Origin: an uncultured Phycisphaerales bacterium
GTDB taxonomy: Bacteria; Planctomycetota; Phycisphaerae; Sedimentisphaerales; Anaerobacaceae
DNA length: 64,000 nt
Direction of reading: 5' to 3'
Assembly (NCBI GenBank): GCA_963718665.1
Contig: OY970359.1
Coordinates: 416,001-480,000, forward strand
In this document: piece after piece, positions 1-64,000 of the stretch
Layout: every line of letters starts with the position of its first letter
Numbering within the stretch: the first letter of the stretch is position 1
Position numbers and translations under genes: made by a program
The notes under the pieces: generated by a model
What the model was told of the DNA's origin: nothing
Databases searched by the model: none
What the model saw: only the letters and a program-made list of their open reading frames with translations

Positions 1-1
1 A

Positions 2-598
2 GAAAGTGGTTTTGGAAGCGCTTTGTTTAGAGCGGGCCGATACAACGAAGCTGTGCCGCATCTGACCAAAGCTTTGCGGATATCCCCTGCGTATTCCAAC
101 GCCCGCAACGACCTCGGTATGGTTTTTCTGAAACTGGGAAAACTTAACGAGGCCAAAGCGTGTTTCGATGAGCTTATAAAACAAAAGCAGAGTTCCCCCA
201 AGGTATATGTGAATCTCGCAGTAACTTACGCTCAACAGGGTAAGTATGACTTGGCAATGCAGAATTGCGCCAAAGCGGAGCAGTTAAAGCCAGACGACGC
301 TGAATCGCTCAATAATATGGCCTGGCTTTTTGTCACCATCGGCGACACATTCGCCCAGGACGCCAACAAAGCGATAGGTTACGCCCGGGGTGCCTGTGAG
401 CTGACGGCTTATAATAACGCGGACCATCTGGATACCCTCGCTGCCGCCTATGCCGCTGCGGGCAAATTCAACGACGCGATAGCAACTGCCGAAAAAGCTT
501 TAAACGTCGCTAAAGCCGCGGGGCGGGAAAATACATTTCGTGAAATCCAGGGTCGGCTTGAGCTTTACAAGGCAGGCAAGCCATACCGCGAAAAATGA
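2..598 (+). CDS. TPR-repeat protein, C-terminal part (frame open from the window edge)
   Basis: Repeated TPR helices (A..H..KAL.I.P......N.LG); C-terminal LNNMAW...LDTLAAAYAAAGKF motif. Confidence 0.85.
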   Translation, partial: ESGFGSALFRAGRYNEAVPHLTKALRISPAYSNARNDLGMVFLKLGKLNEAKACFDELIKQKQSSPKVYVNLAVTYAQQGKYDLAMQNCAKAEQLKPDDAESLNNMAWLFVTIGDTFAQDANKAIGYARGACELTAYNNADHLDTLAAAYAAAGKFNDAIATAEKALNVAKAAGRENTFREIQGRLELYKAGKPYREK

Positions 599-638
599 CC
601 TCCGGTAGGTAACACCTTTGCAACGATTCGTCCCAGCT

Positions 639-2024
639 TTATTTTTGCCGCTGCGAAGGATGAAATAAATCGGCTAATTGCTTTGTGATTTGAGACCTGC
701 GGACCTTCCGGCGGATATCCTTGAACTGCGGGTGGTCGCCCATAATGAGCGTGCCTCTTTCGATGGTTTCAGTCGCGTCGGCAAGCCGATTCATCGCAAG
801 ATAAACAACCGCCGAAGCGCGAATCGCCAAAACGTGTTGCGGGTTTATCTCCATAGCGCAGGTGAAAAACTCAATGGCATCATCGAGCCGGCCTTTAATC
901 GCGTTGGCCAGCCCCAGGTAATAGTGTGCATCCGCGTCGCTTGAATCAATATCGAGTGCCCGTAACAGGCAATTCGCCGCACAATCGAGCGTATCGTCCT
1001 TGTCTTCGCCCTCGGCTTTCTCAGCGATAACCAAAAACATCGAAGCCATCGACACAAGCACATCCGCGTCGTCGCTCACCAGCTTTATCTCCGAAGCCAG
1101 AAATGTTTTTGCCTTTTCAAGGTCGCCTCGCTCAAGTGCGTACTGTCCCAGCCGATATCGAGGACCGGCCAGCATCGTATCTCGTTCAAGCGCCTGCGTA
1201 AAATACTTCACCGCGCTGGCCTTGTCCCCCGCGTCAAGAGCAACGTCGCCCAGGTAAAACAACGCCATTGCCGTATCGGGCCTCAGCTCAAGGGCACGAT
1301 GGAATTTTTCCTTCGCCGACTCTACATCGCCTCTTTCGAGCAGAAAGAATCCGAAATCTACGATTACCTCCACGTCTCCGGGATTTATACGCAACTCTTT
1401 AAGAAAGTGCTGTCTGCTGCGTTCGGTTTCACCTTCCGCCCACAGTGCCTGCGCTATATGGTAATTGATTTGCGGATGCGAGGGTTCCATCTCCGCGGTT
1501 TTCATCCAGCAGTGAATTGCCTTTTTGAACTGCCCGCGGGCAAATAAACTGTTGCCTATGTTATAATAGCAAAGAGCGCAATCCGGATTTATCTGCTGCG
1601 CCAGGTAAAACATCTGCTCGGCCTGCTCGTGCAGTCCCATTTCCGTATAGGTGATTATCCTGTTACAGTAACACGGCTCAAAGCTCGCGTCCAGCCCCTC
1701 GATGTGCTCAAAGGTCTGGATGGCAAGGTCATAATTTCCTACCCGCGTGTAATCGACCGCCAGCGAGTTGAGAATCTCAAGGTCGCACGGATTCAAAGCA
1801 AGGGCCGCCTCGTAATCTGCTATTGCTTCCTCGAATTTGCCAAGCGAATCAAGCGAAAGCGCCTTGTTAAAATGCAGTGCACAATTCGCAGGATTTGTTT
1901 CAAGGGCGTCGTTAAGCTCTGTGATGGCCTGAATTACCTTGCCGTCCTCATAAAGCTCAAACGCCTTTTGCGCCTTCTGCTCGCCGCCGTCAAAAGATTC
2001 GTATGGCTGCTCGTCAAAAATCAT
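639..2024 (-). CDS. TPR-repeat protein
   Basis: 461 aa of tandem TPR motifs (e.g. YYNIGNSLFARGQFKKAI, AHYYLGLANAIKGRLDDAI). Confidence 0.9.
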   Translation of the reverse strand: MIFDEQPYESFDGGEQKAQKAFELYEDGKVIQAITELNDALETNPANCALHFNKALSLDSLGKFEEAIADYEAALALNPCDLEILNSLAVDYTRVGNYDLAIQTFEHIEGLDASFEPCYCNRIITYTEMGLHEQAEQMFYLAQQINPDCALCYYNIGNSLFARGQFKKAIHCWMKTAEMEPSHPQINYHIAQALWAEGETERSRQHFLKELRINPGDVEVIVDFGFFLLERGDVESAKEKFHRALELRPDTAMALFYLGDVALDAGDKASAVKYFTQALERDTMLAGPRYRLGQYALERGDLEKAKTFLASEIKLVSDDADVLVSMASMFLVIAEKAEGEDKDDTLDCAANCLLRALDIDSSDADAHYYLGLANAIKGRLDDAIEFFTCAMEINPQHVLAIRASAVVYLAMNRLADATETIERGTLIMGDHPQFKDIRRKVRRSQITKQLADLFHPSQRQK

Positions 2025-2039
2025 AGAGCCACTCCATTT

Positions 2040-2118
2040 AAATTAGAATTTAGAATGTAGAATTAAGAATCGAATTAAGCGGTCTTATTTCTAAATTCTG
2101 AATTCTTCATTCTTAATT
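2040..2118. repeat. Inverted pair of degenerate heptamer tandem arrays (TAGAATT)n / (AATTCTT)n
   Basis: aattagaatttagaatgtagaattaagaat ... tttctaaattctgaattcttcattcttaatt. Confidence 0.7.
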
Positions 2119-2395
2119 GCTTATCGCCAATCCAAAGCCCGCGGTTAACCGGTTTTTGGCCACTGTCTTATGACGGCAAACAAACGGAAATTTCACTGGC
2201 AATATCGCCCGTAACATCTTATAATTGAACAAGTTAGCTAAATTAGGCGGGCTTTATATGCCGGTATGATTTGGCTGACGCGGTTGTTTTTATGGAAAGC
2301 AGGCCGTAATGGTCTTATAATGTACGTGGTAGTCGCTCGATGCGCGCGAGTATCGTATATCGAGAAACAGGTACTGAGTTTGGAGATTTGCAAGT

Positions 2396-2860
2396 ATGAT
2401 TAAGGAAATAAAAGGTCAACTCACGGCGGGCAAGGGAAATTACGCCATTGTCGTCAGCAGGTTCAATGAATTCATCACTTCTCGTCTGCTTTCAGGCGCA
2501 ATCGATTGTCTTAAACGCCACGGGGCAAAAGAGGAACAGATAACCGTCGTCTGGGTGCCCGGCGCCTGCGAGATTGTTGTCCCCGCGAAGAAACTCGCTG
2601 TGGCCGGCAAGTTCGACGCGGTGCTTTGCCTCGGTGCGGTAATACGGGGACAGACCCAGCATTATGAGGCCGTATGCCAGCAGGTGGTTCGTGGCATAGG
2701 CCAGATTAACTACGATTCGAAAACCCCTGCGGTCTTCGGCGTGCTGACCTGCGAAACGCTCGAAGAAGCCGTGGACAGGGCCGGGGCAAAGAAAGGCAAC
2801 GCCGGCGCAGACGCAGCTATGACGGCTATGGAAATGGCCAGCGTAATGGGACAGCTTTAA
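2396..2860 (+). CDS. ribH: 6,7-dimethyl-8-ribityllumazine synthase
   Basis: IVVSRFNEFIT, VPGACE, LGAVIRGQTQH, FGVLT motifs; directly upstream of nusB. Confidence 0.97.
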   Translation: MIKEIKGQLTAGKGNYAIVVSRFNEFITSRLLSGAIDCLKRHGAKEEQITVVWVPGACEIVVPAKKLAVAGKFDAVLCLGAVIRGQTQHYEAVCQQVVRGIGQINYDSKTPAVFGVLTCETLEEAVDRAGAKKGNAGADAAMTAMEMASVMGQL

Positions 2861-2947
2861 CACATCGATGCTCGTACGGGTATCGAAGAATAAGTATTGA
2901 AAAAATGGTAGGGTGTGCTGTGCACACCAGTCAGGAGAGTTTGACGC

Positions 2948-3376
2948 TTGGATCCGAGGACAAAGGCACGCCAGCTCGCAATGCAGGCCTTGTTTCAGCT
3001 CGATGTTCAGGGCGCGTCACTGCTTGCTGATTTGGACGATTTTTTCAGGGAAAACGCCCCTGAACTGCCCGTTCGCACTCTCGCCTCGGACTGGACAAGA
3101 GGCGCCTGGACCAATATCTCCGCCTGCGATGAACTAATAACCGGTGCGGCTCTTAAATGGAAACTTTCCCGGCTTTCGCAGGTCGATAAAAGCATACTGC
3201 GTCTGGCGGTTTACCACCTGAAGTTCTGCCCCGACATCCCGCCCAAAGTTACAATCAACGAGGCAATCGAGCTTGCGAAAAAATTCGGCACAGATAAATC
3301 GCCCTCGTTTGTCAACGGCGTCCTCGACGGCGTCCTGAGAAAAATGATGGAAGTAAAGCAGGAGGCCCCAAAATGA
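2948..3376 (+). CDS. nusB: Transcription antitermination factor NusB
   Basis: ARQLAMQALFQ, DKSILRLA, INEAIELAKKF, FVNGVLD. Confidence 0.97.
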   Translation: MDPRTKARQLAMQALFQLDVQGASLLADLDDFFRENAPELPVRTLASDWTRGAWTNISACDELITGAALKWKLSRLSQVDKSILRLAVYHLKFCPDIPPKVTINEAIELAKKFGTDKSPSFVNGVLDGVLRKMMEVKQEAPK

Positions 3377-4304
3377 GAAAAATTGCGGTCCTCAACCAAA
3401 AAGGAGGCGTCGGCAAAACCACCACTGTCGTCAATACCGCCGCCGCTTTGGCAAATATGGGCCAGCGCACCTTAGCCATCGACCTTGACCCGCAGGGACA
3501 CCTGACCACTCATTTGGGCATCAACACCGACGTGGTTCACGCCGGCTCATACCGTGTCCTCACCCAGTCCGCAAACGTCGAAGCGGAAATGATGCTCGTC
3601 AGACCAAACCTATGGCTGCTTCCCGCCAATATCGACCTCGTCGGAGCTGAATCCGAGCTTGTAAGCGTCGTAGGCAGAGAAACAATCCTCCGAGAAGCAT
3701 TAGCCATTCTGGAAGACAAACTCGATTACATAATCATCGATTGCGCCCCGTCGCTTGGTCTTTTGGCCCTGAACGCGTTAGCCGCTGTTGATGAGATTTT
3801 GATACCGCTTCAGCCGCATTTTCTGGCACTTCAGGGTTTAGGTAAATTGCTTCAAACCGTCTCACTCGTCAACAAGCGAATCAATCCCGCCTTGAAGGTC
3901 AAATGGGTTCTGCTTTGTATGTTCGAAGCCCGCGCGTCGCTGCCAAACGAGGTCAAAGCCGATATCGAAAACTTCCTTTCGAACGCACGCAACACAAACT
4001 GCACTGGTCAGAAGCGCAGATTCTGCCCGTTTATGTCCGCAGGAATATCACATTGGCCGAAGCCCCGAGTTATGGCCAAACGATTTTCGAATACGACCCC
4101 TCTTGCCACGGCTCAACCGACTACAAACAAGTCGCAGAACTCATACACAACCAGATGCAATCGCCAATACTCCCCGTCGAAACACAGCAGCCCCCCATAA
4201 AAATTGTTGAGATATCGCCTGCAAATTCACAGGCCGCTGTCACAGAAGCTGTATCATTAAATCCTTTGCCTCAGACAGAACAACCACAAAATCCTACAAT
4301 ATAA
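3373..4304 (+). CDS. parA: ParA/Soj-family ATPase, frameshifted near 4003
   Basis: NQKGGVGKTTT, IDLDPQG, IIDCAPSLG; the C-terminal RRNITLAEAPSYGQTIFEYDP is in the -1 frame (ORF 3903..4304). Confidence 0.88.
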
Positions 4305-4983
4305 GCTGCTCTGGCCTTTGCAGAAGACCTCCGATACATGCGAGAAATTTTGCGGCATAGGGGTCGGGAACGACTCTCGAATCCACGGCTATCGTCAAAT
4401 CGGTGATTTTGCGGATAAGAATTTGACCATCCTTCGGAACGGCGGTTCGCAGTGTGTTGCCAACGTTCAAAATCGTCGTCGCAGGCGGCGGAACAATACC
4501 GATAAATGAATCGATATCGTAAACGCCAAGGTTACTCAGCCCAATTGTCTCGCCGGAAATCTCGTCGAGCGTAAGTTTGTTGCTTCGGGCTTTGTCGGTT
4601 AATTCTTTTTCAAGATTGGCTATCTGGGCAAGCGTCTTTTTGTCGGCTTCTTTGACCACGGGCACAACCAATCCGTGCGGCGCGTTCACGGCAAAACCCA
4701 CGTTGACTGAATCGGCGATTTTTATCGAGTCGCCCTGCAATGAGCCGACCATTAGGGGAAATTCCTTAACCGCAAGGCCAAGGGCCTTGATATAAAAAGC
4801 ATTGGACGTGATTTTGACGCCCAATTGCTTTTTCAGCTCGTGGCGCCTATCCATAAGCTCAGTCGTGTCAGCATCTATCCCCATATAATAACAGGGTTTG
4901 GTCTGCTTGCTCTCAAGCATCCTCTGGCCTATGAGCTTTTGTATCCTGCTCATAGGAATACGCGTTTCAGGTTTTGCCGTCAT
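4294..4983 (-). CDS. 2-oxoacid dehydrogenase E2 catalytic-domain-only protein (no lipoyl domain, degenerate active site)
   Basis: VNVGFAVNAPHGLVVPVVK, SNLG motifs; DSRVVPD replaces canonical DHRxxDG. Confidence 0.8.
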   Translation of the reverse strand: MTAKPETRIPMSRIQKLIGQRMLESKQTKPCYYMGIDADTTELMDRRHELKKQLGVKITSNAFYIKALGLAVKEFPLMVGSLQGDSIKIADSVNVGFAVNAPHGLVVPVVKEADKKTLAQIANLEKELTDKARSNKLTLDEISGETIGLSNLGVYDIDSFIGIVPPPATTILNVGNTLRTAVPKDGQILIRKITDLTIAVDSRVVPDPYAAKFLACIGGLLQRPEQLIL

Positions 4984-5091
4984 ATTTTACAGTTTTTTAG
5001 TTGCTATTTATTACTTCCGATTTACGACTGGAAGATATAAAATAGCAGATAGCAAAGCGAAAATCAAACAATGTAATTGCGGGAGGCAAAT

Positions 5092-6249
5092 ATGACTGAA
5101 GAATATTCAGTAACTACCAAGGTGTACCCCACCGAAAATATGGGTCTGCTCAGCATGCAGGATATGCTTGCCTATTTCGAGAAAAGAGGAGCGATGCGGG
5201 TCTCGGACCTTCACATCAAGGTCGGCGCCCCTCCCGCTTACCGAATCGACGGCGACATAACCTATCTTAAAGGCAGCCCCGTCACACCCGAAGTCGCCCA
5301 AAAGCTCATATTCCCAATCCTGAGCGAAGATAATATCCACAAGTATCAGCATGACAACGACGTCGATTGCTCATACCGCGTCGGGGCATTGCAGTTCCGC
5401 ATAAACGTCTTTCGCGAAAACGACGGGGTAAGCGCCGCAATACGGGCGTTGTCGCTGGATATCCCCAAAGTCGAAACAATCGGCTTTCCGAACAATATCT
5501 GGGAGGACATTATCGACCGCAAGCAGGGGCTGATACTGGTGACCGGAATTACGGGAGCCGGCAAATCAACAACAATATCGTCCCTGATAGACCGAATAAG
5601 CGAGAAAAAGGCCTCCCGGATTATAACGCTCGAAGACCCAATCGAGTATCTTCTTCCCAACAAGCACAGCATGGTGTCGCAGCGAGAGGTTGGCAGGGAT
5701 GTAAAGTCATTCAGCCACGGCCTGCGGGCAATGATGCGTGAAGACCCCGACGTCATATTCGTAGGCGAGATGCGCGACTCCGAGACAATATCGATGACGC
5801 TTATGGCTGCCGAAACCGGACACCTGGTATTTTCAACCCTCCACACAAGAGACGCCACAGGCACAATAACCCGCATCCTGGATTATTTCCCGACCGGCAG
5901 GCAAAACGAAGTACGCAACCAACTCTCGCTCGGACTTGCGTACATCATTTGTCAGAAACTAATCCCCAAAAAAGACGCCACCGGTCGTATTGCCGCAATG
6001 GAATTGCTCAACAACAACAATTACGCCTGCGCAAACCTCATAAGGACGGGCAAAGTCGAACAGATATACTCCCAGCTTCAGACAAAGACACGCCCCAATC
6101 CTGACGAAAAAATGATGACGATGGAAAGACACCTTGCCCAGCTGGTAAAGCAGGACAAAATCGACCTGCTCGAAGCGAAAAAATGGGCCAACGACCAGAA
6201 ATCATTCGTTGACGCGATGAAAATGGTGGAATCCGCCCCAGGCGAATAA
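5092..6249 (+). CDS. pilT: PilT/PilU-family type IV pilus retraction ATPase
   Basis: SDLHIKVG, Walker A GITGAGKST, ITLEDPIE, DPDVIFVGEMRD, GHLVFSTLH. Confidence 0.88.
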   Translation: MTEEYSVTTKVYPTENMGLLSMQDMLAYFEKRGAMRVSDLHIKVGAPPAYRIDGDITYLKGSPVTPEVAQKLIFPILSEDNIHKYQHDNDVDCSYRVGALQFRINVFRENDGVSAAIRALSLDIPKVETIGFPNNIWEDIIDRKQGLILVTGITGAGKSTTISSLIDRISEKKASRIITLEDPIEYLLPNKHSMVSQREVGRDVKSFSHGLRAMMREDPDVIFVGEMRDSETISMTLMAAETGHLVFSTLHTRDATGTITRILDYFPTGRQNEVRNQLSLGLAYIICQKLIPKKDATGRIAAMELLNNNNYACANLIRTGKVEQIYSQLQTKTRPNPDEKMMTMERHLAQLVKQDKIDLLEAKKWANDQKSFVDAMKMVESAPGE

Positions 6250-6257
6250 AAAAAAAG

Positions 6258-7157
6258 ATGACGATACAGTTTCACTGTCCCAAATGCGGTTCTCTTATCG
6301 CCTTCACCGACAAACACGCCGGCCAGTCCGCGAAATGCCTGACCTGCGGCCAGCGGCAGATAATACCCAAAAAATCAGACCAAACACCCCAAAAAATCGA
6401 GCTGAAAGTCGAGCCGGAATTTCCCCTGCCCGGATTTTATCGCGCCGTGTTCGTCGATAGCTGGAAGATATTTATCGACAAAAACAACCTGACCTCCCTT
6501 GTGTTCATAATTGCCGCGATATGCTTTAAGTTCTTCTCTGCCGGTGTCTGCTGCATGGCGGTTATAACGTATTTCGCCGTCTGGGGCTATTTTTTCGGAT
6601 TCTATCTGCAAATCATTCGTGAAACCGCCGAAGGCGAAGACAAGCTGCCCGAAATAGAAATGGGGACAAGCATCACGTTTCTGGGATACATATTCAAACC
6701 GATTTTCACCTTTGTATTCGCCGTCTTCATTGTACTGCTCCCATTCATAATCGCCCTCGCGTTTTTCAGCGATAAAGGCGTCACCTGGGAGAATATATGG
6801 GAAACAAAAACAGCCCTGAATCTGGTTCTGCGGGGATTGTTTGTCGCGGGGCTTTTCCTGTTCCCGATGGCCATACTGGTCGCCGCCGTCCTTGAAGACC
6901 TTCCCGAACTGCTCCGTTTTGACCGCCTGTTTGTCCCCGTCATCAGGGCGTTTATTCCGTATTTGGTGGTCGTAGGCCTTCTCGCCGCCGCCTGCTTCAT
7001 CGAAAATAACGCCGAAAAATATGATTGGTCATCGACGCCGCAAATCGCCGGAATACTCGCGATAAACCTGGCCGGTCAGGTTGTCGCGATTATTGCTATG
7101 CGTTCGATAGGGCTTTTTTACAGACACTACGTCTGCTATTTCGGCAAATCGTGGTGA
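6258..7157 (+). CDS. Membrane protein with N-terminal zinc ribbon
   Basis: CPKCG...CLTCG followed by several hydrophobic segments. Confidence 0.8.
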   Translation: MTIQFHCPKCGSLIAFTDKHAGQSAKCLTCGQRQIIPKKSDQTPQKIELKVEPEFPLPGFYRAVFVDSWKIFIDKNNLTSLVFIIAAICFKFFSAGVCCMAVITYFAVWGYFFGFYLQIIRETAEGEDKLPEIEMGTSITFLGYIFKPIFTFVFAVFIVLLPFIIALAFFSDKGVTWENIWETKTALNLVLRGLFVAGLFLFPMAILVAAVLEDLPELLRFDRLFVPVIRAFIPYLVVVGLLAAACFIENNAEKYDWSSTPQIAGILAINLAGQVVAIIAMRSIGLFYRHYVCYFGKSW

Positions 7158-7187
7158 AGTTATACCTGCGTCGTATTGTCGGGAAAT

Positions 7188-7222
7188 AAAAAAGGACCTT
7201 TGCGCAGGCGGCGCAAAAGCCC
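7188..7222 (-). terminator. Intrinsic terminator
   Basis: Minus strand GGGCTTTTGCGC-cgcct-GCGCAAAGGTCC followed by TTTTTT. Confidence 0.8.
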
Positions 7223-7405
7223 TAACTCGGAAAGAAACTTATATGGCCCCCCCAACCCTTCGCCAGTATGCCTTAACACAGGGCGAGAGTTGTTGTATTT
7301 GCCGATCCTGACTCGGCCCGGAAAGATGGTGCCGGCAGGAACGATATTGGACGGCCATTGTGCCACATTTAAGTGGTGGCTATGTCCGCTTTATCCGCTC
7401 TCTCC
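7188..7405 (-). ncRNA. Candidate stand-alone structured RNA (~218 nt), family unknown
   Basis: Own promoter and terminator, several long stems, no convincing ORF. Confidence 0.55.
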
Positions 7406-7410
7406 ATTAA

Positions 7411-7439
7411 ACAATAGGAAATAAAACCCGCCGTGCCAA
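7411..7439 (-). promoter_or_regulatory. sigma70-like promoter for the candidate ncRNA
   Basis: TTGGCA-17 nt-TATTGT on the minus strand. Confidence 0.5.
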
Positions 7440-7501
7440 ACCGCCGGATGACAGAAAACAGATGACGGAAAAATAGGGTATCTGCCCTCCGTCCACAGTC
7501 C

Positions 7502-7528
7502 GCCTGTCCTGAGCAAAGTCGAAGGGCT
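7502..7528 (-). repeat. 27-bp REP-like element (AGCCCTTCGACTTTGCTCAGGACAGGC)
   Basis: 24/27 identical to 37309..37335. Confidence 0.8.
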
Positions 7529-7539
7529 GTCTTCTATTA

Positions 7540-8481
7540 TTATTCCCTCGCCTTTGCGAACCAGTCCGGGTCTTTTGCCAGCTTTTCGCGGGCATCATCC
7601 GTCATCATCATAAACGCCGGATGTGTGCTCTCCCAGGCACGTCCGGTAAAGGGGCTGTTCCGCATCTTTTCAATCTCGCGGACGACATCGCCAAAATAGC
7701 TGCCGTAAATATGAAGTGAGTCGCTTATATCTACGTATCTGCCGACAGCGACGGGCTTGTTTATCTTCTCTGAAATCTTTCCGGCTATTGTCCTTTGCAG
7801 GTCCGTCAGCGCGTAAACATTCATAAACCACGCCTTATACAAATCCCTGCTTCGCCAGTGCGTGTTCATATTCAGCACATAGCCGCCCGCGTTATCCGCC
7901 ACCAGCCGGCACCATATCCTCTGCAAACATGGCGGGTCGTCGGTCGCCGGGTCAGCCGTAGGCATCCACGTTATCGCCTGCGCCCTTCGGGTATGCGCGA
8001 CCTTCGACAAGGCGTCGATAATATACTGAATCTGGTTTACTTTTTTGAATGGCTTTTTGGCCTTGGGGTTTCTTATGTCCTCAACCGGCGAATACGCAAA
8101 CACACGCTCGTGATAAGTATATGTCCATTTGCCCGCCGCTGGGTCTATCCAGTGGTCGTGAATGCCGTCAACCACCTCCTGCCTGTATGCCTCAAGCTCC
8201 TCGGGGCCGCCCGGAAAATTCTTGTGTATCCTCGGCTCGCTGAACGGCTCCGCGACCGTTATCATTACCGTCGCGTCCTTGCTTGGCGGGTCGTCGGGCT
8301 TGTCGTATTGCGTCTTCATATCAAGCCCCTGGTCCCATACCGCCAATACCGCCTTCTCCCATGCCTCAGGCAAACATCTCGCTGTTACTGAAATCACCGG
8401 GAGATTTGCATTTAACAATTGCGGTGAACTTGCCTGCACTGAGCTTTGCCGAAGTGTCGAATCCATCTCTGGCTCCTCCAT
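7540..8481 (-). CDS. thyA: Thymidylate synthase family protein (archaeal-like ThyA)
   Basis: YTYHER, TRRAQAITW, PPCLQ (catalytic Cys), RSRDLYKAWFMN, DSLHIY. Confidence 0.82.
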   Translation of the reverse strand: MEEPEMDSTLRQSSVQASSPQLLNANLPVISVTARCLPEAWEKAVLAVWDQGLDMKTQYDKPDDPPSKDATVMITVAEPFSEPRIHKNFPGGPEELEAYRQEVVDGIHDHWIDPAAGKWTYTYHERVFAYSPVEDIRNPKAKKPFKKVNQIQYIIDALSKVAHTRRAQAITWMPTADPATDDPPCLQRIWCRLVADNAGGYVLNMNTHWRSRDLYKAWFMNVYALTDLQRTIAGKISEKINKPVAVGRYVDISDSLHIYGSYFGDVVREIEKMRNSPFTGRAWESTHPAFMMMTDDAREKLAKDPDWFAKARE

Positions 8482-8542
8482 AAGCTATATTGTTTATCAT
8501 TCCCGACACGGCGGGAATCCATCTTTATTTCAAGATTTCGAG

Positions 8543-9061
8543 CTATTTGCTGAGATCTAATTCGTCGGGGGTAATGTGAAAGAACTCGCGTTTATTCGCC
8601 GGCAGTTCTGTCGCCAGCGTACGTTTGGCCTTATATGCGTATTCGCTGCCCGGATATCTCTCGATTATCTGCCTGCAATATTGCACCATCGCCCCATAAC
8701 CTACTCCCGGCAACTGGGCCATTTTTCGCTGCTGTATCGCCAGCTCGTATAATTGTTCTGCACCGGCTTTTTCATCCTCGGTTAGCTCTCTGAATTTCCG
8801 CGGTTCGGCTGGGGGCTGCTGCGCAACCGGTTGCACTGCCTCCGGCTGTGACGTTGTCGGCTGTGCAGGTGCATTCGTCTCTGCCAGATTCGGCTCGGCA
8901 CGCATACGTTGCTCATCATGACGAAATGTGTCCCCAACCGTCCTCTCCGGCTCCGCTGGTTTCGACATTTGATTAGCTACCTTGCTGACAATAACAAAAA
9001 TAACCACCAGCAACACTACCACCGCCACTATTTTCAACCAAACCGTACTCATAACAATCAT
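8543..9061 (-). CDS. Hypothetical membrane-anchored protein
   Basis: N-terminal TM helix, Pro/Gln linker, TPR-like C-terminus (IIERYPGSEYA). Confidence 0.75.
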   Translation of the reverse strand: MIVMSTVWLKIVAVVVLLVVIFVIVSKVANQMSKPAEPERTVGDTFRHDEQRMRAEPNLAETNAPAQPTTSQPEAVQPVAQQPPAEPRKFRELTEDEKAGAEQLYELAIQQRKMAQLPGVGYGAMVQYCRQIIERYPGSEYAYKAKRTLATELPANKREFFHITPDELDLSK

Positions 9062-9175
9062 GCCTCCAATTATTCCCGGCGATTGATTATTCGCGCCGGA
9101 TTGCCTACAATTAACTTGCTATACTATGTATTCTACACTGAATCGTAAATTGAAAATACGGAATAGTCAATTGCT

Positions 9176-9817
9176 ATGTTCACAGGAATAATCCAGCAGG
9201 TTTGCGAGGTAAAGGCACTTTCCAAAAGCGGCGATTCCGCTGCGCTTACTATTGATCTCGGCCAATTGGTTAATCAGGCCAAAACCGGCGACAGCATAGC
9301 CATAAATGGCGCCTGCCTGACCGTCTCGAAACTCGCCGGCACACTGGCAACCTTCGACGTCAGCGGCGAAACGCTCACCAAAACCACCATTGGCAAACTG
9401 GCCCCTGGCGCAAAGGTCAATATCGAGCTTGCCCTGCGTGCCGACGACCGATTCGGAGGCCATTTCGTCTTGGGCCACATCGATGGTTCCGCAACCATAC
9501 GAAAAATCGATAAAAACATCGATTTCGCAACCTTCACCTTCACCGCCTCAAAAGACCTGCTCGACCAGATGATTTCAAAGGGGTCGGTCGCAGTCGATGG
9601 TATCTCACTAACAATAGCCGAATTGAATCCCGATGGTTTCACTGTAGCAGTCATCCCGCAAACGCTTAAAGAAACCACCCTCGGGCGAGCCAAAATAACT
9701 GCGCAGGTAAACATAGAAATTGATATAATAACCAAGACGGTCAGAAAGTACCTGCAGCAGCTCTCGCCGGAGAAATCTGGCCTGACCCTCGAAGACCTCA
9801 GACAGCAGGGTTTTTGA
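9176..9817 (+). CDS. ribE: Riboflavin synthase alpha chain
   Basis: MFTGII start, GDSIAINGACLT, GGHFVLGHID, KGSVAVDGISLT. Confidence 0.97.
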   Translation: MFTGIIQQVCEVKALSKSGDSAALTIDLGQLVNQAKTGDSIAINGACLTVSKLAGTLATFDVSGETLTKTTIGKLAPGAKVNIELALRADDRFGGHFVLGHIDGSATIRKIDKNIDFATFTFTASKDLLDQMISKGSVAVDGISLTIAELNPDGFTVAVIPQTLKETTLGRAKITAQVNIEIDIITKTVRKYLQQLSPEKSGLTLEDLRQQGF

Positions 9818-9854
9818 GTACCTCATGAAAGTAAACAATCGTCTAAATACAGGT

Positions 9855-10919
9855 ATGAACAATATTACAAATCACAATTCGATAAGTGAAGAGCCGGTCA
9901 TCGGCATAACGATGGGCGACCCCGCCGGTATCGGGCCGGAAGTCGTCGTAAAGGCGCTCGCCGACCCGGCCATAAGACGTTGCGCCAAGTTCATCGTCTT
10001 CGGGATGGATGAGCAGTTGCGCTACGCCGCGGACAAAACGGAAATTGAGCCGTTCTGGGGCAGGCATCAGCACGAAAAAATCAGCAGGGACTATCCCCAT
10101 AAGGTTGTGGTTGCCGATTATGATGAGTTTTCAGTGCCCCCCTGGATAAGAGAACCGACAGAAATTGCCGGCGCTGCCTCTCTGAAATTCTGCACCGACG
10201 CGATTGATGCCGCACAAAGGGACATTATCGACGCGGTGGTAACGGCGCCGATAAACAAAACAAGCTGGAAATTAGCCGGCTCGCACTGGCCCGGACATAC
10301 CGAAATGTTCGCCAAACTCTGCAAATCGCCCCGAAAGGCAATGATGTTTGTCGCGGGGCCGTTGAAGCTTGCGCTGGCGACGATTCACGAGGCGTTATTC
10401 GAGGTGCGCCATAAATTCACAATCGGCAGGGTATTCGAACCGATTGACCTGCTCAATATCGCCCTCAAGGAATACTTCGACATCGAAAACCCCAAAATCG
10501 GCGTCGCCGCCCTCAACCCACACGCGGGCGAAAACGGCCAGTTCGGCGACGAGGAACAACGCATCATTTCCCCGGCAATCCTGATGGCGCAGGGCCAGGG
10601 CATCGATTGTTTCGGGCCGATTTCCGCAGACACGCTTTTCCTGCGGGCAGTCCATGGCGAATTCGACGGCGTCGTCGCGATGTATCACGACCAGGGTATG
10701 ATACCGGTCAAACTGCTCGCCTTCGACAAAGCGGTCAATGTTACTATAGGCCTTCCGATTATCCGCACCTCTCCCGCTCACGGCACCGCCTTCGACATCG
10801 CAGGCAAAAATATCGCCGACCCATCCAGTATGATGGAAGCCATAAAGGTCGCCGTCCAGATGGTGCAGACAAAAAAGGCACATCCGGCTGGTGCGGTTGC
10901 AGTTAAAAAAAGCACCTGA
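9855..10919 (+). CDS. pdxA: 4-hydroxythreonine-4-phosphate dehydrogenase
   Basis: ITMGDPAGIGPE, GHTE, LNPHAGE, AMYHDQG, IRTSPAHGTAFDIAG. Confidence 0.95.
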   Translation: MNNITNHNSISEEPVIGITMGDPAGIGPEVVVKALADPAIRRCAKFIVFGMDEQLRYAADKTEIEPFWGRHQHEKISRDYPHKVVVADYDEFSVPPWIREPTEIAGAASLKFCTDAIDAAQRDIIDAVVTAPINKTSWKLAGSHWPGHTEMFAKLCKSPRKAMMFVAGPLKLALATIHEALFEVRHKFTIGRVFEPIDLLNIALKEYFDIENPKIGVAALNPHAGENGQFGDEEQRIISPAILMAQGQGIDCFGPISADTLFLRAVHGEFDGVVAMYHDQGMIPVKLLAFDKAVNVTIGLPIIRTSPAHGTAFDIAGKNIADPSSMMEAIKVAVQMVQTKKAHPAGAVAVKKST

Positions 10920-10920
10920 T

Positions 10921-11805
10921 ATGCAAACCAAACAGCAAATCCGTGAGTTGCTCGATTCCGCGGGAGTAAGACCCAACAAGCGATTCGGCCAGAACTTCCT
11001 CATCGACCTCAACCTGATGCGCCTGCTCATCGACACCGCAAACATTCAGAATAACGACGTTGTCCTCGAAGTCGGGCCCGGCACCGGCTCGCTTACCCAG
11101 GCAATCGCCGAAAAAGCGGGCTTCTGTGTCTCAGTTGAAATAGACAGCGTCCTCGCCAATATCGCCAAAGGGCAACTCGCCGACAAATCAAACGTCGAAA
11201 TCATCGCAGCCGATGTTCTTAAAAATAAATTTGAAATCGAACCCGTCGTAATCGACGTTTTGAATCGCGCCCGTGCAATTCACAACGGACGATTACTTCT
11301 CGTCGCCAATTTGCCCTATATCGCCGCAACCCCCCTGATTATCAACCTCATTACAGGCCCAATTATCGCGGACGCGATGTTCGTTACAGTCCAGAAAGAA
11401 GTCGCTGACAGGATGAACTCGCAGGCGGGCATAAAAGATTACGGAATCCTCAGCATACTAATGGCCGCGACAGGCGAAGTCAGACATATCAGGACATTGA
11501 AACCAACCGTTTTCTGGCCTCAGCCGCAGGTCAATTCTGCTTTTATATCCTACGCCCGCGACCTCGAAAAAGTAAAATTAATTAAAAGTGTCGAAATGCT
11601 GAGCCGCGTCGCAGGCGCACTTTTGCAGCACCGCCGCAAGATGCTCAAAAGCTGCTGCAAACTTACAGCCGACCAACTGGGGGAAATTAAGAACTGGCCT
11701 GAGATTTTAAATCAACTCGGCATCGACCCGGAAATCAGACCCGATAACCTCACCCCGGAACAATTCGTCGCAATCGCCAATCTGTGCAACGAAACTAAAC
11801 GATAG
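10921..11805 (+). CDS. rsmA: 16S rRNA dimethyladenosine transferase
   Basis: FGQNFLID, VLEVGPGTGSLT, VANLPY, VQKEVADR; follows pdxA. Confidence 0.96.
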   Translation: MQTKQQIRELLDSAGVRPNKRFGQNFLIDLNLMRLLIDTANIQNNDVVLEVGPGTGSLTQAIAEKAGFCVSVEIDSVLANIAKGQLADKSNVEIIAADVLKNKFEIEPVVIDVLNRARAIHNGRLLLVANLPYIAATPLIINLITGPIIADAMFVTVQKEVADRMNSQAGIKDYGILSILMAATGEVRHIRTLKPTVFWPQPQVNSAFISYARDLEKVKLIKSVEMLSRVAGALLQHRRKMLKSCCKLTADQLGEIKNWPEILNQLGIDPEIRPDNLTPEQFVAIANLCNETKR

Positions 11806-12649
11806 CTTCGCCGTGCCGATGGCTGTGGCATTCGATATTCACCGCGACGGGAAGTGACGCGATATGACAAGGTGCGGTCTCAATCAGAACAGCCAAAGCA
11901 GTCGTGTCCCCGCCAAGACCCTGCGGGCCAACTCCCAGCCGATTGATTCTGATAAGCAAATCCTTCTCTAATCCGGCGTAAAACAAATCAGCGTTTGACT
12001 TATCGATGCTGCGAACCAGCGCCTTTTTACTCAACAGGCAGCTAACCTCGAAATTGCCCCCGATGCCGACACCCACGACAAAAGGCGGGCAGGCGTCCGC
12101 GCCGGCATTTTTAACAACCTCAACCACCCAGTCGATAATCTCCTCTGTTCCCGCTGTCGGCTTGAACATCCGAAATGCGCTTTTATTTTCGCATCCGCCG
12201 CCTTTGGCCATAAAAGTTATTTTGAGCTTGTCCCCAGGCACTATCGACCAGTGGATAATAGCCGGGCAGTTATTGCCCGTGTTTTTGCGGTGCTGCATCG
12301 GCTCACTTACTACGCTTTTACGCAAGATACCTTTTTCGTACCCGGCTGTTACCCCCGCGTTAATCGCATCGACAGCCGTCCTGCCTGCGGGACATTCGAT
12401 AAACACCTCGCCCCCCTGCTCGATAAAAACAACCGCAAGCCCCGTATCCTGGCAAAGCGGTATCCGCTCCTTCGAAGCCAGATGCGCGTTTTCAACTAAT
12501 TGCTGAAGTATTTTTGCCGCTAAAGGATTCGATTCCTTTTTGGCGGCCGTGGTAAGAGCCGTCAGTACATCGGCAGGCAGCTCGTAAGCCGATTTTATGC
12601 AAAGCTCCTTGACCGCGTCAACAATTTTTGAATACGCAATATGCCGCAC
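11795..12649 (-). CDS. Class I fumarate/tartrate hydro-lyase, Fe-S alpha subunit
   Basis: PLCQDTG, KGGGCEN, ACPPFVVGVGIGG, HIASLPVAVNIEC. Confidence 0.93.
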   Translation of the reverse strand: MRHIAYSKIVDAVKELCIKSAYELPADVLTALTTAAKKESNPLAAKILQQLVENAHLASKERIPLCQDTGLAVVFIEQGGEVFIECPAGRTAVDAINAGVTAGYEKGILRKSVVSEPMQHRKNTGNNCPAIIHWSIVPGDKLKITFMAKGGGCENKSAFRMFKPTAGTEEIIDWVVEVVKNAGADACPPFVVGVGIGGNFEVSCLLSKKALVRSIDKSNADLFYAGLEKDLLIRINRLGVGPQGLGGDTTALAVLIETAPCHIASLPVAVNIECHSHRHGEAIV

Positions 12650-12655
12650 GACAGT

Positions 12656-14911
12656 TTACTTATCTTCTATATTGATAACATAGCTCTTGTAGGACGTATT
12701 ACCTACCGCGTCGGCCAGTTTAAACGAAATTATGTGCTGACCCGCGGACAGTTTCTCCACAATAATCGTGAAGTCCTTGCTCGTAGTATCATAAATCAGG
12801 TCATCCGGCACAGTCGCAATCCAGTTGGCGTCGCTGTCAACCGTGTATTCGACTTTGCCGATAGCGCTAAGCTCATCGCTGACCGTCATTTTAATCGTTA
12901 TCTTTCTGCCGGCCTTTTCGAGTTTGTATTTCACTATCGAAGGCGGTGTATTATCAACAACTACCGCGTCGCTTACCCGGCTGCCCGTTAGTTTGGTCTC
13001 GGGCGAATTGCTTCTCTCATCGCTTGCCGTAACCCTGATTTCGTACCTGCCGTCCTCGACAGTTCTGCCGTCCCATTCATAACTACCAGTCTCAACATCG
13101 TGTGCCGCCTCAATCCAGCCAGCCCAACCTATTTTCCTGAAATCTATTTTGTAAATCAGCTTGTCACCGTTGTCGTCTTTGGCATCGTAACTGATTTTGA
13201 ATACGCCATTTTTGCCCGGCCCTTCCATCCGCGTTACGTTCACCGATTCAATCCTCGGCGCCAGATTTGGAACCGCCGATGGCACCACGACTTCACGCAC
13301 AACCGGGCTGGCCTTTCCATCGCTGCCTCGCAGCACGAGTTTATACTGGCAGAACCTGTTCACGGGACAATCCAGCTGCACAGGGCCGGTAACTTCCTTC
13401 GGCTCCGTCCACTTTGAAAAACTCTTGTCGTTTATGTCTTTCACATTCCCACTGCGACAGGCCATCAGCACCCTGCATCCCTGCGGCACGTCAGCTTCAA
13501 TCTGAAGTTTGCCCCACTTCGCCGGCTGGCCCGCGTCAACAAGTCCCGACGTATATACGCCCTCACTCGCAAAAACCTTTCCCAGCTTTACCAGCCGGGC
13601 AGGATTCGCCATCCCGACATACGCGTTATCGCCGACCACAGTGACAGCCGTAATCTGCGACGCCTGCTTGTCTTCAAAAACAATCGCCTCTTCCTCTGAA
13701 TTCGGCTCCACAGCAAAAAGCTTGGCGGTGTTGCCCGTTCCAACCAAAAGCTCCTTACCCTGCGCCGCTAAGCAGAAAAATACTGCGGACTCATTGAATA
13801 TATCCGTAACAAAGCCGTCTTTTGTAACCTTGTAAATATGGCTCGCCTGTGTGGGGTTCGGCGGCATTGGAACAGGCGTTTTATGCTCCGCTGGCTGTTC
13901 GCCCGCCGACTCCTTTGTGTTGGCAATCTGAAGTTTTGTCCCGCCGCTGCCCTCTTCAGCTTCACCTTCTTCGTCATCATCCTGCTTTTCAGGACGACCC
14001 GCCTGTGGCTGCTGAGCGGCAAATTTTGTCTCGGCCCCAACCGCATTGGCTGAAGTAGCCGTCGCATACAACTCCTCACCCATGAAAACCAACGCCGTTA
14101 TTTCCTGCTGCTCACTGTCATACAAAATCGCGGCGTCTTTTGTCTTCGTATTTATCCTGTAAATAAGCCCTCGGCTGTCACTGCCGGCGTAAATAAAACC
14201 GTCAGGCCCCTGCGCAAGCGAAAGTATGTTCTTGTCGGAACTGCCATACAGCACCTCGCCGCGCTTTCCCGAGGAATCGACACGATAAATCTTGCCTTTC
14301 GGCCCCGTTCCAAGATAAATATCCCCCCCCTTGTCCGCCAAGATTGCGAATATGTAATTCGCGTCGTTCGGCTCAAAAATCGTTTTCAGCTCGCCGCCTT
14401 CCAGCCGGCACAACGCGCACCTCTGCCCGCTTATGCCCACCAAAAGATGTCCCGAAGCATCCGCCGCCATCGCGAAAATATGCTCATTGGCAAAATGCTT
14501 GTCCTGCTTAACCGCATTTGGGTCATTAGGTTCATTGACTTCACGGTCGTTACTGTCCTTGGGACGCTCCTTCTTTGTCAATTTCGCCGCGTAAATCTTT
14601 TTCAACCCGCCCGCGCCGAATGAGTAAACCCCGCCGTTCGGGCTTGTCCCCACATACACGGTATCTCCGATTGAAACGATACTGTTGATTGACCAGACGT
14701 CATCGAACTGCTTCACAAGGATTTCGGCACGCCTGCCTAATTGTATCGTCCCGCGGGAGCCGATTACCACGTCGTTCACCTCGCCTTTTTGAAATTCACG
14801 GCTGCTGTTATGACGGGTGATTTTGCTCGTCACCGCGCTGCAAAAAGAAGCCGACAGGCACACTAAAAACATTATCGCGAAAACATATTTTGACTGCATT
14901 TTCTTAATCAC
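12656..14911 (-). CDS. Secreted beta-propeller protein with C-terminal Ig/FN3-like domains
   Basis: Signal peptide; repeated YVGTSPNGGVY / YLGTGPKGKIY / YAGSDSRGLIY blades; DGRYEIRVTASD. Confidence 0.8.
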   Translation of the reverse strand: MIKKMQSKYVFAIMFLVCLSASFCSAVTSKITRHNSSREFQKGEVNDVVIGSRGTIQLGRRAEILVKQFDDVWSINSIVSIGDTVYVGTSPNGGVYSFGAGGLKKIYAAKLTKKERPKDSNDREVNEPNDPNAVKQDKHFANEHIFAMAADASGHLLVGISGQRCALCRLEGGELKTIFEPNDANYIFAILADKGGDIYLGTGPKGKIYRVDSSGKRGEVLYGSSDKNILSLAQGPDGFIYAGSDSRGLIYRINTKTKDAAILYDSEQQEITALVFMGEELYATATSANAVGAETKFAAQQPQAGRPEKQDDDEEGEAEEGSGGTKLQIANTKESAGEQPAEHKTPVPMPPNPTQASHIYKVTKDGFVTDIFNESAVFFCLAAQGKELLVGTGNTAKLFAVEPNSEEEAIVFEDKQASQITAVTVVGDNAYVGMANPARLVKLGKVFASEGVYTSGLVDAGQPAKWGKLQIEADVPQGCRVLMACRSGNVKDINDKSFSKWTEPKEVTGPVQLDCPVNRFCQYKLVLRGSDGKASPVVREVVVPSAVPNLAPRIESVNVTRMEGPGKNGVFKISYDAKDDNGDKLIYKIDFRKIGWAGWIEAAHDVETGSYEWDGRTVEDGRYEIRVTASDERSNSPETKLTGSRVSDAVVVDNTPPSIVKYKLEKAGRKITIKMTVSDELSAIGKVEYTVDSDANWIATVPDDLIYDTTSKDFTIIVEKLSAGQHIISFKLADAVGNTSYKSYVINIEDK

Positions 14912-16764
14912 TGTTCCACCGTAACATTCATAATTTTTTTATCCACTATTATCGTTGACGTTCGCACGCTTTTATCAATCCAGCCGGGATATACCTGCAT
15001 CGTATTGGCCCTCCTCGAATCGCCAAGAACCATCGCCTCTGTCGCAGGCAGCTCGGGCAGCTCCGCCTGCTCCAGCGCAACCCCCCCCGCAGGCAAAACC
15101 AGGACACAATGAAGCTCATTCCTGCCGACCGCCAAAATCCTGTTCATCACCCCGACCAGCGTATCCAAATTCTCCGGAGCAAACCTGTGCGGGACCGCCT
15201 TTCTCAAAAAGTCCCCATAGTCGAACCCGCCACAGATAATCAACTGATATGTCCCCGCAGGGGTATTCTCCGGCACGGTAAAATTGAAATTGTATTTTTG
15301 TTTCTGCGCCCGCACCGACTCCGTAACAACCTCCACGTCCAGGTTATCGCCCCTTTTGACGCGGGAGCCGGACAGCCCGACAGACCATATAGCCGAAGTA
15401 ATATCCTTTTCGCGTATGTCCAAATCCACGTTAATCGACTTTATCCGAACCTGCCTGTATGGATTACTCATCAGCAAACCCAGCGGGCTCATCGTGTCAC
15501 GCACTGCCTCGTCCAAACCCCCGCCCGTCGAGACATTATCAAAAACCACAGTTCCCGCCCCGTCAGTTTCGATAGTGCCCTTGTATGAAACCGTATTATC
15601 AGGCGGCATCTCTCCCTGAAAAACCCCCGCGCTCATAACAACCGCCCTCAGCAGCCGCGGCGTCAGTATTCGGTTATCCGCAATCCGGCAGTTATATTTC
15701 CTCGGCTGACTGTCGTTATACCGGGTCACGCTCACCGTCAGCGGAATCATCCTCGCCTCGGCCCCGATTCTGCCCCGAACAGCCGTTGCCTCGTCCGCTC
15801 TCAATGCGCCTATCACGTTCACCGATGTCCCCACTTTAAACGACCGCATCACGCTCGACACAACCGTATGCACCTCGCCCATCGCCATCGGTAAATCCAC
15901 AGGCCCATAACCCAAAAAAGAATGCCCGAAGGCGTAAATATCGTCGCCCCTCACCTCGGTAATCGTCCCGACAACCTCAATGGTAATATCGCCGGTAACT
16001 AACGGCACAGTCAGACATCCCCCCGGCACCGGCTTAATATCGCAAACGTCGCTCCGCCCTCCACCGCCCGCGCCCGACACAACCATAAATCCTAAAGGCC
16101 GTAGTGTTTCATCCAAATCGCCTGTAACCGACTCCGGCATACCCGAAACCACTATCGGACAGGGCAGCATCGACGCCCCCGCGAATTCCCCGTGCGATGA
16201 CGTTATCGGCGACAAAATCTTCTTTTCAACCTGGGCAAAATCAATCGGCCTCGAAAAATCCAGCGCAAAGCCAGGCCCGCTGTTTAATGATTCACCACCT
16301 GACTGGTTAAACGCGGCCCCGCCCACGCGAAGCATATCCGCAATCGGCGTTACGCCATAAAGCGGGTCTTTGCTGAATTGCCACCCCATCGCCATCGCGC
16401 CCGCCAGCCGGCCATTTATATAAACAGGCGAACCGCTGCAACCTGCGACAGGCCCCGTATGAATGAACCGCTCGTCGGTCCCCCGAACTAATATGGCGTC
16501 CCGCCCAGGCATAAAATTGTGAACAACACTCAGAACCTCCAGGCCAAACTTCTCGACCTCCGTCCCTTTATAGACCGTCAGGCAATACGCCTCCATACCC
16601 GGCTTAATCTCATCAACGCTTATATACCTCGCGGGGTCCCAAATTCCCTCCAATCCCTTCGCAACTCCCGCCTGCGGCTTTTCCGCTGCCCCGCAAATAG
16701 CAGCAACGCACATCACTGTGCAAACCAGAAAACCTGCCTTAATTCGCGGCTTATCTTGAGCCAT
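14908..16764 (-). CDS. SpoIVB-like peptidase S55 domain protein, secreted
   Basis: AGCSGSPVYINGRLAGA, VTPIADML, AFGHSF; start chosen at MAQDK before a signal-like segment. Confidence 0.85.
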   Translation of the reverse strand: MAQDKPRIKAGFLVCTVMCVAAICGAAEKPQAGVAKGLEGIWDPARYISVDEIKPGMEAYCLTVYKGTEVEKFGLEVLSVVHNFMPGRDAILVRGTDERFIHTGPVAGCSGSPVYINGRLAGAMAMGWQFSKDPLYGVTPIADMLRVGGAAFNQSGGESLNSGPGFALDFSRPIDFAQVEKKILSPITSSHGEFAGASMLPCPIVVSGMPESVTGDLDETLRPLGFMVVSGAGGGGRSDVCDIKPVPGGCLTVPLVTGDITIEVVGTITEVRGDDIYAFGHSFLGYGPVDLPMAMGEVHTVVSSVMRSFKVGTSVNVIGALRADEATAVRGRIGAEARMIPLTVSVTRYNDSQPRKYNCRIADNRILTPRLLRAVVMSAGVFQGEMPPDNTVSYKGTIETDGAGTVVFDNVSTGGGLDEAVRDTMSPLGLLMSNPYRQVRIKSINVDLDIREKDITSAIWSVGLSGSRVKRGDNLDVEVVTESVRAQKQKYNFNFTVPENTPAGTYQLIICGGFDYGDFLRKAVPHRFAPENLDTLVGVMNRILAVGRNELHCVLVLPAGGVALEQAELPELPATEAMVLGDSRRANTMQVYPGWIDKSVRTSTIIVDKKIMNVTVEQ

Positions 16765-16922
16765 TGACAACCCTTGAAATCCGTTTCCAATATAAAACTT
16801 TAATCTTAACCCCCTAATACCACCATTGCAACATAAAACAACCTCTGGTAGAATATGGCTTTTGTTGCTTCGCTGTTCGTAAATAACAGGGTTTTTGCAA
16901 GATATTTTAACGGAGAATAAAT

Positions 16923-17672
16923 ATGAAGGCCGAACATCGCCATGAACTGAAAACCAATGACTTGGCCTTATGGCTTGGTAATTTACCAAACTGGGCAAAC
17001 CAGAACCTCAGGACAATAATATATGTTCTCGTTGTTGTCGTTCTTGTGCTTGCCTCGTCCATTTATATCCGCTATCAGAAAACGTCTGTGGCCGAACGCG
17101 AACAAAGTAATCTGACCATGATTGTATCACAACTGCCGCAGCAAAAAGCGTTTATAGCCCAGAAACAACTGGAAAACCAGGACAACGCCTACATGCTTTT
17201 CCAGCTCAACGACGAACTCGATAGCATCGCCAAAAATGCGTCCAACGACGCGGTTGCCGCAACGGCACTGATTAAAAGCGCCGAAGTCCTGAGAACGGAA
17301 CTCCATTTCCGTTTCGGCGCTGTCAGCCAGCAGGATATCACCACACAGATAGGCAAGGCGAAAGATTACTACACCAAAGCGCTCGACACATACCTTAAAC
17401 GAAGCCCCAATCCTACCCTCGAAGCCATCGCCAAAATCGGCCTTGGTTTATGCGAGGAAGAGCTTGGCAACCCCGATGCGGCCAGAAAACTTTATCAGGA
17501 AGTGGCAACCGGCGCCGCCTATGAAGGCACTGCACCGGCAGTAGCCGCAAAACAACGGCTCATGATAATGGACTCTTTCTCTGAAAAAATCGCTCTCAAA
17601 CCGATGCCAAGACCAGCGATACAGGCGCAGCCGCCGGTAGCCAGCGAGCCAAACGTACCGGCCCAGAATTGA
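16923..17672 (+). CDS. Membrane-anchored TPR protein (YfgM-like)
   Basis: MKAEHRHELKTN N-terminus, one TM helix, TPR-like helices. Confidence 0.75.
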   Translation: MKAEHRHELKTNDLALWLGNLPNWANQNLRTIIYVLVVVVLVLASSIYIRYQKTSVAEREQSNLTMIVSQLPQQKAFIAQKQLENQDNAYMLFQLNDELDSIAKNASNDAVAATALIKSAEVLRTELHFRFGAVSQQDITTQIGKAKDYYTKALDTYLKRSPNPTLEAIAKIGLGLCEEELGNPDAARKLYQEVATGAAYEGTAPAVAAKQRLMIMDSFSEKIALKPMPRPAIQAQPPVASEPNVPAQN

Positions 17673-17684
17673 TTATCGCGCGAA

Positions 17685-18710
17685 ATGCCGAATAAAGATA
17701 CGAACCTCACACTTCACGTCGGCCGTGCCCTCCAGGAACGCCGGCTCGACAAATATCTCCACGGACGATACTCCAACTACAGCCGGGTTATGCTTCAGGA
17801 AGTCATCAAGGCAGGTGGCGTAAAAGTCAACGGCAAAAAGGCCAAACCAAGTTTAAAACTCAACCCCGACGACCTCATCGAAATCACCCTGCCCGAACTG
17901 CCCACTAATGAAATCCCGCCTGAAGATATACCCCTCAATATCCTCCACGAAGACGACGACATAATCGTCATCAATAAATCAGCCGATATCATCGTCCACC
18001 CCGCACGGGGCAACACCCACGGCACTATCGCAAATGCCCTCGCCTTTCACCTCGCCTCAGCCGAGGCCGAAGAAGATGAAGATGATGAACCCGAAACCGA
18101 CGACGCCAATTTCCCAATCGCACTCGGCGAATTTCGCCCGGGCATCGTCCACCGGCTCGACAGAAACACCACGGGCGTGATGATTCTCGCCAAAAATGCA
18201 ATCGCCCAGTGGAAAATCTCAAGACAGTTCCACGACCGAAAGGTCGAAAAAAGCTATATCGCCATCGTCCACGGCACCCCCGAACTCACGCGAGACCGCA
18301 TCAACGCCCCGCTCGGCGTCAATCTCAAATTCAGATACAAATACGCCGTCCGCCCTGAAACAGGCAAAGAAGCAATCACCTTCTACGAGGTCCTCGAAAG
18401 TTTCCGCGGCTTCTCACTCCTGAAACTCACCCCCAAAACGGGCCGGACCCACCAGATTCGCGTCCATCTCGCCCATATCAAACACCCAATCGTCGCAGAT
18501 GATATGTATGGCGGCAAACCCGTCTATCCCTGGCAATTAAAAGACGCCGAACTAACCCCCGAAGCTCCCGTTATTTCCCGCTGCGCACTCCACGCCTGGA
18601 CGATTTCCTTCAAGCACCCCACAACCGAAAAAATCGTCTCCTTCGAAGCCCCCCTGCCCGACGACATGCAAAACCTCCTCGATTTGCTGAGAAAATACCG
18701 GAAAAAATAA
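17685..18710 (+). CDS. rluD: RluA/RluD-family pseudouridine synthase with S4 domain
   Basis: RLDKYL S4 domain, GIVHRLDRNTTG, TGRTHQIRVH, ALHA. Confidence 0.9.
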   Translation: MPNKDTNLTLHVGRALQERRLDKYLHGRYSNYSRVMLQEVIKAGGVKVNGKKAKPSLKLNPDDLIEITLPELPTNEIPPEDIPLNILHEDDDIIVINKSADIIVHPARGNTHGTIANALAFHLASAEAEEDEDDEPETDDANFPIALGEFRPGIVHRLDRNTTGVMILAKNAIAQWKISRQFHDRKVEKSYIAIVHGTPELTRDRINAPLGVNLKFRYKYAVRPETGKEAITFYEVLESFRGFSLLKLTPKTGRTHQIRVHLAHIKHPIVADDMYGGKPVYPWQLKDAELTPEAPVISRCALHAWTISFKHPTTEKIVSFEAPLPDDMQNLLDLLRKYRKK

Positions 18711-18734
18711 TCTTCCTAAATATCATTCCCCTTG

Positions 18735-20834
18735 CTAAGCCACGTCTGCCAATCCTAATGAGTCGCCGAATTTGGTTATCAATGCCTGGCGGATATTCTT
18801 GTGCGTCGGAACAGTAAGCATAGGGTCTGCTGAAACAAGTTCAAATGCGCAGCGTCGAGCCAAAACCAACAAATCATAATCGTCGATGATATCGGCGATT
18901 TTCAAATCGGGCAGGCCGTGCTGTCGCGTGCTGAAAAGCTCACCGGGGCCGCGCAATTTCAAATCGTGCTCCGCTATCTCGAAGCCGTCGTTGCTTCGTT
19001 CCATCATTTCAAGCCGGCTTTTCGCCACTTCATTCTCCGTTTCCTTATCCGCGAATAAAAAGCAAAACGATTTATCCGTCCCCCTGCCTATCCTGCCACG
19101 CAACTGGTGCAGTTGTGCCAGGCCGAACCTGTCCGCACCCTCAATAACCATTATCGTCGCGTTTGGAATATCCACGCCCACTTCTATCACCACCGTCGCG
19201 ACCAGCGCCTTTATTTTCCCTTTGCGAAACTCCGCCATTACCTCTCTTTTCTTCTCCGAGTTCATCCGCCCGTGCAGTAATTCAACCTTGAACTCGCCAA
19301 ATACCTTCGATAATTCTCGCCAGCCGTCGGTCGCCGCTTTTATGTCCCCTTCCTCCTCGACGCCCGTTATACGCGGATACACAAAATACGCCTGCTTGCC
19401 CGCCCGCAATCGCTCGCGGATAAATTCGTATGCCTTGGCCCTGTCATCCGGCGAAACCCACCGCGTAACCACCGTTCCTCTGCCCGGCGGACTGTGTTTG
19501 ATTATCGACACGTCCAAATCCCCAAAAACCGTCATCGCCAAAGTTCGCGGAATCGGCGTAGCAGTCATAACGAGGCAATGAGGTGTCCCGTCCTTGCGCA
19601 ACTCCGCCCGCTGATGAACGCCGAATTTATGCTGCTCATCAATCACAACCAAACCGAGTTTTTTGAATTCGATATCCTTCTCTAACAGTGCAACTGTGCC
19701 GACAACGATATCTATCTCGCCTGCTTTTATATTTTTGAGAATTTCATCCCTGTCTTTGCCCATCAGCCCGCCCGTAATCAGCACTCGTTTCACATCGCTA
19801 TTGCGCAGATACCTTTCGATGCTTATAAAATGCTGGTTCGCCAATATCTCAGTCGGCGCCATAATCGCAACCTGCGTCTTGTTCGCCACCGCCAACAGCG
19901 TCGCGTAAAGCGCAACCACCGTTTTGCCTGAGCCGACGTCCCCCTGCAAAAGTCGATTCATCGGTATCGGCCTTTGCATATCAGAGATTATTTCAGCTAT
20001 CGTCTTGTCCTGGTCTTCAGTCAGTAAAAACGGGAATCGCTTTCGAATCCGCCTGTCGATTTCCTCGGATGATTTCATCTCTACCGCCGAAGCGAATTGA
20101 CTGTGCCTGTGCCTGCGAAGCGCAAGCCCCAATTGCATCAAAAACAATTCGTCGAATTTCAGCCGGCGTTTCGCCTTGCCTAATTTACCCTCATCAGGGG
20201 GCAAATGAATCCATCCAAACGCGTCTTTGCGTTTTATCAGTTCCGCTTTTTTAAGAAACTCATCGTCATAGAATTCGCCTACGAGTCCGCCGATATTATC
20301 CAGCACGGGCCTGATTATCTTCTTAATCTGCATACTGCTCAGCCCGCCGCTCGCCGGATATACCCCCCCGCTGAAATACTCCGCCGGTTTCGATGCCTCT
20401 TTCTCCATCACGCGAAACTTCGGATTGGTCAACTGCAGCTGATGTTTATATTCCCCGACCTTGCCCCACGCCATAACCGCCTGGCCTGGCCGTAACTGGT
20501 CCCGCAGGTATCCGCCGTTAAACCATATTATCCGGCAAGTCCCCGTCTCATCGCTCACCATTGCCTCAAATATCGCCGGCCTGCGGTAATTCTGAAAATC
20601 CGTTGACTCAACCAGCCCCACAATCGCCGCCGTCTCCCCCGTCTCCAATTGTCCTATTTTCTTCGGCTCAGGCGCAAATACCCAGTCACGCGGAAAATAT
20701 TCCAGCAAATCGCCAACAGTAACAACCCCCAGCTTTGCGAATATTTCCGCCCTTGCCGGCCCCACCCCCTTCAAAAATTGCACCGGCATCGACAACTTAA
20801 TCTCACCACTCGGTTTTACGCCTAATTCACTCAC
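18735..20834 (-). CDS. recG: ATP-dependent DNA helicase RecG
   Basis: LKGVGP, RLLQGDVGSGKT, DEQHKFG, MTATPIPRTL, QLHQLRGRIGRG. Confidence 0.98.
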   Translation of the reverse strand: MSELGVKPSGEIKLSMPVQFLKGVGPARAEIFAKLGVVTVGDLLEYFPRDWVFAPEPKKIGQLETGETAAIVGLVESTDFQNYRRPAIFEAMVSDETGTCRIIWFNGGYLRDQLRPGQAVMAWGKVGEYKHQLQLTNPKFRVMEKEASKPAEYFSGGVYPASGGLSSMQIKKIIRPVLDNIGGLVGEFYDDEFLKKAELIKRKDAFGWIHLPPDEGKLGKAKRRLKFDELFLMQLGLALRRHRHSQFASAVEMKSSEEIDRRIRKRFPFLLTEDQDKTIAEIISDMQRPIPMNRLLQGDVGSGKTVVALYATLLAVANKTQVAIMAPTEILANQHFISIERYLRNSDVKRVLITGGLMGKDRDEILKNIKAGEIDIVVGTVALLEKDIEFKKLGLVVIDEQHKFGVHQRAELRKDGTPHCLVMTATPIPRTLAMTVFGDLDVSIIKHSPPGRGTVVTRWVSPDDRAKAYEFIRERLRAGKQAYFVYPRITGVEEEGDIKAATDGWRELSKVFGEFKVELLHGRMNSEKKREVMAEFRKGKIKALVATVVIEVGVDIPNATIMVIEGADRFGLAQLHQLRGRIGRGTDKSFCFLFADKETENEVAKSRLEMMERSNDGFEIAEHDLKLRGPGELFSTRQHGLPDLKIADIIDDYDLLVLARRCAFELVSADPMLTVPTHKNIRQALITKFGDSLGLADVA

Positions 20835-20837
20835 TCC

Positions 20838-21500
20838 TTATTCCTCAAACGCGCATTTGCCGACGAGTTTGACAAACCGGACGTCGCACACCACCCGCTC
20901 AATAAGTTTGCCTTCTTTTTTTATCCCCACGATAAGCTCCTGCACACCGCCTTGGCCAACCGGCACGACAATCACCCCCCCCGCACCAAGCTGGTCAATC
21001 AATTGCTCCGGCACCTTCGGCACAGCAGCCGTAACGATAATCCTGTCAAACGTTCTTTTTTCATACCAGCCAGCACTGCCGTCTCCGACATAAAACTCAA
21101 CATTATTGATTCCCAGCCGGCCAATAATCGCCTGTGATTTCGCCGATAACTCTGCGAACCGTTCAATCGTATAAACCCGTTTCGTCAATTTCGCCAGAAC
21201 CGCCGTCTGATACCCGCTGCCAGTGCCTATCTCCAGCACCTCGCAAAAATTATTCAGCCGAAGCTCCTGCGTCATCAGCGCAACAATATACGGCTGCGAT
21301 ATCGTCTGCCCCATCCCAATCGGCAAAGGGTAATCCGCGTATGCCCGCGACTCATACGACTCAGGTATAAACTCCTCGCGCAATAGGCGCCCCATCACCG
21401 AAAGCACCCCCGCCTCGGTTATGCCCCGCCCCTTCAGGTCATGCTCGACCATCCGCTGACGTTCCCTGGCAAATTTACTGTTCTGCGGCCCTGTTATCAT
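20838..21500 (-). CDS. pcm: Protein-L-isoaspartate O-methyltransferase
   Basis: GQTISQPYIVA, LEIGTGSGYQTA, FDRIIVTAA; start codon uncertain. Confidence 0.95.
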   Translation of the reverse strand: MITGPQNSKFARERQRMVEHDLKGRGITEAGVLSVMGRLLREEFIPESYESRAYADYPLPIGMGQTISQPYIVALMTQELRLNNFCEVLEIGTGSGYQTAVLAKLTKRVYTIERFAELSAKSQAIIGRLGINNVEFYVGDGSAGWYEKRTFDRIIVTAAVPKVPEQLIDQLGAGGVIVVPVGQGGVQELIVGIKKEGKLIERVVCDVRFVKLVGKCAFEE

Positions 21501-21559
21501 ATCCCTAATAATCCCGTCAAAAACATAATTTTGCAACCCATTTCGCCGGCGTTCATCTG

Positions 21560-22291
21560 CTAAAACAACAGTTTTATCGCCGCCGCCAGCGCCAAAAGCT
21601 GTATCGTAATCTCAAATACTTTTTGAGGCATCTTTTTCAACGCCACTATCCCCAAAACCGCACCCGTTATAATAAAGGGCAGCATAACAAAACCAAGTTT
21701 TATTGATGCAGCGTTAATCAGCCCCAGGTGCACACTGAACGGCACCTTCATCCAGTTGACAATAAAGAAAAACCAGGCGCTGGTCCCCACAAACTCAACC
21801 TTTGGCAGTCGCATCGCCAGCAGATACACAATCATCACAGGCCCTGCGGCATTCGCCATCATCGTCGTCGCGCCAGCGAAAAATCCCATCACCTCCGCAA
21901 ACCACCACTGCGTCGGAACATCCTCACCTCTTCGATTGCGCCACCAGTTGACCGCCAGCATCGCCACCACGATTACGCCGATTATCGGCTTCAACTGCGC
22001 ATCGCTGATTACCTTCATCACAAAATATCCCGCGACGATACCAACAAGCGTCGCAGGAATCAGCCGGATAATATGACGCCACATCGCAGATTTGTGGTAA
22101 TAACTCGCCGCGAAAATGTCCCCCAGAACCAATATCCCCAGCACCATTCCCGTCGATTGCTTCGCCGGCATCACCATCGCCATCAGCGGCACAAACAGTA
22201 TTCCCATCCCCGGCAATCCCGTCTTGCTGATGCCGACCATCACCGCACACAACGCTACTACCACCCAGCCGAATAAATCCAGTCCCATCAT
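21560..22291 (-). CDS. TauE/SafE-family (TSUP) membrane transporter
   Basis: GISKTGLPG, TTMMANAAGP, about 8 TM helices. Confidence 0.85.
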   Translation of the reverse strand: MMGLDLFGWVVVALCAVMVGISKTGLPGMGILFVPLMAMVMPAKQSTGMVLGILVLGDIFAASYYHKSAMWRHIIRLIPATLVGIVAGYFVMKVISDAQLKPIIGVIVVAMLAVNWWRNRRGEDVPTQWWFAEVMGFFAGATTMMANAAGPVMIVYLLAMRLPKVEFVGTSAWFFFIVNWMKVPFSVHLGLINAASIKLGFVMLPFIITGAVLGIVALKKMPQKVFEITIQLLALAAAIKLLF

Positions 22292-22421
22292 TGCATAATC
22301 CTTTATTGCTACCGCCCAAGGAATCGTTACAATACCATAATTCCAAACGAATTTAATATAGCTAACCGTTAAAAACTTAACTTTAGTAACGCTTGGTTTC
22401 TTTGAAAAAGGTGATTACTCA

Positions 22422-24023
22422 ATGCTCCAATCGGACTTCAGACGTTATCTCGTTGATATTGACTCCGTTACCACGCACCAGCAATCGACCGACTATCTTG
22501 TAATTGGCGCAGGCGTCGGGGGCCTTCGCGCGGCAATCGAGGCCTCGCAGCACGGCTCTGTAACCGTCGTCACAAAAGGCACCGTCGAAGACAGCAATAC
22601 CTGGCACGCCCAGGGAGGTATCGCTTCGGTCCTCGAAAAAACCGATAAATTCGAATCGCACATCGCCGATACTCTGCGCACAGGCGGCGGACTCAGCAAT
22701 GAAAAAACCGTTGACCTCGTCGTCCGCCAGGGACCTGGGCTTATCAGGCAATTGCTCGACTGGGGCTGCGCTTTCGATATGGTTAATGGCAATATCACCA
22801 CTACAATCGAAGGAGGTCACAGCCACCCGCGCATCGCACACGCCCACGGTGACGAAACAGGCAGAATCATCGCCCAGACCCTCATCGCAAAAGCAAGACA
22901 ACAGCGAAATATCACTATCATCGAAAATTTCTTCTCAATAGACCTGCTGACCGACAATCACAAATGCCTCGGCGTCATCGGCTGGCACAGGGAAAAAGGC
23001 GCACGCATAATCTGGGCGCTCAACACAATCCTCGCCACGGGCGGCGCGGGCCAGCTCTACCGCGAAACCACAAACCCCTCCTGCGCGACAGCCGACGGCC
23101 TCGCTATGGCATATCGTGCCGGCGCAGTCCTCCAGGATTTGGAATTTGTCCAGTTCCACCCGACAACGCTCTATATCGCAGGCGCATCACGAGCGCTCAT
23201 TACCGAAACCCTACGCGGCGAAGGAGCCGTCCTGCGAGATACCAAAGGCCGGGCCTTTATGAAGGACTACAACCCCGCCGCTGAACTCGCACCCCGTGAT
23301 GTCGTCAGCAGGGCCATCCTCACACAAATGCTCAAAACCAAAACCACCCACGTCTATCTCGATATCCGCCACTTCGATAAACAGCATTTCACCAAAAGAT
23401 TCCCCGTCATAAGCGAACTCTGCGACAGCTTCGATATCGATATCAGCAAAGACCTCATTCCCGTCCGCCCCAGCGCACACTATATGGTCGGCGGCGTCAA
23501 AACCGACATCGCCGCGAAAACAAATATCGAAAACCTCTACGCCTGCGGTGAAGTTACCTCAACGGGCCTCCACGGTGCTAACCGCCTCGGCAGCAACTCC
23601 CTCCTCGAAGGCCTCGTCTTCGGCAGAATTGCGGGCCAGACATCACTCGCTCCAAAATCCGCCGGCTTCGGCCAGTCGATTATCAAATACCAAATCCCGC
23701 ACTCCGAACTTCGTCATCTCGATACTTCCGACGTCAGAAACTCCCTCCGGGCGATTATGTGGCGAAACGTCGGCATCACAAGAAAATCCCCCGAAATGAG
23801 ACAGGCCATCGACCAGATTCGCTTCTGGCAGCGATATGTTATGGATAAGGCCTTCGATAACTCTCAGGGCTGGGAGCTTCAGAATATGCTCACCGTCTGT
23901 CTCCTTATTACCCAATCCGCCCTGGCACGAAAAGAAAGCCGTGGCGTCCACTTCCGAAGCGATTTCCCGGACACCGACGACCAGAATTTCAAAAAACACT
24001 CCGAAATTAAAAGGGCGGAATAA
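22422..24023 (+). CDS. nadB: L-aspartate oxidase
   Basis: GAGVGG FAD motif, AQGGIA, EGGHS, QFHPT, TGLHGANRLGSNSLLE, ESRGVHFR. Confidence 0.95.
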   Translation: MLQSDFRRYLVDIDSVTTHQQSTDYLVIGAGVGGLRAAIEASQHGSVTVVTKGTVEDSNTWHAQGGIASVLEKTDKFESHIADTLRTGGGLSNEKTVDLVVRQGPGLIRQLLDWGCAFDMVNGNITTTIEGGHSHPRIAHAHGDETGRIIAQTLIAKARQQRNITIIENFFSIDLLTDNHKCLGVIGWHREKGARIIWALNTILATGGAGQLYRETTNPSCATADGLAMAYRAGAVLQDLEFVQFHPTTLYIAGASRALITETLRGEGAVLRDTKGRAFMKDYNPAAELAPRDVVSRAILTQMLKTKTTHVYLDIRHFDKQHFTKRFPVISELCDSFDIDISKDLIPVRPSAHYMVGGVKTDIAAKTNIENLYACGEVTSTGLHGANRLGSNSLLEGLVFGRIAGQTSLAPKSAGFGQSIIKYQIPHSELRHLDTSDVRNSLRAIMWRNVGITRKSPEMRQAIDQIRFWQRYVMDKAFDNSQGWELQNMLTVCLLITQSALARKESRGVHFRSDFPDTDDQNFKKHSEIKRAE

Positions 24024-24098
24024 TCGCCTTTTTGGTATAATATCTCCCGCTGCACCGAACAAAATAATCAACCGTCAATAGCGCATTGAAAATCAAAA

Positions 24099-24461
24099 GA
24101 GCGGGTTGGGCAGCCGCTGGCTCTTCGGGGCCGGAGGAAAGTCCGAGCAGGACAGGGCACGGTGATGGCTAACAGCCACCTCCTCACTGCTTGCGAAAGC
24201 AAGAAGCGGGAACGGGATAGTGCCACAGAAAATACACAGCCGACGTCCCGAGCAATCGGGGCAGGCAATGGTGAAATGGTGCGGTAAGAGCGCACCGCGG
24301 AGTTGGCGACAATTCCGGCAGGGCAAACCCCACCGCCTGAAAGACCAAGCAGCCGGTGCTCGGCCCGGGCATTACCGGCGGGTAGGTCGCTTGAGCCAAC
24401 TGGTAACGGTTGGCCTAGATAAATGGTTGTCCAAGACAAAACTCGGCTTACAGACCCGCTC
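24099..24461 (+). ncRNA. rnpB: RNase P RNA (type A)
   Basis: GAGGAAAGTCC, AGTGCCACAGAAA, GGTAAGAGCGCACC, GGCAAACCCC, ACAAAACTCGGCTTA; P1 GAGCGGGT/ACCCGCTC. Confidence 0.97.
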
Positions 24462-24509
24462 TTTTGATTTTCCTTCTCGACGCAGGCCCGCAAACTTCAA
24501 AAAATCGCC

Positions 24510-25259
24510 TTAATTATCCATCGCGTCCAGTCCCTCTAAACTGAGCTTCCCGCTCTTGCCGAAAGACCCAAGACGCATCTTGACCGTCACTATGTCATTA
24601 TCGATAACCATCCGCAGCCGGCCCTTGTCTAAGTTGATATGGTCGAACTCCACGCCGTTCGGCTCGCTAAGACGAACAGCAAGCGCCGGCGAAGCGTCTA
24701 ATTTGGTCAGAAGCGATTCCATCCCCTGACCCGCCATCATTCCGCTCACGTTCAGCGTCGCGTTGTCCGTCCCAATTTCACTTGTGTCCTTGCGGGTATC
24801 CGCATCAACTTTCTTTAATATCGCGATGCGCCTCGCGTTTTCATCCGCGTATGGCTCATCAAGAATTTCTTTCGACAAAACCATCTGGCAGCCGAAATCC
24901 ACTCCTTCCCACGGCTCAACGAACAACTGCTTCGGCCTCTCATGCGAAATAAAATAGTATTTCCGCTTCGCTATAAGCTCGCTCTCGTCGAACGACACCA
25001 TATTAAACCACATCTTATGGCCCTGTTTAGTAGTCCCCGCAAGGGCCGCTATGCTTTTGCTCTGGCTCAACAGCGTATCCTTGGGCGTCCCGAACCGCGA
25101 AAGCACGTCAGCACTCGTGCTCCGTTTAAGAGTCGTCTGCTGATACTGCGCATATATCTGCTTGTTTGTCAGCGGTCCTTCTGGTGTAACCAAAACTACC
25201 GCCTCACAACCCGCTGCCAGACAACACATCACCATAAACAACGCTTTCATCGTTTTCAT
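24510..25259 (-). CDS. Hypothetical lipoprotein
   Basis: Short signal peptide with lipobox LAAGC. Confidence 0.7.
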   Translation of the reverse strand: MKTMKALFMVMCCLAAGCEAVVLVTPEGPLTNKQIYAQYQQTTLKRSTSADVLSRFGTPKDTLLSQSKSIAALAGTTKQGHKMWFNMVSFDESELIAKRKYYFISHERPKQLFVEPWEGVDFGCQMVLSKEILDEPYADENARRIAILKKVDADTRKDTSEIGTDNATLNVSGMMAGQGMESLLTKLDASPALAVRLSEPNGVEFDHINLDKGRLRMVIDNDIVTVKMRLGSFGKSGKLSLEGLDAMDN

Positions 25260-25336
25260 AGCATCACCATTTTAACAGAGTTATTTTTATCTCTGCGGTC
25301 TCCGCGTTGCTCGGCGGTTAAAAATTCGTTAGCCGT

Positions 25337-26353
25337 TTAACGAGGTTTCACGCCTTCCTTTACGTCAATCCACTTCATCATCTTACGCAATTTACGTCCG
25401 ACATTTTCGAGCTTGCTGTTGTAATCCTTCGCATAGAGCTTGTTGAACTTCTTCAGCCCCGTCGCGTTTTCCTTCATCCATTCTTTTGCGAACTTGCCGC
25501 TGGTGATTTCCTTGAGGATTTTCTTCATCTCCGCCCGTGTCTTGGACGGGATGATTCTCGGCCCGCGAGTAAGGTCGCCGTATTCCGCCGTATCCGAAAT
25601 ACTATACCGCATATAGCTCAGCCCGCCTTGGTACATCAAATCAACGATGAGCTTCACCTCGTGCATACACTCAAAATACGCAATCTCCGGCTGATAACCC
25701 GCTTCCACAAGCGTATTGAACCCCGCCTTTATCAGTGCTGACAGGCCGCCGCAAAGCACGCACTGCTCCCCGAACAGGTCCGTCTCGGTCTCTTCCTTGA
25801 ACGTCGTCTTGATAATGCCCGCTCTCGCTCCGCCTATGCCGTTGCCCCAGGCAAGCGCAATCTTCAGAGCACCGCCCGTCGCGTCCTTCTCTACCGCCAC
25901 GATACAAGGCACGCCGCCGCCCTTCTGGTATTCGCTTCTGACCAAATGCCCCGGCCCTTTCGGCGCAATCATCACTACGTTATTGCCCTTTGGCGGAACA
26001 ATGTATTTGAAATGAATATTGAACCCGTGACAGAAACCAAGTGTCTGCCCCGGCACAAGATTCGGCTTAATATACTTCTCGTAAAGCTTCCCCTGCACAA
26101 CATCCGGCAGCGTAATGATAATCAGCGAAGCGCCTTTCATTGCCGTCTTGATATCAGTCGGCTTAAATCCGTGCTCTAACGCTATCTTGTAATTCGGCGT
26201 CCCCGGTAACTCCGCAACCGACACCTCGATGCCGCTGTCCCGCAGGTTCAAACTGTGAGCATGACCCTGACTGCCGTAACCGATCGTCGCAACCTTTTTG
26301 CCCTTCAACGGAGCAAGCGACGCGTCCTTCTCATAAAACATCTTCAACGCCAT
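25337..26353 (-). CDS. ilvC: Ketol-acid reductoisomerase
   Basis: [43 protein letters not shown]. Confidence 0.98.
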
Positions 26354-26388
26354 TGTTTTATTCTCCTTATTTTAATTTGCTTAAATTA

Positions 26389-26468
26389 CCCCCGCGGCTT
26401 CGCTTTTGCTCGCCTCTGCGTCTCTCGAGGTAAGTCGAGGCAGCAGGCGAAGCAAAACGGCGGGGGCG
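26389..26468. repeat. Nested palindrome upstream of ilvC
   Basis: CCCCGC..TTTTGCT-CGCCT...AGGCG-AAGCAAAA..GCGGGG. Confidence 0.55.
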
Positions 26469-26787
26469 ATATTTGCCTTACTTCATGGTTTTTCGCACGC
26501 TCACCGACCGGCCAGCCCGACGCTTGCGGTTTATCATCTTCCTGCCTTTACTCGTCCGCATCCGCACTAAAAATCCGCTCTTGCACTCCTCTTAATCTTA
26601 CTCTTGCGATGATTTTCCACGCCTTGTCTCCTTCATTCCTTTAGTATTTAGCCCTGGGTTTCACCCAGGGTTTCGGTTACTTTCAATCATCGTGGAATTA
26701 TACACCAATCCCCTTTAAATGAAAAGGCAATCCTTCCAAAAACTGATACCCCAACGACGTTTACTTGCCGCCCCTGCAATCTGCGTT

Positions 26788-27231
26788 TCAATGCCCCTCA
26801 ACGTATTCTATTCTGTTTTTCAATGACTTTTCATCGAAACAGAACTTCGTATTATATCCATTTGTCCACACCCTCCCCTTAAACCCGTTTTTCTGCAGCG
26901 CGACTCGCCCCGCGTTCTTGTAATAACCCACAATAACCCCTATTGGAACATCAACATACTCACACACGATATGAACGTGATTCGAGAACACCCTTGCCGC
27001 GAGAATCTTTTGCTTGAATCTCTTCGCCGCTTCCGTAATCGCCTCCCTTACAATCTCTTTGTCTTTCCGCCCCAATCGCTCCGGCTCATGCTCCAATTTC
27101 TTTTCGCAATCTTTTTTAATTGCGATGTTCTCTCCGCGAACCTCTCCATCTTTGACGTATCCCTTTTTCTCCCCCTGTAACCACGTCCCGTATATCGTCC
27201 ACGTCACCATATATCCGATTGTCTTCGCCAT
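26788..27231 (-). mobile_element. Y1 HUH transposase, REP-associated (RAYT/TnpA-REP, IS200-like)
   Basis: YMVTWTIYGTWL N-terminus, NHVH HUH motif, VWTNGY, C-terminal EYV tyrosine; flanked by palindromes. Confidence 0.85.
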
Positions 27232-27249
27232 ACGCAGATTTTATCCCAA

Positions 27250-27503
27250 TACCACTGGCTTTGCCAGTGGCGTATATAGCCCCCGGCTATGCCGGGGGGT
27301 GCAAACGCGAGGTCCGCTTTTACCCCACTATCTCACCGGGGTTTGCCCAATGAACGTCCGCTTCGGGCGTTTGTATATAGCCCCGGTCTCCGGCCGGGGT
27401 TGCAATCGCGAGGAATGCTTAACCCTTTATCCGCCGTAGGCGAATTGCTTATGTGAGGTCAACTTAAACCCTTTTTGAACGCCCGCTTCGGGCGTTTGTA
27501 TAG
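27250..27503. repeat. REP/BIME-like cluster: TA(G/C)-footed 8-bp-stem palindromes in tandem composite units
   Basis: Stems at 27252-27270, 27280-27298, 27381-27399; TGAACGYCCGCTTCGGGCGTTTGTATA at 27351 and 27476; a related palindrome at 26652-26670 on the other side of the transposase. Confidence 0.8.
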
Positions 27504-27524
27504 CAAGGAACCTGCCATATAGTA

Positions 27525-27935
27525 TTAATAAAACGTAATTTCTAATCCAAGCCCCAAACTGCCCGCCAATTGAATAAATTCCGGCGGGAAGTAATACCAT
27601 TTAACGGGAAACTCGTCACGGTCCTCGCGAGCAACGCCAAAATCCAAGGTTACATCTTCAACACCCGGATAAGCCAGAAGAGTAGATATTTGTTCTGAAT
27701 TTTCTTTATCTTCCAGAAAAACTACTGCGTCCTGAATCTGCTGTTTTAAATCTTCGAATCTAGCGTCACTGACACAAATATTAAATCCGGAATGATCTAT
27801 CTTAGGACCATCTGGTTTATTTTTATACCTTGGCTCTCCCAGGCGATGAAGACCGGATACTTGGCAGGGATGCTCCTTAAGATAAGCATCTACATTCAAC
27901 TTTTTACCGCCTACTCTAAGATAACATGACGACAT
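27525..27935 (-). CDS. Hypothetical protein on an AT-rich insert
   Basis: 136-aa ORF from MSSCYLRV; AT-richer than its flanks. Confidence 0.7.
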   Translation of the reverse strand: MSSCYLRVGGKKLNVDAYLKEHPCQVSGLHRLGEPRYKNKPDGPKIDHSGFNICVSDARFEDLKQQIQDAVVFLEDKENSEQISTLLAYPGVEDVTLDFGVAREDRDEFPVKWYYFPPEFIQLAGSLGLGLEITFY

Positions 27936-27964
27936 TGATAACCTCACAAAGCATCTTCCGCCCG

Positions 27965-28002
27965 GCAAAGTTGACAGGCAAAGGTGTTATTCTCTTCCGG
28001 CC
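27965..28002 (-). promoter_or_regulatory. 38-bp conserved site, copy 1
   Basis: 34/38 identical to 36983..37020. Confidence 0.75.
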
Positions 28003-28012
28003 ATAAGTTGGC

Positions 28013-28042
28013 AGTATACCGCTAAACTGGTCAGAAAAGCAA
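28013..28042 (-). promoter_or_regulatory. sigma70-like promoter
   Basis: TTGCTT-18-TATACT. Confidence 0.5.
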
Positions 28043-28209
28043 GAGTTTTAAGAATCCGCATCCCAAAATTTTACCCGCCCGCCATAAGGCGTCACTTGCG
28101 GGAGTAGTTTTAACGCAGGCGGGCCGCAATCCCAAATAAAAAATATGTTCAAGTGATTCGTTTTAGTGCTTTGAATTTGTTTCGGATTTAGGGTTTAGGA
28201 TTTCGGGTT

Positions 28210-28722
28210 TTAAGTGTCTGCCTCTTCGGTCGAACCACTAACCGTCTTTTCCTGTCTCGGCATCGCTATCGTCCCCGTCCGCGCGACGTTCTTTATCCCG
28301 TATGGCCGGCACATCTCGATAAACGCCTCGATTTTCTCCTCAGGCCCGCTTATCTCCACCATTATCGTCTTCTGTCCAATATCAACAACGTTGCCCTTGA
28401 AGGTCTCTATCAACGCCAGTATCTCAGGCCTCTTTTCCGCAGGCGCAGCGAAAGTTATCAGCATCAAATCTCTCGCGACCACCGTCTGGCCCGCAAAATC
28501 CTGGACCTTCACAACGGGTATTATCTTGGCAAGCTGTTTACGGACCTGCTCAAGCACCCTGTCATCGCCAATCACGACAATCGTCATCCGGCTAAGTTGC
28601 GGGTCCTCCGTCCGCCCGACGACTAACGAATCGATATTGAACGCCCTCGCCGCGAACATCCCCGAAACATGTGCCAAAACTCCCGGCTTATTCTCAACCA
28701 ACGCGCTTATTATATGTTTCAT
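28210..28722 (-). CDS. ilvN: Acetolactate synthase small (regulatory) subunit
   Basis: LVENKPGVLA, FNIDSL, SRMTI, VARTG. Confidence 0.96.
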   Translation of the reverse strand: MKHIISALVENKPGVLAHVSGMFAARAFNIDSLVVGRTEDPQLSRMTIVVIGDDRVLEQVRKQLAKIIPVVKVQDFAGQTVVARDLMLITFAAPAEKRPEILALIETFKGNVVDIGQKTIMVEISGPEEKIEAFIEMCRPYGIKNVARTGTIAMPRQEKTVSGSTEEADT

Positions 28723-28801
28723 AGGTCTTACCTTCCTGTCCCGGCATGCCTTTGGCCGGGATCCAGTTTTTACTTTTTACATTTTGATTTTTGATTTTCT
28801 T

Positions 28802-30535
28802 CTATGCCATACTTTCCAACATGTCTAATCCGTCCATCTCGTGCAGGGACTTACCCGACGGAACCATAGGCCAGACGTTTTCTTCCGGCTCAACCCTGAA
28901 ATCCACAACGCAGGGCATCTTCTCGCCTAACATCTTCTTTATCGCCTTCGGCACATCCGCCTTTTTCTCAACCGTTATCCCGACCGCGCCCAGCGCCTCA
29001 GCCACTTTCGAGTAATCCGGGTTCGCAAGATAACTCTTCGAATAACGCTTGTTATAGAATAGCTCCTGCCACTGCCTCACCATTCCCATATACCCGTTAT
29101 TCAAAATGCAGACCTTTATCGGCAGCTCATATTGGACCGCCGTCCTCAGCTCCGTCAGCGTCATATTGAAGCTGTGGTCCCCGTCAATATCGACAACGGT
29201 CGCCTCCGGCATCGCTATCTGCGCCCCTATCGCCGCGGGCAACCCATAGCCCATAGTTCCCAGACCGCCTGAAGTAATAAACTGTCTCGGCCTCTTGAAC
29301 CGGTAGAACTGCGCCGTCCACATTTGGTTTTGTCCGACGCCTGTCGTAACTATCGCGTCGCCGCCCGTCAATTCGCAAATCTGCTCAATCACATATTGCG
29401 GCTTTATATTCGTCGCCTTCCTGTCGTATCCCAGCGGATATTTCTTTTTCCACTGCGCAATCTTGGTGAACCAATCCTTGCGCTCGCGGTGCTCAACCAT
29501 CTTAGTCATCTCACCCAATATATATTTCGCGTCGCCCACAACCGGAATGTCCGCCCGAACGTTCTTCGCTATGCTCGCCGGGTCAATATCTATATGTATC
29601 ACCTTCGCGTGCGGCGCAAACGCCTTGACCTTGCCCGTCACCCTGTCATCGAACCGCGCGCCCACCGCTATCAGCAAATCGCACTCCTGCACCGCGTAAT
29701 TCGCAAATGCGGTTCCATGCATTCCGAGCATATCAAGCGATTCAGCGTTGTTCTGGTCATAACTTCCCAGCCCCAATAGCGTCATCGTAACCGGCAGATG
29801 CGCCTTATTCGCAAGGGCGCGCAGCTCCTCGCCCGCGTTGGCGCTGATAATCCCGCCGCCGACGTAAAGCACCGGCTTCTCCGATTTGTTTATCGCCTCG
29901 GCTGCCATTTCTATCTGCCGATGATGCCCCTTTATCTTCGGCTTATACCCCGGCAGTCGCATCTCGACGGCGGCGTCATATTCCGTCTTGGCGACCTGAA
30001 CATCGACCGGCAAATCAACCACCACCGGCCCAGGCCTGCCCGTCGAGGCGATAAAGAACGCCTCCTTAATCACCCGCGCCAGGTCCCTTACATCCTTGAC
30101 TATGCAATTATATTTTGTAACAGGCCGCGTGATACCCGTCGTATCCGCCTCCTGAAAAGCGTCATTGCCGATTAGCTCCGTCCGAACCTGCCCCGTTATG
30201 GCGACAAGCGGAATCGAATCCATCATCGCCGTGCCAAGCCCCGTAACAAGATTGCACGCCCCCGGCCCGCTCGTCGCGACTATCACGCCGACCTTACCGC
30301 TCGCCCGCGCATATCCGTCCGCCATATGTGCCCCGCCCTGCTCATGTCGCGGAATTATAAATCGAATCGGCGCATCATACAGCTTATCAAACAGGGGCAA
30401 TACCACTCCACCAGGGTAGCCGAACATTGTTTCAACGCCCGCGTCAATTAGTGCCTGGACGGCTATCTCAGCGCCTGACCTTTGAATTGAGGATTTTCCA
30501 GCCGAATCGGCTGACTGTGAAGAATCGGACTTCAT
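28802..30535 (-). CDS. ilvB: Acetolactate synthase large subunit
   Basis: FGYPGG, RHEQG, TSGPGA, GARFDDRVTG, TSGGLGTMG, LGMVRQWQ-like motif; AGGAG upstream of the ATG at 30535. Confidence 0.97.
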   Translation of the reverse strand: MKSDSSQSADSAGKSSIQRSGAEIAVQALIDAGVETMFGYPGGVVLPLFDKLYDAPIRFIIPRHEQGGAHMADGYARASGKVGVIVATSGPGACNLVTGLGTAMMDSIPLVAITGQVRTELIGNDAFQEADTTGITRPVTKYNCIVKDVRDLARVIKEAFFIASTGRPGPVVVDLPVDVQVAKTEYDAAVEMRLPGYKPKIKGHHRQIEMAAEAINKSEKPVLYVGGGIISANAGEELRALANKAHLPVTMTLLGLGSYDQNNAESLDMLGMHGTAFANYAVQECDLLIAVGARFDDRVTGKVKAFAPHAKVIHIDIDPASIAKNVRADIPVVGDAKYILGEMTKMVEHRERKDWFTKIAQWKKKYPLGYDRKATNIKPQYVIEQICELTGGDAIVTTGVGQNQMWTAQFYRFKRPRQFITSGGLGTMGYGLPAAIGAQIAMPEATVVDIDGDHSFNMTLTELRTAVQYELPIKVCILNNGYMGMVRQWQELFYNKRYSKSYLANPDYSKVAEALGAVGITVEKKADVPKAIKKMLGEKMPCVVDFRVEPEENVWPMVPSGKSLHEMDGLDMLESMA

Positions 30536-30633
30536 TACATACTCCTTTCGCAGCATATCCCGGAAATTACAGCTTTTCGGGCCTCTTTTGTCAGGCCTGT
30601 CGTTACCACCACAGCAACGACCTGCCCATACAA
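30535..30633 (-). CDS. Putative Val-rich leader peptide (MYGQVVAVVVTTGL...)
   Basis: TTG start, 5 Val in 6 codons, stop overlaps the ilvB ATG (TAATG). Confidence 0.4.
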   Translation of the reverse strand: MYGQVVAVVVTTGLTKEARKAVISGICCERSM

Positions 30634-30670
30634 AGTTTATAGCCCTGCTATAATCCCGTAATTCTGCTCA

Positions 30671-30699
30671 ATTATAGTATTTACGCACTACCCTGTCAA
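30671..30699 (-). promoter_or_regulatory. Consensus sigma70 promoter of the ilv operon
   Basis: TTGACA-17-TATAAT, exact consensus. Confidence 0.85.
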
Positions 30700-30838
30700 T
30701 TGTTTTCGGCAATTTTTCGCACCACTATCACAAATTATCCACCCTGCCGCCTTCGAAATTCGTATAAAATTATGTGTGCAGAACAATAAATAGAGCTATA
30801 ATAACACCCCTCCTTTAATAAAAATTTGGAGACCAACT

Positions 30839-31107
30839 ATGTGCGAACAATGCGGTTGCAACCACGATAAAACACAGGATGCCTTCGAGACGAAGGTCAA
30901 AGCGATAATCGAAGCCATCAGGCCGAATTTGCAAAGCCACGGCGGTGACGTCGAACTCGTCGCCACCGAAAAGGGCTCTACAGTCAAGGTCCGCCTTCAG
31001 GGCGAATGTTCCGGCTGCCCGGCGCAAGAATGACCCTCAAAATGGGAATCGAACGACTCCTCAAAGAAAAAGTCCCACAGGTCAAAGAAGTCATAGCGGT
31101 TGACTAA
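30839..31107 (+). CDS. NifU/NfuA C-terminal-type Fe-S protein, frameshifted near 31020
   Basis: IRPNLQSHGGDVEL, GECSGCP; continues MTLKMGIERLLKEKVPQVKEV in the -1 frame. Confidence 0.88.
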
Positions 31108-32208
31108 AAATTTTAGACACGAATACGAAGAAGCATTCTCCCGGTTTGCGGACGCCCCGGCTGCGAGGGCCTTCGGGCTTGGCAGGCATGCGTTGTTCAT
31201 ATTGCTCAAAGCCCTCGATGTAAACCCCGGTGACAAAGTAGGCGTCTGTGCTTTTACGTGCCTGGCTGTTGTAGAAGCTATTAAAGTTTGCGAAGCAATC
31301 CCCGTATATCTCGACATTGATGAATACCTCTGTATTGACCCGCATGAAATTCTTATACAGGATACCGGTTCTCTCAAAGTTGTGATTTTACAGCACACCT
31401 TCGGCAACCCGGGGCGATTCGAGCAGCTTCTGGCGGCCTGCAACAAAATCGGCGCAAAAGTTATCGAAGATTGTGCCCACTCGCTTGCGTGCACGTGGAA
31501 CAATCAAAAATTAGGCAAATGGGGCGAAGGAGCCGTAGGCCAGGGAGGGATGTTGACCGTCAATTCAAGCGGCTTACTCGAAAAGGTTGACCGTCAAATC
31601 AAGCGGTTCGCTGCGCCCGCATCCAAAAAATCAGAATTTATTATTGTCTCCCTTCGGCGAGCATATCACCCGTTCAGTCAGTCGCGTCTCGATTGTTACC
31701 TCGGATATAACTACTCCCGGCTGCGTAGTATGTTACATTTCAGGGGGAAATCTTTTCTGAAAAACAGCTTTCCTGAATGCGCGGATACCCCCGATTGGCC
31801 GGAGAAATAAAGGCAAAGGCGGGATTGAAACAAATCGAAAGCTGGCCTAAATTGCGGCAGATACGACTTCAAAATACCGCGATGATAGAGGAATCCTTCA
31901 GCAACGCTGGCCTGTCCCTTTGGCCCGTAGAACCTCAGGCAAACATCACAATGATGAGATACCCATTACGGGTATATAAGAAGTGGGAAATAGTCCATCG
32001 CGCAGGCATTCGAGGCCTCGACATCGCGGGCTGGTATTCCAGCCCCGTCCATCCGCTCAGTGATGCCGACCTCGCCAAAGTTGATTATCGCCGTGGCTGC
32101 TGCCCGAGAGCCGAAGGCACAATTGAACGATTAGTCCACCTGCCGACCGGCCCATCGCTCAATAAACACAAATTAGAAGCGATGATGAGAATATTAAACG
32201 GGGTTTAA
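31100..32208 (+). pseudogene. DegT/DnrJ/EryC1 aminotransferase, frameshifted near 31775 and apparently lacking the PLP-lysine segment
   Basis: GRHAL, AFTC, QHTFG, IEDCAH, VHLPT; WGEGAVGQGG lacks the usual SF...K stretch. Confidence 0.7.
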
Positions 32209-32588
32209 GATTGACTATGGGCGAGGGCTAAGAGGACGAGGAAATAAGCCGTGAAAGATACGAAGGCGAGCAGAAAGCCGGCGAGGGCAGGGATTGCGGC
32301 TGCGAAACTGGTTTTGTTGCGCCGGCAGCGTATTAACGACAATATGGCAAAGGTTACAGATGCAGCAGGCAGAATGGCGCAGAGAGTGTGAACGGTGTTA
32401 TAAAAAGGAGTTTCCCTCACAAGGCAAATATCGGTAGAGCTGTTGTGCAGGGCTATAATCCTGTGGATTGAGGCATAGAAAAGTGGTATCGCGGCGACGG
32501 CAAAAACGAGCGAAACGAGGCCCAGTCGGCTCGTCTTTGCACCGGGGCATACGGCTTCGATATTGTTTGTGTCCGGTTTTTCTGCCAT
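32205..32588 (-). CDS. Small membrane protein
   Basis: Three hydrophobic segments, KTSRLGLVSLV start. Confidence 0.65.
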   Translation of the reverse strand: MAEKPDTNNIEAVCPGAKTSRLGLVSLVFAVAAIPLFYASIHRIIALHNSSTDICLVRETPFYNTVHTLCAILPAASVTFAILSLIRCRRNKTSFAAAIPALAGFLLAFVSFTAYFLVLLALAHSQS

Positions 32589-32703
32589 TTTGGTTTCTCG
32601 TAGTTTATACGATTGCCGGCGGCTATCGGCCCGGAAAATTATTCGCCACGGCAACGACCCCATAACCGCTACCCGCTGTTCACTAAATACAAGCGACTAA
32701 CGA

Positions 32704-33297
32704 CTATCGACTGTCCGCTGTTTCTGGAAAATTTAACCTCGCAAATTCCCCGTGATATTTCTTCGCTGCTTTGTCGCGTGCTTTTGCCGCTTCTATCTCG
32801 TTTTTGAATCCGCCTATCCAGTAACTTTTCCCCTTATGCTTGATTTTAACAGCCCAGCGATTTTGTGCTTTCTCGTAAGATACCCCGATAAACCGCGATG
32901 TTGTCTTCGATTTGGTCTTTCGTTTGTTGCTCGAATTTTGTGCATGCGTCGCAAGACGCAGATTGTCCCTTCGATTATCTAACGACTCTCCGTTTTTGTG
33001 GTCAACAATTCGCCCCTTGGGTGCCCTCATAATCTCTCTGTGCAAATATACTGTTTTGGCTCCTCCCTTTTTGCTCCTGATGCCCCCTATGGCGTATGCT
33101 CTCCTTTCGTGACCGCCTAAGCACCACTTGATATGTCCAAAGCGGTAATAATCCGCCGGCTCAACTGTCGTCCATTCCCCCTCGCCTAAATATATCCTGC
33201 GAAACTCATACCCATATTTGTGCCTTCGATACAACATTACCGGCCAGGTGCAGATACGGTCTAACCAATTAGGTATCGTTACGTTAATCATTGTCAT
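32704..33297 (-). CDS. HNH endonuclease fused to an AP2 DNA-binding domain
   Basis: LHREIM...VDHKNGESLDNRRDNLR (HNH); SRFIGVS...W...IG.F..EIEAAKARDKAA...HGEFARLNF (AP2). Confidence 0.92.
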   Translation of the reverse strand: MTMINVTIPNWLDRICTWPVMLYRRHKYGYEFRRIYLGEGEWTTVEPADYYRFGHIKWCLGGHERRAYAIGGIRSKKGGAKTVYLHREIMRAPKGRIVDHKNGESLDNRRDNLRLATHAQNSSNKRKTKSKTTSRFIGVSYEKAQNRWAVKIKHKGKSYWIGGFKNEIEAAKARDKAAKKYHGEFARLNFPETADSR

Positions 33298-33599
33298 AAT
33301 GTCCTCTCCCTTGCCCTCGACTCAAGCTCCATAGGAACCGCAATCGGGGGTCCATTTTTTCGGAGCGCAGCGCAGATCCTCGGGGTTAGCTCCTTTGGTC
33401 TTCTGCCGGGAACCCATTTATTGTTCGTTGTTTATTGTTAGTTGTTCCTACAAACTATGAACCAACGACTAACGACTACAGATGATTTGCCTATCTTGGC
33501 GTGAAACTTGCCCTCCCGGGGCGAAATGTTTGCGCTTCTGCGCTACTACTGCCCTATCTTGGGCTTGCTACCTTGCGGCTCTCCGCTGCCTCTTTTTTT

Positions 33600-33682
33600 C
33601 GCCTGTTCTACTGCTCAACTTACTACTTTCCCGCGAAGCGCCGCCTGTTCTACTGCTCAACTTTCTACTCTCTCGCGAAGCG
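33600..33682. repeat. Two-copy tandem repeat, 42-bp period
   Basis: cgcctgttctactgctcaacttactactttcccgcgaagcg / cgcctgttctactgctcaactttctactctctcgcgaagcg. Confidence 0.85.
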
Positions 33683-34107
33683 TCCCGCTTCGCGCGTCCC
33701 TCTATATATAGAGTGATTTTGGGGGTGTTTTAAGGAGTTACGAAATATTTTTTTCCTGCCCAAAATCGGTAAGTTCTTGTAGGAAAAGGAATAAAAAAAA
33801 TTTCAAAAATTCCCGGATTTTTTTGGGTATATAGGTAATCTCTAAAAAACAGGTTTAGCCGCCGCCGGCATGGCGGCTTCCTTATAATGTTTAGCCCGGC
33901 AACTTTATTGCCGGGTCATAAAAATTGTAAAACCAATTTTATCGCGACCTATCCGGCGTAGCGCAAGCGAAGTCGGAAACGCGGGGCGGGAAAAAACGGT
34001 TGCTGTCACCATTATTCCCAACGGGGTTGGGTAAGTTGAAAACCCCCGGCAGAGAAATGTTTTTTTGTGAAAATAGGCGGTAGTTCTTAGTCTTCCTCTT
34101 TCGCATC

Positions 34108-35391
34108 TTACTGAGAGCGATCTTGGCTATCTTTAATTTTTGGCCAATGGCAATCTTTAAACTTTTTGCCACTGCCACAAGGACAAGGTTCATAAATTGA
34201 GACTTCTCTTTTTCTTACGACAAAATCCGCTTCTGAATCATCTAATGGAACTTGAGATGTATCTTTGGATATTTGAGAATTAACAAGATTCTTCATTCTT
34301 TCTACAAGTTTGGCTTCATCATCGCTTGATTTAGGTTCTATCCGCTTCCCACCAGGCTCCCAATGAGGAAAAAAACGTTTCCATAACTGGAAAGTAATAG
34401 ATTTTCCATTCGCAGGAGGTCCAAAGCCATATTGTGCTCCCCATACATCTTTTCTATGCTCTCCTAGTTTGCCCCACTCATACGACAGATTCTTCAAGTC
34501 TGCCTTTAAATCCTCCCCGGCGACAAATGTTTGGTCGGAATTTAGGAATGTTCCAGCAATAGACTTATGAAAATTGTCGTTAGAAACAAAAACCATGCAA
34601 AATGGCAAATAATAAATGTACTCTAAATCAATTTTATTAGTCGGCCTCGTTCCAATAAAGTTGCAAATCAATCCAAAGTAGAATAATACGAGGGCGTTAA
34701 AGCAGTAATATGCATAGGGTGAGAAGTCTTTAATCAACTTATATTCGCCGCGTTCCCACCTAATAAAAACACGCTGAGCCATTGGAAAATCGATACCAAA
34801 TTCCTCTATTAACCAGACCAAAAGATTCGTTTGATTATTTTCCTGTGACAAGAATTTGTTTACATATTGGTGCAATTGTTCAACACTATCAAATTGTTTC
34901 AATACTTTAATTTTTTGTTTGGCCGTATTTTTAAAAAGTTCCAAGTCTAAAGACCTTGTCGATTCCCGCCATTGCTCAGAAAGAATGTTTTCCGCTTCTG
35001 TGAAATTGCCAGATTTCCATTCATTAAGTGTTTTTTCTTCTGGCGAAACGTCAAATATTATCCCCTTCTTGCCAGAATCACCTTCCACAGGGACACCACC
35101 ACCTATATAAGGACGTCTTCTCATTTCCACCGGATACCCTAAAAGCGAATTTATAATCAGATATCTGTAATGTACGCTAATCGCTGAATCGAATGGCAGT
35201 ATTTTGTTTACCATACGCATTATTTGATCTTTGGAGACGGCTCCTTGCCTTGTTGGTTTTTTTAGGTCTCCAAGTATTTCTATGAGAAGGATCGGCGTTA
35301 TATTTATAAAATATAGTTTATTCAGAATAAATACCTCATCAAAAGAAAGTGACTGTAGTGCCGATTTGTCTAATATGATTGTTGGCCCCAT
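34108..35391 (-). CDS. SEC-C motif protein with a PIN-like N-terminal region
   Basis: C-terminal PCPCGSGKKFKDCH; IILDKS, LIEIL, IDLEY, VSND acidic motifs; AT-rich. Confidence 0.7.
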   Translation of the reverse strand: MGPTIILDKSALQSLSFDEVFILNKLYFINITPILLIEILGDLKKPTRQGAVSKDQIMRMVNKILPFDSAISVHYRYLIINSLLGYPVEMRRRPYIGGGVPVEGDSGKKGIIFDVSPEEKTLNEWKSGNFTEAENILSEQWRESTRSLDLELFKNTAKQKIKVLKQFDSVEQLHQYVNKFLSQENNQTNLLVWLIEEFGIDFPMAQRVFIRWERGEYKLIKDFSPYAYYCFNALVLFYFGLICNFIGTRPTNKIDLEYIYYLPFCMVFVSNDNFHKSIAGTFLNSDQTFVAGEDLKADLKNLSYEWGKLGEHRKDVWGAQYGFGPPANGKSITFQLWKRFFPHWEPGGKRIEPKSSDDEAKLVERMKNLVNSQISKDTSQVPLDDSEADFVVRKREVSIYEPCPCGSGKKFKDCHWPKIKDSQDRSQ

Positions 35392-35498
35392 TATTACCCT
35401 ATTTATTACCAAATAATATGTGGCTGTTCCTATTTAATTAATCCGCAAAAATCCTATCGCGAGCTGTTCAATTAAAGAATCTTCAGAATATTCAGTAA

Positions 35499-36412
35499 TT
35501 ACTCGCCATCTAAACTATCTTGTGATAAGCATACAAAATTATCTAGTGACAATCTCATATGTTCTGAGATTATAATTTCGACGTGTCTTCTTTCAAAAAA
35601 GTCTTTGCCAAAACAACACTCTTTTAATTTTTTACCGCTTCCGCAGGGGCAATCTTCATCGGCACCAGTGTCCTCAGCTATCTTGATTCTACGGGTGCTT
35701 TCCTCAGTACGAGAAATTCGTAATGGATTACACTTTTTAACAAACACTAAATCTTTAAGATACTCAACACCAGTAAAAGGTATCGACTTATTATTAATGG
35801 CCATCATCTTGCATCTTTTGTCTGCTGGATTTTCTACCAAAGACACGCTGAGAAGATTCTTGATTTCCTTGACAATACCGTAGGCTAATTTCCCCCTATA
35901 AAGCTCCCCTGCTATATGCTCGCACTCTAAGCTTTCCATATTCCTACCACAGATGCTGCAATCTACTCTACTCACAACAGCTTCAATGCTGGAAAAAACC
36001 TTGTAAGGATAAAGTTTTTCTAATGCCTGTGCTTGCCTTTCCAAAAATTTGAATAAAGAAGTTCTATCAAAATGCGAAAATCTTTTGAGCAAGCGGAGAG
36101 AATCCAAAACATCTTGTAGCGTATCCCACGATCCAGGATAAGAGCCAGCACAGATTTGGGACCAGTATTGGGCGTAGCAATTTAACAGAGAAGCAAACCT
36201 GTCGAAGATAAAGCAATCATTATAAAATTCGTCCGGACGATTATTGGTTCCGGATTTCTCGTAATCATTTACTAGGGCACAAGTTTTTCTGCGACTTGTT
36301 TGGCGGATTCAAAATTTAAATTCGCCAACTCATTATAGTAGGACTCAAGGGTTCCTCGGCAATCAAGCCAATATTGTTGCAGACTCTCTGTTTTGAGCAA
36401 GATATTATCCAT
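35499..36412 (-). CDS. SEC-C motif protein, frameshifted in an A5 run near 36285
   Basis: ATG at 36412 overlaps the upstream stop; adding one A joins MDNILLK... to the 202-aa ORF; CSICG...CEH..G, VSLVENPAD, CPCGSGKKLKECC. Confidence 0.7.
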
Positions 36413-36878
36413 TTATGAAATCATTAATATCAAACTGTTTGATTTTTTTTAGCCCTTCGACAGGACCGTTATATTCGAATTTCTTAAACTTGCCTTTGTC
36501 TTTATAAATAACGTTTAGATGAGCCTTAGGGTCATCTTTTGAAAGGTCGCCTCGCACCATAGATTTAAGGTAGTCATAGACAAAGTTAAGAAAAAGCGGT
36601 AACGCAACGTTTGTCGCCAAGAAAACCATGGGAAGCCATATCTCGGACGATTTTAAATCGATTACGTTCTCACATGAACTGATTTTAACGCTTATTTCTG
36701 ACTTGTTCTGTCTGAGCCATTTAGCGAATCTATAAGTATCTGGCTTTAGGACTTCATGACCTTTTCTAAAATTATCTTCTGCAGAAAGAAAGATACCATT
36801 AGAATTTTCGATGAATTCTTTGCATTCTTTGGCAGGTTCAATTTCTGCTAAGGTAAAAAGCTTTTTTTCGTTTTCCAT
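36405..36878 (-). CDS. Hypothetical protein with one hydrophobic segment
   Basis: 157 aa, AAGGA RBS, first gene of the AT-rich island. Confidence 0.75.
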   Translation of the reverse strand: MENEKKLFTLAEIEPAKECKEFIENSNGIFLSAEDNFRKGHEVLKPDTYRFAKWLRQNKSEISVKISSCENVIDLKSSEIWLPMVFLATNVALPLFLNFVYDYLKSMVRGDLSKDDPKAHLNVIYKDKGKFKKFEYNGPVEGLKKIKQFDINDFING

Positions 36879-36982
36879 AGGTTCGTTCCTTATATTTCAA
36901 TTTCCCCGCTTATCAGTTTCGGCAAAAGCAAAATCATATTTCAGACGAACCTAACTATCTGTAAACAGCGTTTTCCAGAACA

Positions 36983-37020
36983 GCAAAGTTGACGGGCAAA
37001 GGTGCGAATCTCTTCCGGCC
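36983..37020 (-). promoter_or_regulatory. 38-bp conserved site, copy 2
   Basis: 34/38 identical to 27965..28002. Confidence 0.75.
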
Positions 37021-37045
37021 TTAAAAAAACGTTTTCACCAAACCC

Positions 37046-37074
37046 ACTATAGATTTTCATAAACGAGGTATCAA
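37046..37074 (-). promoter_or_regulatory. sigma70-like promoter
   Basis: TTGATA-17-TATAGT. Confidence 0.6.
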
Positions 37075-37155
37075 ATTAAAATCCATCCCTTTGGGATACC
37101 GCATTTTTACTTTTTACCTTTTACTTTTTGCCTTGAACAACCTACCCGCTACACG

Positions 37156-38283
37156 CTATCCGCTATTCTTAAGATGCTTTGCTATCCTGCTCGCGCTTGG
37201 CGCTTTTATCACTCCTCTTTCGGTGATAATCGCCGTGATGTTCTCCGCAGGCGTTACATCAAACGCAGGATTGTAAATATCAACGCCATCGGGCACTATC
37301 TTTTTAGTGCCCGTCTTGAGCGAAGTCGAAGGGCTGACTCCACCTATAAACCGAATCTCCTCCGATGGCCGCTGCTCGATAGGAATATCTTTACCTGTCT
37401 TTGTTTTCAAATCGAACGTGCTCGATGGCGCAGCGATATAAAACGGTATTTTGTGCGCTTTAGCAAGAACGCTCAGGGCATAAGTACCAGTTTTATTGGC
37501 TGCGTCGCCATTGGCGGCGATTCTGTCTGCCCCGGTGATGACCATATCTATTTTGCCATCCCTCATAAGCGCAGCAGCCATATTATCGCAGATGACCGTC
37601 GTATCGATTTTGGCCCGTTTCAATTCCCAGGCGGTCAATCGCGAACCCTGTAACAAAGGCCTTGTCTCATCGACAAAAACCGTGAATTTTTTGCCTCGTT
37701 TTTTCGCTTCATACAAAACCGATAAGGCCGTGCCCTGCCCTGCTGTCGCCAATGCCCCCGCGTTGCAATGCGTCAATATCCCTGCTCCACTTTTTATGAA
37801 TCTGGCGCCGTTAGCGCCGATTTTGCGGCACATCTCGATATCTTCCCGGCAAATATCATTGGCCTCTTTCAAAACCGCTTTGCAAAGCTCATCCAACGTC
37901 CCTGCCGAACTTTTTTCAGCGCATTTTACTATTCTTTCAAGTGCCCATCGCAGGTTGACAGCCGTGGGCCTGCTGCTCGCCAAGTATTCGCAATCCCGTT
38001 TCAATAACTTCACCGCCAAGTTCGCAGAGTTTATTTTATCTTTTTCTCTGCGGTCTTTGCGAGCTCGGCGGTAAATATTTTTCTGTAATGCCAAAACCGC
38101 CCCATATCCCCCTGCTACCCCGATTGCCGCGCATCCCCGAACCGCCAATGTCTTTATCGCGCCATATAACTGCTTAACGCCTACACAGCGAATTATTTTA
38201 TATTCCCCCGGCAGTTTCCTCTGGTTGATAATCTCCAGACAGCCATCGACCCCGCCAATCCATTTAAGCGTCTTTACCACCAT
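37156..38283 (-). CDS. mtnA: Methylthioribose-1-phosphate isomerase, with two in-frame repeat-derived insertions
   Basis: VRGCAAIG, SRPTAVNL, LTHCNAGALAT, ETRPLLQGSRLTAWEL, GADRIAANGD, NPAFDVTP. Confidence 0.96.
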   Translation of the reverse strand: MVVKTLKWIGGVDGCLEIINQRKLPGEYKIIRCVGVKQLYGAIKTLAVRGCAAIGVAGGYGAVLALQKNIYRRARKDRREKDKINSANLAVKLLKRDCEYLASSRPTAVNLRWALERIVKCAEKSSAGTLDELCKAVLKEANDICREDIEMCRKIGANGARFIKSGAGILTHCNAGALATAGQGTALSVLYEAKKRGKKFTVFVDETRPLLQGSRLTAWELKRAKIDTTVICDNMAAALMRDGKIDMVITGADRIAANGDAANKTGTYALSVLAKAHKIPFYIAAPSSTFDLKTKTGKDIPIEQRPSEEIRFIGGVSPSTSLKTGTKKIVPDGVDIYNPAFDVTPAENITAIITERGVIKAPSASRIAKHLKNSG

Positions 38284-38448
38284 TGCCCCATTCCTTATTA
38301 AAAATTGACGCCTTGCGTCATCCCCGAGAACCAGCTTCTTTGGTTTTGAAACAGGGGACCCATTTCAAAATCACCATCGCGCAGTTTACCCGCCGTGTAT
38401 TTTGGCGGGCGAATCCACAACTAAAGACTCAAAACTCAACACTAAACA

Positions 38449-41313
38449 CTAAATACTCTTTTCAGCTTTCGCATCCTCTTCGAGTTTTTTGCGGAGGTAT
38501 TTGCCCGTATAGCTGACCTCATTTTTGGTAATTTCCTCAGGCGTTCCCGTCGCGACAACCGTCCCGCCCCTTTCGCCGCCTTCAGGCCCAAGGTCGATTA
38601 TGTAATCCGCCAGCTTTACCACGTCGAGGTTATGCTCGATAACGACCACGGTATTGCCCAAATCAACAAGTCGCTGCAGAACGCTGAGCAGATTGTGAAT
38701 ATCGGCAAAGTGCAATCCGGTTGTCGGCTCATCGAGAACGTAGAGTGTATGCCCGGTCGCCGCCTTGCCCAGTTCCGCCGCAAGTTTCACCCGCTGGGCC
38801 TCACCCCCCGACAGCGTCGTTGACGCCTGACCGAGTTTGATATATCCAAGGCCGACGTCGTTGAGCATTTTCAAAAGGCGGATGACGGTCGGGAAGTTCG
38901 CGAAAAACTCAAGCGACTCCTCAATCCGCATATCCAGCACATCGGCTATATTCTTACCTTTACAAGTTACTTCCAGTGTCTCCGGATTATACCTTTTTCC
39001 TTTGCACTGCTGACAAGTCACATACACATCAGGAAGGAAGTGCATCTCAATCAACATTGTACCCTGGCCCTTGCAGTATTCGCAACGGCCGCCTTTGGTA
39101 TTGAAGCTGAAACGGCCTGCCTTGTAGCCGCGGATTTTGGCCTCGCGTGTTTTGGCGAAAAGCTTGCGAATCTCATCGAGGGCGCCGGTATAAGTCGCGG
39201 GGTTACTGCGGGGGGTTTTGCCGATAGGCGACTGGTCAATCTGGATAACCTTGTCGATTTGCGTTATGCCGAGGATGCTTTTGTGTTTGCCCGGATGCTC
39301 GCGGGAGCCATACAGGCGACGGCGTAACGCGGCCAAAAGCACCTGATTGACGAGGGTGCTTTTACCTGAGCCGGAAACGCCGGTAACGCCGATGAAAACG
39401 CCGAGTGGGAATTTGACGTCGATATCCTTGAGATTGTGCTCGGCAGCACCCCTTACCTCGACGCATTTGCGAAGATTGTATTTGCGTCTTCTCGAACCGA
39501 GTCCGATTCGCTTCCTGCCTCCGAGATAATCGCCCGTAAGCGACCTTGTGCAATTTATGATGTCCTGCAATTTGCCTTCGACCACCAGCTCACCGCCGTG
39601 TGCACCGGCGGCAGGGCCTATATCGATAATATGGTCGGCACTTCGCATAATGTCTTCATCGTGCTCGACCACGATGACGGTGTTGCCTATCTTGACAAGC
39701 CGCTGCAATATGCCAAGCAGCCGGTCGTTATCGCGTTTGTGAAGCCCGATTGTCGGCTCATCGAGAACATAGCAAACGCCGACAAGGCCGCTGCCCACCT
39801 GCGTTGCGAGGCGTATTCGCTGCGCCTCGCCGCCGGCAAGCGTGCCGCTCCTGCGGTCAAGCGTGAGGTATCCAAGACCGACATCGAACATAAAGCCGAG
39901 TCGCGCCTTTATCTCTTTCAATATTTGTTCGGCTATTACGGCCTTTTCGTTTTCGAGCTTGAGCTTGTTGAAAAACACCTGCGCCTTTTCGATGCTCATC
40001 GATGACAGCTCGTGAATGTTTTTGTTTCCAACCGTTACCGCGATTGCTTCGGGCCGTAATCTTGCGCCGTTGCACGCGGTGCAGTGCTGTTCGCTGAAAT
40101 AGCTGTGCAATTTTTCTTTGACGTATTCGCTTTCGGTCGCCTTCCATCTCCGCATCAGGTTCGGGATAACGCCTTCAAACCATATACCGTATTTGTCCTC
40201 ATCTTCCTTATTCGTGCCGTTCATCAGGAGACGTTTTATTTCATCGGGCAAATTCCCGAAAGGCATCGTCTTATCAACACCGAAGTCCCGGCAAAAACGG
40301 TTGACTAAGCGGTTGTAAAAAATATTCATCCGCTTGCCGCCTTTGCGCCAGGCGTCAATCGCGCCGTTTTCGAGCGACTTGGTTTTATCGGGCACAATCA
40401 GTTCGGGGTCGAATTCGAGTATTGTCCCTAAACCATCGCAGCTTTTGCACGCGCCATAGGGGCTGTTGAAGCTGAACAACCTTGGTGACAATTCTTCGAG
40501 CGACGCCTCAGGGTGCTGCGGGCAGGCGAATTTCTCGCTGTATATCGTCTCTTCCCACTTACCATCAGTTGAATCTGTGCCGGGTTTCTGGCTCAAAACC
40601 ACAATCGCCCCATCGCCGAGTTTCAACGCTGTCTCAACTGAATCCGCTAATCGAATTCGCACCGCCTCGTTTATAACCAGCCGGTCAACGACCGCGGCGA
40701 TATCGTGCTTTTTGTTCTTATCGAGCACGGGCGTGCCGCGAATATCGTAAATTCCCCCATCAACGCGCACCCGCACAAAACCTTCTCGTTGAATCGAGGC
40801 GAAGATGTCCTTGTGCTCGCCCTTTTTGCCGCGAATCAGCGGTGCGCAAATCTGCACCTTCGTCCCTTTGGGTTTGCTGATTAGCCAATCGACAATCTGC
40901 GATGAATGCTGGCTCGTAATTTCCTTGCCGCAAACCCGGCAGTGAGGCGTGCCGACTCTCGCGAACAGCAATCTAAAATAATCGTAAATCTCCGTCGTTG
41001 TCGCAACCGTCGAACGCGGATTGGCTGATGCGCTGCGCTGTTCAATCGCGATTGTCGGGGGCAGCCCGGTGATTTCGCCGACCGCGGGCTTTTGCATCTG
41101 CTCTAAGAATTGCCTCGCGTATGAGCTTAGTGATTCGACGTATTTGCGTCTGCCCTCGGCGTAAATGGTATCGAAGGCAAGCGAGCTTTTGCCTGAGCCG
41201 GAGATACCTGTGATGACAACCATTTTATCGCGGGGGATGCTCAGGTTGATATTCTTGAGGTTATGCTCCGCCGCACCGGTTATTTTGATGAACTTTTCCG
41301 TTTGCTCGCTCAT
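38449..41313 (-). CDS. uvrA: Excinuclease ABC subunit A
   Basis: GISGSGKSSLAFDT, zinc fingers, LFSFNSP, GGEAQRIRLA, GVSGSGKS, LDEPTTGLH. Confidence 0.99.
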   Translation of the reverse strand: MSEQTEKFIKITGAAEHNLKNINLSIPRDKMVVITGISGSGKSSLAFDTIYAEGRRKYVESLSSYARQFLEQMQKPAVGEITGLPPTIAIEQRSASANPRSTVATTTEIYDYFRLLFARVGTPHCRVCGKEITSQHSSQIVDWLISKPKGTKVQICAPLIRGKKGEHKDIFASIQREGFVRVRVDGGIYDIRGTPVLDKNKKHDIAAVVDRLVINEAVRIRLADSVETALKLGDGAIVVLSQKPGTDSTDGKWEETIYSEKFACPQHPEASLEELSPRLFSFNSPYGACKSCDGLGTILEFDPELIVPDKTKSLENGAIDAWRKGGKRMNIFYNRLVNRFCRDFGVDKTMPFGNLPDEIKRLLMNGTNKEDEDKYGIWFEGVIPNLMRRWKATESEYVKEKLHSYFSEQHCTACNGARLRPEAIAVTVGNKNIHELSSMSIEKAQVFFNKLKLENEKAVIAEQILKEIKARLGFMFDVGLGYLTLDRRSGTLAGGEAQRIRLATQVGSGLVGVCYVLDEPTIGLHKRDNDRLLGILQRLVKIGNTVIVVEHDEDIMRSADHIIDIGPAAGAHGGELVVEGKLQDIINCTRSLTGDYLGGRKRIGLGSRRRKYNLRKCVEVRGAAEHNLKDIDVKFPLGVFIGVTGVSGSGKSTLVNQVLLAALRRRLYGSREHPGKHKSILGITQIDKVIQIDQSPIGKTPRSNPATYTGALDEIRKLFAKTREAKIRGYKAGRFSFNTKGGRCEYCKGQGTMLIEMHFLPDVYVTCQQCKGKRYNPETLEVTCKGKNIADVLDMRIEESLEFFANFPTVIRLLKMLNDVGLGYIKLGQASTTLSGGEAQRVKLAAELGKAATGHTLYVLDEPTTGLHFADIHNLLSVLQRLVDLGNTVVVIEHNLDVVKLADYIIDLGPEGGERGGTVVATGTPEEITKNEVSYTGKYLRKKLEEDAKAEKSI

Positions 41314-41314
41314 T

Positions 41315-41870
41315 AGCCACAGAGTTTCTTAGCCACAGAGGACACAGAGGACACAGAGGACACAGAGAAATAAATTAAAAACTGTGTAAACCCGTGTTAA
41401 TCCGTGTCTAATTTCAAAAGTATTAATCCGTTTAGTTTACCTTACGTTAGACACTGCAAAATTCATTGATAATCCAAACTTGTTATTGTAGCAAAACTAA
41501 GCCACAGATTACACAGTTTTCACAGATATTTTTGGCCACAGAGCACACAGAGAATTATTTTTTCAGACACAGATTTACACAGATTAACACTGCTTTTTTC
41601 ACCACGAAGACACGAAAAACACAAAGAATTTTTAACCACGGATGGACACGGGTTAACACTGCTTTTTATTAAGCCACAGATTTCACAGATTACACGGCTT
41701 TAGTCAGCCGGAGAGGCGTATTCGCAGCGTTCATTTCTCGATACTCGTATCTGTGAATGCCCGCTACTCATCCGCCGCCCCTTAGATAGGGGCATACCTT
41801 AGGTATTTACCGGCTGACTATAAAATAACACAGATTTGCACATAATTTTGGGACACGGATTTACACAGGA
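41315..41870. repeat. Array of CAC(A/G)GA-based ~30-37-bp units
   Basis: Consecutive units at 41498-41702, each with 2-3 CAC 8-9-mers and a T-tract; (GGACACAGA)3 at about 41340. Confidence 0.8.
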
Positions 41871-41949
41871 TTCCTTCGACAAGCTCCCCCGATAAAAACA
41901 TTCGAGGGCAGGAGGATGAATAATCGCAATGGTCTAATTGATAGAACCC

Positions 41950-42693
41950 TTATTTCGGATAGCCGATTGTCTGGGCGACTATTATCTGTTCGGGCTTTAC
42001 TTTGACTGCCTCGCCGAATTTCTTCTGGTCAACCATTCCGCGCACTACCGCCGCCAGACCCTGCGATGCACAATACAAATAGACGTTCTGAACCATACAG
42101 CCCACTTCGACATCTCCCCAGATTTTTCGTTTTTCTTCCGAGACGGGGGCGGGGCCGTGACTTTCCTTCGGATTTCTTAAGGTAAAGACATAAACGAGGT
42201 TGAGCGGCGCGATGAATACGAAATCCTGCATTCCGGCCATTTTCCTGAAATCGCCCTTCGCGACGGGTTTAAGCTCGTGCTTTGCCGAGTCATACAAATA
42301 AATGCCCTCAGGCAGCACAGCGTAAATATCAACGCAATAAATGCCCATCGCCGCGGGCGAAGTGCGTTTGCCATCAGGCCTGTTTGTGCCGTCAGCCGAC
42401 CAAAGCAGGTCAGACAACTGCTGTGAGGTGAGCTTCTTATCCGAGATATCGCGCGTTGACTTTCTTTTCTTAAGCGCCTGCATCAGGGAGATCCCATTGT
42501 TCAAATCAGGGGGATTGAGTTTGATTACGCCATCCGCCTGGGGAACCGGCTGTAACTGACTGGTTGAGCCAGCAGCAGCATTAGCGTCACCACTCGCGCC
42601 GGACGTCGTGTTGACATCCTGCGAAAAACCGGAAGTTGTAATACCCAAAATGCCAATAGCCGGCACGGCCTTCAAAAATGTCCTGCGATTCAT
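41950..42693 (-). CDS. Nitroreductase / SagB-ThcOx family protein with Tat signal
   Basis: MNRRTFLK twin-Arg signal; RKSTR, RTSPAA, QNVYLYCAS.GL, IGYP. Confidence 0.88.
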   Translation of the reverse strand: MNRRTFLKAVPAIGILGITTSGFSQDVNTTSGASGDANAAAGSTSQLQPVPQADGVIKLNPPDLNNGISLMQALKKRKSTRDISDKKLTSQQLSDLLWSADGTNRPDGKRTSPAAMGIYCVDIYAVLPEGIYLYDSAKHELKPVAKGDFRKMAGMQDFVFIAPLNLVYVFTLRNPKESHGPAPVSEEKRKIWGDVEVGCMVQNVYLYCASQGLAAVVRGMVDQKKFGEAVKVKPEQIIVAQTIGYPK

Positions 42694-43036
42694 ATATCCT
42701 CCAATCTCTTTTGACATCAAAAGTTTCGGATACTCCTGCACAACTGCCGTTCCAAAATTTATTGATAACTCAAAGTTGTTATTGTATCAAACCCTGCCCC
42801 AAAACACAAACTAACCCGGCGCAAAAAAAGAGCCGTGTTGTCCGAAGACGCAAACGGACAGGTAAGGCGTCAATTGTGGATTTGGGATGCGGATAACCCC
42901 GCCACTCGCCTGCGCAAAAGTTTAGGCGAAGATGGCGGGGCTAAATATCAGGTGACGTTTATTGGCATTTGACTTTGACCTTTACGGCATTGGTCCTTTC
43001 GAACTTGGGCTTTCAAGGCCTTTTTACCCCTGTTAT

Positions 43037-43125
43037 TTTAGCAAATCCATACCAAACATCCTTCGCGGGCATATAAATTTACACATATAACCCATTGTAT
43101 TCCGCCGAGAAATCTGATATTATGA
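43037..43125 (+). repeat. Duplicated upstream block, copy 1 (copy 2 at about 44190..44278)
   Basis: Shared GCAAATCCATA...ATCCTTCGCGGGCATATAAATTTACAYATATAACCCATTGTATTCCGCC. Confidence 0.85.
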
Positions 43126-43170
43126 CTTGTGTTAAATAACCCCGCACCCACACACATATGGAGTTGGCTT

Positions 43171-44100
43171 ATGCACAGGCAAAAAACACTTGTTCGGCGT
43201 GTCGGGTTTACGCTTGTTGAACTGCTCGTCGTTATCTCTATTATCGCCCTTCTGATGGCCGTACTGTTGCCCGCCCTTAACAAGGCACGCACACAGGCCA
43301 AACGTATCGTTTGCTTAAGCAACCTCAGGCAGTTGACCCTCGGCTGGACGGCTTATGCCTCGGGCAACAATGATAAACTCGTCAACGGCGCTCCTGAACA
43401 ACCTTTCGCTGCATGCCCGGTCTGTTCAACCGGAGATACTTGCGGAGCTACTGTGCCAACCACTACTTCAGATTCTTATCATGTAAACGAGTTACCATGG
43501 ATCGGAAGCTATAACATCGCAACGACTTCGGATTGCGGCAAGAATTGCGCTATTGATTCCGGCGCACTATGGAGATACATAAATGACTACAAACTTTACC
43601 ATTGTCCAACAGGTATGAAAGGCGAAACAATTACATACTCGATTGTCGATGGAGTGAATGGTCGCCCCGATGGAAGAGCATCCGCAACCGTCCCGGCAGG
43701 AATATGGAAAAAAACTCTCGGTCAGATAAAAAGATCCGCAACGCAGATTGTCTTCGTCGATGAAGGGCGTATCACAGCAGATAGTTTTGCAGTCACTTAC
43801 GCCTCTGGCGGCTGGAGCCCTCCGGGGGACTGGTTTGACGGCCCTGATGCCCGGCACGGTAACGGGACGACCGTCTCCTTAGCCGACGGCCACGCCGAAT
43901 ACTGGCAATGGGCTGCCTTAGAAACAGTCAAACGTGCCCAATTGGTTGAATTGGGAACGGCAACAGGGTACTTCCCAGCGGGCGCAACACCAACACCGCC
44001 TGACGGCGCATTTCAGGACCTGTACAAAATGACGATTGGCTGCTGGGGACAATTAGATCCCAGTATCATTGTCACTGGACATCCGCCCAAAGTTGAGTGA
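43171..44100 (+). CDS. Prepilin-type N-methylation protein, DUF1559 / H-X9-DG family
   Basis: [47 protein letters not shown]. Confidence 0.92.
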
Positions 44101-44334
44101 AAAACCCGGCTTTTCGGACCTTCTTTTGTGGTGAGCACGCCTGCCCCGGCAGGCACGTCGAATCCACCGGTCTGCCATTTTGACTGTCATTTTGGCAAAT
44201 CCATATCAGATATCCTTCGCGGGCATATAAATTTACATATATAACCCATTGTATTCCGCCTGCAAATATGATATTATAGGTTGTGCTGGTTTTTTGAACA
44301 TTGGCTGATTTACATTTATTATGAGGATACATTT

Positions 44335-45276
44335 ATGCACAAGCAAAAAACGCTTGCCCGGGGGAGTTTTCCTGCCAAAGGCGGAAACGCAACGGGGTTT
44401 ACACTTGTTGAACTGTTAGTCGTTATCGCTATTATCGCCCTTCTGATGGCCATATTGCTGCCCGCATTGAACAAGGCACGCGAACTGGGCAAACGAGCCG
44501 TCTGCCTAAGCAACCTCAAGCAGTTGACCCTCGCATGGTTGACTTATACCGAGGCCAACAACGATAAGATGGTTAACGGCGCACCTGTATCGCCAGCTCC
44601 GGCAACTCTTGCCGCTTGCCTGGCTTGTCCGACCGGGGATAATTGCGGGGCTGTTGCGCCAACTCCGACTAACTCCAGTGCCACAGATCCTCACCTTTAT
44701 GAGCTTCCCTGGATTGGAAACGCCTATGGAGCCACTGATGACTGTTGTAAGAAATGCGCGATTACAACCGGCGCATTGTGGAGATATGTGAATGACTTTA
44801 AGATTTACCGCTGCCCGACAGGCAATAAAGGCGAAATGATTACGTACACAGCATTAGATGCCGTAAACGGCCTGCCCAGAACAGATACGCAGTTAGCAGG
44901 AGTATGGCTAAAAAACAGAAATCAGATAAAGAGGACCGCAACTCAACTTGTCTTTGTTGACGAAGGGAAAGTTACACCGGATAGTTACGCAGTCAATTAT
45001 AACTCGCCGTTGTGGTTTGACCCACCTCATGTGCGACACAGCGGTGGAGATACTTTCTCCTTCTCAGATAATCACGTTGAAATCTGGAAGTGGAAATCGA
45101 AAAAAACGGTTGACTTCGCCGCAAGCTGTGAAACAGCTCCGGCGTATAACGTCTTTCCATCCGCAGCGCAACAGGATAATGATACCTGTCAGGACTTATA
45201 CTTGGTGCAAATACGCTGCTGGTCGAAAATCGAGTCTTCGGCCATTGTGGCCGCATACCCGCCCAAAATTGACTGA
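44335..45276 (+). CDS. Prepilin-type N-methylation protein, tandem paralog
   Basis: [39 protein letters not shown]. Confidence 0.92.
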
Positions 45277-45618
45277 AAAACCCGCGTGAATCGGCAAACT
45301 TCGGGGACATTTACCAGCAGCAGGCCCGGCATGCTCACATAGTATGATTTCATTTCTGAATTTTCTCCAATTATAATCATTTTCCCAATATAAACCGTCA
45401 ACATTTGGCAACCGACAGACGCCTCTACTTATACAGTTAAGGTCTTTGTATGTATGGTGGAAGATTTGTTTAGCCACTGATTACACAGATTACACTGAAA
45501 AAAAATATGCGACAGGGAGCGAAGCGACGATCCCGCTTCGGAAAATCAGTGCAATCTGTGGTTAATAAAAGCTTTTTGTGTCGAAAAACTTTATACACAC
45601 TTTTTGGAGGACACACTC

Positions 45619-47115
45619 ATGAAAAAGCTCTTTTTGGTATTTGTGGTTATCGCAATCGTCTCATCATCGGTTCAGGCCAAATACTCAGGCGGCTCCGGTG
45701 ACGCCAACGACCCATATCAAATCGGGTCTGCTACAGACCTGTTAACCCTAGCGGGAAGTACAGGCGACTACAATGCAAACTTCATTCTTATAGCGGATAT
45801 TGACCTCGCCTCCTATACCTTCACGACAGCCGTAATTGCACCGTATATTTATAATCCTGATGATGGTTACTTTCATGGTGTCCCTTTTATAGGTGTTTTT
45901 GACGGCAATGGGCATAAAATTACAAACCTGTTCATAAACATTACTAATGATTATGGAGGTGATTACCTCGGCCTGTTCGGATATCTTAACTACGGTGAGA
46001 TTAAAAATCTCGGCGTGGGAAATGTTAATATAACTTCTCTGCAAGGTTCATCTATTGGAGGTTTGACAGGGGAAAATTCATGTGGAATTATCATTAACTG
46101 TCATTCCTCAGGAGCCATTAATATTGTATATAATCCGACTGTTTGTCCAGCTCCTACGAGCATTTGTCTTGGCGGGCTAATAGGTTACAACAATTATGGT
46201 AAAATAAATAGTTGTTCTTCTTCAGTAAGTATAAATGGAGGGCATAATACACATTCTCTCGGCGGTTTAGCAGGATATAATTATTATGGCGATATAAATA
46301 ATTCTTTTGCAACTGGCAATGTTACCGGAGTATCTTCTTTTAATTCATTTGGTATGGATTTTGGAGGACTGGTGGGAGGAAATTATAACGGCATAATTAG
46401 TCAGTGTTGGGCCTCAGGAAATGTTAGCGGAGATGCTGAACAAAATGCACGAGGAAATTGTTGTTTTGGCGGTCTGGTAGGTCTCAATTATTATGGGGGT
46501 ACCATCAGTAACTGTTACGCGACAGGTAGTGTTAGTGTTACGAGTGGTATCAGGGGTGGTTATATCGGTGGGTTAATTGGGGAGAATGGTGATTATGACA
46601 GCAGCGCTACAAACTGTTATTCAACTGGTGCTGTAATTGGAAATCCTTATATTGTTTATGGCGGACTTGTTGGAGAAAACTCTATTGGTACTGTTACCGC
46701 TTCTTTCTGGGATATGGATACGAGCGGATTAACATTTAGTGACGGCGGCGAAGGTAAAACAACGGCGGAAATGAAAACAGAAAGCACATTTACCGATGCC
46801 GGCTGGGACTTTGTCGGCGAAACCGCAAACGGCACGGAAGATATATGGTGGATAATCGAAAACATCACTTACCCCAAACTTAACTGGCAAAGAATGATTA
46901 TGCCGCCTGGCCCGGGCGGTCCCGGCAAACCTAATGATGGCGGCATATATTTCCCGGACTACAATTTTGACGGTATCGTCAATTTTGTCGATTTTGCCAT
47001 ATTCGCCAACGCCTGGAATACTGAAAATCCTTTCATATCGCTCGACGGCGACAATGACGTTGACATCTACGACCTGAAAATCTTCTGCGATAACTGGCTG
47101 ACGTATACGAACTAA
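45619..47115 (+). CDS. Secreted GLUG-repeat protein with dockerin-like C-terminus
   Basis: Signal peptide, YSGGSG...PYQI, FDGNGHKI, GGLVG repeats, DYNFDGIVNFVDF / DGDNDVDIYDL. Confidence 0.88.
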   Translation: MKKLFLVFVVIAIVSSSVQAKYSGGSGDANDPYQIGSATDLLTLAGSTGDYNANFILIADIDLASYTFTTAVIAPYIYNPDDGYFHGVPFIGVFDGNGHKITNLFINITNDYGGDYLGLFGYLNYGEIKNLGVGNVNITSLQGSSIGGLTGENSCGIIINCHSSGAINIVYNPTVCPAPTSICLGGLIGYNNYGKINSCSSSVSINGGHNTHSLGGLAGYNYYGDINNSFATGNVTGVSSFNSFGMDFGGLVGGNYNGIISQCWASGNVSGDAEQNARGNCCFGGLVGLNYYGGTISNCYATGSVSVTSGIRGGYIGGLIGENGDYDSSATNCYSTGAVIGNPYIVYGGLVGENSIGTVTASFWDMDTSGLTFSDGGEGKTTAEMKTESTFTDAGWDFVGETANGTEDIWWIIENITYPKLNWQRMIMPPGPGGPGKPNDGGIYFPDYNFDGIVNFVDFAIFANAWNTENPFISLDGDNDVDIYDLKIFCDNWLTYTN

Positions 47116-47519
47116 CACTGATTCTGTTAGCCACAAAAAGGCACAAAAAGCTTCAAAATTTGTTTTCACCACGAAGAAGCTTAAATTTTAATGACCTGGA
47201 AACCACGATGTAAAAGTCGGGGTTTTCTTTTTTATCTACAATAACTCCCGTCTCCTGTCCGCTCTTGGCGAGACCTCGCCTGTCGCTATGCGGCTTGGCG
47301 GATGCGTTTTTGGGGCCATACAAAAGGCCTGGAAATTTCTGCTTGCATACATCCCCCGCTTTGGATAATCTGTGGTTTTTCTTCGCGGCCGTGGTTTCGA
47401 TAAATCAGGCCCCGGCAAGGCAGTAAAGACCTTTAACATATTAAAAATGACACTGATGATATTAGAACCCGTCAGACAGGCAAAACCGCCATCTAACGGG
47501 TTTAACACGGAGATGAGCT

Positions 47520-49355
47520 ATGTTCAAAATCAGTGGAATTGACCTCGCCATAATTATCGTCTATTTCTGCACCGTTATTGTGGCGGGTCTGTGGGTTTCA
47601 AGGCGAGGAGCAAAGAACCTTGAATCCTATTTCTTAGGCGGCAAGTCGCTGCCGTGGTATATCCTCGGCATTTCCGATGCCTCGGGTATGTTCGACATAA
47701 GCGGCACGATGGTGCTTGTTACCTGGCTGTTTATGTATGGTCTCAAGAGTATCTGGCTGCCCTGGGTATGGCCTACGTTCAATCAAATCTTCCTGATGAT
47801 GTTCCTCAGCGGCTGGCTGCGGCGGTCGAACGTCCTGACCGGCGCCGAATGGATTAAGACGCGGTTCGGCGAGGACAAAGGAGCAAATCTCGCTCACATC
47901 AGCGTGGTGGCCTTCGCGCTAGTAGCCGTCGTGGGTATGCTGGCCTACGCCTTCAAGGGCATCGGCAAATTTGCCGTAGTGATGCTGCCCTGGCGTTTTA
48001 CGAATACTACCGAGGGTATTTTTTCCGACGCGAACATTTACGCACTGATACTAATGGGGCTGACTTCGCTCTACACCATCAAGGGTGGAATGATAAGCGT
48101 GGTCATCACCGAGGTTATGCAGTTTACCATTCTTACTGTCACCGCCCTTGTTATCGGAGGAATCGCCATCTACTCGGTCAGTCCGGCCGAAATACAGAAT
48201 CTGATACCGGCGGGCTGGACAAGCCCGTTCTTCGGGTACAAGTTAGGACTGGACTGGACGGGCGTCTTTGACAAGGTGAATCTGGCGATACAGGCCGAAG
48301 GCAATGAGCTTTTCGGCGTCATTTTCTGCCTGATGCTGTGCAAAGGCATTTTGGCGAGTTTGGCCGGCCCGATGCCAAACTACGACATGCAGAGAATTCT
48401 GGCTACTCGTAACTCTCGCGAGGCCTGTATGATGAACGGCTGGGTGACGACGGTCCTGATGTTTCCACGCTATATGATGGTCGCCGGCCTGACAGTCATA
48501 GCGTTAAAGTTTTGCACGCCGCAGCTCAAAGCAATGGCTAAGCCGGACTTGGAGGGAATCCTGCCTGTTGTCCTGTTCAACTATATGCCGCGGGGTGTAG
48601 TCGGATTCCTGCTTGCGGGCCTGCTGGCGGCTTTTATGTCTAATTTCGCCGCCACCGTCAACGCTGCCCCGGCGTATGTCGTCAACGACATATATAAACG
48701 ATACATCAATCCCAGTGCACCCGCACGAACAGAGATACTAATGAGCCGCCTCTCGTCACTGGTAATACTCGGTCTGGGTCTTATTCTGGGCCTGCTGGCC
48801 AAAAACCTCTTCAGCATTATGTGGTGGATTGTTGGCGCCCTCAACGGCGCTTATGTCATTGCCAATGTCCTCAAGTGGATATGGTGGCGATTCAACGGCT
48901 ACGGCTATTTCTGGGGTATGATAACAGGCATCCTCAGCGCAATGTTTGTTCCCGGGCTGATGAATTTCACATTCGGCCGTGACATCAATGCCCTTTACAC
49001 CTTCCCCATCATCTTCGCGGTTTCGGCTGTGGGTTGCTTTGTGGGCACCTTCCTGACCAATGCCGAAGACGAGGCGATACTCAAAAAATTCTACAAGACC
49101 GTCAATCCCTGGGGCTTCTGGGGACCCATTCGTGAAAAGGTCGTGCAGGAAAACCCGACCTTCAGGCCGAATCGAAACTTCAGCCGGGATATGACCAATG
49201 TTGTGGTAGGCATTATCTGGCAGTTGTGCCTTGTCACGCTGCCCATCTTCATCGTCCTCCGCGACTGGCCGTGGGTTATCGAGATTGCCGTCACCCTCGC
49301 GGCAACCTGTATATTCCTGAAATTCAACTGGTACAACAAACTTGAAAAGAACTAA
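47520..49355 (+). CDS. Sodium:solute symporter (SSS), probably for a sugar
   Basis: YFLGGKSLPW, YDMQRILA, LLAAFMS, many TM helices; adjacent to GH130. Confidence 0.9.
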   Translation: MFKISGIDLAIIIVYFCTVIVAGLWVSRRGAKNLESYFLGGKSLPWYILGISDASGMFDISGTMVLVTWLFMYGLKSIWLPWVWPTFNQIFLMMFLSGWLRRSNVLTGAEWIKTRFGEDKGANLAHISVVAFALVAVVGMLAYAFKGIGKFAVVMLPWRFTNTTEGIFSDANIYALILMGLTSLYTIKGGMISVVITEVMQFTILTVTALVIGGIAIYSVSPAEIQNLIPAGWTSPFFGYKLGLDWTGVFDKVNLAIQAEGNELFGVIFCLMLCKGILASLAGPMPNYDMQRILATRNSREACMMNGWVTTVLMFPRYMMVAGLTVIALKFCTPQLKAMAKPDLEGILPVVLFNYMPRGVVGFLLAGLLAAFMSNFAATVNAAPAYVVNDIYKRYINPSAPARTEILMSRLSSLVILGLGLILGLLAKNLFSIMWWIVGALNGAYVIANVLKWIWWRFNGYGYFWGMITGILSAMFVPGLMNFTFGRDINALYTFPIIFAVSAVGCFVGTFLTNAEDEAILKKFYKTVNPWGFWGPIREKVVQENPTFRPNRNFSRDMTNVVVGIIWQLCLVTLPIFIVLRDWPWVIEIAVTLAATCIFLKFNWYNKLEKN

Positions 49356-49376
49356 AAAACAACAGGAACAAAAGAT

Positions 49377-50579
49377 ATGAATAAGAAGACATTCGACGCA
49401 AAGGTTAAAAAGCTGTTCGCGTACCATAAGCGTTTCATCTCGCGCAAAAACACCAAGGTCAAGGAGACCAACGGCGTTTATTATCGATATAAATATCCCG
49501 TGCTGACCAGGGAACATACGCCCGTCTTCTGGCGATATGACCTCGATTACAAGAGCAACCCGAACCTTATGGAACGGCTAAGTATGAACTGTGCGTTCAA
49601 CCCCGGCGCTATCGAGTTCGACGGCAAAATATGCTTAGTCGTCCGAGTCGAAGGCGTTGACAGAAAATCATTCTTCGCAATAGCGGAAAGCAAAACAGGC
49701 GTCGATAATTTCAAATTTTGGGATTACCCAATTCTTCTCCCCGAAACAAGCGACCCGGATATCAACGTTTACGATATGCGATTGGTCAGGCACGAAGACG
49801 GCTGGATTTATGGCCTGTTCTGCTCTGAACGCAAAGACCCGAATGCCCCACGCGGCGACTTGTCATCCGCGACCGCTCAATGCGGCATCGTCCGAACAAA
49901 AGACCTCAAAAACTGGGAACGTCTCGATGACCTCAAAACCACATCGCCCCAGCAGCGAAACGTCGTTCTTCATCCCGAATTCATCAACGGCAAATACGCC
50001 CTTTATACACGCCCGCAGGATGGTTTTATTTCCGCGGGTTCAGGCGGCGGCATCGGCTGGGGACTCTGCGACAATATGGAACACGCGGTAATTACAGGCC
50101 CAGAAACAATCGTCGATGACAGGCAATACCATACAATAAAAGAGGTCAAAAACGGTCTCGGCCCCGCTCCCATCAAAACCGAAAAGGGCTGGCTCCAGCT
50201 CGCCCACGGCGTCCGCGCCTGCGCAGCAGGATTGCGCTATGTCGTTTACGCGTTTCTTACCAAGCTCGACCAACCCAACAAGCTCATCGCGGAACCGGGC
50301 GGTTTTCTGATTGCCCCGCAGGGCGAGGAACGTATCGGCGACGTATCGAACGTCGTCTTCACCAATGGCTGGGTCGCCCGCAAAAACGGGCAGCTCTTTA
50401 TTTACTATGCCTCTTCGGATACACGCTGCCACGTCGCGGAAACGACCGTTGATTTGATGCTGGATTACGTTTTGAACACCCCCGCCGACCCTGGTCGCTC
50501 TTATGCTTGCGTCCAGCAGAGATATAAACTGATTTCCAAAAATCTGCCGATAATGAAAGCGATGAGAATAAAGCCCTGA
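49377..50579 (+). CDS. GH130 phosphorylase (4-O-beta-D-mannosyl-D-glucose phosphorylase-like)
   Basis: [53 protein letters not shown]. Confidence 0.9.
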
Positions 50580-50589
50580 AGACGGCTTT

Positions 50590-51272
50590 TTACTTTTGCC
50601 TTCTTTTGAAACATTCTTCCATAATGGCTGCGGTTGCGGTTGCGCCGAAGCGTGTGCAGCCGACTTCGCGGACTTTTAACGCCATATCGAGGTCTCGCAC
50701 GCCCCCTGCCGCTTTGACCTGCACCTTTTTCGATACGGCCTTTCTCATCAGTTTCAAATCCTCAATCGTCGCGCCTCCGCCTGCAAAGCCGGTCGATGTC
50801 TTTACCCAGTCGTGCCCGCCTCTTCGCAAAGCCGGCACGCATTTTTTTTCAATTCATCCGTCAGGTAGAAATTTTCAAGGATGACCTTCACAAGCACTTT
50901 ATTCTTATGAGCAGTATCGACGACGGCTTTTATATCGTTGCGAACATAATCGAAGTCGCGGCTTTTGAGTTTGCAGATATTGAGCACCATATCAAGCTCA
51001 ACAGCGCCGTCTTTAATCGCCTGCTCGGCCTCGAAGACCTTTGTTTCGGTCTTGTTGTACCCATGCGGAAAGCCGATTACCGTAGTGGGCTTTATATCCG
51101 TCCCTTTCAACAGCATAGCCACTAAGGGCAGCACTGAAGGCGAACAGCAAACGCTCGCCACACCGTATTTTTTTGCGACTTCGCAGCCCTTTCTAATCTC
51201 ATCAACCGTCAACTCCGGCTTCAAAAGCGAATGGTCTATCATTTTCGCTATGTCTCTGCTCATCCATTCCAT
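50590..51272 (-). CDS. deoC: Deoxyribose-phosphate aldolase, frameshifted near 50812
   Basis: IDHSLLKP, IGFPHG, ELDMV, KVILE; then WVKTSTGF and VKAAGGVR in the next frame. Confidence 0.92.
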
Positions 51273-51376
51273 TGTTGTTCTCCAAATAAAAATAAGATAT
51301 CAAACCCAATTATCAATTATCAACTTTGGAGATTCAAGCTTTTAAATCAGCAATCTAAAATCATAATCTCAAACCC

Positions 51377-51449
51377 CTTTCCACTGCTTTTCCACAATCA
51401 GCACTTACGATGTGCACAAACTGTTAAACGTAAAAAAAATTCAGCCACA
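51377..51449. promoter_or_regulatory. DnaA-box-like cluster upstream of dnaA (possible oriC)
   Basis: TTTTCCACA 51388, TGTGCACAA 51411, weaker boxes at 51377 and 51441, in AT-rich DNA. Confidence 0.45.
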
Positions 51450-51688
51450 ACCCCATTGTCCGCCGAGAGATGGAACAAGTTGAAAAGAAAATTAAAGAAA
51501 CTCGATTGATTCAATTCGCATCCTCCCAATAATTGCAGTTGTTCTGCCTGCGGTGAGTAAAATTGAACCGCTTAATATAGTGTGGTTTCCAGCGTATGGA
51601 GACGCGAGAAAAACTTAAAAACGATTAGCTGCTTTGTCCGTCTTTCGTTGCCCGTAATGGCAAGTGAGGACGGTGCCGGAGAGGTAAA

Positions 51689-53149
51689 ATGCAAGGTATT
51701 GTCAAGGAGGACATCCGCACTTCGACTAAGTGCGTGGAAGTCCGCTCGAATGAAAACGCGATTATCGCAATTACTGACGCTATCGCGGAAAAAATCGGGC
51801 AGCAAAAGTTCAGAATCTGGTTTAAGAACTCGACTCGACTGACACTTTCGGATGGTCTCTTGAAGATTGGCGTTATAAATCCGTTTATCGCGAACTGGCT
51901 CGAAAGCCACTTCAGCTCGCAGGTTACAGAATCGGCGCGTGCGGTCGTTGGCGCAAGCTGCCAGGTCAGTTTCATCGTTGACCCGCAGCTTTGCGACAGC
52001 CACAGAACCGCCACATTCGACTGGCAGACAAAACCGGCCCTGAATTCCCCGATTACAGTTGAATCAGGCAGGACCATCACACAAAGGCCGACATACACCG
52101 GTCAGAAGCTCAAGCTCACCTTCGATACTTTCGTTGTCGGCCAATCAAATGAACTCGCATACAACGCCGCGAAAGCGGTTATCAATGATAAGCAGAGTCC
52201 TTTCAATCCGCTGTTTATCCACGGAGGGTATGGTCTCGGCAAAACGCACCTGCTGCAAGGGATATGCACTGAACTGCGTCGAACTAAACCGACAGCCAAC
52301 TGGCTGTATATGTCGGCGGAGGATTTTGCTAATCAATTTGTGCTGGCCTTGAAGACGAGAAAGCTGGATGCTTTTCGAAGTCGTATACGACAAACGGACT
52401 TGTTGGCTATTGACGACATACACTTCCTGGCCAGCAAACCAGCAACGCAGGAAGAGTTCCTGCATACATTTAATACGTTGGATTTGGCCGGCAGGCAGGT
52501 TATTCTCGCCTCCGACTCTCATCCTAAAATGATTACCCAGATTTCGGAAAAGCTCATCAGCCGATTTGTTTCGGGGATGGTGGTGAAGATTGACCAGCCG
52601 GATTTCAAAACCCGCTGCGAGATTTGCAGGCGCTATGCCCAGGGTATGAAGAAACCCATCTCCGAAGACGTAATCGCATACGTCGCCGAGCATCTCCGCA
52701 GTAATATCCGCGAACTGCAGGGGGCAATACTCAAGATTGCCGCTTTCGCCTCGCTGCAGAACGCCAAAATCGGCTTGGGCTTAGCGCAGGAGATTCTCGC
52801 CGAGCATATCGGACGCTGCGACCCGATAGTACATATATCCGATATCGAGTCAGCCGTCGCCGACTTCTTCGGCGTCAGCTCTTCGGCGATTCATTCTTCA
52901 AAAAAGGACCGCACGGTCTCGCTGGCAAGGCATTTCTGTATGTATCTGGCGAGAAAGCATACGAAGATGTCCAGCTCGGAGATTGGGCGACTGCTGGGGG
53001 ATAAGAATCACGCGACTGTTCTTGTGGCGTGCAAAAAGGTCGAGGAACAACTCGCCCGCAATGCCCAGCTTAACTGGCAGGATTCAACGGGCAATCGCGT
53101 TGCCAACGCAACGACTATCCTCGAACAATTAGAAAAAAGCATCAGATAA
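51689..53149 (+). CDS. dnaA: Chromosomal replication initiator DnaA
   Basis: TFDTFVVG, NPLFIHGGYGLGKTHL, IDDIHFL, QEEFLHTFN, NIRELQG, NHATV. Confidence 0.96.
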   Translation: MQGIVKEDIRTSTKCVEVRSNENAIIAITDAIAEKIGQQKFRIWFKNSTRLTLSDGLLKIGVINPFIANWLESHFSSQVTESARAVVGASCQVSFIVDPQLCDSHRTATFDWQTKPALNSPITVESGRTITQRPTYTGQKLKLTFDTFVVGQSNELAYNAAKAVINDKQSPFNPLFIHGGYGLGKTHLLQGICTELRRTKPTANWLYMSAEDFANQFVLALKTRKLDAFRSRIRQTDLLAIDDIHFLASKPATQEEFLHTFNTLDLAGRQVILASDSHPKMITQISEKLISRFVSGMVVKIDQPDFKTRCEICRRYAQGMKKPISEDVIAYVAEHLRSNIRELQGAILKIAAFASLQNAKIGLGLAQEILAEHIGRCDPIVHISDIESAVADFFGVSSSAIHSSKKDRTVSLARHFCMYLARKHTKMSSSEIGRLLGDKNHATVLVACKKVEEQLARNAQLNWQDSTGNRVANATTILEQLEKSIR

Positions 53150-53192
53150 GACGCGCAGACACAAGACCTCAGACCTAAGACGCAAGCCAAGA

Positions 53193-55334
53193 TTACTTTT
53201 TCTTTGGCTGGTCTTTTTTGTCGGAGAGACCGAGTTCAGCCAAAGCTGCCTTACGGGAGAGTTTGAACCTGCCCTGGTCATCAACAAGCAAAAGCTTGAC
53301 GGGGATGATATCGCCGAGTTTGCATACAGCGTCAACGCTCTTGACGTAGCTGTCGCTCAACTCGCTGACGTGGCAGAGGCCCTCTAAGCCGGGGATGAAC
53401 TCGACAAAGGCACCAAATTCCTTGATGGAAACGACTTTAGCATTGGGATAAAGAGTGCCTACCTTGGGGGCCTGGGTCATTGCCTCAATCATTGCCTTTG
53501 CCTTGAGGTGGCCGTCGCCGCCGACGCAACTGATGAAGACGGTGCCGTCATCCTCGATTTCGATTGTAGTATCGGTCTGTTCCTGGAGTGCCTTGATGTT
53601 CTTGCCGCCCGGGCCGATGATTTTGCCGATAAATTCGGGGTCGATTTTAACGGTAACAAGTTTCGGAGCGTAAACGCTAAGCTCCGGTCTGTGCTTATTG
53701 ATTGTCTTGGACATAGTATCGAGTATTTTAAGGCGTGCTTGTTTTGCCTTTTCCATTGCCTCGACCATAATGTTGTGCGGAAGGCCATCGGCTTTAATAT
53801 CGAGCTGGACCGCGGTAACGCCCTCGGTGGTTCCGGCGACTTTGAAATCCATATCGCCGTGGTGGTCTTCGTCGCCTATGATATCGGTAAGCAAAACATA
53901 TTTGCCGTCGTCGGCGGTGACAAGGCCGACTGATATGCCCGCAACGGGCTTCTTAATCGGGACACCGGCGTCCATCAGGGCGAGCGAGCCGCCGCAGACC
54001 GAGGCCATTGAACTTGAGCCATTCGATTCGGTAATATCGGAGATGATTCTTATCGTATAGGCGAATTCTTCTTCGGGAGGTCTGACCATTTCGAGTGCGC
54101 GTTCCGCGAGAGCGCCGTGGCCTATTTCGCGGCGACCAGGGCCTCGCATCGGCTTGACTTCGCCGACGGAAAACGGCGGGAAGTTATAATGCAGGGCAAA
54201 GCTCTGGGAATATTCATCCTGGAGGCCGTCGATAATCTGGGCATCCTGAATCGTGCCCAGGGTGATGCAGACGAGGGCCTGGGTTTCGCCGCGGGTGAAA
54301 AGGGCTGAGCCGTGGACGCGGGGTAAAATGCCGACTTCGCAGGTGATGGGGCGGACGTCGTCGTAACTTCGGCCGTCAAGGCGTTTGCCTTTGAGGGCAA
54401 GGTCGCGGATGATTTCGCCTTCGATTTTATCGAAAATCCGTTCGACCATTATCTCGTCATAATTTTGAGCGGACTCACCTTCCTGTTTGCAGTATTGCTC
54501 AATGAGGCGGTCGAGCAATTCGTTGACGGCGATTCTTCGCTGTTGTTTAACCGGTATCAGTTTGAGATTGCGAAGCTCATCGGCGATTTGTGAGCGGATT
54601 TTAGAGCAGAGCTCTTCGTCAATTCCGGAAAGCTCGGGCATTTCTTTTGGGACGCCGACTTTCTTCTGAAGCTCCTCGATAAGTTCGCAGACAACCTTTA
54701 CGGTCTCGTGCCCGGTTTTGATTGATTCTGCGATAACTGCTTCGGGTAATTCCTTGGCGGCAACTTCAATCATATTGATAGCGTCTTTTCTTCCGCCGAC
54801 GAGAACGTTCAAATCACCTTCTTCGAGCTGCTGGTGGGTAGGATTGATAATGAACTGGCCATTGACTCGTCCGACCCGGCAGGCGCCGGTAGGGCCATTG
54901 AACGGTATTTTGCTGATTGATAATGCCGCGCTTGCTCCAATCATCGCGGGGACATCGGGGTCGTTTTCCTTGTCGGCGCTGAGAACCGAGGCGATAATCT
55001 GAACTTCGTTAAAATAACCATCCGGGAACAGAGGCCGCAGAGGCCGGTCAATCATACGCGAGGTGAGAGTTTCCTTCGTTGAGGGTCTGCCTTCACGCTT
55101 GATGAAGCCGCCGGGGAATTTGCCGGCTGCGCTGTGTCTTTCACGATATTCTACTGAGAGCGGGAAAAAATCAATGTCTTCGGAACGAGGCGGAGCGACA
55201 ACTGCGCAAACAAGGACGACCGTTTCGCCGTAACGGACGACGACTGCGCCGTCTGCCTGCCTGGCGATTTTGCCCGTTTCGATGGATAAGGTTCGACCCG
55301 CTATTTCTCTTTCAACTTTTACAACGTTAAACAT
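53193..55334 (-). CDS. pnp: Polyribonucleotide nucleotidyltransferase
   Basis: FFPLSV, GGFIKREGRP, RREIGHG, SNGSSSMAS, GDMDFKVAG, KH and S1 domains. Confidence 0.99.
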   Translation of the reverse strand: MFNVVKVEREIAGRTLSIETGKIARQADGAVVVRYGETVVLVCAVVAPPRSEDIDFFPLSVEYRERHSAAGKFPGGFIKREGRPSTKETLTSRMIDRPLRPLFPDGYFNEVQIIASVLSADKENDPDVPAMIGASAALSISKIPFNGPTGACRVGRVNGQFIINPTHQQLEEGDLNVLVGGRKDAINMIEVAAKELPEAVIAESIKTGHETVKVVCELIEELQKKVGVPKEMPELSGIDEELCSKIRSQIADELRNLKLIPVKQQRRIAVNELLDRLIEQYCKQEGESAQNYDEIMVERIFDKIEGEIIRDLALKGKRLDGRSYDDVRPITCEVGILPRVHGSALFTRGETQALVCITLGTIQDAQIIDGLQDEYSQSFALHYNFPPFSVGEVKPMRGPGRREIGHGALAERALEMVRPPEEEFAYTIRIISDITESNGSSSMASVCGGSLALMDAGVPIKKPVAGISVGLVTADDGKYVLLTDIIGDEDHHGDMDFKVAGTTEGVTAVQLDIKADGLPHNIMVEAMEKAKQARLKILDTMSKTINKHRPELSVYAPKLVTVKIDPEFIGKIIGPGGKNIKALQEQTDTTIEIEDDGTVFISCVGGDGHLKAKAMIEAMTQAPKVGTLYPNAKVVSIKEFGAFVEFIPGLEGLCHVSELSDSYVKSVDAVCKLGDIIPVKLLLVDDQGRFKLSRKAALAELGLSDKKDQPKKK

Positions 55335-55403
55335 AAGCTACCTCATAAACAGCCAAGTCGCATCGCGTAAGGGCGAAGTGCGGCCAAAGCAATGGGTTTA
55401 GTG

Positions 55404-55670
55404 TTATTTCCGCAAGCCGAGGCGGGAGATGACGTCGCGATATCGCTTCGGGTCTTTTTTGCCCACGTATTTAAGCAGTGAAGCCCTTGTGGCGACCATT
55501 TTAAGCAGTCCGCGACGAGAGGAATGGTCCTTGCGGTGGCTCTTGAGGTGTTCGGTAAGCTCGGTGATTCGCTCGGTCAGAATGGCAATCTGGACCTCCG
55601 GAGAGCCGGTGTCACCCTTATGAGTTTCGAAATTGTGAACAATACCTTCCTTTTTTGTTTTTGCCAGCAT
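55404..55670 (-). CDS. rpsO: 30S ribosomal protein S15
   Basis: [22 protein letters not shown]; upstream of pnp. Confidence 0.99.
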
Positions 55671-55824
55671 TTTTCCAATAAACCTTTCTGATATTCCCGG
55701 CGGGCCAAAACCCGCCCTACATTAAGACACAAAAGTTACAAACAGGGCATTTTAGCAGTTTTTTTGCGGTCTGCAAGGGTAAAAAGCGGAAATAAAGGCG
55801 CGATTTGCGTCCGGAGGAAACCTA

Positions 55825-57480
55825 TCAGGTAATCAGGGTGCCGATAGCTGCTGAGCCATACTGGGTGAAATCATCAGTGCCGTATGTCTTGACCGCGCCT
55901 TCCTGCATAAGGTCCCAGAGGTGCAAAATGTCGCTTTTGAGGAAAACAGTGGTGACTTTTTCGTCGAACTGGGTGCCGAGACGATTTTCAATTTCCGTGA
56001 TGGCCTTATCGACGCTCACAGTATCCCGATAGACGCGTTCGGAGGTCATAGCGTCAAAGCAGTCGGCAAGCCCGACAATTTTACCCATAAGCGGAATCTG
56101 GTCACCCTTAAGCCCGGCGGGATAACCTTTGCCGTCAACACGTTCGTGGTGATTAAGAACGCCTGGAATGATGTCTCGCATTTGCCTGATGCCGCTGAGG
56201 ATATTGGCGCCGATGGACGGGTGCATCCTGAGGCGGTTTTTCTCCTTTGCAGTGAGCCGACCTATTTTGCAGAGCAGTTTTTCATCGATACCAATCTTGC
56301 CTATGTCGTGAAGCAAACCGGCGAGATAAATTTTCTGGATTTGCTCTTGGTCGAGTCCTTCATCTTCGGCAAGATGTTCGGCTATCCACTTGGAAATGAA
56401 GCCGACACGTTCCGAATGACCCCGTGTATAGCGGTCTTTGGCGTCGATGCTGCGAGTCAGCGCCTTGAGCGAGCCGATGAATAATTCCTTGAGGTCGCCA
56501 AACAGACGATTGTTCTCGACGAAAACGGCGCATTCGCTGGCGACGGAGGTGAACAGCTTGGCATCAGTAGAGTCGAAGTCAGGCTTCTCTAAGCGGTTTA
56601 TGGCAACAAGCATACCGATAACACGGGCAGTGAGGGGCTGCTTGTTGCCTGTGTCCTGAGACGGGTGCGTTTTAACCTTGCTCGTAAGAGGAACAATAAT
56701 GATATTATGAATATTTTTGGGCCATTCATATTTGAACGAACCATCGAAGTCGCTGTCTAAGAGGACTTCTTTGCCCTTGTTCAACTCCTCCTGGAGGCGG
56801 CTATGAAGAAGCAGGGTCGTGCGGTCGTCGATATCGATGACGCCAGCGCCCGCTACAAGGACAAAGCGTGATTTGTCATCGACAGTTTTTTCCTGGAGAA
56901 TGGCGATACCTTCGACGCCGACGATTTCGGTCAAGCTGTCGCAGGCCATCTGGAGGAAATTGGCGTCCGGCTCGACGATTTCCATATTGGTGCTTATTTT
57001 ATAAAGCAGGACAAGCTCCTCGTATGTCTGTGCCAGCTCGGAGCTAATCATATCCATCTGCTCAACGGACTTTCGCCCGGCAGTGAATTTTTCGACGAAA
57101 AAACGAAGCAATTCAGTGAGCAGATGCGACTGCTGCTGGTTGTTCATATCGGGAGTATTGCCGAGGTCAATAATAACGGCGACGCCGGTTTGCTTTTTTT
57201 CGCCTGTCAGGGGGACAAGAACGGATGAAATATACCTGCTGACCACTGAAGAATCGTCCTGTGGTTTGTCATTTTTATCAGGATGCTTGAGGCAGTCGCG
57301 GGCGATTTTGGCAAGCCGGACGGGGTCGGTTTCAAACTCGCCTGTTTTGCAGAGTAGCAGAGGCCTGCCTTCGAAATCGCAGACGGCAAAATTGACGCCC
57401 AGCGCAGTCAGCCGGCCGCCGAAATTCTTCAGCTCATGAATTTCTGATGCTATCAACCCTGTTGCAATTGTATCGAGCAT
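55825..57480 (-). CDS. GAF + HD-GYP phosphodiesterase
   Basis: DAKDRYTRGHSERV, LLHDIGK, HHERVDGKGYP, ADCFDAMTS.R.YR. Confidence 0.93.
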   Translation of the reverse strand: MLDTIATGLIASEIHELKNFGGRLTALGVNFAVCDFEGRPLLLCKTGEFETDPVRLAKIARDCLKHPDKNDKPQDDSSVVSRYISSVLVPLTGEKKQTGVAVIIDLGNTPDMNNQQQSHLLTELLRFFVEKFTAGRKSVEQMDMISSELAQTYEELVLLYKISTNMEIVEPDANFLQMACDSLTEIVGVEGIAILQEKTVDDKSRFVLVAGAGVIDIDDRTTLLLHSRLQEELNKGKEVLLDSDFDGSFKYEWPKNIHNIIIVPLTSKVKTHPSQDTGNKQPLTARVIGMLVAINRLEKPDFDSTDAKLFTSVASECAVFVENNRLFGDLKELFIGSLKALTRSIDAKDRYTRGHSERVGFISKWIAEHLAEDEGLDQEQIQKIYLAGLLHDIGKIGIDEKLLCKIGRLTAKEKNRLRMHPSIGANILSGIRQMRDIIPGVLNHHERVDGKGYPAGLKGDQIPLMGKIVGLADCFDAMTSERVYRDTVSVDKAITEIENRLGTQFDEKVTTVFLKSDILHLWDLMQEGAVKTYGTDDFTQYGSAAIGTLIT

Positions 57481-57561
57481 AAACTGCTCCGTTTACGGGG
57501 TAAGGCCAGGCGAACGCCAAACGCGGCAATTCTTGAAATACCTCCTCCCCCCTGCCAATCA

Positions 57562-57954
57562 TTACGTTTGACCAACCAGCTCCTTCTGGTAGAGGATGTC
57601 CTCTATGTTTCTCAGCAACTCTTTCGGGCTGAAGGGCTTCGTCAGGCACAGTGACACATTCAGCCGCTGCTGGTCGGCGTCGTCTATCGCGAAATTCCTG
57701 GCGGTAAGAAGAACAAAGGGAATACCGCGGGTCTTTTCATTTCCGCGGAGTTTTTCGAGAAGCTCCAGGCCACTCATAACAGGCATCATATAGTCGGCGA
57801 TAATAATGTCCGGTTTTTCATTACAGGCAAGCTCGTATGCCTCCTGCCCGTTGCCGGCGGTTATGGGTTCGTAACCGTTATTGCGAAGTTTTATCGCGAC
57901 GACATGAACAATATGCACTTCGTCATCGACGACCAGGACTTTTCTTGATGCCAT
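57562..57954 (-). CDS. Single-domain response regulator
   Basis: VLVVDD, PDIIIADYMMP, LLTA, TKPF. Confidence 0.93.
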   Translation of the reverse strand: MASRKVLVVDDEVHIVHVVAIKLRNNGYEPITAGNGQEAYELACNEKPDIIIADYMMPVMSGLELLEKLRGNEKTRGIPFVLLTARNFAIDDADQQRLNVSLCLTKPFSPKELLRNIEDILYQKELVGQT

Positions 57955-58254
57955 TCGTTGTTCCTTTCCGTTCCCGGCTGACATACACAGCGGTCAGCAA
58001 ATAGTTTATCTAACAATTTTTCGGCCTGCCGGGGGATGTCCTTAACCTGCGTAAATATAAGGAAATTCGCCGTAAAATAAGGTTTAAAGGCCTAAAACCC
58101 GTCCCGCAAACCTATAAGCCGTAATGGCTTAAACCAGCCCCGTGGCAGATAGTAATTTTTAAATTGGCAAGGACCGATAAAAAAGGCCGGCGGAGTTTTT
58201 TATGAGACGATGTAGGCGGTTAAGAAACCGGCGGACAATCAGGGTATGCCATAA

Positions 58255-58302
58255 AAAAGAATGACTCGCTGAAAGATTTGGAAATCAGCGAGTTCATCTT
58301 TT
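58255..58302. terminator. Long hairpin, probable terminator
   Basis: AAAGAATGACTCGCTGA...TCAGCGAGTTCATCTTTT. Confidence 0.55.
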
Positions 58303-58346
58303 CCCGTCGCTCGAAATAGGATGAGTGGCGGGTCAACGGGCGTTTT

Positions 58347-58769
58347 TCATAAAGCCGCGTGTACGGCAGAATCATCCGGCTTTATAGCCCCCGTTGCGAG
58401 ATTGATGACCCAGCCCGCCTTACCCGAGCCAGCGGTGCTTGGGCCGTTTTCGAACCGTACTGCGCTGTTGCTGTTAAACGGATTAACAGGCATCGACGAC
58501 AGATAAGGCCCGCGATTATCGGCACCCTTCGTTGTCAGGGCCTTTTCAAAACTTGCATAGGTCTCAGTGGGCGGGAGCTGCTCGTTGTGCTGGATTTTGT
58601 AGAGTTCGAGCTGGCAACGAACTGTCTGCAGGTCCGCGAGGAAGCGTGCCTCTTGGACGCCTGTGCCTCGTGCGCTGAAGTCAGGAGATAAAATACCAGC
58701 GCCTACGCTGCAAATTGCTCCCACCAGAGAAACCTGAATCATTGCGAAACCGATTCTCGCTTTCGTCAT
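58347..58769 (-). CDS. GspG-like pseudopilin, degenerate N-terminal motif
   Basis: GFAMIQV, LQTVRCQLELYKIQH, GPYLSSMPVNPF, GWV. Confidence 0.75.
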   Translation of the reverse strand: MTKARIGFAMIQVSLVGAICSVGAGILSPDFSARGTGVQEARFLADLQTVRCQLELYKIQHNEQLPPTETYASFEKALTTKGADNRGPYLSSMPVNPFNSNSAVRFENGPSTAGSGKAGWVINLATGAIKPDDSAVHAAL

Positions 58770-59067
58770 TAAAAATCACCCTCGAAGCTGTTGGAACAAC
58801 AGCTTCCCTCGTAAATAACCTGGTCCTGAACACCCGGTTTATCCGCCGCCTTTGCGGCAAACGGGTCGGTCCCTCCTGATACGGCCCCCCAGCCGGTCCC
58901 TTAATATAATAGCTATATCCCCCTGTTTACTCAGATGTAGCCGGTGTTCACGTAAAGTATATGGAATTTAATAGACAGTGCCAAATTTCGGAGGGCGCAA
59001 TATAGGACATTATGCAGATTTTTTTTGCCGCAAGGGCCGAAAATATCGCCTGCTCGGGCAAGTCGGC

Positions 59068-59517
59068 TTAAAAACGTATGTAATCGGGAGTGTTGGTAAT
59101 GCGGATTTTTCTGGCTGTCGGGCCGAGATGAGACAGTTCTATTTTTATATAGTTGATTCCCGCCAGGGCCTGCTCAACTTTGTCTGCCCATTCGATAAGA
59201 ACAACCGCGCCGGGATGACAATAATCGTCGAAGCCGATTTGCTCGAACTGGGCGATTGAATCAAGACGATAAGCATCAAGATGATAAATTTCAAGACGCC
59301 CAGAATATTCATTTACAAGAACAAATGTCGGGCTGGTAACTTCGTTGGCTGCGTCTTCGGCGCCAAGCCCCGCAACGATTCCCTTGATGAGATGCGTTTT
59401 GCCGCTGCCTAAGTTGCCGTAAAGCGCGATGACCTCCCCCCCCTTCAACTGCGACCCGAACTTCTGACCAAACTTAACGGTCTCGTTTGCGGAATTTGTT
59501 GTTACATCAATAGTCAT
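59068..59517 (-). CDS. tsaE: tRNA threonylcarbamoyladenosine biosynthesis ATPase
   Basis: GNLGSGKT, VTSPTF, HLDAYRL, LIEWA. Confidence 0.96.
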   Translation of the reverse strand: MTIDVTTNSANETVKFGQKFGSQLKGGEVIALYGNLGSGKTHLIKGIVAGLGAEDAANEVTSPTFVLVNEYSGRLEIYHLDAYRLDSIAQFEQIGFDDYCHPGAVVLIEWADKVEQALAGINYIKIELSHLGPTARKIRITNTPDYIRF

Positions 59518-59530
59518 CTTAAATAATCAA

Positions 59531-60451
59531 TCATTTCAAATGGTCGTAGCCGGAGGGCTTTAAATCAGTTATTTTGCCGTCGGGCATTTTTATCTGCATT
59601 TTGCCGGCATTGGTAATCGTTCCGATTCTCGTAATTGGCACAGAATCATTCCACTGTTTCAACAATCTGCCGCAATTATCTTCGGCCAGCGTGAAAAGCA
59701 GTTCAAAATCCTCGCCGTCGTTGAGTGCGGCGAAAAAGGGGCCTGACCCCTTTTTTGCGTCGAGGGATATCGGGATTGAATTCGCGTCGAGAATTGCGCC
59801 TACATTGCTTTGGGTACAGATGCGATTCAAGTCGCTGCTCAGGCCATCGCTTAAGTCCATCATCGAATTGAGCTTAACAAGCGACGTGATTTTGAGCGCC
59901 TCTTTGACACGGGGTGTGAAATTAAGGTGCTTGCCGAGCAACGCCCCGCCAAGTGAACCCGTAACACAGATTGCGTCGCCGACTTTTGCGCCATTTCTGC
60001 GAACAGGCGGATTAGCCCCTGGTCTCGAAAGCATCGCGACGTTAATTACGAATTTACTGCTATCCGACCATTTCGTGATATCGCCGCCTATGAGTGGGCA
60101 GTTGAATTTATCGCAAGCCACGATAATGCCTGAGTGAAGCTCTTTGAGCTGGGCTTGGCCAAAACCAGCGGGCAAGCCAACACTGACCACGGCTGCAACG
60201 GGAATAGTCGCCATCGCGGCACAATCGCTCAAACTCGCCACCATTGCCTTATAACCGACCTGTTCAAGGGTTGCGGTTTTCAAATCAAAATGAACGCCAT
60301 CGAGGAGCATATCGGTCGTGATTAGAATCGAGACGCCGTCAGCCAGACGAATTTCCGCCATATCGTCGCCGATACCAATGGGGAAATCGCCGGGGGGCAG
60401 GTTTCGCTGCCGGGCAAACCAACCGGTAATGATGTCTTCGCCGTTACTCAT
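59531..60451 (-). CDS. thiL: Thiamine-monophosphate kinase
   Basis: [44 protein letters not shown]. Confidence 0.95.
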
Positions 60452-61832
60452 CGCTTGGACAACTGTTTTTGCCAATAGGCGATTTGCTCTTTGGCCTGTT
60501 TCGGGCCTGCTGAGCCAATCGTAACGTATTTCGCGACAACATTGGCGGCGCCGAGCGATTTATAAACGTCGGCCTTTATTTCCGGAGAGAACTTTTTTAA
60601 TTCGGCAAGTTTCAGGTCGGCGAGGTTAATCCCCTGCTTTTCGCAATGCGCAACCAGAGAGCCGACTACGCCGTGTGCCTGCCGGAACGGGATACCTTTG
60701 CGAACGAGATATTCCGCCAGCGAGGTCGCATCCAAAAAGCCGGCGTCGAGGCCTGAGGCGATGCGTTTGGTATCGAAGGTCGTATGCGCAATAACCGCGG
60801 AGACCATATCAAGGCACTGGCTGATTGTATCGGCGGCGGCGAAGATATGAGTTTTGTCTTCCTGCAAATCGCGGTTGTAGCCGGTGGGTTGCGCCTTTAA
60901 TAAGGTGAGCATACCCATAAGTGCGCCGTATGTCCGGCCGGACTTACCACGAACAAGCTCAAGGGCGTCGGCGTTTCGCTTCTGCGGCATCATACTCGAC
61001 GACGTGCAGAAACTGTCGGCTATATGAACAAAGCCGAATTCGTTGGAACAGAAGATTATCAAATCCTCGCTCAGCCGGGACAGGTGCGTCGATATAAGTG
61101 CGCAATCGAAAATGAATTCCGCGCAGAAATCCCGGTCGCTGACAGCGTCGATTGAGTTATAAGCCATATCAGAGAAACCCAGTAGTTTGGCGGTGTTTTT
61201 TCTGTCCAAAGGCAGAGTCGAGCCGGCAATCGCGCCGCGCCGAGCGGCGAAATGCTGACCAACTGCCGACAATTGTCTAAGCGTATAAAATCCCGCTGAA
61301 GCTGCTCGACGAAATTCAGCAGATACGACGCGATAACAATGGGCTGCGCCCGCTGGAGATGGGTATATGCGGGCATTACATCATCGGTATATTTGGCCGC
61401 CTTGGCGACAAGCGATTTTTGCAGGCCGGAGATTTTGACCTGGATTGTATCAATCTCGTCGCGCAGCCAGAGCCGCAAATCAGTGGCGACCTGGTCATTC
61501 CGGCTTCGGCCCGTGTGCAGCTTTTTGGCGGCATTACCTGCTTTTTTGACAAGGGCATTTTCAATCGCCATATGAATATCTTCGTATGTCTTGTCGAATT
61601 TGAATTTACCCTCGGCGATTTCATGCCCGATTCGTTCAAGCCCGCGTTTTATTTTAGCAAACTCAGCTTTGGTAATGAGCTTGCGCTTCGCCAGCATTTG
61701 CGCATGCGCTATCGAGCCGGCGATATCGTATTTGTAAAGCCGTTTATCGATGCTAAGGGACTCAACAAAATCGACCATAAGTCGGTCAGGTGCGCCGGCA
61801 AGGCGGTGTTCCCAGCTTTTAAGTTTGGCCAT
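60448..61832 (-). CDS. argH: Argininosuccinate lyase, frameshifted near 61238
   Basis: [53 protein letters not shown]. Confidence 0.95.
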
Positions 61833-61864
61833 TTTTATCACTCCAAAAAGGGATTTCTTCGCAG

Positions 61865-61893
61865 ATGATACGCCCCCCTGCCGGATGTGTCAA
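61865..61893 (-). promoter_or_regulatory. sigma70-like promoter for argH
   Basis: TTGACA-17-TATCAT. Confidence 0.65.
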
Positions 61894-61956
61894 GCTGCGG
61901 GAAACGCCACAGCGGGCTTTATATAAGAAAAGAAAAATGGTAAATTAGAGAGCTAT

Positions 61957-62181
61957 ATGAAAAGCAGATGTCCGGTATGTGATAAGGTTATCGATGAGGC
62001 AACCCGGCAGAACAGCCGGGATGGGAAGTTTTATCCCTTCTGCAGCAACCGATGCAAACTGATAGACCTAGGGAAATGGCTCGACGGCAATTACAGAATA
62101 GCCGCACAAGCGAATGAAGAAGAGGAACCAGGCGAACAGGCCGCCAAAGCAAATAACCGGGACAAAACCGAAAACGGTTGA
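61957..62181 (+). CDS. yacG: DNA gyrase inhibitor YacG
   Basis: CPVC...YPFCSNRCKLIDLGKW. Confidence 0.93.
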   Translation: MKSRCPVCDKVIDEATRQNSRDGKFYPFCSNRCKLIDLGKWLDGNYRIAAQANEEEEPGEQAAKANNRDKTENG

Positions 62182-62206
62182 CAAGCCGCAAATATCCGCC
62201 AATAAT
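62178..62206 (+). promoter_or_regulatory. sigma70-like promoter
   Basis: TTGACA-17-AATAAT. Confidence 0.55.
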
Positions 62207-62277
62207 ACGGTTGTGGTATTGCAGCATTGATTCGGAGCATGTTTCAGGTCAATCGAAGCTGTTTGAAAGGAATCGAA

Positions 62278-63540
62278 ATGAACGGCGAAAACCAGGCGGG
62301 CATAATTCTCGACAGCTTGCTGTTTCCGAGGATATTCCGCAGCTTTCGGATGGCGATACAGCCGAGCAAACTGATAATCGCGTTTTGCATGATAGCGATG
62401 ACGGGCTTAGTCGGTTGGCTTATGGATTTGCCGAAAACAGTGGTAACAACGCCGGGGACAAACGGGATCGAGACGGAACTTAATCTTTTCCTGACGGCGC
62501 CGGAACGGCTCGACTCGTACATCGAAAGAAACGAAGATACCGAATACCACAGGGGGGTCTTTTCGACGATGTGGGGTTTCGGGATTGCGAAATTTCACGG
62601 CTCACTAAAAGCAATTTTCAGATTCGACCTGTTCGGCGTCCTGGATAATATCCAGGAGTACCTGCGGGCAATAAAATGGGCAATCCGGTATCACTTTATT
62701 TACTGCCTGATTTTCGCGGTGATAAATCTGAGCATCGCCGCGGTTGGCGGCGGCGCAATTTGCCGAATTGCCGCGTTACAATTCGCCCAAAACGAAAAAC
62801 CCGGCATCACAGAGTCGCTGCGATTCAGCACAAAAAGATTCACAAGCTTCTTCGGAACGCCCATTGTGCCTATGATAATAATCGCAATCGCCGGCGTTTT
62901 CGTAGTATTAGTTGGCCTGATAAGCGATATCCCGTTTGGCCTTGGAGAGATTGGCACGGGCCTTTTAATGCTGCCCGCCCTTGCCGCCGGGGCAATCATA
63001 GCCGCTGTTATCCTGGGTGTTATCGGCGGACTTAATCTGGCATTCCCCGCCGTCGCATATGACGGCTCCGACGGCCTTGACGCCGTCAGCCGCTCATTCA
63101 ACTATGTTTACGCCAAACCCTGGCGACTGGGCTTTTATACGGCGACGGCGGTAATCTATGGTGCTATTTGTTATATCTTCGTTCGCTTCTTCGCGTTTCT
63201 GCTTTTGTGGTCAACATACAGGGGACTTCGTGTGGGGGCTTTTACGCAAAGCGCCCGCGGCCTGACGGATAAAATTGCCGCGATTTGGCCTGAACCGACT
63301 TTTCCCCGCCTGCTGTCATACTCTCAGGCAACCGGCAGCGGTTCGGAATCAATAGCGGCGCTTCTGGTATATCTTTCCGCCCTTGTAATCGTCGGGCTGG
63401 TCGCATCATTCATAATCAGCTTTTATTTCTCGTCGAATACCGTGATATACGCATTAATGCGAAATCAGGTGGATGAGACGCCGCTGGAGACGGTTTACAC
63501 CGAGACAGCGGAAATAAAAAAGCCCGTTCACCTGAGTTGA
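62278..63540 (+). CDS. Hypothetical polytopic membrane protein
   Basis: About 6-7 TM helices, DAVSRSFNYV, IYALMR; start codon uncertain. Confidence 0.78.
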   Translation: MNGENQAGIILDSLLFPRIFRSFRMAIQPSKLIIAFCMIAMTGLVGWLMDLPKTVVTTPGTNGIETELNLFLTAPERLDSYIERNEDTEYHRGVFSTMWGFGIAKFHGSLKAIFRFDLFGVLDNIQEYLRAIKWAIRYHFIYCLIFAVINLSIAAVGGGAICRIAALQFAQNEKPGITESLRFSTKRFTSFFGTPIVPMIIIAIAGVFVVLVGLISDIPFGLGEIGTGLLMLPALAAGAIIAAVILGVIGGLNLAFPAVAYDGSDGLDAVSRSFNYVYAKPWRLGFYTATAVIYGAICYIFVRFFAFLLLWSTYRGLRVGAFTQSARGLTDKIAAIWPEPTFPRLLSYSQATGSGSESIAALLVYLSALVIVGLVASFIISFYFSSNTVIYALMRNQVDETPLETVYTETAEIKKPVHLS

Positions 63541-63713
63541 CCGCCGACCGTTAAAACTGTAAGATAACGCCAAAACTGTTATGATATGATGTCTTAAAAT
63601 ACCACCCCAACTGTCCGATAAACACGCCAGCGGCGTTTCTGGGCAGCCGTTTAAGTGACAATTGAAGAATATATCTTTATAATGCAGGTGGCTTGGCCTG
63701 CCGATACTAAGTT

Positions 63714-64000
63714 ATGACCGAACCAAACTCTGATAAGCAGACAAATTATAAAACCGCAAATCTGGCGGCTTCTCAATCCGTGCCTAACGCGATGCTGAAG
63801 TTTCGCAGGCCTCTTATAGTACTGGCACATCTTGTCGCATTCGCGGTGTCACTGCTGCTGTCCTTCCTGGCAACATCGAATATGCAGCTACAGGCAGAGT
63901 GGCTGACAAAACAATATCCGCCCCTGCTGGTATTGGTCATTATCATCAAAACAGTGATTTTCGGACTCTTCAAGCAATATCGCGGGTGGTGGCGGTACGT
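63714..64000 (+). CDS. Polysaccharide biosynthesis protein (CapD/PglF-like), N-terminal part
   Basis: Open frame MTEPNS...; TM helices then FGLFKQYRGWWRY; upstream GTGACA-17-TATAAT; runs off the window edge. Confidence 0.7.
   Translation, partial: MTEPNSDKQTNYKTANLAASQSVPNAMLKFRRPLIVLAHLVAFAVSLLLSFLATSNMQLQAEWLTKQYPPLLVLVIIIKTVIFGLFKQYRGWWRY

What the first reader, a model, noticed from the sequence alone, without database searches (positions are those of the whole stretch)
27965..37074. Promoter + conserved 38-bp site + foreign genes, twice: possible gene-capture or expression platform
Seen: GCAAAGTTGACRGGCAAAGGTGnnAnTCTCTTCCGGCC occurs at 27965-28002 and 36983-37020 (34/38 identical) and contains a GCAAAG direct repeat at 13-bp spacing. 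Each copy lies on the minus strand just downstream of a sigma70-like promoter (TTGCTT-18-TATACT; TTGATA-17-TATAGT). Each lies just upstream of unrelated AT-rich genes (27525-27935; the 34108-36878 island), and the sequence around the two copies is not shared. Known: integrons use the same layout (promoter, att site, captured cassettes). Inference: the site is a recombination or landing site for cargo genes, a shared operator, or a short cis-acting leader RNA. No recombinase is visible in the window.
Basis: partly seen in the sequence, partly recalled or inferred. Interest (0 to 1): 0.8.

Follow-up and report, generated by a model that had tools for sequence, protein, structure and literature searches.

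The report
Shared leader on dispersed gene-capture heads
The repeat is the constant middle piece of a promoter-plus-leader module, scattered through the chromosomes of one group of sediment planctomycetes, that stands in front of ever-changing foreign genes; it likely descends from an integron that lost its integrase and likely lets promoters and cargo genes be swapped by ordinary recombination.

Summary
The 38-bp match is real (34/38) and is the core of a ~50-bp element: 9 strong and 1 weak copy in this genome, 18 of 23 congeneric genomes, 101 distinct copies collected, confined to one order. It follows a sigma70-like promoter (or a recurring AT-rich module) and precedes co-oriented low-GC cargo (58/62); orthologous ilvN and mtnA sites are empty or differently loaded. 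Four upstream modules and several downstream docks recombine freely around it. In 30 of 101 copies it is followed by an attI-like site resembling those of true integrons, sometimes with an attC cassette, so the integron analogy holds for the platform; but the 38-mer is not the att site, neither window copy has one, and no integrase is adjacent or in this genome. No covariation, no parent protein, no wider regulon. Best reading: an integrase-less, mobile promoter-leader head whose core serves as shared homology; an antitermination or protein-binding role is not excluded. The scan noted this promoter family and its docks before on other DNA of this genome (e1-9924967).

The parts
28013..28042 (-). 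sigma70-like promoter of type A (TTGCTT-18-TATACT); itself a dispersed repeat, 15 copies at E<0.001 in the genome, 7 of them followed by the core
   Evidence: activity untested
27945..28005 (-). copy 1 of the leader element (38-bp core 27965-28002 plus degenerate 3' extension)
27525..27935 (-). cargo gene 1 (136 aa, GC 0.41, weak DUF4279 below cut-off), start codon 30 bp after the core, no attI or attC seen
   Evidence: not found in any of 39 stretches fetched around relatives' ilvN, mtnA and one intI
26788..27231 (-). Y1/RAYT-like HUH transposase gene with REP-like hairpins at about 27350-27500, at the far end of cargo 1
   Evidence: Y1_Tnp over cut-off; REP_Tyr_transpos below cut-off
37046..37074 (-). 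sigma70-like promoter of type B (TTGATA-17-TATAGT); recurs in relatives with and without the core
   Evidence: activity untested
36963..37023 (-). copy 2 of the leader element (38-bp core 36983-37020 plus degenerate 3' extension)
36890..36938 (-). relic of the 3' end of a type I restriction hsdS gene, left between the core and the present cargo
   Evidence: 29 bp identical to the end of an intact 386-aa Methylase_S gene in L217
34108..36878 (-). cargo island 2: three co-oriented ORFs (157 aa unknown; 202 aa and 434 aa with SEC-C motifs), GC 0.37
   Evidence: no PADLOC hit at 1e-8; not found in relatives' stretches
32704..33297 (-). HNH-AP2 endonuclease gene closing the variable region; one of 27 paralogues
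28210..28722 (-). ilvN, host gene upstream of head 1 (followed by heptamer-type repeats)
37156..38283 (-). mtnA, host gene upstream of head 2 (followed by heptamer-type repeats)

Best explanation
The motif is the constant ~50-bp leader of a dispersed expression head (promoter, leader, optional docking site, cargo) that likely descends from the promoter-to-attI interval of an integron that lost its integrase and that likely acts as shared homology through which host recombination swaps promoters, docks and cargo genes at chromosomal hot spots. Shown: the anatomy, copy number, orientation, the free pairing of upstream modules with downstream docks, and reloading of orthologous loci. Inferred: integron ancestry, transcription from the promoters, capture of cassettes at the attI-like docks by an integrase acting in trans or earlier in the cargo's history, and RecA-type exchange inside the leader. 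In the two window copies the dock is gone: copy 1 is fused directly to its gene and copy 2 to a left-over hsdS end.
For: First ORF downstream co-oriented in 58 of 62 copies and GC lower downstream in 58 of 62; 90 cargo clusters among 101 copies, many defence-like (AbiEii, DRT, AbiL/AriA-type ATPases, NucC-like, KAP) and 28 of 57 without a Pfam match. Upstream module (A 57, B 11, C 11, D 15, unassigned 7) and dock (attI-like 30, TIR-like 29, other 5, none 37) occur in almost all combinations and are statistically independent (MI 0.04, p 0.52, n 44). Same cargo behind different promoters with homology starting at the 5' edge of the element (L187/L258, L009/L132); 7 of 10 locus clusters keep the core but differ in cargo, one with 5 cargoes in 5 copies (of the other 3, one is two copies on one contig). 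attI-like module: conservation ends right after GTT and resembles the site downstream of real intI in L193 (E 0.019) and, by eye, L099; attC 5' halves follow in 4 of 27 att-type, 0 of 27 TIR-type and 2 of 40 other copies against 42 of 2000 random windows. 11 of 22 copies from other genera end in the attI-like site by eye. hsdS relic shows that heads outlive their cargo. comEC is present.
Against: The core was not found at any of 7 intI loci (only a partial E 0.074 hit in L188), so integron ancestry is inferred from adjacency alone. The attC enrichment is marginal (Fisher p 0.055) and a stricter detector found none (it also missed 2 of 3 control sites). About 50 bp at a median 79% pairwise identity is short and diverged for RecA-type exchange (own knowledge). 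Pure inertia explains poorly why the core is kept behind four upstream modules although direct repeats on both sides allow its deletion (25 of 101 copies keep both repeats; L268 shows such a deletion). Copies are related, so counts and p-values overstate. No expression data.
Confidence: 0.5

Rival explanations
1. An unstructured cis-acting leader signal (boxA- or ops-like) that loads an elongation factor so that RNA polymerase reads through AT-rich untranslated or poorly translated cargo without Rho termination.
For: Always sense, normally 10-50 nt after the predicted start site, single-stranded; kept behind four upstream modules; the left half alone recurs in a second head type (L259, L295); rho, nusB and an UpxY-like NusG paralogue are encoded. 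The CYTTTG run resembles the B. subtilis boxA AUGAUCUUUGAAA (PMC13753749, passages).
Against: Core matrices score near zero on this genome's own 16S and 23S leaders, whose boxA-like tracts differ in the 5' half; the position that is A in boxA is A in only 17 of 101 copies; does not fit GYTCTTTAANA (PMC5725501, passages); no copy at the cluster headed by the NusG paralogue; 8 of 15 type-A promoters in this genome lack it.
Confidence: 0.2
2. A site-specific recombination or HUH-transposase recognition site at which core-dock-cargo units are joined to resident promoters.
For: Unrelated upstream sequences converge on the TAAGGCCGG box, including a Bro-N coding sequence in L154; internal symmetry (flanking CCGGMAGA repeats 39 bp apart, TTGCC-N4-GGCAR palindrome with a more variable centre); a Y1 transposase gene lies beyond cargo 1.
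Against: Junctions fall at several places 5' and 3' of the core; empty ilvN and mtnA alleles carry no half-site; I saw no recombinase gene recurring next to copies in the ORF lists (upstream ORFs were not scanned against Pfam); hairpin repeats interrupt the core in L083, L160 and L261; 0 matches in viral contigs.
Confidence: 0.12
3. A relic of a coding sequence, or a short leader ORF like ORF-11 of attI1, conserved through codons rather than as a site.
For: Variability is 3-periodic (0.22 vs 0.10 and 0.11; permutation p 0.025); the common spacer lengths between the GGCCGG box and the core are 9, 12, 15, 18, 21; another coding relic (hsdS) sits in copy 2; short ORFs in attI1 aid cassette translation (PMC8876359, passages).
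Against: Counting distinct alleles, no frame stands out (0.25-0.31 synonymous); no parent protein: 0 hits, 4 hits of which 3 are calls over the motif itself, 13 hits of which the five I read with a match across the profile are short calls over the motif, only motif copies or weak hits in 301 genomes; the sense frame has ATG/GTG in 15 of 46 and a TGA in 17 of 101 copies.
Confidence: 0.1
4. A transcription-factor operator that co-regulates the cargo genes.
For: Direct repeat at 13 bp and a palindrome just downstream of the promoter, a repressor-like position.
Against: Top non-copy matches of four sub-motifs are intergenic in 3, 6, 9 and 6 of 60 cases against 14% expected; six inspected were not heads; nothing similar upstream of lexA by eye; 50 conserved bp is long for an operator.
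Confidence: 0.06
5. A structured leader RNA or riboswitch.
For: A small hairpin can be drawn in the 3' half (88.9% of cells paired).
Against: 0 compensatory pairs, 500/500 shuffles as good; RNAalifold predicts no pair; mean folding z -0.06 over 57 copies and no covariation for two candidate helices; no Rfam match.
Confidence: 0.03

Closest known systems
Integron platform (intI, Pc, attI), Treponema-type with intI transcribed towards attI (PMC3607928, passages; PMC4889954, passages)
   Same: Promoter, then a fixed leader, then in 30 of 101 copies an attI-like site whose conservation ends at GTT, then promoterless co-oriented genes, a few with attC.
   Different: No adjacent intI; many dispersed copies per genome rather than one attI; promoters interchangeable; most copies, including both in the window, have no attI and no attC; the 38-mer is upstream of the att site, not the site.
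CALIN and delta-attI-type cassettes (PMC4889954, passages; PMC9668308, passages; PMC12901181, abstract only)
   Same: Integron parts without an integrase; attI-like arms also recur between tandem genes in relatives.
   Different: [quoted passage not shown]
Putative mobile promoters (PMC3575422, first 10,000 of 13,572 characters read)
   Same: At least 80% identity over at least 50 nt upstream of unrelated genes: copy 1 vs C1:1626497 82% over 105 nt; copy 2 vs C1:1626497 92% over 50 nt.
   Different: Mostly pairs there; here a modular family in which the leader outlasts the promoter and is fused to docking sites.
TIRtrons/TIRYT terminal repeats with GGGGWSAS (PMC3733652, passages)
   Same: 29 of 101 copies are followed by a TIR-like tract on the opposite strand.
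   Different: The core is not the TIR; no TIRYT gene beside the heads was identified; neither window copy has the tract.
boxA/Nus antitermination (PMC5725501, PMC13753749, PMC3177189, passages) and RfaH ops/JUMPStart (recalled, no call)
   Same: Short conserved unstructured tract in the 5' leader of horizontally acquired AT-rich genes.
   Different: Sequence does not fit boxA consensus or this genome's rrn leaders; no link to the NusG paralogue shown.

Membership tests
Integron | intI gene adjacent to attI | tested here: not met
   No match over the TIGR02249 cut-off in G000; 1 of 24 genus genomes and 4 of 201 order genomes have one; core not found at 7 intI loci
Integron | attI with G/TT crossover at the head of the cargo | tested here: not met
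   Not in the two window copies, and the 38-mer is not this site; met by a separate downstream module in 30 of 101 copies
Integron | Pc promoter facing the cassettes | tested here: inconclusive
   Conserved sigma70-like hexamers at correct spacing; no transcript data
Integron | cassettes ending in attC | tested here: not met
   None in window cargo; 5' halves in 4 of 27 att-type copies elsewhere
Integron | IntI-dependent attC x attI recombination | not testable with these tools
   needs a recombination assay
CALIN | two or more attC without intI | tested here: not met
   0 attC halves in window 26300-27960 and 33300-36980 (simple pattern, no covariance model)
Putative mobile promoter | >=80% identity over >=50 nt upstream of non-paralogous genes in one genome | tested here: met
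   cargo unrelated. The two window copies alone share 88% over 42 nt, just under the length
Structured cis-regulatory RNA | covarying base pairs and stable fold | tested here: not met
boxA antiterminator | match to the host's rrn boxA | tested here: not met
boxA antiterminator | NusB/NusE binding and Rho read-through | not testable with these tools
   nusB and rho present
IS/MITE end | paired terminal inverted repeats and target duplication around the cargo | tested here: inconclusive
   No inverted second copy in the genome scans; CCGGMAGA direct repeats flank the core in 25 of 101 copies
Decayed coding sequence | intact parent protein family | tested here: not met
   short queries, so a weak test

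The most novel reading that the evidence does not exclude
A chromosome-wide, integrase-free gene-capture and expression system: one leader signal that protects foreign AT-rich genes from termination is reused with interchangeable promoters and with docking sites of two unrelated recombination systems, at about ten hot spots per genome bounded by HNH-AP2 nuclease genes.
Probability: 0.2. Interest if true: 0.8.

Novelty: new variant of a known kind. Interest (0 to 1): 0.5.

Why it matters
It shows integron parts being taken apart and reused: the promoter-leader head survives without integrase, multiplies, and serves cargo that arrives by several routes, much of it defence-like. It gives a searchable marker for the variable sites of an uncultured planctomycete group and a set of attI-like sites for a lineage where attI is not catalogued. 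If the core also counters termination, it would be a general solution to expressing foreign genes; if it is only shared homology, it is a clear natural case of promoter reuse.

Tried and rejected
Rfam at E<=5 on 20000-45000: nothing on the motif. Two candidate helices and whole-alignment folding: no covariation. Three reading frames that looked protein-like were examined and two searched: no parent. A selenocysteine-like reading of the TGA/TGY codon was dropped: no conserved start. boxA and operator readings: see rivals. Viral contigs: 0 and 0. Of 21 exact matches in the species collection, three (L100, L110, L120) lack promoter and 3' extension and look like chance matches. Outside the order: 4 weak partial hits (E 0.003-0.01) in a 150-genome class sample. 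Sequencing runs: no RNA holder listed. One contig of run X2 joins mtnA, promoter B and the core to the cargo of the C1:1626497 copy; the two copies share about 31 identical bases, and X1 shows that stretch as a 31-base repeat contig, so this may be a mis-join and is not counted. A strict attC detector was too insensitive (1 of 3 control sites). Earlier-finding look-ups by sequence and by words gave nothing. Literature: 'Sedimentisphaerales' + 'integron' 0 papers; solo/orphan attI terms gave nothing relevant, the search being swamped by one term; listings showed no description of this element. Supplements (for example the archaeal attI alignment of PMC9668308, a figure) were not seen and may bear on the attI assignment. 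Rows dropped: 6 of 63 copies with indels, 10 of 81; only att- and TIR-type copies with an assigned upstream module (44 of 81) in the independence test.
Full report
Observation. The two 38-mers match at 34 of 38 positions, carry the 13-bp direct repeat, and lie on the minus strand behind TTGCTT-18-TATACT and TTGATA-17-TATAGT. In the 2.61-Mb single-contig genome only four places score 34-38 and none 30-33. Cargo is 0.41 and 0.37 GC against 0.49.

Family. Profile searches find 9 strong copies in the genome (E<=2.2e-6) and a weak tenth. A 22-base pattern hits 18 of 23 other genomes of the genus, with 0 hits for the reversed control; a sequence-only model hits 16 of 120 other genomes in a family sample and gives only 4 weak partial hits in a 150-genome class sample; a BLAST over 201 order genomes adds clear copies in two other families. 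An exact scan of the species collection gave 21 loci, most titled Sedimentisphaerales, Phycisphaerales or Phycisphaerae MAGs; metagenomes gave 19, viral contigs none. After merging identical contexts I hold 101 copies. Conservation runs from a GGCCGG/AGAGA box through CACCTTTGNCCGTCAACWTTGC to a TTGCC-N4-GGCAR palindrome, about 50 bp, median pairwise identity 79%.

What follows it. The first ORF downstream is co-oriented in 58 of 62 copies and GC falls in 58 of 62 (0.49 to 0.41). The 101 copies lead 90 cargo clusters: AbiEii, a DRT-type reverse transcriptase, AbiL/AriA-type ATPases, KAP NTPase, NucC-like, HNH, Bro-N, kinases, and 28 of 57 with no Pfam match. Between ilvN and ilvC, of 20 stretches 8 are empty, 4 hold other genes and 8 are rearranged or cut by contig ends; one (L078) has a degenerate core. 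After mtnA, of 19 informative stretches 2 have the core with other cargo and 2 have promoter B without it; none carries the window's cargo. In this genome 7 of 10 cores have a co-oriented HNH-AP2 gene within 11 kb downstream against 5.2% for random sites (two cores share one gene). These are hot spots that are reloaded.

Modularity. Four upstream modules (A, B and D with sigma70-like hexamers; C an AT-rich tract) and several downstream docks occur in nearly all combinations and are independent among the 44 classifiable att- and TIR-type copies (p 0.52), while core variants at positions 9 and 18 track the dock (p 0.004, 0.002, uncorrected and on related sequences). The same cargo stands behind different promoters with homology beginning at the 5' edge of the element (L187/L258, L009/L132), and the same locus keeps a core under different cargo. 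The core is dispensable for a head: 8 of 15 type-A promoters here lack it, and L268 shows its loss between flanking direct repeats.

The integron link. A lead from e1-9924967 was tested. In 30 of 101 copies a module ending TATAATCATTGTT follows the core; its conservation stops after GTT, and it resembles the site downstream of true intI genes in L193 and L099, where intI reads towards attI as in Treponema (PMC3607928 passages). attC 5' halves follow in 4 of 27 att-type copies, 0 of 27 TIR-type and 2 of 40 others (background 42 of 2000; Fisher p 0.055), with a complete-looking attC in L244. Half of the 22 copies from other genera end in this site (11 by eye), which suggests promoter-core-attI is the older layout. 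Yet intI is absent from this genome, passes the cut-off in 1 of 24 genus and 4 of 201 order genomes, and the core was not found at 7 intI loci. Neither window copy has attI or attC: copy 1 runs into its gene after 30 bp, copy 2 into a relic hsdS end, 29 bp identical to an intact hsdS in L217. Another 29 copies are followed by a TIR-like tract of the GGGGWSAS kind (PMC3733652 passages).

What the core is not. No Rfam match, no predicted consensus pair, no compensatory change, folding z about 0. No regulon: sub-motif matches elsewhere are not enriched between genes. No match to this genome's rrn leaders, although rho, nusB and an UpxY-like paralogue exist. A codon-like periodicity (p 0.025) and in-frame spacer lengths are real hints, but four protein searches returned only gene calls over the motif itself or unrelated weak hits.

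Mechanism. Most likely (0.5) the core is the inherited leader of an integrase-less Pc-attI platform. Heads settle behind housekeeping genes; cargo enters through an attI-like or TIR-like dock or by deletion-fusion; incoming DNA from relatives (comEC present; a gene-transfer-agent route is proposed in e1-8305454 and untested here) would exchange whole or partial heads using the core upstream and the HNH-AP2 region downstream as homology. Anatomy and reassortment are shown; transcription, capture in trans and the recombination route are inferred. The main rival (0.2) is that the core is kept because it signals antitermination; a site-specific site (0.12), coding relic (0.1), operator (0.06) and structured RNA (0.03) follow.

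Comparison and verdict. It works like an integron's promoter-attI head and meets the published definition of a putative mobile promoter (82% over 105 nt; 92% over 50 nt; PMC3575422), but fails integron and CALIN membership in the window. I found no description in print. The promoter family and its two dock types were noted earlier by this scan on other DNA of the same genome; new here are the separation of core from promoter, the reassortment test, the negative RNA, protein and operator tests, and the hsdS relic. New variant of a known kind; interest 0.5.

Noticed in passing
window 36890-36938 (-): Relic 3' end of an hsdS gene inside the leader of island 2; a similar relic follows the core in L025.
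   Followed up: yes
window about 26480-26620 (-), between ilvN cargo and ilvC: Small unlisted ORF that reads like ribosomal protein L34 (name recalled), conserved in the empty ilvN-ilvC interval of relatives; appears frameshifted in the window, where contigs of X1 show an extra base near 26584.
   Followed up: partly
window 31020, 31782, 36279: Contigs of X1, X2 and in part X3 have one extra base at each place, so the split DegT-type aminotransferase (31100-32208) and the gap at 36107-36405 may be assembly errors.
   Followed up: partly
window 26788-27500: Y1/RAYT-like transposase with REP-like hairpins next to cargo 1; a second Y1 gene at C1:1274084.
   Followed up: partly
L261, L284, L292, L295, L268 and G000 C1:1626536-1627173: attI-like arms recur between tandem genes with little or no attC, like delta-attI cassettes.
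   Followed up: partly
L259, L295: A second head type keeps only the left half of the core before a different linker and the attI-like site.
   Followed up: no
L061, L064, L067, L085-L088: The ilvB-ilvN-degT-mtnA neighbourhood is inverted or reshuffled among congeneric genomes, with breaks at the same hot spots.
   Followed up: no
G000 C1:884398-885477 and C1:1296188-1297429: Two rho-like genes (one below the family cut-off); 16S and 23S rRNA genes are unlinked.
   Followed up: no
window 24098-24466 (+): RNase P class A RNA gene.
   Followed up: yes
L099 (G004:C269): Complete integron with intI reading towards attI and three attC sites on a short contig whose intI is 59% GC; may be a bin contaminant.
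   Followed up: partly
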